DNA of 34,472 nt, from positions 1 to 34,472 of IMG/VR virus record IMGVR_UViG_3300005804_000122. One strand, written 5' to 3'. Under the pieces are notes generated by a model. That model was not told where the DNA came from and ran no database searches. It saw only the letters and a program-made list of their open reading frames with translations. This DNA comes from a virus. Lineage: Duplodnaviria > Caudoviricetes. The stretch's first letter is position 1, and each line of letters opens with the position of its first letter. Shown piece by piece: positions 1-34,472 of the stretch. The position numbers and the translations under genes were made by a program.

Positions 1-435
1 TCACGCACGATTACGTTGAGACCCAGGTCCCTCATTCTCTGAATCAGCCACTCTCTGTTTTTTTTCACCAGGGTCGAGGTATTTCAGCTGGGTCTCAATC
101 ATTTCGATCTTCTTCTTATCCCCTTCCTCGATGATCCGTTCGAGCTTCGGGGTAAGCCTCTTCTTCAGCCGTTGTTCCGGGGTCATCTTGTCAATGGAGA
201 TGTAGGGCTCAGGTTCTTCCGCCACCGCCAGTGCCCGAGTTTCCCCCGTCAAAAGCCAATTCATATCAACTTCCGGGAACGCTCGTTTTAGCGAGCGCAA
301 GAAAGGGCTTCCAGGTTGCGTTTTGCCCTGTTCGATTTCGCTGATGTGACCTGATTTAGTAGACAACAGCGATGCAAAGGCCTGTTGTGACAAGCCTTTT
401 TCAGTTCTTACTTTTTTTATTCTGCTACCGATCAT
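1..435 (-). CDS. Phage repressor, XRE/Cro-CI HTH
   Basis: N-terminal IGSRIKKVRTEKGLSQQAFA..HISEIEQGKTQP..VDMNWLLTG; divergent from ner. Confidence 0.9.
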   Translation of the reverse strand: MIGSRIKKVRTEKGLSQQAFASLLSTKSGHISEIEQGKTQPGSPFLRSLKRAFPEVDMNWLLTGETRALAVAEEPEPYISIDKMTPEQRLKKRLTPKLERIIEEGDKKKIEMIETQLKYLDPGEKKQRVADSENEGPGSQRNRA

Positions 436-439
436 GTTT

Positions 440-486
440 GCTCGTAATCACGATATTTTTGTGTTGACAACGCTCGTAATACCGAG
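440..486. promoter_or_regulatory. Two putative repressor operators TCG-TAATnn-CGA
   Basis: GCTCGTAATCACGA (440-453) and GCTCGTAATACCGAG (472-486); the second lies between the -35 and -10 boxes. Confidence 0.6.
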
Positions 487-492
487 TAAATT
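464..492 (+). promoter_or_regulatory. Early (Pe-like) sigma70 promoter
   Basis: TTGACA 464-469, 17-bp spacer, TAAATT 487-492, upstream of ner. Confidence 0.7.
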
Positions 493-590
493 TCCATTGT
501 CAGTTTTAAATATCAAATTTAGACAGTCAAAAAAAAGGGTCAATCCCGGTCGTCGAAATCTGGTGGTGGCAGGTCCACAAGGAGCAAGCT

Positions 591-920
591 ATGAGCGTCT
601 CATCCCACAACAAATCACCCCGCCAGGACTGGCACCCGGCCGACATCAAGGCGGCCCTGGCCAAGGCCGGGTACTCCTTCGCCCGGCTGGCCCGCGAGAA
701 TGGATATGCGGACAACTCGCCCAACATGGTGCTGCACAAGCCGTGGTCGCAGATAGAGGCTCTCATATCCAGGATTATCAAGGTGCCCGCGGCAGAGATC
801 TGGCCGTCACGCTACGACCGGCGCGGAAGGCCGCTGAAGGCGCGGACTTCTAGGGTTAATCCACGGTCGAGAACTCAAACTGAGAGAGTAGCAAAAAGGT
901 CAACGGTTAGCAATGTCTAA
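591..920 (+). CDS. ner: Ner/Nlp-family DNA-binding regulator
   Basis: DWHPADIKAAL..SFARLAR..EIWPSRY signature; position opposite the repressor. Confidence 0.9.
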   Translation: MSVSSHNKSPRQDWHPADIKAALAKAGYSFARLARENGYADNSPNMVLHKPWSQIEALISRIIKVPAAEIWPSRYDRRGRPLKARTSRVNPRSRTQTERVAKRSTVSNV

Positions 921-1383
921 ACGTCGCGGGAAATCAGACAGCGGGCAGCTGTCCCTTCTCGACATGATTAAACGCGCCGAGGAGCTGCGGGAGACGCCCT
1001 TCCAGGTGGGAAGCCTCAATATCGAGGCCAAACTGCGGCAGTCGCTTTCCGACGCTATCAAGGACTGTCCGCTCTCGCTGCACCAGATCGCGGGGGAGAT
1101 GAGTCACCTGCTGGGCGAGACCATCACCGGCGACATGATCTACACCTGGACCGCGGAGAGCAAGACCAAGCACCAGATATGGGGCTCGCGGCTGGCGGCC
1201 TTCTGCCGGGCTACCGGGTACCGCCGGCCGCTGGAGATCGTGAACGAGGCGGCAGGCATGTTCTGCCTTCCCGGTCCGGAGGCGCTCAGGGCCGAGATTC
1301 AGCGGCTTCGAGAAGAGGAAAGGAAAGCGGCCGCCGAGCGGCGGAAAAGGGAGCTGTTCCTGAAGGAGATGGAGGGGAAATGA
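913..1383 (+). CDS. Phage regulatory protein (CII-like HTH), hypothetical
   Basis: Overlaps ner stop; HTH-like SLHQIAGEMSHLLG; coiled-coil C-terminus. Confidence 0.6.
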   Translation: MSKRRGKSDSGQLSLLDMIKRAEELRETPFQVGSLNIEAKLRQSLSDAIKDCPLSLHQIAGEMSHLLGETITGDMIYTWTAESKTKHQIWGSRLAAFCRATGYRRPLEIVNEAAGMFCLPGPEALRAEIQRLREEERKAAAERRKRELFLKEMEGK

Positions 1384-1532
1384 CCATCCACTACAACAAC
1401 GCGCTGCGGCCGGAGGAGAACAGCTGCCCGATATGCCATCCCGGCGGGAGCGGCCACCGGAGCACCACGGATATCGAGCGGGTAACGTGCCGGCGCTGCC
1501 TGCGCATACTCGGCAAGGGAGGAAAGCGATGA
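1380..1532 (+). CDS. Small zinc-finger-like protein (50 aa)
   Basis: GGAGG RBS, ATGA overlap at both ends, CPIC..CRRC. Confidence 0.6.
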   Translation: MTIHYNNALRPEENSCPICHPGGSGHRSTTDIERVTCRRCLRILGKGGKR

Positions 1533-1822
1533 GCAAATCTTACAACCCGGTCCAGTCGGACTACAAATTCATCGACATCATCGAGTACCTGCACCAGCAG
1601 ACCGGCCCGGTATCGGGCGCGCAGATCTCCCGGGCGCTGGAAATACCGCACGCCACGGTAATGAGTCACCTGGTGGTGGCCCTGGACCGCAAGTGGGTGC
1701 GCCAGAACGGCGACCTGTACGAACCCGGGATTCGGCTGGCGGGGATGTATTCGGCGTACAAACTGGGCCTGCAGACGAAGATCGAAACGATGCAGGGCGA
1801 GCTGGACCAGCTGGAGGCGTGA
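1529..1822 (+). CDS. IclR-type winged-HTH protein (97 aa)
   Basis: PVQS..FIDIIEYL..PVSGAQISRALEIPHATV..WVRQ..YEPG; GGAGG RBS before ATG 1529. Confidence 0.75.
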   Translation: MSKSYNPVQSDYKFIDIIEYLHQQTGPVSGAQISRALEIPHATVMSHLVVALDRKWVRQNGDLYEPGIRLAGMYSAYKLGLQTKIETMQGELDQLEA

Positions 1823-1823
1823 A

Positions 1824-3128
1824 ATGGCAAAGAAACTGACGTTAGCCTGTCGCGTGTGTCATGCGGCCTCCGGGTGCAAACAATGCTGCAGCAACTGTGA
1901 CGACCCCTGCAACGCAAAACAGAATTGCAGCATGGGAGAGAATATTCACGACCTGATTACCCGCGCCGAGGCGCTTGGTGTCGGCAAACCAGATATCCCG
2001 AAGGGAGAAAGCATGCAAAGTGAGATTGAGGGCCGCGTTGACCGGACCGGGCAGAATTACCAGAGAAGCAGGGACCTGAACTGCCTGACCAGCGTTCCGG
2101 ACGGAGACGTGAATTTCAAAGGCGCCTTGGAGCGGGCCGACGAGGAGCTGCTCCGTGCCGCTCTTGAGGAGATAAAGGGTAAACCTGAGAACAAAACCCG
2201 TGAACTGGCCCTGGCCCGCCAGTTGAGGAAGCTCCTGGGGAAGAACCTGGACCAGGCCAGCGAGACCAAAAACATCCATAACCGCGCCATGGCAATGACT
2301 CAGGGAGAAATCCAGGCCGAACAGGACCGCTTTCAGCAGGAGCAGGCCGAGCGGGAGGAACGGGAGCGGTTGATCGCCGAATATCACGATGTCGCAGGCC
2401 GGATTAAGGGCGTCAAGATGGTGGCAGATTTCGCTAACGTTAGCGGTTTGCTCTGGATTCAGCAGGTGCGGGAACGGAAACTCTACCGGGAGATTCCGGG
2501 GGTTGGAACCTGGGAAAAGTTTTGTGATTCCATAGGGATGTCTCGCCAAAAGGCCGAAGAAGACCTGAAAAATCTCGTCGCATTCGGTGAGGCATTTACG
2601 ACGACGGTTAGCGCTTTTGGTGTCGGTTACCGCGAACTCCGCAAGCTCCGTCAGCTCACCAACGACGGCGCCGTCCTGATTGAGGACAATGTCATCACCA
2701 TCGGCGAGGAGGCCATCCCCATCGACCCCGATCATGCCGACGAGCTGCATGCGGCCATTGAAAAGGTCATTGAACAGAATACCGATCTCTCCGCCCGGGT
2801 TGAGAAGCTGGAGAAGCAGAAAGACGCCATCGTCGCCGAGGAAACAAAGGGGCTGAAGACGGAGGTGAAGGCCCTGGTCAAGCGGGTGAAGGAGCTGGAG
2901 GTCCTCGAAGCCGGCCAGGACCTGCCGCCGGAACAGTTCGAAGGGCAGTTTGACGAGATCCGCGAATCCCTTATTCACACCGCGACGCTCATCGGCAGAC
3001 TGATCATCATCGACGGCCTTGAGAACAATCCGGAGCTGGCGGCCCGAGTGGAGGGGCTGGTGGCAGAGACCGAGGCGCAGGCCGCGTTTCTCCGGCGGCA
3101 GTGGACTGACAAACTTCAACTCTTCTAA
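1824..3128 (+). CDS. Mu-like phage early protein (DUF3102-like core) with Cys-rich N-terminus
   Basis: TWEKFC..IGMSRQKAEEDLKNL..FGE..GVGYRELRKL core, coiled coils; immediately upstream of transposase. Confidence 0.65.
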   Translation: MAKKLTLACRVCHAASGCKQCCSNCDDPCNAKQNCSMGENIHDLITRAEALGVGKPDIPKGESMQSEIEGRVDRTGQNYQRSRDLNCLTSVPDGDVNFKGALERADEELLRAALEEIKGKPENKTRELALARQLRKLLGKNLDQASETKNIHNRAMAMTQGEIQAEQDRFQQEQAEREERERLIAEYHDVAGRIKGVKMVADFANVSGLLWIQQVRERKLYREIPGVGTWEKFCDSIGMSRQKAEEDLKNLVAFGEAFTTTVSAFGVGYRELRKLRQLTNDGAVLIEDNVITIGEEAIPIDPDHADELHAAIEKVIEQNTDLSARVEKLEKQKDAIVAEETKGLKTEVKALVKRVKELEVLEAGQDLPPEQFEGQFDEIRESLIHTATLIGRLIIIDGLENNPELAARVEGLVAETEAQAAFLRRQWTDKLQLF

Positions 3129-3140
3129 TCCGAGGCGGAC

Positions 3141-4727
3141 ATGATCGAAGCGGCGACCCTGCAGATGGTGAAACGTGACCTGGAACGCGCCCCGCACGGC
3201 GGCAAGACCCACCTGGCGAAGAAATGGGCGAAGTGCCTGAAGATGAGCGTGCAGACCCTTTACCGACACCTGGAAATTGGCCAGGAACGCCAGGGCGAAC
3301 GGCAGATCAAGGGTATCGAAGCCGCGGCCCGGCTGATAGCTCAGCTCAAGGTCCGCCCCCCCGAGCACCGGGGGCGCATCAGCACGGCACAGGCGGTAAA
3401 GAACGCCCTGGATAACGGCATCCTGGAAGAGCGCTTCGCCTCCGTATCGGTCGGTACCTGGGACCGGGTGATCCGCGAGACGGTCAATCTGTCGGAGCGG
3501 CGCCGGGTGGTGCGCTACCAGGCAGACTACCCCAACCAATTGCATCATGTGGACGGCTCCACCTCCTCATGCTTCTACGTTCACCGGCGCACGGATGACG
3601 GCGAGTACATCTATCGCATCCACAAGGGGCTCAAAGATTACAAAAACAAGCCGGTGCCGATACGCCTCAGGCCATGGATCTACGGCATGACCGACGACCA
3701 TTCGGGCGTGCACTGTTTCCGCTATGTCGCGGCCCTGGGAGAGAACAGCGTGGACAACGTTCAGTTCCTCGACTGGGCTTGGCGCAACCGCACGGACAAA
3801 GAGTTCTTCGGGCTGCCGGAAAAGATCAAGGGGGACCATGGTCCGATGATGAGCGAGGAGGCGGCACGGGCCTGGTTCGGCCTCTGCAGGATTGATATCG
3901 ACCCCTCCACCCCCCTGAACAAAGAAGCCCACGGAAAGATCGAGCGGCCATGGCGCACGGTCTGGCAGTCTTTCGAGCTCCCCTTCTTCATGGAAAGCGA
4001 CTGGAAACGGTTCGAGATTGCCGAAACCGAGCTGAACCGCCGGGCGCTGCTGTTCCAGGCCGAATACAACAGCCGGCCGCACCGGTGGGAACGTGCTTTC
4101 AGCAGGCTCCAGGTGTGGGAGAGGATCAACCTGAGGGGCGGCGCCGTGGCCCTGCCCGAGAACGCCCTGGCGGCCTTTGCGCGCAGGATCGAGCGTACCG
4201 TGACCCAGGAGGGGGTGATCTGGCTGGATAACACACCCTACGAGGTCAAGGGGCTGCACGATGCCAAGGTGTGGGTGTTCCAGGGAATCTTTGACGACCG
4301 GATGAGCGTCGTGTGCCAGAAGACCGGCACACGCTACGAGGTGGAGGGAGTCTTCCAGCCCAACAGCCTGGGCGAATTCCATTCGCCGCCACAGACCGAG
4401 GCGCAGCGGGTGCGCAAGGAAGCAGAGGAGATGGCGGGGATCCGGAACCTCCTCTATCTGGAGCCGGAAGCGGCTGCGACAAATGACAGGAAGGTGGTCA
4501 AGATGGCAACCAAAGTGAAGGAAGTCCGCAAAATCGACAACCCGCTGGACCTGGACACCTACCCCGACGACGATACGGCAATCCGCGATTTTCAGTCCCT
4601 GGTCGGGTTCTTCCTGGTCGGGGAGGAGCGGGCGCAGGTGGCGGCGATTATCAGTGAAAACGGCCTGTCGCGGCGGTTCGTGGCCGAGCTGGCGGGAGAG
4701 GTTCAACTGGCAAGGGCTGCAATGTAG
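3141..4727 (+). CDS. Mu-like DDE transposase (MuA analogue)
   Basis: PNQLHHVD, DDHSG, GDHG, GKIERPW integrase-core motifs; followed by AAA ATPase. Confidence 0.9.
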   Translation: MIEAATLQMVKRDLERAPHGGKTHLAKKWAKCLKMSVQTLYRHLEIGQERQGERQIKGIEAAARLIAQLKVRPPEHRGRISTAQAVKNALDNGILEERFASVSVGTWDRVIRETVNLSERRRVVRYQADYPNQLHHVDGSTSSCFYVHRRTDDGEYIYRIHKGLKDYKNKPVPIRLRPWIYGMTDDHSGVHCFRYVAALGENSVDNVQFLDWAWRNRTDKEFFGLPEKIKGDHGPMMSEEAARAWFGLCRIDIDPSTPLNKEAHGKIERPWRTVWQSFELPFFMESDWKRFEIAETELNRRALLFQAEYNSRPHRWERAFSRLQVWERINLRGGAVALPENALAAFARRIERTVTQEGVIWLDNTPYEVKGLHDAKVWVFQGIFDDRMSVVCQKTGTRYEVEGVFQPNSLGEFHSPPQTEAQRVRKEAEEMAGIRNLLYLEPEAAATNDRKVVKMATKVKEVRKIDNPLDLDTYPDDDTAIRDFQSLVGFFLVGEERAQVAAIISENGLSRRFVAELAGEVQLARAAM

Positions 4728-4783
4728 ATGAAAAGCAAAACCCCCTGGTAGCGGCCAGAGGGCATCAGAAAGGAGGACATCAC

Positions 4784-5695
4784 ATGAACGGCAGTATGAC
4801 GAAGCTGGAAACGTTTGTCAACCTCGGGTACAGGAAGGACCCCTTTGCCGGGGTCTCCTTCGAGACCTCGGACATGGCGCGGGTGCGCCGCATCATCACC
4901 ATGGCCGTGGAATCGTGCGCCATGGTGAGCGTGGTCGGAGAGCGCGGCATCGGCAAGAGCGACGCGGTCAAGGCCGCTCTCAAGAAGCAGAAGATCCAGC
5001 TGGTCCGGGTGGAGCGGCTGGATTCGGAAAACCTGACCATCGGCGACATCCGGACCGCTCTGATAACCGACCTCTCCACCGAGGGGATCAAGCGGGGCGG
5101 CGAGCTGAGCAGCCGCCAGCTCCGGCGGATCGTGGGCGAGGCGGTCAAGAACCACAAGCAGAAGGTCGTGTTGATAATCGAGGAGGCGCAGCGCCTGCAT
5201 CCGAACACGCTTCGCAGCCTCAAGACCCTGCGGGAGATGGAATGGATGGGCGACCGCGAGCTGATGACCATCATTCTCGTGGCCCAGTCCGACCCCATGA
5301 ACCGGCCCGGCGTCTCCGAGGTGGCGCTCCGGAGCGACTGCGTGCGGATGCAGGGCCTGTCGCCGGCCGAGGCCGAGGGATACGTCTTGGCCACCATCGG
5401 CAAGCATTTCGAGGACGACGCCCGAGCCATCCTTTCCGACCTTCCCCAGGCCAGGAACTTCCTGGAGCTGCAGAGGCTCTGCGTGGAGCTTTTGAACCTG
5501 GCCCTGGCTGACGGCCGGGAGCGGGTATCGGCCGAGGACGTGCGCGCCATCGCGGCCAACCAGGGACAGCCCCTGCCGAAGAGCACTCCCCGCAGGCAAC
5601 AGGCCCCGGTGACCGGCGCGGACGCGCTGAAATCGGTCCTCGGCAGGCGCACCGGCGAGGCGGCGGACGACAAGAAGGAGGCGGCCGCATGCTGA
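4784..5695 (+). CDS. Transposition AAA+ ATPase (MuB/ExeA-like)
   Basis: Walker A GERGIGKS, Walker B LIIEEAQRL; AGGAGG RBS. Confidence 0.9.
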   Translation: MNGSMTKLETFVNLGYRKDPFAGVSFETSDMARVRRIITMAVESCAMVSVVGERGIGKSDAVKAALKKQKIQLVRVERLDSENLTIGDIRTALITDLSTEGIKRGGELSSRQLRRIVGEAVKNHKQKVVLIIEEAQRLHPNTLRSLKTLREMEWMGDRELMTIILVAQSDPMNRPGVSEVALRSDCVRMQGLSPAEAEGYVLATIGKHFEDDARAILSDLPQARNFLELQRLCVELLNLALADGRERVSAEDVRAIAANQGQPLPKSTPRRQQAPVTGADALKSVLGRRTGEAADDKKEAAAC

Positions 5696-6129
5696 GACTC
5701 AAACAGGCGTTAATCGATTGCGGCATCCAACAGAAGGCGGTGGTGGCGTACACCGGGTTCGGCAAGACGCAGGTCTCCCTTTCCCTTTCGTCAGGGAAGC
5801 TCCCGGCGGACGCGGAGAGGTTCAAGGATGGGGTGGTGAAACTTGTTGGGGAGTCCAAGCTTTTCGCGTGGCTGGATGAGCACGGGATGAACGTGGATCA
5901 GCTTTTCGAGGATGTGGGAAATCCCCCCCGGTCCCCCTTTCATGAAGTGGGGAGTGAGGAAGACCTGAATCAGTCGCTGTACAACATTGCCGGACGGGCA
6001 GCCCTGGACGGCGGGCTCAGTCGCACGACGGCGCTGCGGCTGGTGAGAGCGGTCCATTTCCTGAGCCTTACGGCTCGGCCCGAGCTGGCCAGGGAGGCGG
6101 CCGTCATACTGGCGGGAGGTGGGTCATGA
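5689..6129 (+). CDS. HTH-containing hypothetical protein
   Basis: LKQALIDCGIQQKAVV..FGKTQVSL HTH-like; AGGAGG RBS; overlap-coupled. Confidence 0.6.
   Translation: MLRLKQALIDCGIQQKAVVAYTGFGKTQVSLSLSSGKLPADAERFKDGVVKLVGESKLFAWLDEHGMNVDQLFEDVGNPPRSPFHEVGSEEDLNQSLYNIAGRAALDGGLSRTTALRLVRAVHFLSLTARPELAREAAVILAGGGS
5919..5955. repeat. AAATCCCCCC..CCCCCTTT..AAGTGGGG palindromic repeat, copy 1 (inside CDS)
   Basis: Imperfect palindrome 5932-5953; second copy at 16848-16892. Confidence 0.65.
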
Positions 6130-6347
6130 GGCGCCCCCGTTGTTCAAAGTGCGGCGGCCTGATGCTGCCGGAGACCACCCTGGCAGGCGACGGCGAGACC
6201 CCGGTGGTGATATCGGTCGGCTGCATCAATTGCGGAGAGAGGTTCTTCAGAGGGGTCGAGCGCCGCAGGGTGAACGGCGAGGACCTGAAGAGCTGCCCGG
6301 CTTCATCGACCAAGAGTCGTCGGGGGATAGAGACATGCTGCGGATAG
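6126..6347 (+). CDS. Zinc-ribbon hypothetical protein
   Basis: CSKCGG..CINCG; ATGA overlap, GGAGG RBS. Confidence 0.65.
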   Translation: MRRPRCSKCGGLMLPETTLAGDGETPVVISVGCINCGERFFRGVERRRVNGEDLKSCPASSTKSRRGIETCCG

Positions 6348-6466
6348 CGATCTGGTACCTGGTGGTTGCGGCGCTGGCCCTGCTCTTTTGGTATCCGTAC
6401 GGCAGAACCGCCAAGCGGGCCGACCAGGAAGCGGAGGAGCTGCTCACGGAGCTTGTACACATTTGA
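6335..6466 (+). CDS. Small membrane protein (43 aa)
   Basis: MLRIAIWYLVVAALALLFWYP hydrophobic segment. Confidence 0.5.
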   Translation: MLRIAIWYLVVAALALLFWYPYGRTAKRADQEAEELLTELVHI

Positions 6467-6479
6467 GAGGAGGATCGAG

Positions 6480-6650
6480 ATGAAGAGACGGAATCAAGGA
6501 ATCGCGCGCAACCTGCTGAGCTGGCTCAAATACCGCAAATGGCGCAAGGAGCAGGCGGCGCGAGCGGCGTCCCTGGCGGTGCAGCTGGTGTGCTCCGGCA
6601 GCCTGGCTCCGCCGCGGCTGGTGGGGACCCGGCGGAGGGCCATAGCGTGA
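6480..6650 (+). CDS. Small basic hypothetical protein (56 aa)
   Basis: AGGAGG RBS before ATG 6480; GTGA overlap with next ORF. Confidence 0.55.
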   Translation: MKRRNQGIARNLLSWLKYRKWRKEQAARAASLAVQLVCSGSLAPPRLVGTRRRAIA

Positions 6651-6886
6651 GCGGCTGGGTCATAACAGCCATCCTGATCGCGCTCATGGCAGGCGCGTGC
6701 GGCGGATCGTGCTGGAGGGCCTGGCAGCAGTATCAGCGTGATGTGGCCGCCCTCGATGCCCGCGCCAGGGAGCACAACGCCAGGATGGACGCGCAGTTAG
6801 CGGCCCGCCTGGAAGAACTGGAGAAGCGCACGGAAGAGGTCAAGAGGCAGTTGAAAAAGAAGCGGTACCAAAAGGAGACGAGATGA
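6647..6886 (+). CDS. Membrane-anchored coiled-coil protein (79 aa)
   Basis: GTG start; WVITAILIALMAG TM then coiled coil; ATGA overlap downstream. Confidence 0.55.
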   Translation: MSGWVITAILIALMAGACGGSCWRAWQQYQRDVAALDARAREHNARMDAQLAARLEELEKRTEEVKRQLKKKRYQKETR

Positions 6887-7710
6887 ATTTCTACAGCTAC
6901 GCACCACATACCGGAATGCAGTACCACGAAACCGGCAAGGAGGCCAGGGAGGCCGCAAGCACGGCCCTCCGGGTGCTGGTCAACAACGGCGTCACCGGTC
7001 CCGAGCTCGACACCGTCACCTGGGGCGAGGTGACCGAACGGGCCGCGGGCGCCGAGGCCGGCCACGTCTTGAGAAGGCAGGAACGCCTGTGCTACGAGGC
7101 AACGCATCCCCAGGTGATCGACGGCCGGATGAAGAACGGCAACGACGACCTGGTCCTGGTCCGGAACATCCACGAGACCGACCTCCTGTACCACGACCTG
7201 GTCCTCTCCATCGCCCTGATCTGGAAGAGCCTGAGCGGCAAGATCCAGCGATTCAAGCAGTACAACTTCGAGGACGTCACCACGGTCCTGGCACTGCTGT
7301 TCGAGAAATACGGCGTGGAGCGCGGCGGCCGCGACGGCAACATGCAGTTCTTCACCTTCGACCGCAAGTTCAAGCTGGTCATCGCGGTGCAGAAAAAGAT
7401 CGACTTCGGCCCCGAGCTGCAGGCGGCGCAGGCGAAGCTGAACGCGGCCCTGGACCAGATGGCCGCGTCCGAATCGTCCGACCTCAAGACCCTGGTGGGC
7501 GGGGCCTTCACCCTGGTCGACGGCAAGCTGCGGGTGGCCGAAATCCTGCGGCTCCGCAGCTACCGGATCGAGAACCAGCTCTGGAACGAGGCCATGCGGA
7601 TCATAGACGATGCCATTGTCGTCATCAGCTGCAAGAAACAGATCCGCCTGTACGAGAGGAATACCCAGGGGCAGTACATTGCCATCCCGCTCGATATAGC
7701 GGGATTGTAG
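6883..7710 (+). CDS. DUF3164-family Mu-like phage protein with N-terminal extension
   Basis: GG.DGN..F.TFD..FGPELQAA..LRLR..W.EAM..IRLYER..YIAIPLDIA. Confidence 0.8.
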   Translation: MNFYSYAPHTGMQYHETGKEAREAASTALRVLVNNGVTGPELDTVTWGEVTERAAGAEAGHVLRRQERLCYEATHPQVIDGRMKNGNDDLVLVRNIHETDLLYHDLVLSIALIWKSLSGKIQRFKQYNFEDVTTVLALLFEKYGVERGGRDGNMQFFTFDRKFKLVIAVQKKIDFGPELQAAQAKLNAALDQMAASESSDLKTLVGGAFTLVDGKLRVAEILRLRSYRIENQLWNEAMRIIDDAIVVISCKKQIRLYERNTQGQYIAIPLDIAGL

Positions 7711-7720
7711 GGAGGGCGGC

Positions 7721-7912
7721 ATGTACTGTCCCATCTGCCTGGCGGACGTCCATGTGGAGAGGATCGAGGTCTCCCCGAGCCGGTTCATTACCGGCCCGGG
7801 GAAAGACGGCATCCAGGTCGAGTTTGAATGCCAGTGCTGCATGACGGCATTCATGGCGATACTGACGCCGAAATCATTCCTGGAGGTGAAGTGTGGGGGA
7901 ACGGAAGGTTGA
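7721..7912 (+). CDS. Zinc-ribbon hypothetical protein
   Basis: CPIC..CQCC; GGAGG RBS. Confidence 0.6.
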   Translation: MYCPICLADVHVERIEVSPSRFITGPGKDGIQVEFECQCCMTAFMAILTPKSFLEVKCGGTEG

Positions 7913-8075
7913 ACGTCAAATCGAGGGAATAGAGACCGTGGGGGCGTTGCGGGAGGCGCTGTCGGACCTGGGGCTGGTGGATGACGTGCCGATCGCTGAT
8001 ACCTTCGAGGATCCGATAATGCTGACTCTGTACAGGGATTCGGAGACATCCGAATTATCGCTGGAGATCATTTAG
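7893..8075 (+). CDS. Acidic hypothetical protein (60 aa)
   Basis: GGAGG RBS before GTG; in operon. Confidence 0.5.
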   Translation: MGERKVERQIEGIETVGALREALSDLGLVDDVPIADTFEDPIMLTLYRDSETSELSLEII

Positions 8076-8147
8076 CAGTTGACTGCTGAGGACAGGGCCG
8101 GAGATATCCGGCCCGCACTTGAACAGTCAAACGCAAGGAGGCGCACC

Positions 8148-8606
8148 ATGCGAGTTGTAGCCGGTGGGATCGTTATGAACGGGACCTTCTTCCACGTTGC
8201 GGAGCCGACGCGGAAACAGCCCGCCTCCCCATCACCGCTCGACGAATGGCTTGACCGGAACGGTTTTCTTTGCCGGTCATACGACGCCCGGATCTCGCGG
8301 CAGCAATGCGCCGCCAACCGCGACCAGGGCCTGTTCCTTTGCGGCAGCTGCACACAGGCGACAGCGGAAGTCCCCGCGAAACGGCGCGGACGGCCCCGGA
8401 AACCGGCTGAAATGGTCGGGGGGGGGGTAGACGTGGAATCCTTCGCAGCCGACCGGCATTTCCAGCAACAGGAAGAAGCCTATCACCAAGGCGAGAGAAT
8501 CCGCGACCTACTGCGGGATCCCGTCGTCCTGAACGTCTTGACCATCATGGCCGGCCGGGGCAACCGGCAGGCCGCTGAAATACTGGCAGCCAGGGGGCGC
8601 GCATGA
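8148..8606 (+). CDS. Hypothetical protein with Cys motifs and AT-hook
   Basis: AAGGAGG RBS before ATG 8148; Cys cluster followed by KRRGRPRK. Confidence 0.6.
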   Translation: MRVVAGGIVMNGTFFHVAEPTRKQPASPSPLDEWLDRNGFLCRSYDARISRQQCAANRDQGLFLCGSCTQATAEVPAKRRGRPRKPAEMVGGGVDVESFAADRHFQQQEEAYHQGERIRDLLRDPVVLNVLTIMAGRGNRQAAEILAARGRA

Positions 8607-8890
8607 AGCGAAGCAACGGCATCCATTACGCGAGGTTCGAGGACAGCGACCGGCTGCAGCGAGTCCTGGATTTGATGCTGGACGGCAAGCCGCGCACTAC
8701 CCGGGAGATCAGCCGCGGGGCCGAGGTGGAGGCAGTCAATTCGGTCGCCTGCGAGCTGCGGGCCAATGGCTTCGATCTGGTGTGCGTTCGCAAGGCCCGC
8801 CCGGCCATCTATCAGCTGTTCAACGTAGAGGCGGCGCATTGCCGGGCAACAATGCTGCTGGCAAAACGGCGCATGAAGGAGGCGGCATGA
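8603..8890 (+). CDS. Winged-HTH hypothetical protein
   Basis: RLQRVLDLMLDGKPRTTREI..AVNSVACELRANGF; ATGA overlaps. Confidence 0.65.
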   Translation: MKRSNGIHYARFEDSDRLQRVLDLMLDGKPRTTREISRGAEVEAVNSVACELRANGFDLVCVRKARPAIYQLFNVEAAHCRATMLLAKRRMKEAA

Positions 8891-9000
8891 ACGAGACGGA
8901 TCGGAGAATGTTGAAAGAGGCCCTTTTCTGTTTTGTCGTAGGCATGACTGTGAACATCGTCGGCCATATGGCGCTGTATTACTGGATTTGCAGGGGGTGA
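8887..9000 (+). CDS. Small membrane peptide (37 aa)
   Basis: AGGAGG RBS; ALFCFVVGMTVNIVGHMALYYW. Confidence 0.5.
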   Translation: MNETDRRMLKEALFCFVVGMTVNIVGHMALYYWICRG

Positions 9001-9092
9001 CATGGAAGATCCGAGAGAAACAGCCATATGCTGGTGCGCCGTAATCGTCCTCGTGGCGTCAACCTGACCGTGATTCTGCAGCAGCTGGGGCG

Positions 9093-9317
9093 ATGACCGC
9101 GGAGGAACGGGCGGTCTACGAAGAGCGCGCCGCCATCATGGAGTACGAAGGCGGCATGCCTAGGGACGAGGCCGAGCGCCGGGCAGCCAAGGTTATCGAG
9201 GGCCGGGCCGATGAGCCGGAGCAGCTGCAGCTGACAGGCACGGAAGAGTTTCAGCGGGCGAAGAAGTTCTTCCGCGAACTTTTTGGAGATCGCTATGGAC
9301 GGGGTCAGAATCGATGA
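9093..9317 (+). CDS. Hypothetical protein with EERAAI.EY.GG..R.EAE motif
   Basis: Motif common in small phage proteins. Confidence 0.65.
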   Translation: MTAEERAVYEERAAIMEYEGGMPRDEAERRAAKVIEGRADEPEQLQLTGTEEFQRAKKFFRELFGDRYGRGQNR

Positions 9318-9559
9318 CAGCGGCTGGCTGCAGATGTTTCTGCCGGAAACGAGGGGGGGGGGGTATGCTCGATGCCAAACAGTACCGGTGTGACATTTGC
9401 GGCCACGTCGGGCCCTGGACCGATGACTGGCAGTGGTGGGGAAGCCAGAAGAATCTTGACGAATACGGCCTGCGAGGAATCGTGGTCACCTGCAGCGACG
9501 GATGCAGACAGGCCGCGCAGCCGGCGCTGATACTGCAGGAAAGGGGAGTGAAACCATGA
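9314..9559 (+). CDS. Zinc-finger hypothetical protein (alternative start 9365)
   Basis: CDICG..CSDGC; ATGA overlaps at both ends. Confidence 0.55.
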   Translation: MTAAGCRCFCRKRGGGGMLDAKQYRCDICGHVGPWTDDWQWWGSQKNLDEYGLRGIVVTCSDGCRQAAQPALILQERGVKP

Positions 9560-10164
9560 GGAAAGCATTTAAGCGCAGCTCCCCGATCACCGCGGCACAG
9601 GTCACGGCGATCGGGATGGGAAGAAATGCCCTGAAGATCTCCGATGACGACTATTACACAACCCTATGGGTACGCTATGCCGCCACCAGCTGTAAGGACT
9701 TGACCCAGGAACAGGCCAGCGACCTGATAGAGGATTATATCAGCCGCGGCTTCGTCTTGGTTCAGTCCGCCGCCAAGGCGAAACGGCACCAGAAACAGAA
9801 GCATCCGGTACCGCCTCGACGTCCTCCGGAACACGGCCTGAACACCTCCCGGCCCGTCATCCCCAGGGAGGGCAATGTCGTAGCCTTGGCCAAGCCGGAA
9901 GAGATCGACAAGGTCAACGCCGTCGCTGCCCTGATTCCCTGGCGGGAGGAGAACGGCCTGGAACTCTTCCTGGAGAAACGGATGGGGCTCAAAGGCGGGC
10001 GGATCCGGACCTCCGCCGATGCGTATCTCGCAATCGAGGGGCTGAAGAAGATGTTCGAGAATGGGATGAAGAAGGCTTACGGGCCGGACTGGTGGACGCG
10101 GGTGTACACCACTCCGGAGATCAATGAGTACATCCGGCGGCATTGTCCGGAGGAGTACAGATAG
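9556..10164 (+). CDS. gemA: GemA/gp16 (DUF1018) family regulatory protein
   Basis: QVTAI..ALKISDDDYY..TSCKDLT..SRGF and AIEGLKKM; upstream of Mor/C. Confidence 0.8.
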   Translation: MRKAFKRSSPITAAQVTAIGMGRNALKISDDDYYTTLWVRYAATSCKDLTQEQASDLIEDYISRGFVLVQSAAKAKRHQKQKHPVPPRRPPEHGLNTSRPVIPREGNVVALAKPEEIDKVNAVAALIPWREENGLELFLEKRMGLKGGRIRTSADAYLAIEGLKKMFENGMKKAYGPDWWTRVYTTPEINEYIRRHCPEEYR

Positions 10165-10204
10165 CAATCGAGCGTCACCACTCGCGCGAGAAATGGAGGA
10201 AATC

Positions 10205-10408
10205 ATGGGTAAAAAGTATAAAGTCGAAGGCCGGGTCACACTCTATGTTGATACCTGGTTCGAGGACGATGAAAAAATCGACCTCAAGGATCAGGCATAC
10301 GACGCAATACGCGACTTAGTTGTCTCTGTAGAGGCTGTTAGTTCCGGCTGCGGCGATGACGTGACTATTGGCGACATCGAAATTGATGGCATGGAGGAGC
10401 AGCCGTGA
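10205..10408 (+). CDS. Small acidic hypothetical protein, AT-richer codons
   Basis: GGAGG RBS before ATG 10205. Confidence 0.55.
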   Translation: MGKKYKVEGRVTLYVDTWFEDDEKIDLKDQAYDAIRDLVVSVEAVSSGCGDDVTIGDIEIDGMEEQP

Positions 10409-10536
10409 CGATCACGATACCGACATGGGTTCTGTGGACGCTTGGCGGCATTGGTGCGTTGATCCTCCTCGGGCTGGCTGCACTCGGCGTCCTGTTCTGC
10501 TGGTTATTCAAGGATGGATTCAAAATCGGTTGGTAG
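10405..10536 (+). CDS. Small membrane protein (43 aa), not in ORF track
   Basis: GGAGGAG RBS, GTGA overlap; MTITIPTWVLWTLGGIGALILLGLAALGVLFCWLFKDGFKIGW. Confidence 0.55.
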   Translation: MTITIPTWVLWTLGGIGALILLGLAALGVLFCWLFKDGFKIGW

Positions 10537-10608
10537 GGATAACCCCGCCTTGAGCGGCTTGTCCGCTCCGAGGCGGAGTTATCAGTAGTTTTTGTGATGG
10601 AGGAACAG

Positions 10609-10923
10609 ATGAGCGGTTGGATGAAGCATATCAGGACCGAGCAGTTCAGCGAGGATTACCAGCTCCTGGTGCGGGTCATCGGCCTGGAGCTGACGGTCAA
10701 GCTCGCCGAGGAGCTGAAAAGCATCCACCTCTACCTGAAGAGCCCGCAACGTCTCTTCCAGGCGGCCAAAGAGGAATACGTCCTGGAGCAGCTTCACCAG
10801 GCAGGCCCGGGTAATCCGTTCAACTATCGCCGCATGGCCCTGGAGACGGGCCTATCGGAACGCCACATCTACGACCTGGTCAACGAGTCCCGCGAAAAGG
10901 CTAAACAGGGGAACCTGTTCTGA
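10609..10923 (+). CDS. Mor/C-family transcription activator
   Basis: VIGLELTVKLAE..IHLYL..YRRMALETGLSERHIYDLV; last gene before lysis module. Confidence 0.85.
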   Translation: MSGWMKHIRTEQFSEDYQLLVRVIGLELTVKLAEELKSIHLYLKSPQRLFQAAKEEYVLEQLHQAGPGNPFNYRRMALETGLSERHIYDLVNESREKAKQGNLF

Positions 10924-10929
10924 TCGTTA

Positions 10930-10958
10930 TTGACATAGCCTCTGCGCGGTGCTATTAG
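10930..10958 (+). promoter_or_regulatory. sigma70-like promoter
   Basis: TTGACA-17 bp-TATTAG with extended -10 TG at 10950-10951. Confidence 0.55.
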
Positions 10959-10972
10959 CCGTTGTATAAACT

Positions 10973-11008
10973 GGCCTCTCCACTACCGGCGGGGCCTTTT
11001 CTTTTTTG
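10973..11008 (+). terminator. Rho-independent terminator
   Basis: GGCCTCTCC..GGCGGGGCC stem followed by TTTTCTTTTTT. Confidence 0.7.
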
Positions 11009-11200
11009 AACCCCGCAAAAGACCTCCACCCCCCCTTTCGCTATATTCCCCTTGCATTTGCTCTTCTCCTTTAGATCGCCCGCCCCGGTCCATTCCCCGG
11101 TGCGGGCACCCTTTAACGATTTTTAGAGGCCAGACCAGGCCGTACCTAAAACATGGGCCGTTGACCCCAGTCTCCGTGATCCTGGGCAGGCCCTCATGAC

Positions 11201-11226
11201 GCAGGGGCGGGCAATCCCGCCCCTGC
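11201..11226. repeat. Perfect 11-bp inverted repeat (REP-like hairpin) upstream of endolysin
   Basis: GCAGGGGCGGG-CAAT-CCCGCCCCTGC. Confidence 0.7.
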
Positions 11227-11242
11227 ACCCCCGGGAGCTACC

Positions 11243-11851
11243 GTGCAATTGACCACCGAACAGTTCCAGTGCCTGTTTCCGCGCACGCCCGAGCCCGAGG
11301 CCTGGACCGGGGCGATCAACGCCGTCTGCCCGAAATACGGGATCGATACCTATCTGCGCCTGGCCGCGTTTCTATCACAGTGCGGGCACGAGAGCTCCGA
11401 TTTCACCCGGTTGGTAGAGGGGCTGAATTACTCGGCCTCCGCGTTGACCCGCACCTGGCCCAAGCGCTTCCCGGCTGCGGTGGCCGGGAAATACGCCCGG
11501 CAGCCGGAGCGGATCGCTAACCGGGCCTATGCGGACCGGATGGGAAACGGCCCGGAGGAGTCGGGAGACGGCTGGAAACATCGGGGCCGCGGGGCCATCC
11601 AGGTGACCGGCAAGGAGAACTACCTGGCGTTCGCCGAAGCCGCCGGGAAGAGCTACGAAGAGGTGTTCGACTATCTCGAAACCAGAGAGGGAGCAATAGA
11701 GAGCGCCTGCTGGTTCTGGTCCACGAACGTCCTCAACATCTTCGCGGACAGGAAGTGGACGGAAACGATCACCAGACGAATTAACGGCGGCACCAACGGG
11801 CTGGAGGACCGCAAGGCCCGTTACGCGGCCGCCCTCAAGGTTTTGGCGTAA
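11243..11851 (+). CDS. Endolysin, glycoside hydrolase family 19
   Basis: AAFLSQCGHES, RGRGAIQVTGKENY, TRRINGGTNGLEDR. Confidence 0.93.
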   Translation: MQLTTEQFQCLFPRTPEPEAWTGAINAVCPKYGIDTYLRLAAFLSQCGHESSDFTRLVEGLNYSASALTRTWPKRFPAAVAGKYARQPERIANRAYADRMGNGPEESGDGWKHRGRGAIQVTGKENYLAFAEAAGKSYEEVFDYLETREGAIESACWFWSTNVLNIFADRKWTETITRRINGGTNGLEDRKARYAAALKVLA

Positions 11852-11873
11852 CTAATAACGGAGGAGGTTCACT

Positions 11874-12425
11874 ATGCAGGAGGCAAAACCAATCTGGCAG
11901 TCGAAGACACTTTGGGCCAACGTCATCGCCATCGGCGCGCTGCTGTTGCAGACCTATACCGGATTCGTCATCGATCCGGAAAAACAGGTCGGGCTGCTCG
12001 GCATGATCAACGTAGTGCTCAGGCTCATAACCAAAAAGCCCGTCAACTGGGGCTCGTCGGAGCAAGGAGTCATCACCCTCCGCCTCCTTCCGCTGCTGCT
12101 CCTGGGGGCGCTCTGCCTGGCACTGCTCCCGGCCTGCGCCTCGAATCCCCGGATAACGGCAGGCAAATCGCTGCTGGCGGCCAAGGCTACCATCGTTTCC
12201 GCGGCGCAGGCGACGGACGGGCTATGTAAGACCCGTGTCCTGGACGAGGCCAAGTGCAGGAAGGCCAAGGAGACCTACGAGCTGGCCAAGCCGCTGTACG
12301 ACAGCACGGTGGACGCCTACCTGCTCATGTCCGACGGAGGTGATCCGCAACGTTTCAATATCCTGATGCAGAGTCTGCAGGAAACTCTCACCCAGCTTAC
12401 AGCCATTGCAGGAGGCGCCCAATGA
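11874..12425 (+). CDS. Holin-like 2-TM domain fused to a lipoprotein-like domain
   Basis: KPIWQSKTLWAN..INVVLRLITKKPV then LLLLGALCLALLPAC lipobox; follows endolysin. Confidence 0.6.
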   Translation: MQEAKPIWQSKTLWANVIAIGALLLQTYTGFVIDPEKQVGLLGMINVVLRLITKKPVNWGSSEQGVITLRLLPLLLLGALCLALLPACASNPRITAGKSLLAAKATIVSAAQATDGLCKTRVLDEAKCRKAKETYELAKPLYDSTVDAYLLMSDGGDPQRFNILMQSLQETLTQLTAIAGGAQ

Positions 12426-12607
12426 ACGCCGCGCAGATCGCACAGCTGGCCATCGTACTCGCTCCCATCGCGAAGGATATCTGCGTCGAAGGGGCAAAGC
12501 TCATCGCCACCTTCCGCGACGAGATCTCGCAGGAAGACCTCGACAAGGCGCTGGAGCTCAGCAAGAGCGCCGGCTGGCCCGAGCTTGATTTCGGAACGGG
12601 GGAGTAG
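12422..12607 (+). CDS. Hypothetical protein (61 aa), lysis region
   Basis: AGGAGG RBS, ATGA overlap. Confidence 0.6.
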   Translation: MNAAQIAQLAIVLAPIAKDICVEGAKLIATFRDEISQEDLDKALELSKSAGWPELDFGTGE

Positions 12608-12946
12608 ATGACCCCTCAGGATGTCGCCGCCCTCACCGCCCTGGTTGCCATCTTCCGCGAAATCGGCACCTGGCCGCTCATCACCGTCTGCGTGCTGGTG
12701 GTGCTTGGCCCCTGGATAGCAATGTTCACCATGGCCCGAGCCCAGGAAAAACGGCACGCGGCGGTGGTGGCCATGTACGAGCACAACGCCGATTTGGTCA
12801 AAAATTACCACGAAGTCACCGGCGACCTGAAGGATCTGCTGGTGCTGTCCACCCAGACCATGACCCAGGTGAAATTTACCGTGGATAACAACCTCTTCTG
12901 CCCGCTGATGCGGAAAGACCCGAAGGTGGAAAGGCAGACGTCATGA
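12608..12946 (+). CDS. Membrane protein, hypothetical
   Basis: TM WPLITVCVLVVLGPWIAMF; position between lysis and terminase genes. Confidence 0.65.
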   Translation: MTPQDVAALTALVAIFREIGTWPLITVCVLVVLGPWIAMFTMARAQEKRHAAVVAMYEHNADLVKNYHEVTGDLKDLLVLSTQTMTQVKFTVDNNLFCPLMRKDPKVERQTS

Positions 12947-13194
12947 GCCTCAATCTCGAACGGGCCGCCATGCGCGGCAAACTTGCGGAGCTGCAGGGTC
13001 AGGCGAAGCGGCTGCGGCTGAAGATCGAGGCGGCGGCAACCGCCATCCGCCAGGGGCTGAACACCACCCTCACCCCGGTGGAGGAGCTGGAGGTACCGCA
13101 ACTCGACGAGCTCTTCGACGGGTTGAAGCTCGCATGGGCAGAACTGCTGACAGTGAACGGCGACATCGAGCGCCTGGAACGGGAGCTGCGCTAG
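12943..13194 (+). CDS. Coiled-coil hypothetical protein
   Basis: ATGA overlap; helical heptads. Confidence 0.65.
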   Translation: MSLNLERAAMRGKLAELQGQAKRLRLKIEAAATAIRQGLNTTLTPVEELEVPQLDELFDGLKLAWAELLTVNGDIERLERELR

Positions 13195-13196
13195 CC

Positions 13197-13676
13197 ATGG
13201 CCGAAAAGGGAGCGCGCGCCGAACTGGAGGCCCTGGTCCGCCAGACCTACATCGAGACCGGTAACCTGACTCTGGCGGCCGACACCCACGGCGTATCCCG
13301 CCAGACGGCCCACGAGTGGAAGCGGCGCGCCGGCGACGAGTGGGACAAGGCCAGGGAGCGGAAGACCACCTTCGGCCTGCGCATGGAGGCCCTGCTGGAC
13401 CGGGAACTGGAGTATGCCGAAGGGCGGCAGCCGGGCTCGGTCGAGGGGGGCACCCTGGATAACCTCTCCAAGCTGGGCGCCCTGGTGGTGAAGTTCAAGA
13501 GCCTGGAGGCGAGCGGCAACGCCACCTATGACCGGGCCAAGGTGTTCCTGGAGAACGTGCAGTGGATCGTCTCCTGGCTGAGGGAGAACGACCCGGAGGG
13601 GCTGAAGGTGCTGGCCAACGATTTCGACGCCATGACCATGGCGTTCAAGGGGGAGTGCCTGAGTGGCAATGCGTAA
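13197..13676 (+). CDS. Putative terminase small subunit (DUF1804-like HTH)
   Basis: HGVSRQTAHEWKRR..DEWDKAR; directly upstream of large terminase. Confidence 0.75.
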   Translation: MAEKGARAELEALVRQTYIETGNLTLAADTHGVSRQTAHEWKRRAGDEWDKARERKTTFGLRMEALLDRELEYAEGRQPGSVEGGTLDNLSKLGALVVKFKSLEASGNATYDRAKVFLENVQWIVSWLRENDPEGLKVLANDFDAMTMAFKGECLSGNA

Positions 13677-15189
13677 GCGCCAGAACATAACCGAGCTCCA
13701 GTTCGACGATTACGTTGCCGCGCTGCGCAAGCAGATAGCCGAGAGCGTCTCGCCGTTCGAGGAGGATACCCCGGCGAAAAAACGGGAACGGATTGAGGCG
13801 TGTCTGGCCGATCCGCTGCTGTTCATGCGCACGTACATGCCGCACTACTTCCCTGTCGAGGAGGCGCCCTGCCACCACGAATGGTGCGAGATGGCCCGCA
13901 CACCGGGTTTCAACCTGATCGGCGCTCCCCGCGACCACGCCAAGACCACCGTGGTCACCTTCGGCCTGCGCGTCTACTTCGTCTGCAACAGGCTGAAGAA
14001 GTACATCATGCTCGGCTCCGACACCCACGACCAGGCCGCCCGCTTCACCGTCTCCATCAAAGTGGAATTGGAAGACAACCCCCGGCTGAAGCACGACTTC
14101 GGCGACGTGATCGCCAAGACCCGGCAATGGTCCGACGATTACTTCGTCACCAAGGGTGGCACCCTGGTAGAGGCCCTGGGCCGCGGGGACAAGTGGAGGG
14201 GCAAGAAGCACGGCCCGTACCGTCCGGACGACATCGGCCTGGACGACCTGGAGAACAACAGCACGGTCAAGAGCCCCACCGTCACCAAGGCGATCGTCGA
14301 GTTCATCACCGACGAGGTCCTCCCCTGCATGGAGGGTGACTGCGCCGCGACCATGGTGGGGAACGTGTTCCACGCCAAGAGCGCCATAGCCCAGATGATC
14401 GCCAAGGAAGACGAGGAGACCGGCGAGTTGCTCTACAACTCCAAGGTATACGACGCCGTGGTGGACGAGGAGAAGCGGATCACCCTCTGGCCCGCACGCT
14501 GGCCCTGGGACAGGCTCATGCGGCGCAAGCGGCTAGTGGGCAGCCGGGCGTTCAACAAGGAGTACCGCAACAAGACCACCGAGGAGGACTCGCCCTTCCC
14601 GGATGAGACCGTCACCTTCTTCGACCGCATCCTGGTGATGGAGCGCAAGCTGATTTTCGCCACCGCCGTCGATCCGTCCGCCACCGCCACCGAGAAGAGC
14701 GACTTCCGGGCGGTCGTTACCTGGGGCTTCGACCGGGAGGCGATGATCTTCCGCTGCATGCACGCCTGGATCAAGCGCCGCTCCATCGGCGAGATGTTCG
14801 CGGCCGCCTATGCCCAGAACGAGCAATACCCCGGCCGCTGCCCGATAGAGGAGAACATGCTGAAGGAGTTTCTCCACGAAGCGATCCAGAACTACGCGCG
14901 GCAGGTCGGCTCCTATCTGCCCTGGGCTCCCCTCCATCACGGGTCCCAGGCCAACAAGATCGCCCGCATCATCGGCACGTGCGAGTATCTCTGGGAGCAC
15001 AAGCTGATGCAGTTCGAAAAGCGCCATTCCGACCAGAAGACGCTCATCGAGCAGTTCGTCTACATCAACAACGCCACCGTTCACGACGACGGCCCGGACG
15101 CCAGTGAGATGGCGATCAGCTTCCTGCAGAAGGGCTCGGGGATCCGCGTGACCGATTGCATGCCCGCATTCACGGAGGCCGCCGCATGA
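13669..15189 (+). CDS. terL: Terminase large subunit
   Basis: APRDHAKTT Walker A, LDDLE Walker B, AVDPS and HDDGPDA nuclease motifs. Confidence 0.92.
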   Translation: MRKRQNITELQFDDYVAALRKQIAESVSPFEEDTPAKKRERIEACLADPLLFMRTYMPHYFPVEEAPCHHEWCEMARTPGFNLIGAPRDHAKTTVVTFGLRVYFVCNRLKKYIMLGSDTHDQAARFTVSIKVELEDNPRLKHDFGDVIAKTRQWSDDYFVTKGGTLVEALGRGDKWRGKKHGPYRPDDIGLDDLENNSTVKSPTVTKAIVEFITDEVLPCMEGDCAATMVGNVFHAKSAIAQMIAKEDEETGELLYNSKVYDAVVDEEKRITLWPARWPWDRLMRRKRLVGSRAFNKEYRNKTTEEDSPFPDETVTFFDRILVMERKLIFATAVDPSATATEKSDFRAVVTWGFDREAMIFRCMHAWIKRRSIGEMFAAAYAQNEQYPGRCPIEENMLKEFLHEAIQNYARQVGSYLPWAPLHHGSQANKIARIIGTCEYLWEHKLMQFEKRHSDQKTLIEQFVYINNATVHDDGPDASEMAISFLQKGSGIRVTDCMPAFTEAAA

Positions 15190-17507
15190 GCTGGTGGAAC
15201 CCCTTTGCAAAGAAGCGGCCGGACGTGCGGCCCGGCCGGGAATCGGTGCCCGAGGACAGCATCAACGGCGCCATCGGCAGGCTGGCAGGCTTCTACGACT
15301 TCAGCGCCGCGCCGTTCGACCTGAAGGTGTACGAGGTCCTGGAGCTGCTCGGCATGTTCAACCCGGACATATCCCAGGCCCTCTCCATCTGGGTCAACCT
15401 GGGGAACACCGGCCATGAGTTGGAGGTGGAGGCGCGGAATCCCGAGACGGTGCTCGACCGGCTGAACAGCCTGTCGGCTACGGTCTACCAGACCGGCGGC
15501 GGAGTGGACGGCCTGGTCAATCACTTCCTGCGCCAGATCCCCCTGATGGGCGCGCTTTCAGGCGAGTGGGTGGTGGCGGATCGGATACAGGACGGCCTGA
15601 CGGACTGCGTGGTGGTGCCGGTGAAGCGGATCCGCTGGCAGCGGGTGGACGGCAGATGGGCGCCGTTCCAGGTCACCAACGCCATCACCGGTGGAAACAT
15701 GGGGTACGTGGCGCTCAACCCGGTCACCTACAGCTGCATGCCGCTCATTACCAACGACGGGAGCCCCTACCCGATCCCGCCGTTCCTGCCCTCGCTGAAG
15801 AACATCGAGGTGCAGCTGGACGCGACGGACAACATTGCTTCCATCATCCGGAAGATGGGACTCCTGGGGTTCATCGACGTGAAGATGCAGATCCCGCAGC
15901 AGAAGCCGGGCGAGAGCGACCTGGCGTACCAGGCTCGCCTCAGCAAGCGCCTCCAGGACTACGCCAAGGCGTACAAGGGGAACCTGTCCAAAGGGGTCAG
16001 CGTCCATTACGACGACCAGGAGATCAAGCACAACGCCACCAACGCCGGCGCCGCCGCCGGCGCAAAGTCGGTCTGGGAGATCAACGAGGAGCAGATCTTC
16101 TCCGCCATCGACATCCCGCCCAGTATGTGCGGCCGCTCCTACTCCACCACCGAGACCTATGCCGAGGTGGATTTCGAGCGGTTGGGCACCAAGCTCGTCA
16201 ACGGCCGGCGGATGATCAAGCGCTTCCTGGAAAAGGGGTACACCCTGGACCTGCTGCTGCGTGGTCTCGACGTGCAGGTGACGGTGACGTTCAACGAGCA
16301 TTCGGCGTTCAAGCAGAAGGAAAAGGCCGAGGCCGAGGGCAAGCGGATCGAGAACGTCTTGAAGAAAAGGGACGGCGGCATCATCGATGACGACGAGGCG
16401 GCCCGGGAGCTGGGGTATGAGGCGGCGACCGGACGGTTGCCGGGGGATAATGCGCCGGATGGGTATTTCGGAAGGGCCGGATCGAGGAACGAGGTTCGAG
16501 GAACGAGGACAACCTTTTCCTTCAACCGAAAAACGGGACGCTATGAGTTTAAGCCGGAGGTCATCTTCCTTGACCAGCAGTCGGACAGCCGGGCGGATGA
16601 GAACTACATCGCGGCGCTGGAGAGCGTGCTGGAGGGCGCCGAGGAGAAGGCAGTCGAGGCGGCGATAAAGACGGCAGAAGCGGTTGCCGGCGAGGGTACA
16701 ACCGCCGAACGGTTTGCCGCGGCTGTGTACGAAGCTTTTGCCGACACCCTGCGGAGCGGGATCGCCAAGACCGCGGTTATGAAGATCTGCACCAGGTTCG
16801 TGAGCAACGAGTGGAAGCGGTGGCGGTACGAGGACAGGAATCATTTGAAATCCCCCCGGCGTTCCGCCACCCCCCTTTCGCAAAGTGGGGTAATCGCCCG
16901 GGCGGCGCTGGCAGGGGAGACCATCGACATTTCCGTGGTCGACAAGAACGCCTTAAGGTACCTGACCAGGATCGAGGACTTCTACTTCGGCCGGGGGAAC
17001 TACCTTGCGCGCAACGAGACCACCGGCAAAGAGTTCGTAGCCTGGCTCCAGGACGAGTACATAACGAAGGGCCTCTCCATCCGGGACGAGGCCACCTGGA
17101 CGGAGTTCAAGGGCAAGTTTGCGGGGCTGGTGCGGGAGACGAGCTACCGGAAGATCGAGCAGATCGTCTCCACCACCATGGCCAGGGTGCAGAACATGGG
17201 GCAGACCCTGTCCCTCTACGAGGCCGGTTTCAAGCGCTACCGGATCGTAGGACCCAGGACCGCGCCCATCTGCGACCACTGCAAGGCCATGCTCGGGCGG
17301 GTGTTCGAGGTGAAGGTGGCTGCCGAACGGCTGGCCAAAGTCCTGGACAAGGGGTTCGAGAATCCCGAGGACCTGCCGCCGTTCCTGTCCAACCGCTACT
17401 CGGCGGAGCGGGTGAAGGAGATGACGGACGAGGAGCTGCAGGCGGCCGGGTTCGAGACCCCGCCGTTTCATCCCAAGTGCCGGCACCGGAAGGCGGCGGA
17501 AGATTGA
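15186..17507 (+). CDS. Portal protein fused to MuF/SPP1-gp7-like head morphogenesis domain
   Basis: Follows terL; portal-like end GIIDDDEAARELGY; C-terminal CDHC..PPFHPKCR MuF motif; single open frame. Confidence 0.8.
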   Translation: MSWWNPFAKKRPDVRPGRESVPEDSINGAIGRLAGFYDFSAAPFDLKVYEVLELLGMFNPDISQALSIWVNLGNTGHELEVEARNPETVLDRLNSLSATVYQTGGGVDGLVNHFLRQIPLMGALSGEWVVADRIQDGLTDCVVVPVKRIRWQRVDGRWAPFQVTNAITGGNMGYVALNPVTYSCMPLITNDGSPYPIPPFLPSLKNIEVQLDATDNIASIIRKMGLLGFIDVKMQIPQQKPGESDLAYQARLSKRLQDYAKAYKGNLSKGVSVHYDDQEIKHNATNAGAAAGAKSVWEINEEQIFSAIDIPPSMCGRSYSTTETYAEVDFERLGTKLVNGRRMIKRFLEKGYTLDLLLRGLDVQVTVTFNEHSAFKQKEKAEAEGKRIENVLKKRDGGIIDDDEAARELGYEAATGRLPGDNAPDGYFGRAGSRNEVRGTRTTFSFNRKTGRYEFKPEVIFLDQQSDSRADENYIAALESVLEGAEEKAVEAAIKTAEAVAGEGTTAERFAAAVYEAFADTLRSGIAKTAVMKICTRFVSNEWKRWRYEDRNHLKSPRRSATPLSQSGVIARAALAGETIDISVVDKNALRYLTRIEDFYFGRGNYLARNETTGKEFVAWLQDEYITKGLSIRDEATWTEFKGKFAGLVRETSYRKIEQIVSTTMARVQNMGQTLSLYEAGFKRYRIVGPRTAPICDHCKAMLGRVFEVKVAAERLAKVLDKGFENPEDLPPFLSNRYSAERVKEMTDEELQAAGFETPPFHPKCRHRKAAED
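16481..16514. repeat. 4x NNCGAGG heptamer + ACAACC, inside portal CDS
   Basis: ATCGAGG AACGAGG TTCGAGG AACGAGG ACAACC. Confidence 0.8.
16848..16892. repeat. AAATCCCCCC..CCCCCTTT..AAGTGGGG palindromic repeat, copy 2 (inside CDS)
   Basis: ACCCC-C-CTTT-CGC-AAAG-T-GGGGT stem; same layout as 5919-5955. Confidence 0.65.
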
Positions 17508-17530
17508 ATGCTGAGTAACAGGAGGAGCGC

Positions 17531-17839
17531 ATGAAGACCATGGGCGGAATAGGCCAGGACAGCGTAGGGAGGCAGATCCAAGCATTCATATCGGATCCGG
17601 CCAAATGCTTGGGAACGGTGCCGGCTGGCACAGTCCTAAAGGTGGGGCCGGGTGGTTGGCACGATATATCGGGCTGGCTGGCGGTTGCATTTTACCCAGC
17701 TGACGATGGGCAGGTGGCCTATAACGGAGATGTCGCGAAGGTTGAGCCGGTCTTCTCTGGTGCCAGGAACGTAATTGTAATCCATGCGGACGTGACACAG
17801 ATAGTGGCTTCAGTTGATTGCGTTGTGGTGGGGATGTAA
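17531..17839 (+). CDS. Hypothetical beta-rich protein upstream of DGR target
   Basis: AGGAGG RBS; more A/T-ending codons than neighbours. Confidence 0.65.
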   Translation: MKTMGGIGQDSVGRQIQAFISDPAKCLGTVPAGTVLKVGPGGWHDISGWLAVAFYPADDGQVAYNGDVAKVEPVFSGARNVIVIHADVTQIVASVDCVVVGM

Positions 17840-17849
17840 GGGGGGAATT

Positions 17850-19370
17850 ATGGGTGGATTTGATTTTGGATCAGGTGCTGGCATGGCTACGAAGACGCGC
17901 ATTATCGCCGCACTCCCGGCCCACTACAGCCGTGACATCGCCTGGGGCATCAAGGGCCGCTCGGTAGCGGCGGATCGGCTGACCCTGTTGTCGCCTGCAG
18001 CCCTGGCGTGCAACATCGGCGGGCAGGGATTCGTAATGTCCGCTCAGGCGTCGCTGGCCCTATCCGCAGCCGCGACCTGGGACGCGGTCGCACCGACCGA
18101 TTACACCGTCGCGGCCGCCCGGGCCGGCAAGGATTTCTACGTCTACGCCTGCCAGCAGGGCGGCAGCGCCCCCGCGCTCGTGGTGTCCGCCAACTCCACC
18201 GTGCCCACCGGCTACACCTCAGACAACAGCCGCAAGGTTGCCGGGTTCCACTGCCTGTGTCTGGCGGTCGGAGCCATCGGCGGCCACGCCCTGACCGGCT
18301 TTGTTGCCGGAGACATACTGCCCGAGTCGGTGTGGGACCTGTCGTTCCGCCCTACCTGCTCTCCCGAGGGCATGGCCTACGACGCCAAGAGCGGGATTTG
18401 GGTGGACATCTACCTGACCTCCGGCACCGCCGCCAGCACCAGGAGCGCAAACGGAGCCACCATCAGCGACACCCGCGACTGGATGTCTTTCGTCGACGAC
18501 CTGGGCGCGGTCGGCAAGCGGCTGCTCACCGACCCGGAATTCCAGCTGGCAGCTGCAGGGTCCAACGAAGAGACCAACATCACCGGCAGCGCCGACCCGG
18601 TCACCACCGGCGGCCACGTCGACACCGCGGCCAGGCGGATGATATCGCACATCGGTCTCGAGGACTGCTGCGGCGCAATGTACCAGTGGCTGCAGGACCA
18701 GTCGTTCCGCTGCGATCCTGACGGCACCGTCCAGGCGGCCGGCCTGACCTTCACCGTCTACTATGTCGCGGCCCCGGGGGGCAATCCCATCTACCTGAAG
18801 CAGAGTGCAGACGGCCAGTTCTACCTGGCCTGCAACATGGCCACGGCCCTGGCGGACAAGCAGATCGGCCCGGCCAACTACAAGGTGCCAATCAAGCACG
18901 AGGCCGCAGCAGCCACCAACGCCATCGGCCAGGTCTATTACAACTCCGGAGGCGGCACCCCGGCGAAGATGCTGTGCACCATCGCCACCATCGCCAAGGA
19001 CGTGTTCCTGCCGAGCAACAACCCGACCTACTTCCTGCAGATAAAGCACGACGCCGCGGCCGCTGCCAACGGCCGGGCTCTCAACTATGACGACGGCGCG
19101 GACAACAGGCTGGAATGCAACACCGCATCGGCAGCCAACGACTCGGCCGACCTGGCCCTCAACAGCCAGTCTTTCAACTGGTATGACCTCCCCGGCGCAA
19201 AGGGCAGCCTTTACAGGCAAGGCACGAACGGGGATGTGAAGCTGCTGGCCGGCGGTTATTGGTCTTCTGGGACGCTTGCCGGTTCGCGCTGCCGTAATGC
19301 GTATTACTATCGCTGGACTCCGAATTCGATTATCGGTGCGCGCGGGTGCGCCCGGAGCCGGGAGACGTAA
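17850..19370 (+). CDS. DGR target protein, Mtd-like with CLec (FGE-sulfatase-type) C-terminus
   Basis: GLEDCCGAMYQW and LLAGG.W..AGSR..NS.IGARG motifs; VR at 3' end; ATG 17850 after GGGGG. Confidence 0.88.
   Translation: MGGFDFGSGAGMATKTRIIAALPAHYSRDIAWGIKGRSVAADRLTLLSPAALACNIGGQGFVMSAQASLALSAAATWDAVAPTDYTVAAARAGKDFYVYACQQGGSAPALVVSANSTVPTGYTSDNSRKVAGFHCLCLAVGAIGGHALTGFVAGDILPESVWDLSFRPTCSPEGMAYDAKSGIWVDIYLTSGTAASTRSANGATISDTRDWMSFVDDLGAVGKRLLTDPEFQLAAAGSNEETNITGSADPVTTGGHVDTAARRMISHIGLEDCCGAMYQWLQDQSFRCDPDGTVQAAGLTFTVYYVAAPGGNPIYLKQSADGQFYLACNMATALADKQIGPANYKVPIKHEAAAATNAIGQVYYNSGGGTPAKMLCTIATIAKDVFLPSNNPTYFLQIKHDAAAAANGRALNYDDGADNRLECNTASAANDSADLALNSQSFNWYDLPGAKGSLYRQGTNGDVKLLAGGYWSSGTLAGSRCRNAYYYRWTPNSIIGARGCARSRET
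19241..19356 (+). repeat. DGR variable repeat (VR)
   Basis: 116-bp ungapped match to 19430-19545 with 14 mismatches, all opposite TR adenines. Confidence 0.97.
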
Positions 19371-19390
19371 CTCGTTAAACGTTTTTCGAG
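19371..19390. promoter_or_regulatory. Putative DGR target-recognition hairpin after IMH
   Basis: CTCG-TT-AAACGTTT-TT-CGAG immediately after the target stop codon. Confidence 0.5.
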
Positions 19391-19429
19391 CGCGTCATGC
19401 GCACTGTAGAAATGGTTGTGGCGCCGATG

Positions 19430-19545
19430 GCTGCTGGCCGGCGGTAATTGGAATAATGGGACGAATGCCGGTTCGCGCTGCCGTAATGCGAATAACTATC
19501 GCTGGAATACGAATTCGAATATCGGTACGCGCGGGTGCACCCGGA
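19430..19545 (+). ncRNA. DGR template repeat (TR), part of DGR RNA
   Basis: Copy of VR with 10 AAY codons in the target frame; lies between target and RT. Confidence 0.95.
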
Positions 19546-19678
19546 TACAGGAACGAGTCAAACTCCCTGGCTGGGCGCCACAACCCTGTCCGGTAGGCGA
19601 GAGCCGAAAGGCAAAACACAAAACGGAGCACGGGCCGGGCCAGTAGGGAAACCGGACGTCAGGCCCGAACAAAAGACC

Positions 19679-20692
19679 ATGGCAAAGAGACACGGAAATC
19701 TGTTCGACAGGATCATAGCCGCCGACAACCTGATGCTGGCATATGAAAAGGCCCGCCGCGGCAAGTCGCGCATGCACAATGTCCAGCGCTTCGAGCGGAA
19801 CGTGGAGGGCAATCTGGAACGGATACGCCGTAGCCTGGAAAACAGGACCTTCACCACCTCGGGTTACCAGGTGAAAAAGATTCATGTGCCCAAGGAGCGT
19901 GACATCTACGTGCTGCCGTTCGCACCTGACCGCATCGTCCAGCATACAGTCATGAACATTCTGGAGCCCATCTGGGACGCCCTGTTCATCGACGATTCCT
20001 ATGCCTGCCGCGCCGGCAAGGGAATCCACGCCGGCAGCCTCCGGACCATGGAGTTCGTCCGCCGATACCGCTACGTGCTCAAGTGCGACATCGCCAAATT
20101 CTATCCCAGCATCGACCACGACGTGCTTTACGGGATCGTGCAGCGCAAAATCAAGTGCCCGGACACGCTCTGGCTGCTGCGCGACATCATCTACTCGGCG
20201 CCTGGCGGCAAGAACGCGCCCATCGGCAATTTCACCAGCCAGTGGTTCTGCAACCTGTACCTCAACGAACTGGACCAGCTGGTGAAACATCAGTTCAAGG
20301 TCAAGGGTTATCTCCGCTACTGCGACGATTTCTGTCTGTTCAGCGACGACAAGAAGCAGCTCCGGGAGCTGGCCGGGGAACTGAAGCAGTTCCTGGCGGA
20401 GTACCTGAAACTCACCTTCAGCAAGTGCGAGCTCTTTCCGGTCTCCCAGGGTGTGGACTTCCTGGGTTACCGCCACTTCCGCAATTACATCCTGGTGCGC
20501 AAGAGCACCTCCAAAAGGGTCAAGCGCAGGCTGGCCAACCTTCCGCGTCTGCTGGCCGCCGGTGAGATAACAGAGGAGCAGTACCGATCATCGATTGCCT
20601 CCACCCGGGGGTGGCTCAAATGGGCGAATACGCATAACCTATCCGTTGCGCTGGAGCTGGACCGCCTGACGGAGACGAGGGATGCAGCCTAA
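19679..20692 (+). CDS. DGR reverse transcriptase (337 aa)
   Basis: PKER.I..DRIVQH, LKCDIAKFYPSIDH, PIGNFTSQ (DGR-type), YLRYCDDF, GVDFLGY; no maturase/endonuclease domain. Confidence 0.96.
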   Translation: MAKRHGNLFDRIIAADNLMLAYEKARRGKSRMHNVQRFERNVEGNLERIRRSLENRTFTTSGYQVKKIHVPKERDIYVLPFAPDRIVQHTVMNILEPIWDALFIDDSYACRAGKGIHAGSLRTMEFVRRYRYVLKCDIAKFYPSIDHDVLYGIVQRKIKCPDTLWLLRDIIYSAPGGKNAPIGNFTSQWFCNLYLNELDQLVKHQFKVKGYLRYCDDFCLFSDDKKQLRELAGELKQFLAEYLKLTFSKCELFPVSQGVDFLGYRHFRNYILVRKSTSKRVKRRLANLPRLLAAGEITEEQYRSSIASTRGWLKWANTHNLSVALELDRLTETRDAA

Positions 20693-20981
20693 ACGGTTCA
20701 GCGATTTCGCCCGGGAGAGGATTCCCCTCGACGGGGCAAAGACCAGGCTCGATGACATCATCAACTGCGAGATACTCATCATCGGCCACTCCATCAAGCG
20801 GAGCCGCTACGACAAAAACAACAGCGGCAAGTTCCTGACACTCCAGTTCGAGCTCGACGGCGAACGCAGGGTACTGTTCACTGGCAGCGACGTCCTCATC
20901 GAGCAGCTTGAGCAATACGGCGACCAGATACCGTTCGCGGCAACCATCAAGAAAATCGACAGGTACTACTCCCTGTCGTGA
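20682..20981 (+). CDS. Hypothetical beta-rich protein overlapping RT stop; candidate DGR accessory
   Basis: Overlaps RT by 11 nt; alternating strands FLTLQFEL, RVLFTGS, PFAATIKK. Confidence 0.75.
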   Translation: MQPKRFSDFARERIPLDGAKTRLDDIINCEILIIGHSIKRSRYDKNNSGKFLTLQFELDGERRVLFTGSDVLIEQLEQYGDQIPFAATIKKIDRYYSLS

Positions 20982-20990
20982 GGAGACCAT

Positions 20991-21329
20991 ATGCGAGGCT
21001 TCCCGAAACACCTGAACACCCGCGCCGATTACGAATACGTCAAGGCCAATTTCCCGCCGGAGCAATGGCGGCCCTGGTTCCAGCGGCTGCTGGACGAGCG
21101 ATTCTCCTGGCTGCCGGTCGGCTCTCTGGCTGAGGGCGAACAAGGCGTCGAGGACGAGACCCACCGGGTGGTGGAGCACGTCGACGGGAGCGGGCAGGTG
21201 GTCGAGCGCATTCAGGAGCATTGGGTCGATGATCCGAATGCCACCATTTTTCGTATGGGGTTTACGGTAGAGGAGGTGGAAAACCTCTTGAAGGAAAATC
21301 CCCCCTGTGCCGTTTTCCAGGTCGGGTGA
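20991..21329 (+). CDS. Phage hypothetical protein (112 aa)
   Basis: GAGGAG RBS; MRGFPKHLNTRADYEY..IFRMGFTVEEV. Confidence 0.75.
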   Translation: MRGFPKHLNTRADYEYVKANFPPEQWRPWFQRLLDERFSWLPVGSLAEGEQGVEDETHRVVEHVDGSGQVVERIQEHWVDDPNATIFRMGFTVEEVENLLKENPPCAVFQVG

Positions 21330-21421
21330 ATAGTCAGGGGGCCATTTTAGAGCCCGACCCGCCACGAGGCCGGGTAAACCGTTTGCAAACCACAAATATT
21401 GCGTTCAGGAGGCGATCCGCG

Positions 21422-22534
21422 ATGGGCGAAAAACAACAAAATCAGAAAAAGAGCTTCGAGGTCATCCGGGAGGGGTTTGCCCGGGCGAGATTTGTAGGCG
21501 CCCTGGACGGCGCCCCGATGCCCGGGAGCACCGAGCCTTTCAGGTTCGCCCCGGTGGAGGGGCAGGAGAACGGCGGCCTCAATCCCGACGAATTCACCGC
21601 CCGCTGGTTCCGCATCCTGTCGCAGGCGGTGACCCCCTACCGCTTCTTCGACTTCACCCGGCCGGGCGTTCTCAAGGCCGGGGTGCCGCTGTTCGAGGGG
21701 ATCACCCTGTACGCCAACCACTATGCCGACGTGGAGCGGTGGAAGGGATTCGTCCAGGAGCCGACCTGGGATGAGAAGAACGACCCGCCCGGCATCAACG
21801 CGCTGCTGGTGGTGGACCGGACGGTAGCCCTCAACCTGGCCCGTGGCGTGGAGATCAAGGCGCTCCGTTCCTGCAGTGTCACCATCTGGTTCGAGTTCGA
21901 GCGGAGCCACCCGGACCTGAAGTACTTTTACGACCGGCTCGGCGAAGAGGTGGACGGGGAGATCGTGCGCTTCATCGTTACCAAACTTACCCGTGCGGCG
22001 GAGGTATCCATCGTCTGGGAGGGGGAAGACCCGTACGCCAAGTCGTTTGAAGCCAGGCCCGAGGCGCTGGGCGCGGGGCACGAGGAAAACCATAACCAAG
22101 GGGAGGAAACAGACATGAAACTGGCAGCCGCAACAATAGCGCTCCTGGGGATACCCACAGGCACCGAACTGACCCAGGAGATGCTGGACACGAAGATCGC
22201 CGAGACTGTAACCGGTCTCAAGAACCAGGTCGAGGGGCTGAAAGCAGATGCCGCCCTGGGCGCGCAGCTCTTGACCGAGACCCGGGAGCGGGCCGTCACC
22301 CTGTACAAGACCGCCAAGGGGGAGAAATTCCAGCAGACGTTCGTGGACGGGGTGATCCAGAAAGCGGACCTGGCGACGGCCCGGGCGCTGGTCTCGGAGT
22401 ACGAGACCGAGGTGGAGAAGAGCGTGCCGCTGGCCTGTCCCAAGTGCGGGGAGAAGCTGTCGCGCCGCTCCTCCCTGGAGACCGAAGGGCAGAACGCAAA
22501 TTCCAGCAAGCGGGCCGAAGACTACAAACTTTAA
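21422..22534 (+). CDS. Prohead protease/scaffold protein
   Basis: AGGAGG RBS; YANH, SCSV, EVSIVW.G protease-like motifs; helical C-terminus; precedes capsid genes. Confidence 0.75.
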   Translation: MGEKQQNQKKSFEVIREGFARARFVGALDGAPMPGSTEPFRFAPVEGQENGGLNPDEFTARWFRILSQAVTPYRFFDFTRPGVLKAGVPLFEGITLYANHYADVERWKGFVQEPTWDEKNDPPGINALLVVDRTVALNLARGVEIKALRSCSVTIWFEFERSHPDLKYFYDRLGEEVDGEIVRFIVTKLTRAAEVSIVWEGEDPYAKSFEARPEALGAGHEENHNQGEETDMKLAAATIALLGIPTGTELTQEMLDTKIAETVTGLKNQVEGLKADAALGAQLLTETRERAVTLYKTAKGEKFQQTFVDGVIQKADLATARALVSEYETEVEKSVPLACPKCGEKLSRRSSLETEGQNANSSKRAEDYKL

Positions 22535-22541
22535 AATCAGG

Positions 22542-22595
22542 ATCGAGGTTCGAGGATCGATGTTCGAGGGAAATCTTTCAAGCTCGGGTTCGAAC
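22542..22595. repeat. NNCGAGG heptamer array, intergenic
   Basis: ATCGAGG TTCGAGG ATCGATG TTCGAGG then degenerate complement. Confidence 0.75.
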
Positions 22596-22615
22596 AATCA
22601 AAGGAGGTTTGACCT

Positions 22616-23341
22616 ATGGGTTGGGAATCAATGAACATGGTGGGATTCAGGGGAATCGGGGTGGAGGTAATCACCCTGCTGCTGGCCGCGGGGATCGTGG
22701 CCGCGGACGAAAACAAGGTCGGAAAGATCTCCGCCAACGGCACCATCGGGCTGTGCGCCGCCGAAGACGCCTTCTACGGCGTGATCGACAAGGTGGATCT
22801 CGGTGGCGGCTGCGCGGCGGTCCAGCGCAAGGGGTTCGCCGAGGATGTCCCCTACACCGGCGCCCCGGGACTGGGGCTGCAGGTACTGGTGGCGAACGGC
22901 GCCGGCGGGGTGAAGCCCCCTTCTCCCGGGGTAAAGGCGTCGCTGGTCGCCGGTGTGGTGGCCAACAACAACGCGATCCGGTTCACCGCCAAGAAATACG
23001 GCACGGCGGAAGAGGACATCAACATCACCTTGATTGACCCTCCGGGGAACAACGTGGCACTGTCGGTGGACGTAGTGGGCCGGGACATCAATATTACCCT
23101 GGCAACGGACGGGGCGAGCGCCGTCACCTCCACAGCTGCCCAGGTGATCGCGGCAATCGCCGCGAGCCCGGCCGACGATCTTGTTGATGCGGCCAACGAG
23201 GGGGCCAGCACCGGCGCGGGCGTGGTCGCGGCGGTGGCCAGTACTCCGCTCGATGGCGGGGTCAATCCGAGCGTGGGCCGCACGGTGGACGTGGTCAGCA
23301 TCGATGCCGTTGCCGGCACCCTGGTCATGGACCTGGGATAA
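22616..23341 (+). CDS. Head decoration/cement protein with inserted domain
   Basis: Between scaffold and capsid; Gly/Ala/Val-rich beta protein; AAGGAGG RBS. Confidence 0.7.
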   Translation: MGWESMNMVGFRGIGVEVITLLLAAGIVAADENKVGKISANGTIGLCAAEDAFYGVIDKVDLGGGCAAVQRKGFAEDVPYTGAPGLGLQVLVANGAGGVKPPSPGVKASLVAGVVANNNAIRFTAKKYGTAEEDINITLIDPPGNNVALSVDVVGRDINITLATDGASAVTSTAAQVIAAIAASPADDLVDAANEGASTGAGVVAAVASTPLDGGVNPSVGRTVDVVSIDAVAGTLVMDLG

Positions 23342-23350
23342 AGGCGGGGG

Positions 23351-23377
23351 CGCGAGGTTCGAGGCACGAGGACAACC
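23351..23377. repeat. 3x NNCGAGG heptamer + ACAACC, intergenic
   Basis: CGCGAGG TTCGAGG CACGAGG ACAACC. Confidence 0.75.
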
Positions 23378-23399
23378 ATTTCATAGAAGGAGTTCGAAC

Positions 23400-24401
23400 A
23401 TGGCATTGAAGAGACTGATGAGAGAGATGTACCTGGAGGCGCGGCAGAGGGGGATCACCTTCTCCGAGCTGCTGGCGCAGGAATCCCCCTCCGAGGTGGA
23501 GGGGCTCGACGCCTTCGAGTTCGCGCTGATGCAGCGCGACATCAACCTGAAGCGGGACACCGTGGAGCGGTTCTATCGCACCACCGAGGATTCGATCCTC
23601 TTCCCCGAGTTCATCAACCGCAACGTCCGGATCGGCATGGTCGGGCTCGGCCGATTCGACCTTACCCTGGACGAGCTCATCGCCACCACCACCACCATAG
23701 ACAGCGGGGTGTACGAGTCCGTCAAGGCCGAATTCGACATCAAGAAGCTCGACTTCAAGAAGATCGCCGAAGGCGCGCCGTTCCCCACGGTCACCATCAC
23801 CAGCGGCAAGCAGTCGATCCGGCTTGCCAAGATCGGCGTGGCCATGGACGCGAGCTACGAGGTGCTGCGCCGGATGAAGCTCCCGCTCCTTGCCATCCAC
23901 ATGCAGCTGATCGGACAGCGGCTGGCCAAGAGGATGGTGGCATACGCCATGTACAACATCATCAACGGCGACGGCAACGACAACGCCGCTCCGGCCACCC
24001 CTCCGGCCGCGGTGAACTACGACAATCTCCTGGACTTCTTCCTCGATATGGAGAATTGGGAGGCCACGGTCTGGACCGCCAAGAAGGCGATGCTCAAGCT
24101 GATCCTGAAGCTGGACGAGTTCAAGGACCCGCTGCTGTTCGACACCGCCAAGACCGGCGACCTAGCCAAGACCTTCGGCTACAACATCAAGCGGTTCAAC
24201 TGGACCGAGACCACCCTGGGTGACGACATGCTCGTGGCCGTCGCCAAGCAGGCCGCCCTGGAGTTGATCAAGGAGTCGGGCGCCGAGTTGATTGAAACCC
24301 AGAAGGTGATCGATAAGCAGTTCGAAAAGACCGTGATCTCCAACGTAATCGGTTTCTCCCGCATCTTCCAGGATGCGGCGACGATCTTCACCAAGCAATA
24401 A
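23400..24401 (+). CDS. Major capsid protein (HK97 fold)
   Basis: 333 aa; LFPEFI, IAEGAPFP, KIG..ASYEVLRR, IINGDGN; AAGGAG RBS. Confidence 0.85.
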   Translation: MALKRLMREMYLEARQRGITFSELLAQESPSEVEGLDAFEFALMQRDINLKRDTVERFYRTTEDSILFPEFINRNVRIGMVGLGRFDLTLDELIATTTTIDSGVYESVKAEFDIKKLDFKKIAEGAPFPTVTITSGKQSIRLAKIGVAMDASYEVLRRMKLPLLAIHMQLIGQRLAKRMVAYAMYNIINGDGNDNAAPATPPAAVNYDNLLDFFLDMENWEATVWTAKKAMLKLILKLDEFKDPLLFDTAKTGDLAKTFGYNIKRFNWTETTLGDDMLVAVAKQAALELIKESGAELIETQKVIDKQFEKTVISNVIGFSRIFQDAATIFTKQ

Positions 24402-24404
24402 GTC

Positions 24405-24785
24405 ATGGCGACTATCCTGGACATGGTGAAGAACCGTCTTCCGGACGAGGCGGCGCTGTTTGCCGCCTCGCTTCCCGCCTTCATTGAGGAGGCGACGGCC
24501 GAGGCCGGGTTCGAGGGTACCGCCGAGGCTGGTCTCTCCACCCGGCAGAAGTCGTTGGTGGCGGACCTGGCTGCCAAGGCCCTGATCCTGCCGGCAATGA
24601 GCAAGTACAAGAAGGCATTAGCGGAGGCCGAGGGAGACGGCGCCGGGCGGGCCAAGTTTGAGGACAAGCTTTCCTTTCTGACCAAAATGGAAACGAAGCT
24701 CGACAAGTCGATCACGGAGCGACGGGCCGCCCTCTCCACCGCAGCCGACTGCGGCGTGCCCATGACGGTGGTGTACGATGACTGA
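24405..24785 (+). CDS. Putative head-tail adaptor
   Basis: Helical 126 aa directly after capsid. Confidence 0.55.
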   Translation: MATILDMVKNRLPDEAALFAASLPAFIEEATAEAGFEGTAEAGLSTRQKSLVADLAAKALILPAMSKYKKALAEAEGDGAGRAKFEDKLSFLTKMETKLDKSITERRAALSTAADCGVPMTVVYDD

Positions 24786-25182
24786 CCTGCTGGATCAAGA
24801 CGCTGTTGACGATTTCCGGTCCGCCATGCGGGACGTGACCGACACGTTTCATAAATCCGAGGTCACCCTGCGCCGGCCGGACGGGACGGAGTTTGATCTC
24901 CTGGCCGGGTTGACGCCGAATGAAACCGGCGTTGACGGCGAGGCAAACGGAGAGATGGCCGCCCGGGAGGAAGGGACCGAGACGGTGGAACGGTGGAACG
25001 TGGCCTTCAACCGTGACTACCTGGCGGAAAAGGGGCTGATTGACCCGGTGAACGATGAGCCCCTGATAGGCGACGAGGACCGGATCGTGTGGCGGGGCCA
25101 GCGGTTCGCCATCGTGCAGCTGACCGACAAGGCCATGTTCCGCGGGCTGCCGATCCTGGTGCTCCTCAAGGTGGCCCGCTGA
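24778..25182 (+). CDS. Putative head closure protein
   Basis: Synteny; DRIVWRGQRFAI beta motif. Confidence 0.55.
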   Translation: MTDLLDQDAVDDFRSAMRDVTDTFHKSEVTLRRPDGTEFDLLAGLTPNETGVDGEANGEMAAREEGTETVERWNVAFNRDYLAEKGLIDPVNDEPLIGDEDRIVWRGQRFAIVQLTDKAMFRGLPILVLLKVAR

Positions 25183-25664
25183 TGCCGAAATCGGTGGAAC
25201 TCACCGGCGACTGGGACCGGCTGAAGCGGGTGCTGAAATCGGCGGCGCCGAAGGTCCGGAGCGAAAGCCGGCGCACCCTGGGCCGGCAGCTGAAGCGGAT
25301 CGAGGCCGCGGTCCTGGGGCACATTGACGAGCAGGATATGAACTGGGAACCGCTTTCCGACGCCTACGCCGAGTCGAAGGAGAGGAAGAACCTCTCCCCC
25401 GACATCCTGCGGGCCAGCAACCGGATGTACGAGAACATCACCACGGTCCAGGAGACGGCCTTCGAGGGGGCCGTGGGGGTACAGCGCGGGGTCAAGAACG
25501 AGGCAGGCGACGAGGTGACCGATATCGCCCTGATCCACGAGCAGCCCGAGGACGACGGTACGGTCATACCGGCCAGGAAGCTCTGGAAACCCACGTTTGA
25601 CGAGCTCAAGCCGAGCATTATCGCGGAGCTCAAGGGGATCGCCATCGAGGTGTTTAAGAAATAG
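25182..25664 (+). CDS. Virion morphogenesis/neck protein (Mu gpG/HK97 gp10-like)
   Basis: WEPLSDAY, ALIHE, IPARKLWKP. Confidence 0.7.
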   Translation: MPKSVELTGDWDRLKRVLKSAAPKVRSESRRTLGRQLKRIEAAVLGHIDEQDMNWEPLSDAYAESKERKNLSPDILRASNRMYENITTVQETAFEGAVGVQRGVKNEAGDEVTDIALIHEQPEDDGTVIPARKLWKPTFDELKPSIIAELKGIAIEVFKK

Positions 25665-25728
25665 GTTCAAGGTTCAAGGTTCGGGGTTCAAGGTTTAACA
25701 TCGAACGTTGAACATTGAACGTTGAACG
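25663..25728. repeat. AGGTTCA / ACRTTGA heptamer inverted array
   Basis: 5 units AGGTTCA-like then 4 units ACRTYGA. Confidence 0.8.
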
Positions 25729-25737
25729 GGGTTTTTT

Positions 25738-26331
25738 ATGATGCAGGCGTGCAGACAATATCTCACGGCACGGCTCCAGGAGCTGCTTCTGCAGGATGGG
25801 GTGACCGCTCCCTTTCGCCCGGCCGATCCGGATACGCCCGGCGATCTCGGGACCATCTTCTTCGAGGAGCTCCCTCGGGATTTCCTGAAAGACAACGATT
25901 ACGCGGTTTGCTGTCTGCCGCTCAGGGACGCAAACAAACGCCACGGCAAGCTCATCGCCAGGAGCCGCACCCTGGGGGATGAGCCGCAATACACCCTGAC
26001 CCGGCGGCGCTTCAGCCGCGAGATCCTGTTCCGCTGCCTGCTCTACGGGGACGCGGAGGCGCTCTGGGGGACGGAGGGATTCAAGGGGCTTGCGGACCAG
26101 TTCAGCCAGGCAATAGCGGAGTGCCGGGTGGTCGCGGACAGCGGCAACAGCGCCATCCGGGTGGAGCCCCAGGACGCGGCCCGGCCCTGGGACTCGGAGG
26201 TCGAGAAGGACCGGAAATTAAGGCGGCCGCGGCTCGCCATCGTCCGGGTGCGGTTCGACGGAGGCATCCAGACCACGCGGGTGCAGCGCATTATACCGAG
26301 CGTGGAGATCATACCGAAAATCGGTGGGTAG
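25738..26331 (+). CDS. Putative tail terminator/completion protein
   Basis: Synteny upstream of sheath. Confidence 0.55.
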   Translation: MMQACRQYLTARLQELLLQDGVTAPFRPADPDTPGDLGTIFFEELPRDFLKDNDYAVCCLPLRDANKRHGKLIARSRTLGDEPQYTLTRRRFSREILFRCLLYGDAEALWGTEGFKGLADQFSQAIAECRVVADSGNSAIRVEPQDAARPWDSEVEKDRKLRRPRLAIVRVRFDGGIQTTRVQRIIPSVEIIPKIGG

Positions 26332-26341
26332 GAGGAACGAG

Positions 26342-26578
26342 ATGGCAAAGGACGATCGTAAGACTTTTGGCGGCAGCATGGTGGCCCCGCATCCCCCGGC
26401 GGACGGCAGGCTCCACCCGGTGGAGGAGCTGGCCGTTGCCAGGGGGGTGGGCACGGCGACAATGGTCGCAATCTGCCGGGCGTCGGGGTGGCTGCCGGGC
26501 AAACAGGTGACCGAGGCCGAGTTCGACCAGGCGCTGGAGAAGTTCCGCGGCCGCGCCATGGGCGGGGGAAGAATTTAA
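26342..26578 (+). CDS. Small conserved-type phage protein upstream of sheath
   Basis: AGGAGG RBS; GW.PGKQVTEAEFDQAL. Confidence 0.65.
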   Translation: MAKDDRKTFGGSMVAPHPPADGRLHPVEELAVARGVGTATMVAICRASGWLPGKQVTEAEFDQALEKFRGRAMGGGRI

Positions 26579-26645
26579 GGGTGAATTGTGAAGAGTGAAG
26601 GGTGAAAAAATTCATAATTCATAATTCAACCTTCATCCTTCAAAA
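26579..26645. repeat. NNGTGAA / TTCANNN heptamer inverted array
   Basis: GGGTGAA TTGTGAA GAGTGAA GGGTGAA .. TTCATAA TTCATAA TTCAACC TTCATCC TTCAAAA. Confidence 0.8.
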
Positions 26646-26659
26646 ACCGGAGGTTTCAA

Positions 26660-28342
26660 ATGAACGATGTATTCGAGTTTCTGATTGACGGCACCAGCGG
26701 GCTGGCGCCGGGCGGAGTCGAGGGGGTCTGCATCGTGGTCGGGGTGTGCAGCCTGGGAACGGTCGGCAAGGGGTACCTGCTCGGCAAATCGAGCGATCTG
26801 GAGACGCTGCTCGGGGTGGGTCCGCTGGTCGATAGGCTGCGCGACGTGTTCGCCGCCGGCGGGCAGAGCCCGGTGGTGATAGCCGTGCCGGTGACCGGGC
26901 TTGCCGGTGGCTACGTGACCCCGGTGGAGCACACCGGTACCGGTCCGTTGGCCACTACCAGCGGCGTGGTTGCGGCCAACGCCAACGTGAAGGTGGTGAT
27001 CGTGGAAGGCGGCGCTCCGGGCGTGGCCACCGCCAAGGTATCCGAGGACGGCGGGACCACTTACGGCGCCACGGCCGCCGTACCGGCGAACGGCCAGATC
27101 GCCATCGGCGCCACTGGCGTGACCCTGGTGCTGGCCGCCGGCGACCTGGTTGCTCTGGATGAGTACACCTGCCTGGTGCGGGCGCCCATCGGCCCCGTCA
27201 CCAAGGTCGGGACCGGCCCCGACATCACCGCGGCCGGGACGGTGAAGGCCGCGGCAGACGTGCTGCTGCAGATTATGTCCGCCGGCGGTCGCAACGAGGG
27301 GACCTACCGGCTCTCCCTGGACGGCGGGGACAGCTGGGGCGCGATACGCACCATCCCGGTGGACGGGGCCATCGCGGTCGGGACCACCGGCGTCACCATC
27401 ACCTTCCCTGCCCAGGACGGGGTTGCCGGCGACAGCTACGCGTTTCAGCTCCTGGCTCCGGCGCCGACCGTTTCCTCGGTCCTGGACGCGCTGGAGACGC
27501 CGCTCTCCCTGTACGACATGGAGTTCGTCTACGTGGTCGGGCCGTCCGATTCAACCGACTGGTCGGCACTGGGTGTGGAGGCAGACCGCCTGTGGACGGC
27601 CCACCGGCCCACCTTCTTCCTGGCCGAGACCCGACTCCCCTATGCCAACGAGACCATCGACGATTGGGCCGCCGCCCTGGTGGCGGAGCGGCAGGGTTTC
27701 GCCCACCGGTTCGTTTCGGTCTGCTGCGCCTACGGAGAGATATCGGACTCCACCGGCAGGCGGATCACCCGGAACGCGGCCGGTCTCGCCGCCGGCAGGC
27801 TCCTGTCCATCCCGGTGATGCGGGCGCTCGGCAGGGTGCGCGACGGGGCCATCTCCCAGATCTCGCTGCCTGACCTCTATACCGAGGGGCATCAAACCCT
27901 GCTTGAGCAAGCCGGGTACCTGACCTGCCGTCGCTATGCCGGGCTCTCCGGGGTCTACTGGGGAGACGAGCGGACCATGGCGGAGGAGACCAGTGATTAT
28001 CGCTTCCTCACCGTGCTGCGGGTGGTGTTCAAGGGGGTGCGCAAGGCAAGGCTGGCGGCGCTCCGGAGCATGTACGACGAGGCCGGGGATCCGTTCATGG
28101 GCATCAGCGCAGGCGGACTCGCCTATCTCCAGACCGGCATCGAGACGGCGCTGAACACGCTGGTCAAGGCCGTACCCAAGGAGCTCGCGGCCCACAAGGT
28201 GGTGATTCCCGAGGGTCAGGACATCGTGAACAACGGTGTGGCGGTGGAGATGACGCTTATCGGAATACCGATAATCCGCACCATCAAGCTCTTCGCCCGC
28301 TACGTGTACGCCGGCGGGGCATTCGACCCGAGGCTGCAATAA
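26660..28342 (+). CDS. Tail sheath protein (DUF2586-like)
   Basis: 560 aa; LEQAGY..YAG.SGVYW..SDY.F..RVV.K; followed by tube gene. Confidence 0.85.
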   Translation: MNDVFEFLIDGTSGLAPGGVEGVCIVVGVCSLGTVGKGYLLGKSSDLETLLGVGPLVDRLRDVFAAGGQSPVVIAVPVTGLAGGYVTPVEHTGTGPLATTSGVVAANANVKVVIVEGGAPGVATAKVSEDGGTTYGATAAVPANGQIAIGATGVTLVLAAGDLVALDEYTCLVRAPIGPVTKVGTGPDITAAGTVKAAADVLLQIMSAGGRNEGTYRLSLDGGDSWGAIRTIPVDGAIAVGTTGVTITFPAQDGVAGDSYAFQLLAPAPTVSSVLDALETPLSLYDMEFVYVVGPSDSTDWSALGVEADRLWTAHRPTFFLAETRLPYANETIDDWAAALVAERQGFAHRFVSVCCAYGEISDSTGRRITRNAAGLAAGRLLSIPVMRALGRVRDGAISQISLPDLYTEGHQTLLEQAGYLTCRRYAGLSGVYWGDERTMAEETSDYRFLTVLRVVFKGVRKARLAALRSMYDEAGDPFMGISAGGLAYLQTGIETALNTLVKAVPKELAAHKVVIPEGQDIVNNGVAVEMTLIGIPIIRTIKLFARYVYAGGAFDPRLQ

Positions 28343-28349
28343 CGGCAGG

Positions 28350-28419
28350 ATCGAGGAACGAGGACAACCTGAAGACCGTTTTTGCTTTCCTCGTGCCTCG
28401 AACCTCGATCCTCGAACCT
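28350..28419. repeat. NNCGAGG / CCTCGNN heptamer inverted array
   Basis: ATCGAGG AACGAGG ACAACC .. CCTCGTG CCTCGAA CCTCGAT CCTCGAA. Confidence 0.85.
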
Positions 28420-28441
28420 TTAAAAACCGGAGGTTTTTAAA

Positions 28442-28888
28442 ATGATAAACGGACAGCTGTACGACTGGGAGTCGGTGGAGATCATCCTCCCGAGCGGCGT
28501 GGCCATCGGGGTCACCAACATCGACTATGACGACGAGAGGCCGGTGGAGGAGCGCTACGGCCGGGGGAGCGTGCCCCGCGGCTACGGCAGGAAGAACTAC
28601 AAGGCAAGCGCCAAGATGGAGCTGGACCTGGACGAGGCCGAACGCCTCTCCGTTGCCCTGGCGGCCGAGGGCGGGGGCGGCATCTACGACGCACCCCCAT
28701 TCCAGATCGTGGTCTCCTACGGTGGCGACGGACTCCCCACGATTACCGACACGCTGCCGAGCTGCAAGCTCGTCAAGACCAGCTCCGGCGCGAAGCAGGG
28801 AGACGACAACGCGGGGGGCAGGAAATACGACCTCAAGGTCATCGATCCGATCCAGTGGGGAATGGTCGCGGCGATAACCTCAAAGTAG
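28442..28888 (+). CDS. Tail tube protein
   Basis: MINGQLYDWESV..YGRG..PRGYGR.NY; after sheath. Confidence 0.85.
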   Translation: MINGQLYDWESVEIILPSGVAIGVTNIDYDDERPVEERYGRGSVPRGYGRKNYKASAKMELDLDEAERLSVALAAEGGGGIYDAPPFQIVVSYGGDGLPTITDTLPSCKLVKTSSGAKQGDDNAGGRKYDLKVIDPIQWGMVAAITSK

Positions 28889-28923
28889 GGGGCGACCCCG
28901 AGAACCTGACAGGAGGATGAAAC

Positions 28924-29241
28924 ATGTCAAGCACGTTACCGCAGGCGGTCCAGGATGCACAGACCGCCGGCAAGACCGTCCTGGAGCTCATCGGCGACGA
29001 GGAGCGGAAATACTATTTCGCGAAGCCGGGCAAAAAGGACATCGAGAGGTTCATCGGTACCGCCACCAAGGGCAAGGCGGCCATGGCGGCGCGCAACCTG
29101 GTCATCGAGATGGCCATCTACCCCACGGGTGACGAATTGACCAGGGAGTTCGAGGAAAAACCGGGGCGCATGGTGGCGCTGAACAACGCGCTGCAGGCGT
29201 CCGTGGGGATGAACGAGGAGTTTACGGCAAAAAAGCTGTAG
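28924..29241 (+). CDS. Tail assembly chaperone (G)
   Basis: Between tube and tape measure; ends at A AAA AAG slippery site. Confidence 0.8.
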   Translation: MSSTLPQAVQDAQTAGKTVLELIGDEERKYYFAKPGKKDIERFIGTATKGKAAMAARNLVIEMAIYPTGDELTREFEEKPGRMVALNNALQASVGMNEEFTAKKL

Positions 29242-29429
29242 AGCTTCGCGAGGAGCTCCAGGGCAACTGGATCCGCCAGATGGGGGTCCTGGTCCGGCAC
29301 TACCTGCACTGCGAGCCGGCCCAGGACCTGGAGGAGCTCTTGGGGCAGTACGCGGAGGCGTTGTGGATCGAGGAGCGGCAGGCGACGGTGATGACCAAAG
29401 CCATGGCCAGGGCATGGGGAGGCAAGTAG
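29235..29429 (+). CDS. -1 frameshift extension of tail chaperone (GT)
   Basis: 64 open codons AVELREELQGNWIRQMG..AEALWIEERQ..WGGK ending at the base before the tape-measure start. Confidence 0.8.
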   Translation, partial: AVELREELQGNWIRQMGVLVRHYLHCEPAQDLEELLGQYAEALWIEERQATVMTKAMARAWGGK

Positions 29430-31634
29430 GTGGAAGGGATCTTTAATCTCGGCATACTCCTTCGGGTGATGGACATGGTCTCAGGGCCGGTGCAGAAGAT
29501 CATGCACCAGGTCGACCAGTTGCACGCCAAGGCGGAGAAGCTCCAGCCCGTTTTCGACAAGTTCAACGACTACGGCCGCTGGATTGCCGGGGCGGGGATC
29601 GCGGGGGCCATCGGCCTCGGGGTGGCGGTCTCCCAGTTCGCCAACCTGGAAGAGGCGCAGCTTCGGTTGCGCACCACGCTGATGGATTCGGCCGGCGTGG
29701 TCGGTCCGGAATACGAGCGGCTGAACGCCCTGGCGGACATGCTCGGCACCGCGCTGCCGGGCTCCACCCGGGACATGGTTGAGATGTTCATCTCCCTGCG
29801 GGAGCAGGGGGTGCAGACGAAAGCCATCCTTGGCGGGGTCGGAGAGGCGGCCGCCCAATTCGCTACCCTGATGAAGGTGCCCTTTGCCCAGGCCGCCACC
29901 CACGTGGCGAAATTCGTCGAGGCCCTGGGCATAGCCGACACAGAATCGGTGCCGTTCATGGACATCCTGCAGCGGCTCAAGGACGCGGCCGGGGTGAACG
30001 TGAACGACATGGCCGAATCGATAAAGTACTCCGGGGCATCACTCAAGGCGCTGCAGATACAGGGACTGGACGCTGGCCGGGACGTGAGCGCCGCCATCGG
30101 CATGATGGCTACGTCGAGCATCGAGGGTTCCCAGGCCGGGTCCAACTTCGCCATGGCCCTGTCCCGCATGGCCGAGATCAGCAGCCGCCTGGAGACGAAA
30201 AAGATCGCCCAACTGATAGGCCCCATCCTGGACGCCAAGGGAATCAAGCTCAACTTCTTCGACGACGCCGGCAACTTCGTGGGGATCCGCAACATGATCA
30301 GTGAGCTGGAGAAGCTGCGGGCGGTCAATCCCCAGGAACAGCTGATAATCCTCTCCAAGCTGTTCGGACAGGAGGCGTCCCGCCCGTTGTCCGTGTTCAT
30401 CAACCAGGGGGTGGCCGGGTTCGACGCCATGACCCTGCGGATGAAAAACCAGGCGGACATGCAGACCAAGATCCGGGAGATCATGTCAGGCACCAAGATG
30501 CAGTGGGAGACCCTGACCGGCACGCTCGCCAACGTGGTAGCCCACGTGGGCGGGGTCGTGGCCCGGGTGGCCGGGCTCATCGGCGTCATGAAGGCAATCA
30601 ATGCCCTTGCAGGCCAGCTCGACTCCTGGATCCTGGCCCATCCCAAGACCGCAGGGATAATCGGCGGGGTGGCCATCGCATTGACCGGCGCGGCACTGGC
30701 GGCCGGCAGCCTGCTCCTTGCCGTGGGCGTGGGCGGGACCCTGGTCACCAAGGCGATTGTGGGGTACGGGATGCTGGTCAAGGCCCTGTCGATCCTGCGG
30801 CTCGGCTTCCTTGCCACCCTGCCGGCCATCTGGAGCATGACCGCGGCACTGCTGGCCAATCCTATCACCTGGATCATCCTCGGGGTGGTGGCCCTGGTGG
30901 CGGGGCTGGTGCTGCTGTACCGGCGCTTCGAGGGGGTGCGGAACGCGGTAAGTATCGTCATGTACGTGCTGGGCTATTTTGCCGGCGCGGCGGTGAAGCT
31001 GGGCAAGGAATTGTGGAACGGTCTGCAGCCGGCTCTCAGGGCGCTGGCTCCGCTGTTCCATTTCCTTGCCGCCGCGGCCAGGAAATACGGCGAGATGATC
31101 AAGTGGGCGTTTCTCAACATGACCCCCCTCGGCTGGCTGATCAAGGGATTCCTCTCCGCGGAGAAATACCTGGCCAAACTAGACTGGCGCAAGAGCGGCG
31201 CGCAGATCGTGCAGACCCTGACGGACGGCATCAAATCCATGGCCATGGCGCCGGTAAACGCGGTCAAGGCGATCTTCGGGCGGATTCGGAACATGCTCCC
31301 CTTCTCGGACGCGAAAGAGGGGCCGCTGTCGCAGCTGACCCTTTCCGGTTTCAGGATCATGCAGACCCTGGGGGCCGGGATAACCGGCGCGGCGCCGGGC
31401 CTGCACAGGACCATGGCAGCCGCACTGGCTGGGGCAGCGCTGACCACCAGCGTGGCGGTGGTTCCGCCACCGGCGGGCGCCGCCATGAAGCCGTCCGGTC
31501 CGGCGCACGAGGCGCGGGAAGCGAATCGCCGGCCCATCGTCATCAACATTAAGGAAATCGTTCTGCCGAACGTGCAGAACGGCCAGGATTTTACCCGGGA
31601 GCTGCAGCGCCTCGCGGAGGGTTACGATGAGTAG
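29430..31634 (+). CDS. Tail tape measure protein
   Basis: 734 aa Ala/Gly-rich; IEGSQAGS, LFGQEA, LLANPITWI, LPFSDAKEGPLS. Confidence 0.92.
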   Translation: MEGIFNLGILLRVMDMVSGPVQKIMHQVDQLHAKAEKLQPVFDKFNDYGRWIAGAGIAGAIGLGVAVSQFANLEEAQLRLRTTLMDSAGVVGPEYERLNALADMLGTALPGSTRDMVEMFISLREQGVQTKAILGGVGEAAAQFATLMKVPFAQAATHVAKFVEALGIADTESVPFMDILQRLKDAAGVNVNDMAESIKYSGASLKALQIQGLDAGRDVSAAIGMMATSSIEGSQAGSNFAMALSRMAEISSRLETKKIAQLIGPILDAKGIKLNFFDDAGNFVGIRNMISELEKLRAVNPQEQLIILSKLFGQEASRPLSVFINQGVAGFDAMTLRMKNQADMQTKIREIMSGTKMQWETLTGTLANVVAHVGGVVARVAGLIGVMKAINALAGQLDSWILAHPKTAGIIGGVAIALTGAALAAGSLLLAVGVGGTLVTKAIVGYGMLVKALSILRLGFLATLPAIWSMTAALLANPITWIILGVVALVAGLVLLYRRFEGVRNAVSIVMYVLGYFAGAAVKLGKELWNGLQPALRALAPLFHFLAAAARKYGEMIKWAFLNMTPLGWLIKGFLSAEKYLAKLDWRKSGAQIVQTLTDGIKSMAMAPVNAVKAIFGRIRNMLPFSDAKEGPLSQLTLSGFRIMQTLGAGITGAAPGLHRTMAAALAGAALTTSVAVVPPPAGAAMKPSGPAHEAREANRRPIVINIKEIVLPNVQNGQDFTRELQRLAEGYDE

Positions 31635-32208
31635 TGACGGTGTCCTCACCTTCGCGGACGGCGTGGTAACGCTGGGAGGCAAAACCCTCCCCGGGATCCT
31701 GGTGTCCCAGACGGTCCAGGCGGCGGTGCGCTACGACGAGTCCCAGCACGACAACCAGAGCGGCCGGAAAAAAGCGATCCTGGGCTGGGATGATGCGACA
31801 ATTACGTTGACCCTGGACCTGCTCTGCGACGCGGAAGGCGACTGCTACGCCAAGCTGCAGACGCTGAACAGGCTGTTCAAGGGTGCGGAAAAGGGGAAGT
31901 CGGCGCCCCGGATTTACGACGTATCCGGCAGCCACGCCCGTGCCCGGGGGATCAGCCGGGTGGTGTTCGATGCCCTGGACTCCTACGAGTCGGACCAGGA
32001 AGACACGATCCAGGCGACGTTGACGTTCGTGGAGCACCTGCCGCCGGTGATCCGGAGGGAGAAGCAGGCGAGCAAGAAAAACGTCGCCCAGGCCGGGACC
32101 GCAACCAAAGCTCCGGCGACCAAGGCAACCCCGGCCAAGTCCCCCACCATCGTTAAGGACGATGAGTCAGCAATCGTGGCGGGCTTCCGTGCGGGTGGAG
32201 GCAGCTGA
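31627..32208 (+). CDS. Putative tail tube initiator/baseplate protein
   Basis: Directly after tape measure; overlap-coupled. Confidence 0.6.
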   Translation: MSSDGVLTFADGVVTLGGKTLPGILVSQTVQAAVRYDESQHDNQSGRKKAILGWDDATITLTLDLLCDAEGDCYAKLQTLNRLFKGAEKGKSAPRIYDVSGSHARARGISRVVFDALDSYESDQEDTIQATLTFVEHLPPVIRREKQASKKNVAQAGTATKAPATKATPAKSPTIVKDDESAIVAGFRAGGGS

Positions 32209-32990
32209 TGGAGATCAACGGGGTTCGCCTGGACATAACCATTGGCGGCCACCAGCTGGGCCGCGTGCCCGGCTGGTGGATCGAGTCCCTGCGGGACCAT
32301 CCCCTGGGGCGGGCCGGGCTCACCCTGCCGGATCCTGACCGGGAGCTGTACCGGTCGCTCAAGGTGGGGGACACGGTCTCCATGGAGTTCGGCTACCGCT
32401 ATGAAGAGGCCGCCACCTGGAGCGGCACGGTGGCCGAGATTTTCCCCGGGGAGACCAGGGACCAGCTGGAGATCCGGGCCGTGGACAACGCCCGGCCCCT
32501 CACCGCCACCCGGGTGGTGCAGGCGTGGGAGAACGAGACTCCGGAGGCCATCGTGGCCTGGTCGGTGCGGGCCGCTGGGCTGACTGCCGGGCGCATCGAC
32601 CCGACCGGCGTGGTGATACCCCGCTTCGTGGCATCCAATATCCCGGTGTGGCAGCTGGTGCGCCAGGTGGCCCATACCTGCCGCGAGGCGTTCGGACTGG
32701 ACATGGCCGAACGGGCGCTCTGGCTCGGGTCCGAGGGGGTCAACTGGTCGGACGGCGACGAGCCGGGCTATGTGCCGGTCATCGCCACGCACGAGGGGCT
32801 CATCGACCACCAGCCCGCCGAAGGCGCCAACACCATGGGGCTGGTCGAGACCTGGCTGCTGGCGGACCTGTCCCATTCCCGGCAGGTGCGGCTGCAGGAT
32901 GACCGCCGAGGGGTGGATGCCACGTTCCGGGCGCATCGGGTGCGGCACGAGGGAAACTCCGGACGGGCGAGGACGTATATATGGTACTGA
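32208..32990 (+). CDS. Baseplate hub protein (Mu gp44/P2 gpD-like)
   Basis: VGDTVSMEFGY..WSGTV..AWENET..IV; synteny. Confidence 0.7.
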   Translation: MEINGVRLDITIGGHQLGRVPGWWIESLRDHPLGRAGLTLPDPDRELYRSLKVGDTVSMEFGYRYEEAATWSGTVAEIFPGETRDQLEIRAVDNARPLTATRVVQAWENETPEAIVAWSVRAAGLTAGRIDPTGVVIPRFVASNIPVWQLVRQVAHTCREAFGLDMAERALWLGSEGVNWSDGDEPGYVPVIATHEGLIDHQPAEGANTMGLVETWLLADLSHSRQVRLQDDRRGVDATFRAHRVRHEGNSGRARTYIWY

Positions 32991-33079
32991 CCTTTGGTCT
33001 TTTTGTTATCTGGCTGATTTTAGGCGTTGGAGCTTGCTTCCAAACCAAACTGGCAAAGTAAAGCGCACGAGGTGAAGGC

Positions 33080-33817
33080 TTGAACGAAGCCGACCTGAAG
33101 AAGATCATGAAGCGGATCGTGGAGCTGGTGAAGCCCGATCTGCGCCATTACTACCGGGTGCCGCGCAAGGGGCGGATCATCAAGAGCTACGCCTCGGACG
33201 GGAGCTATTGGGCCGACGTGCAGCCGCTCCGGAACGACGACAGCGACGACGCCAACGAGCCGGTGATCTCCCGGGTCGAGATCCCGATATTGTGGGGCGG
33301 GCCGGACCGGGGCGTTGTCTGTCCCCCCACGGTTGGGACCCTGTGCGACATAACCTACTATGACGGGGACCCCAACTATCCCCGCATCAGCAATTTTCGA
33401 TGGGCCAGGAACCAGGCCCCGGCCTGTGAGCTGGGGGAGTTCGTCATCCAGCAGAAGCCGGGCGTCTACATCCGAATCACCCCCCAGGGGAACATCGTCC
33501 ACAAGACCGATGCGGACCGGATAAACGAGATCGAGGGGAACCTGACAGAGACCATCGGCGCGGACTGGCGGATCGAGGTAGCCGGGACCGCGGAGATATC
33601 GGCGACCGGCGGTGTCACCGTCACCGCTCCCCTCACCACCATCGACGGCAACGCCCATGTGACCGGAAACCTGGAGGTCGACGCCGCCATCACCGGTCAC
33701 AGTACAATATCCGACCACGTGAGGAGCATGGACGGGGATCGCGCCATCTACAACGGGCACCAGCACATTGCCGCATCTGGCGGCGGTTACACCACCCAAC
33801 CCCTGCAACAGGAGTAG
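33080..33817 (+). CDS. Baseplate spike (gpV/gp45-like)
   Basis: PTVG..C.I.YYDGDPNYP OB-fold, beta-helix repeats, C-terminal HQH motif. Confidence 0.85.
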   Translation: MNEADLKKIMKRIVELVKPDLRHYYRVPRKGRIIKSYASDGSYWADVQPLRNDDSDDANEPVISRVEIPILWGGPDRGVVCPPTVGTLCDITYYDGDPNYPRISNFRWARNQAPACELGEFVIQQKPGVYIRITPQGNIVHKTDADRINEIEGNLTETIGADWRIEVAGTAEISATGGVTVTAPLTTIDGNAHVTGNLEVDAAITGHSTISDHVRSMDGDRAIYNGHQHIAASGGGYTTQPLQQE

Positions 33818-33820
33818 GCC

Positions 33821-34261
33821 ATGGCGGACGATATCTTCGGACAGGACATAAAGCTCGGCGAATACGGAACGGCCCTGGTGGCGGCCAACGGCGAGCTGAT
33901 CCTCACCTCCGGGGTGGAGACCGGGGTGCAGGATATCCGGCTCCGGCTGGGGACTCCCCTGGGGGAGCTGTTCTACGATATCGACTGGGGTAGCCTGATC
34001 CATGAATGGTTCCTGGAAGAAAACAGCGAGGATGCACGGTCGGGTTTCGAGGCGGAGGTGGAGCGCCGCATCGAGGAGGACCCAAGGGTGGTCCTGGGCA
34101 CGGTGTCTTGCCGGGTGGCCGGCTGGGACGAGACCGGTTTCACCGCCCTGGCCTCGTGGGAGTTCATCGAAGAGGCACACCCCCTCAACCTGGTTATCGG
34201 CTACGACAGCACCAACAAGGAGCTGGTGATAAAAGATGTCAATCCAAGATCTGGTCTCTAA
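33821..34261 (+). CDS. Baseplate wedge protein (gp25/gpW/gp46-like)
   Basis: RLGTPLGELFYDIDWGS..EEDPRV. Confidence 0.8.
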   Translation: MADDIFGQDIKLGEYGTALVAANGELILTSGVETGVQDIRLRLGTPLGELFYDIDWGSLIHEWFLEENSEDARSGFEAEVERRIEEDPRVVLGTVSCRVAGWDETGFTALASWEFIEEAHPLNLVIGYDSTNKELVIKDVNPRSGL

Positions 34262-34472
34262 ATCCCTGGACGAGGTCCGTCAAGACCTGTTTGACAGGCT
34301 GGCGGCGAAACAGGAAGAGTACTCCGCCGCCGGTTGGCTGCCGATACGGCTGAACCTGAACAAGGGGATCATCCGCGGACTCATCGAGCTGTGGGCCTGG
34401 GGCCTGTGGCAGCTGTACCAGTTCCTGGCACTGGTGCTGCAGCAGGCGTTTCCGGACACCGCCACCAGGCTG
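34236..34472 (+). CDS. Baseplate J-like protein, 5' part (truncated by window)
   Basis: MSIQDLVSKSLDEVRQDL..GIIRGLIE..QQAFPDTAT open to the window end. Confidence 0.75.
   Translation, partial: MSIQDLVSKSLDEVRQDLFDRLAAKQEEYSAAGWLPIRLNLNKGIIRGLIELWAWGLWQLYQFLALVLQQAFPDTATRL

What the first reader, a model, noticed from the sequence alone, without database searches (positions are those of the whole stretch)
19371..21329. DGR without avd; an RT-coupled 99-aa beta-rich ORF is a candidate alternative accessory factor
Seen: only 59 bp separate the target stop from TR, and 133 bp separate TR from RT, so avd cannot fit at its usual position. I see no basic four-helix-bundle ORF elsewhere in the window. 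ORF 20682-20981 overlaps the RT stop, suggesting translational coupling, and looks beta-stranded (OB-fold-like) rather than helical. Known: BPP-1 bRT needs Avd for cDNA synthesis, though avd-less DGR classes exist. Inference: this protein may be a nucleic-acid-binding replacement for Avd in a target-TR-RT-X-Y architecture. It is the best candidate here for an undescribed mechanism.
Basis: partly seen in the sequence, partly recalled or inferred. Interest (0 to 1): 0.85.

Follow-up and report, generated by a model that had tools for sequence, protein, structure and literature searches.

The report
OB-fold accessory of Avd-less DGRs
The small gene behind this phage's mutagenic reverse transcriptase belongs to a large unnamed family that sits beside, or is fused to, such enzymes in hypermutation cassettes lacking the usual helper Avd; it is predicted to fold like a single-strand-binding protein and is likely an enzyme-tethered helper, though some apparently active relatives do without it.

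Summary
Observation confirmed. A Mu-like provirus carries target-TR-RT-X-Y; no avd was found. X (20682-20981) is a real gene with a predicted OB fold (SSB-like, modest Z 5-7). It is a dedicated DGR gene: 133 of 138 X loci have a DGR RT beside them, in four gene orders; 18 full-length RT-X fusions exist; no locus held both X and avd (RT-selected relatives 71 of 80 X, 0 avd; BPP-1-like 73 of 80 avd, 0 X). Remote members resemble PAG1 of Wu 2018. The template RNA keeps the primer and stop duplexes of BPP-1 but is about 40 nt shorter where the Avd-binding stem-loop lies. Against a one-for-one replacement: 34 of 216 assessable RT clusters have neither gene detected, and several show recent adenine-specific diversification. 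Best reading: this RT clade dropped Avd and its RNA handle; X is likely an RT-tethered single-strand binder that helps but is not always needed. Y follows the target, not the RT. Binding and function are untested; the complex prediction could not be run. The scan found this family before on other DNA (eight earlier notes). Eight literature searches found no functional description. New variant of a known kind; interest 0.72.

The parts
17850..19370 (+). DGR target gene, Mtd-like tail/receptor-binding protein with C-terminal VR (start codon uncertain: 17814, 17850 or 17883)
   Evidence: Pfam mtd_2nd E 5e-18; phrog_11262 tail protein E 1e-55
19241..19363 (+). Variable repeat (VR), ending in the IMH-like segment
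19414..19425 (+). Upstream arm of the predicted cPRT-Stop-like RNA duplex (in BPP-1 this arm lies inside avd)
   Evidence: 12 of 12 complementary to 19574-19585; cognate arms pair at >=9 of 12 in 40 of 41 relatives against 10% of non-cognate pairs
19430..19552 (+). Template repeat (TR), 30 adenines; G19544 is the predicted first template base, 19545-19552 IMH*-like
   Evidence: 16 of 17 mismatches at TR-A; the one non-A mismatch (19546) lies 3' of G19544; G19544, A19545, C19548 invariant in 28 aligned loci
19553..19573 (+). Short hairpin plus predicted primer strand (U19572 predicted priming base); stands where BPP-1 has the Avd-binding stem-loop
   Evidence: template-G to primer distance 28 nt here, median 31 in 41 loci, 73 in BPP-1; 19569-19573 invariant; role inferred from Handa et al. 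sections 6-8
19574..19585 (+). Downstream arm of the predicted cPRT-Stop-like duplex
19586..19667 (+). Rest of the spacer RNA: variable stem-loop followed by an A run, an unpaired C/A-rich stretch, and a 3' stem with a conserved internal loop (likely A-minor, Thumb-Ring and RT-binding equivalents)
   Evidence: alignment A5, centroid fold (whole-region fold energy not better than shuffles, z -0.03); assignment is inference
19679..20692 (+). DGR reverse transcriptase, 337 aa, YCDD at 20318-20329, no C-terminal extension
   Evidence: falls in the non-Avd RT clade
20682..20981 (+). X: 99-aa predicted OB-fold DGR accessory protein (PAG1-related family), overlaps RT stop by 11 nt
20991..21329 (+). 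Y: 112-aa protein, helices plus a long beta-hairpin; travels with the Mtd-like target family, likely a target/tail partner rather than an RT factor

Best explanation
X belongs to a gene family that stays beside, or is fused to, the reverse transcriptase of Avd-less DGRs; it is predicted to be an OB-fold protein that likely works tethered to the RT and would bind single-stranded template RNA or cDNA, helping but not always being required. Steps: (1, shown) target, VR, TR and an intact RT form an adenine-specific DGR with no avd found. (2, shown by covariation; function inferred from the BPP-1 structure) the TR RNA keeps the stop duplex and a template:primer hairpin, so cDNA synthesis would be cis-primed near U19572 on G19544 and end at the 19414-19425/19574-19585 duplex. 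(3, shown as a length deficit; meaning inferred) the segment that holds the Avd-binding stem-loop in BPP-1 is about 40 nt shorter, so the clade likely gave up the Avd pentamer together with its RNA handle. (4, inferred) X, made by translational coupling or as an RT domain on a 2-33-residue linker, would sit near the thumb end of the RT and hold unpaired RNA or the cDNA, raising processivity or protecting and handing the cDNA to the VR. (5, shown for relatives) some lineages lost X and still appear to diversify, so X is likely a booster or is replaceable by a host or phage single-strand binder. About 0.9 that X is a dedicated DGR component, about 0.6 for the tethered single-strand-binder mechanism.
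For: Linkage: 133 of 138 X loci have a DGR-type RT within ~1.5 kb at 36-90% identity to the window RT; 95 of 139 fetched loci show a TR/VR pair, contig-end cases included. Genome samples not chosen for RT: 16 of 16 matches in 401 Bacteroidales genomes (one match is the seed locus itself) are beside (12) or fused to (4) an RT, down to E 6e-6. X keeps to the RT through rearrangement: of 136 RT clusters, RT-X 74, RT-gene-X 43, TR-X-RT 7, target-X-TR-RT 6, X-RT unplaced 6. Fusions: 18 of 21 longer X-domain proteins carry PF00078; 17 full-length C-terminal and 1 N-terminal fusion with intact YxDD, scattered over the RT tree. Exclusion with avd: window-RT-selected loci 71 of 80 X, 0 avd; BPP-1-RT-selected 73 of 80 avd, 0 X; no locus with both; 0 of 50 X-bearing viral records hit NF033474 (controls 3 of 3); 0 of 135 RT-neighbour ORFs hit PF22296 (controls 3 of 3); 26 of 40 host genomes with X have no PF22296 match anywhere. 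Fold: pLDDT 90.8; top structural rows are OB folds, mostly SSB/PriB, Z 5-7, rmsd 2.2-2.7 over 63-68 residues; the two best BFVD hits are RT proteins (E 7e-7, 4e-6); an Atlas cluster at 0.94 carries Phi29 SSB on 44% of members (a lead). RNA.
Against: Neither-gene DGRs: 34 of 216 assessable RT clusters (85% identity) have no X and no avd nearby, 30 of them with TR/VR; 3 of the 34 are crAss RTs with a possible fused remnant. Whole-record search found no X in 44 of 46 such records, including 17 of 18 that are >=90% complete (controls 4 of 4). Within X-less groups with 0-3 TR differences, VRs differ at 15-26 positions, nearly all at TR-A (L182-184, L178/180, L406/414, L408/410, L426/427, L436/438). 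OB-fold Z scores are below the tool's threshold of 8 for a specific match, the best row is a RuvBL2 domain II (Z 7.2), and no sequence link to any SSB family or PDB chain was found. X is not strongly basic (pI 7.8; family median 8.5). A few X homologs lack an RT: L036, L516, P0216, P0270. The avd/X exclusion follows one split in the RT tree, so it is one evolutionary event, not many (midpoint root, Avd side thinly sampled).
Confidence: 0.6

Rival explanations
1. X is a strict functional replacement of Avd: an obligatory RT subunit needed for RNP assembly and cDNA synthesis, and the apparently X-less elements carry a diverged or trans-acting copy that was missed.
For: Complete exclusion with avd; repeated RT fusion; X sits in the avd slot in 6 clusters; the family is divergent enough that crAss RT tails score only E 0.005, so remote copies can be missed.
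Against: L181-184 have RTs about 60% identical to the window's, with Y directly behind the RT stop and no X, yet show diversified VRs; 17 of 18 near-complete X-less records gave no match; the short RNA occurs with or without X.
Confidence: 0.25
2. X acts after reverse transcription as a private SSB or annealing aid for cDNA integration at the VR and need not touch the RT; linkage and fusion only secure co-expression.
For: SSB/PriB-like fold; in E. coli, BPP-1 retrohoming favours lagging-strand ssDNA targets and is inhibited by ExoI (PMC12875486 passages); X can be lost; fusions occur at either RT end.
Against: Short linkers in many fusions (2-8 residues in 9 of 17) fit a fixed place on the RT; X-less phages do not carry more canonical SSB genes (0 of 19 against 4 of 31 X-bearing); Avd-type DGRs manage without X.
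Confidence: 0.1
3. X is a phage structural or passenger gene that hitch-hikes with the tail-fibre/DGR module, like Y.
For: Most loci are viral; small tail-associated genes (Y, the 102-aa L019-type gene) also flank these RTs; some RTs lack X.
Against: X goes with the window's target family (37 clusters) and with other targets (69), whereas Y occurs only with the window's target family; X fuses to RT, follows it through rearrangements, and survives in archaeal, alphaproteobacterial and Bacteroidales records.
Confidence: 0.05

Closest known systems
PAG1 (potential accessory gene 1) of Wu et al. 2018, PMC5758913
   Same: Three lineage-3 Bacteroidales DGRs; for the two table rows seen, PAG1 lies between target and TR and no avd is listed. 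By eye the supplement sequences match L469, L197 and L205, which the X profile reaches (E 7e-5 and 7e-4 for L205 and L197; 8e-20 for L197 with alignment A3, which contains it); shared FT[GN]S and FP motifs.
   Different: PAG1 had 3 members, no fold or function, and was called tenuous. X itself is only about 20-25% identical to the PAG1-like proteins and lies behind the RT. The PAG1-to-L469 comparison was not computed.
Avd (bAvd, Pfam PF22296, NCBIfam NF033474) of Bordetella phage BPP-1
   Same: Small accessory gene bound to a DGR RT locus; presumed nucleic-acid and RT partner; occasionally the same gene slot.
   Different: Avd is a basic helical homopentamer, essential, and grips a stem-loop at Sp3-33. 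X is a predicted beta-barrel, near neutral, has no Avd match, fuses to RT, can be lost, and its RNA lacks room for that stem-loop.
Wu lineage 3 / architecture A1 DGRs (TG-TR-RT, no accessory gene), with crAssphage LMMB and ANMV-1
   Same: Same gene order, no avd. ANMV-1 (A1, no lineage given in Wu's table) has an X homolog right after its RT (42% identity). LMMB (lineage 3 by PMC7290462) falls in the same non-Avd RT clade.
   Different: These were described as having no accessory gene. The window's VR is closer to the BPP-1/CLec1 type by eye, so membership of lineage 3 proper is not shown. The legend of Paul 2015 Fig. 1b names an Avd ORF in ANMV-1; the figure was not seen, and neither ORF flanking the RT hits PF22296.
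CH1, MSL and HRDC accessory genes
   Same: Alternative DGR accessory classes; CH1 also occurs only without avd.
   Different: CH1 is 160-169 aa and acidic (pI 4.7); MSL occurs with avd; HRDC is a helical Pfam domain. X is ~99 aa, pI 7.8, with no Pfam match.
SSB / PriB / phage single-strand-binding OB-fold proteins
   Same: Predicted fold over residues 24-99 (Z 5-6.5).
   Different: 4-16% identity, no PF00436 or PDB sequence match; conserved N-terminal arm; not in replication modules.

Membership tests
Diversity-generating retroelement | TR/VR pair differing at TR adenines | tested here: met
   16 of 17 mismatches at TR-A
Diversity-generating retroelement | Intact DGR-type RT next to TR | tested here: met
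   337 aa, YCDD, RVT_1; tblastn hits are DGR RTs including BPP-1 Brt
Diversity-generating retroelement | VR at the 3' end of a target gene | tested here: met
   VR ends 7 nt before the end of the target's stop codon; Mtd-like target
Diversity-generating retroelement | Mutagenic retrohoming activity | not testable with these tools
   Indirect only: a relative with 1 TR difference has 19 VR differences, 18 at TR-A
Avd (PF22296 / NF033474), for X | Profile match | tested here: not met
Avd (PF22296 / NF033474), for X | Four-helix-bundle fold, strongly basic | tested here: not met
   beta-barrel model; pI 7.8 against 9.6 for BPP-1 Avd
Avd-like function, for X | Binds RT and is required for cDNA synthesis | not testable with these tools
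   No complex model was obtained; natural fusions are indirect support, X-less diversified elements speak against a strict requirement
PAG1 (Wu 2018) | Sequence homology to the three PAG1 proteins | tested here: inconclusive
   Transitive: profile reaches L197, L205, L469, which match PAG1 by eye; direct comparison not computed
PAG1 (Wu 2018) | Found in avd-less DGRs beside TR/RT | tested here: met
CH1 (Wu 2018) | 160-169 aa, pI about 4.7 | tested here: not met
   99 aa, pI 7.8
OB fold | Five-stranded barrel with a capping helix, superposable on OB domains | tested here: met
   Predicted model only; nearly all top VIA-align rows are OB domains, Z up to 7.2
SSB family (PF00436) | Sequence match and ssDNA binding | tested here: inconclusive
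   No sequence match; fold similarity only; binding untested
Wu lineage 3 | RT groups with lineage-3 RTs; avd absent; CLec3 VR | tested here: inconclusive
   Same non-Avd clade as LMMB and PAG1-like loci, FastTree support 0.98; VR class not formally tested

The most novel reading that the evidence does not exclude
A large clade of phage, bacterial and archaeal DGRs, including gut Bacteroides phages, crAss-like phages and ANMV-1, runs a second DGR ribonucleoprotein design: no Avd pentamer, a compact RNA without the Avd handle, and an OB-fold subunit or fused RT domain in its place. The natural RT-OB fusions would then be single-protein adenine-mutagenesis machines, and the unexplained C-terminal extensions of many DGR RTs would be this domain.
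Probability: 0.45. Interest if true: 0.88.

Novelty: new variant of a known kind. Interest (0 to 1): 0.72.

Why it matters
About a quarter of DGRs lack avd (275 of 372 have it, PMC5758913), and how they work has been left open; all the mechanistic work I read is on the Avd-type BPP-1 element. This locus gives concrete, testable parts: a candidate accessory protein, a predicted priming site and stop duplex, and a missing RNA handle. It also gives natural controls: split, fused and X-less relatives. If right, it adds a fifth accessory class with a fold, corrects the 'no accessory gene' label of many A1 elements, and points to single-chain RT-OB enzymes with a short RNA as simpler tools for targeted mutagenesis.

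Tried and rejected
Complex prediction of RT with X: the queue was full, no job ran, no verdict. Pfam, PHROG and PDB sequence searches named no family for X (only weak phrog_19665, unknown function, E 0.005). Foldseek on PDB gave nothing at E<=0.001. Idea that X-less phages compensate with their own canonical SSB: not supported, PF00436 in 0 of 19 X-less and 4 of 31 X-bearing records (other phage SSB families not tested). Avd in trans: 14 of 40 host genomes have some PF22296 match, 8 over the cut-off; of the 12 match loci fetched, 6 sit beside their own RT and none has X nearby; 26 genomes have none, but most are incomplete MAGs. crAss RT tails as fused X: profile alignment collinear over 68 columns but weak (E 0.005, probability 7%; single tails 0.001-0.23), Foldseek hit to the cr7_1 RT at E 0.045, Atlas blank: a lead only. 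X = CH1, MSL, HRDC or Avd: rejected on size, charge, fold, profiles. Y: no clear fold match (best Z 4.4; one uncharacterised myovirus protein, E 3e-5). No GC-rich hairpin of clear strength after VR (fold -7.3 kcal/mol over 59 nt). Whole TR-region fold energy equals shuffles. The anchored duplex script failed on the X-less group, so that group rests. No RNA holder listed; contigs gave no VR variants. A metagenome scan with a distant-homolog alignment could not be run, so linkage of the most distant of the 952 clusters is sampled only through. In 401 Desulfobacterota genomes only the seed and one RT-less weak hit appeared. Sequence look-up in earlier findings was blank.

Full report
Setting. The window is a whole virus record classed as a provirus, 34,472 nt, 71% complete. 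Mu-type genes (AAA ATPase, DUF3164, GemA, DUF1804, terminase, portal, protease, capsid, sheath, tape measure) make it a Mu-like phage. Named close relatives of X come from Geobacter and other deltaproteobacteria, so that host group is likely (inference). The DGR cassette lies between the portal/head-morphogenesis gene and the head protease.

Observation. Every stated feature is present: target stop 19370, VR 19241-19363, TR 19430-19552, RT 19679-20692, X 20682-20981 overlapping the RT stop by 11 nt, Y 20991-21329. Sixteen of 17 TR/VR mismatches are at TR adenines. No avd was found in the record, with the same search finding avd in 3 of 3 control records.

X is a real, conserved gene. 253 homologs by word search and 952 clusters at 50% identity by profile; no Pfam family. 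AlphaFold2 gives pLDDT 90.8 with five main strands and a helix between strands 3 and 4. VIA-align rows are nearly all OB domains: RuvBL2 domain II Z 7.2, then bacterial, plastid and mitochondrial SSBs and PriB at Z 5-6.5. These scores show the fold class, not a function. Against predicted viral structures the two best hits are RT proteins.

X belongs to the RT. Of 138 loci with an X match, 133 have a DGR-type RT next to it (a 139th weak candidate had no X on re-test and was dropped). Of the other five, two are cut by contig ends, two keep other DGR parts (TR/VR in L114; target and Y in L137) and one (L036) stands alone. In 401 Bacteroidales genomes all 16 matches were beside or fused to an RT; in 401 Desulfobacterota genomes the only new match had no RT. 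X keeps its place by the RT in four gene orders. Eighteen of 21 longer X-domain proteins carry the RT family; with those there are 17 full-length C-terminal fusions and one N-terminal one, with intact catalytic motifs and linkers of 2-33 residues. Fourteen fusions put on the RT tree fall in several separate places, which suggests repeated fusion or fission. A few short RT-X joins (P0026, P0160, P0198, P0288, L082) look like deletions and were not counted.

X and avd exclude each other. Loci chosen by the window's RT: 71 of 80 X, 0 avd. Loci chosen by BPP-1 RT: 73 of 80 avd, 0 X. Bacteroides phage Versailles type: 75 of 80 X. No locus in any set had both (local Avd profile seeded with 7 proteins, which also recognised the 12 Pfam-found loci). 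NF033474 found nothing in 50 X-bearing viral records (50 of the 80 fetched). PF22296 found nothing in 135 neighbour ORFs (131 of 198 size-selected cluster representatives plus 4 others). The RT tree splits 14 Avd RTs from a clade (support 0.98) with 67 X, 14 fused, 15 neither and 1 truncated. This is one split, so the exclusion is a lineage trait and not many independent swaps.

The RNA. Handa et al. (bioRxiv 2023.10.23.563531; outline and sections 6, 7, 8, 10, 11 read; figures and supplements not seen) describe in BPP-1 an Avd-binding stem-loop (Sp3-33), a template:primer duplex (TR117-129 with Sp47-56) and a stop duplex (avd369-379 with Sp59-70), and surveyed only Avd-bearing DGRs. Here 19414-19425 is the exact complement of 19574-19585. 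In the 41 of 154 non-Avd RT clusters that share the local motif, the cognate arms pair at 9 or more of 12 positions in 40, against 10% of non-cognate combinations. Mismatches 5' of the predicted first template G are 679 of 705 at A; 3' of it only 27 of 46, as expected of IMH*. The distance from that G to the predicted primer base is 28 nt here, median 31 (range 25-55), against 73 in BPP-1. Two looser measures agree: duplex start after TR end, median 27 nt in X clusters (108 of 115 scored), 68 in Avd clusters (35 of 44), 34 in neither-gene clusters (22 of 30); from a common TR anchor 49.5 (28 of 48) against 91 (9 of 43). The deficit of about 40 nt matches the Avd-binding element. The samples are related by descent, so the P value (1e-5) overstates independence.

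Results against a simple replacement. Of 227 RT clusters, 136 have X, 46 avd, 34 neither and 11 are too truncated. Whole-record searches found no X in 44 of 46 neither-type records; one hit was an X cut by a contig end, one a weak match in an 818-aa frame; controls 4 of 4. In six X-less groups, members with 0-3 TR differences have VRs that differ at 15-26 positions, almost all at TR-A. L182-184 are about 60% identical to the window's RT, with Y directly after the RT; their records are only about 16% complete, but L178 (92%), L436 (90%) and L438 (98%) are nearly whole. The RT clade therefore appears able to retrohome with neither gene in cis. A very diverged or host-supplied substitute is not excluded: crAss RTs carry a 90-97-residue tail that aligns to X only weakly.

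Y. Found with 32 of 65 clusters whose target resembles the window's and 0 of 110 others; it sits upstream of the target in some loci, one of them an Avd DGR (L299). Fold unmatched. It is likely a partner of the target protein.

Mechanism. Shown: DGR anatomy, linkage, fusion, exclusion, covarying duplex, shorter RNA, X-less diversified relatives. Inferred: cis-priming as in BPP-1; loss of the Avd handle; X as an RT-tethered binder of unpaired RNA or cDNA. Untested: RT-X contact, nucleic-acid binding, any effect on retrohoming.

What is known. Wu et al. 2018 (PMC5758913; passages; supplement passages) list avd, HRDC, MSL and CH1, note that lineage 3 lacks avd, that about 20% of RTs have unexplained C-terminal extensions, and mention PAG1-4 as tenuous. 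PAG1 matches remote X homologs by eye. Morozova et al. (PMC7290462; passages) place avd-less crAssphage LMMB in lineage 3. Paul et al. 2015 (PMC4372165; passages) name an Avd ORF in a figure legend for ANMV-1, which Wu lists without one; ANMV-1 carries an X homolog. The 2021 review (PMC8632793; passages) repeats four classes. The Bacteroides preprint (10.1101/2024.11.15.621889; passages) studies Avd-type elements. PMC12875486 (passages) gives the ExoI and lagging-strand results. Eight searches listed no paper that describes an OB-fold DGR accessory; hits were seen as listings only. The library lacks most subscription papers and bioRxiv supplements are closed, so absence from print is not proven. 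Eight earlier notes of this scan report the same family on other DNA; I read them after the linkage, fusion, fold and PAG1 results were in hand, and they are not independent evidence. The short lines shown did not mention the RNA deficit or the diversified X-less relatives.

Verdict. A real, under-described DGR accessory family; new variant of a known kind. It works like an RT partner of Avd-less DGRs (0.9) but is not an Avd and probably not an obligatory stand-in (0.25). Interest 0.72.

Noticed in passing
window 15156-22534: The DGR with its Mtd-like target lies inside the head module, between a fused portal/head-morphogenesis gene (783 aa) and the head protease, not among the tail genes; relatives place the cassette beside other genes.
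   Followed up: partly
window 17531-17839: 102-aa ORF just upstream of the target, lower GC (0.56), no Pfam or PHROG match, not found in any of the 139 related loci.
   Followed up: partly
window 16479-16517, 22540-22578, 23342-23380, 28347-28419: A short repeat family (TCGAGG units) recurs in several intergenic or linker positions, once in inverted orientation (D2, D13, I3, I12); role unknown.
   Followed up: no
L019:5686-5991 and 66 other loci: A second conserved ~100-aa gene directly after the RT, between RT and X, no Pfam match; also present in X-less L196 and L215. An 88-aa gene holds the same place in 44 X-less Firmicutes-type loci (L434:4056-4319).
   Followed up: partly
L178:3932-5398, L180: RT reads in frame into Y with X missing; VRs of the two loci differ at 17 TR adenines.
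   Followed up: partly
L114, L137, L082: Decayed cassettes: RT deleted with TR/VR and X kept (L114), RT and half of X missing (L137), RT N-terminus joined to X (L082).
   Followed up: partly
L189:2927-3403, L200-L204, L216: A 159-aa ORF just upstream of the RT ends in a VR-like lectin motif: a very small or second target, no Pfam match.
   Followed up: no
P0270, P0216: X domain at the end of a MutL N-terminal protein (P0270; one contig, may be an assembly join) and a 233-aa protein with two X-like domains and no RT (P0216).
   Followed up: no
L115-L136 (Enterousia-type Alphaproteobacteria): Small-genome bacteria carry TR-X-RT cassettes with X between TR and RT, some on long contigs beside housekeeping genes.
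   Followed up: partly
L140:4983-5279 (ANMV-1): X homolog with pI 9.1 and 11.4 kDa fits the size and pI rule by which Avd-like ORFs were picked in Paul 2015; it may be the ORF drawn as Avd there (figure not seen).
   Followed up: partly
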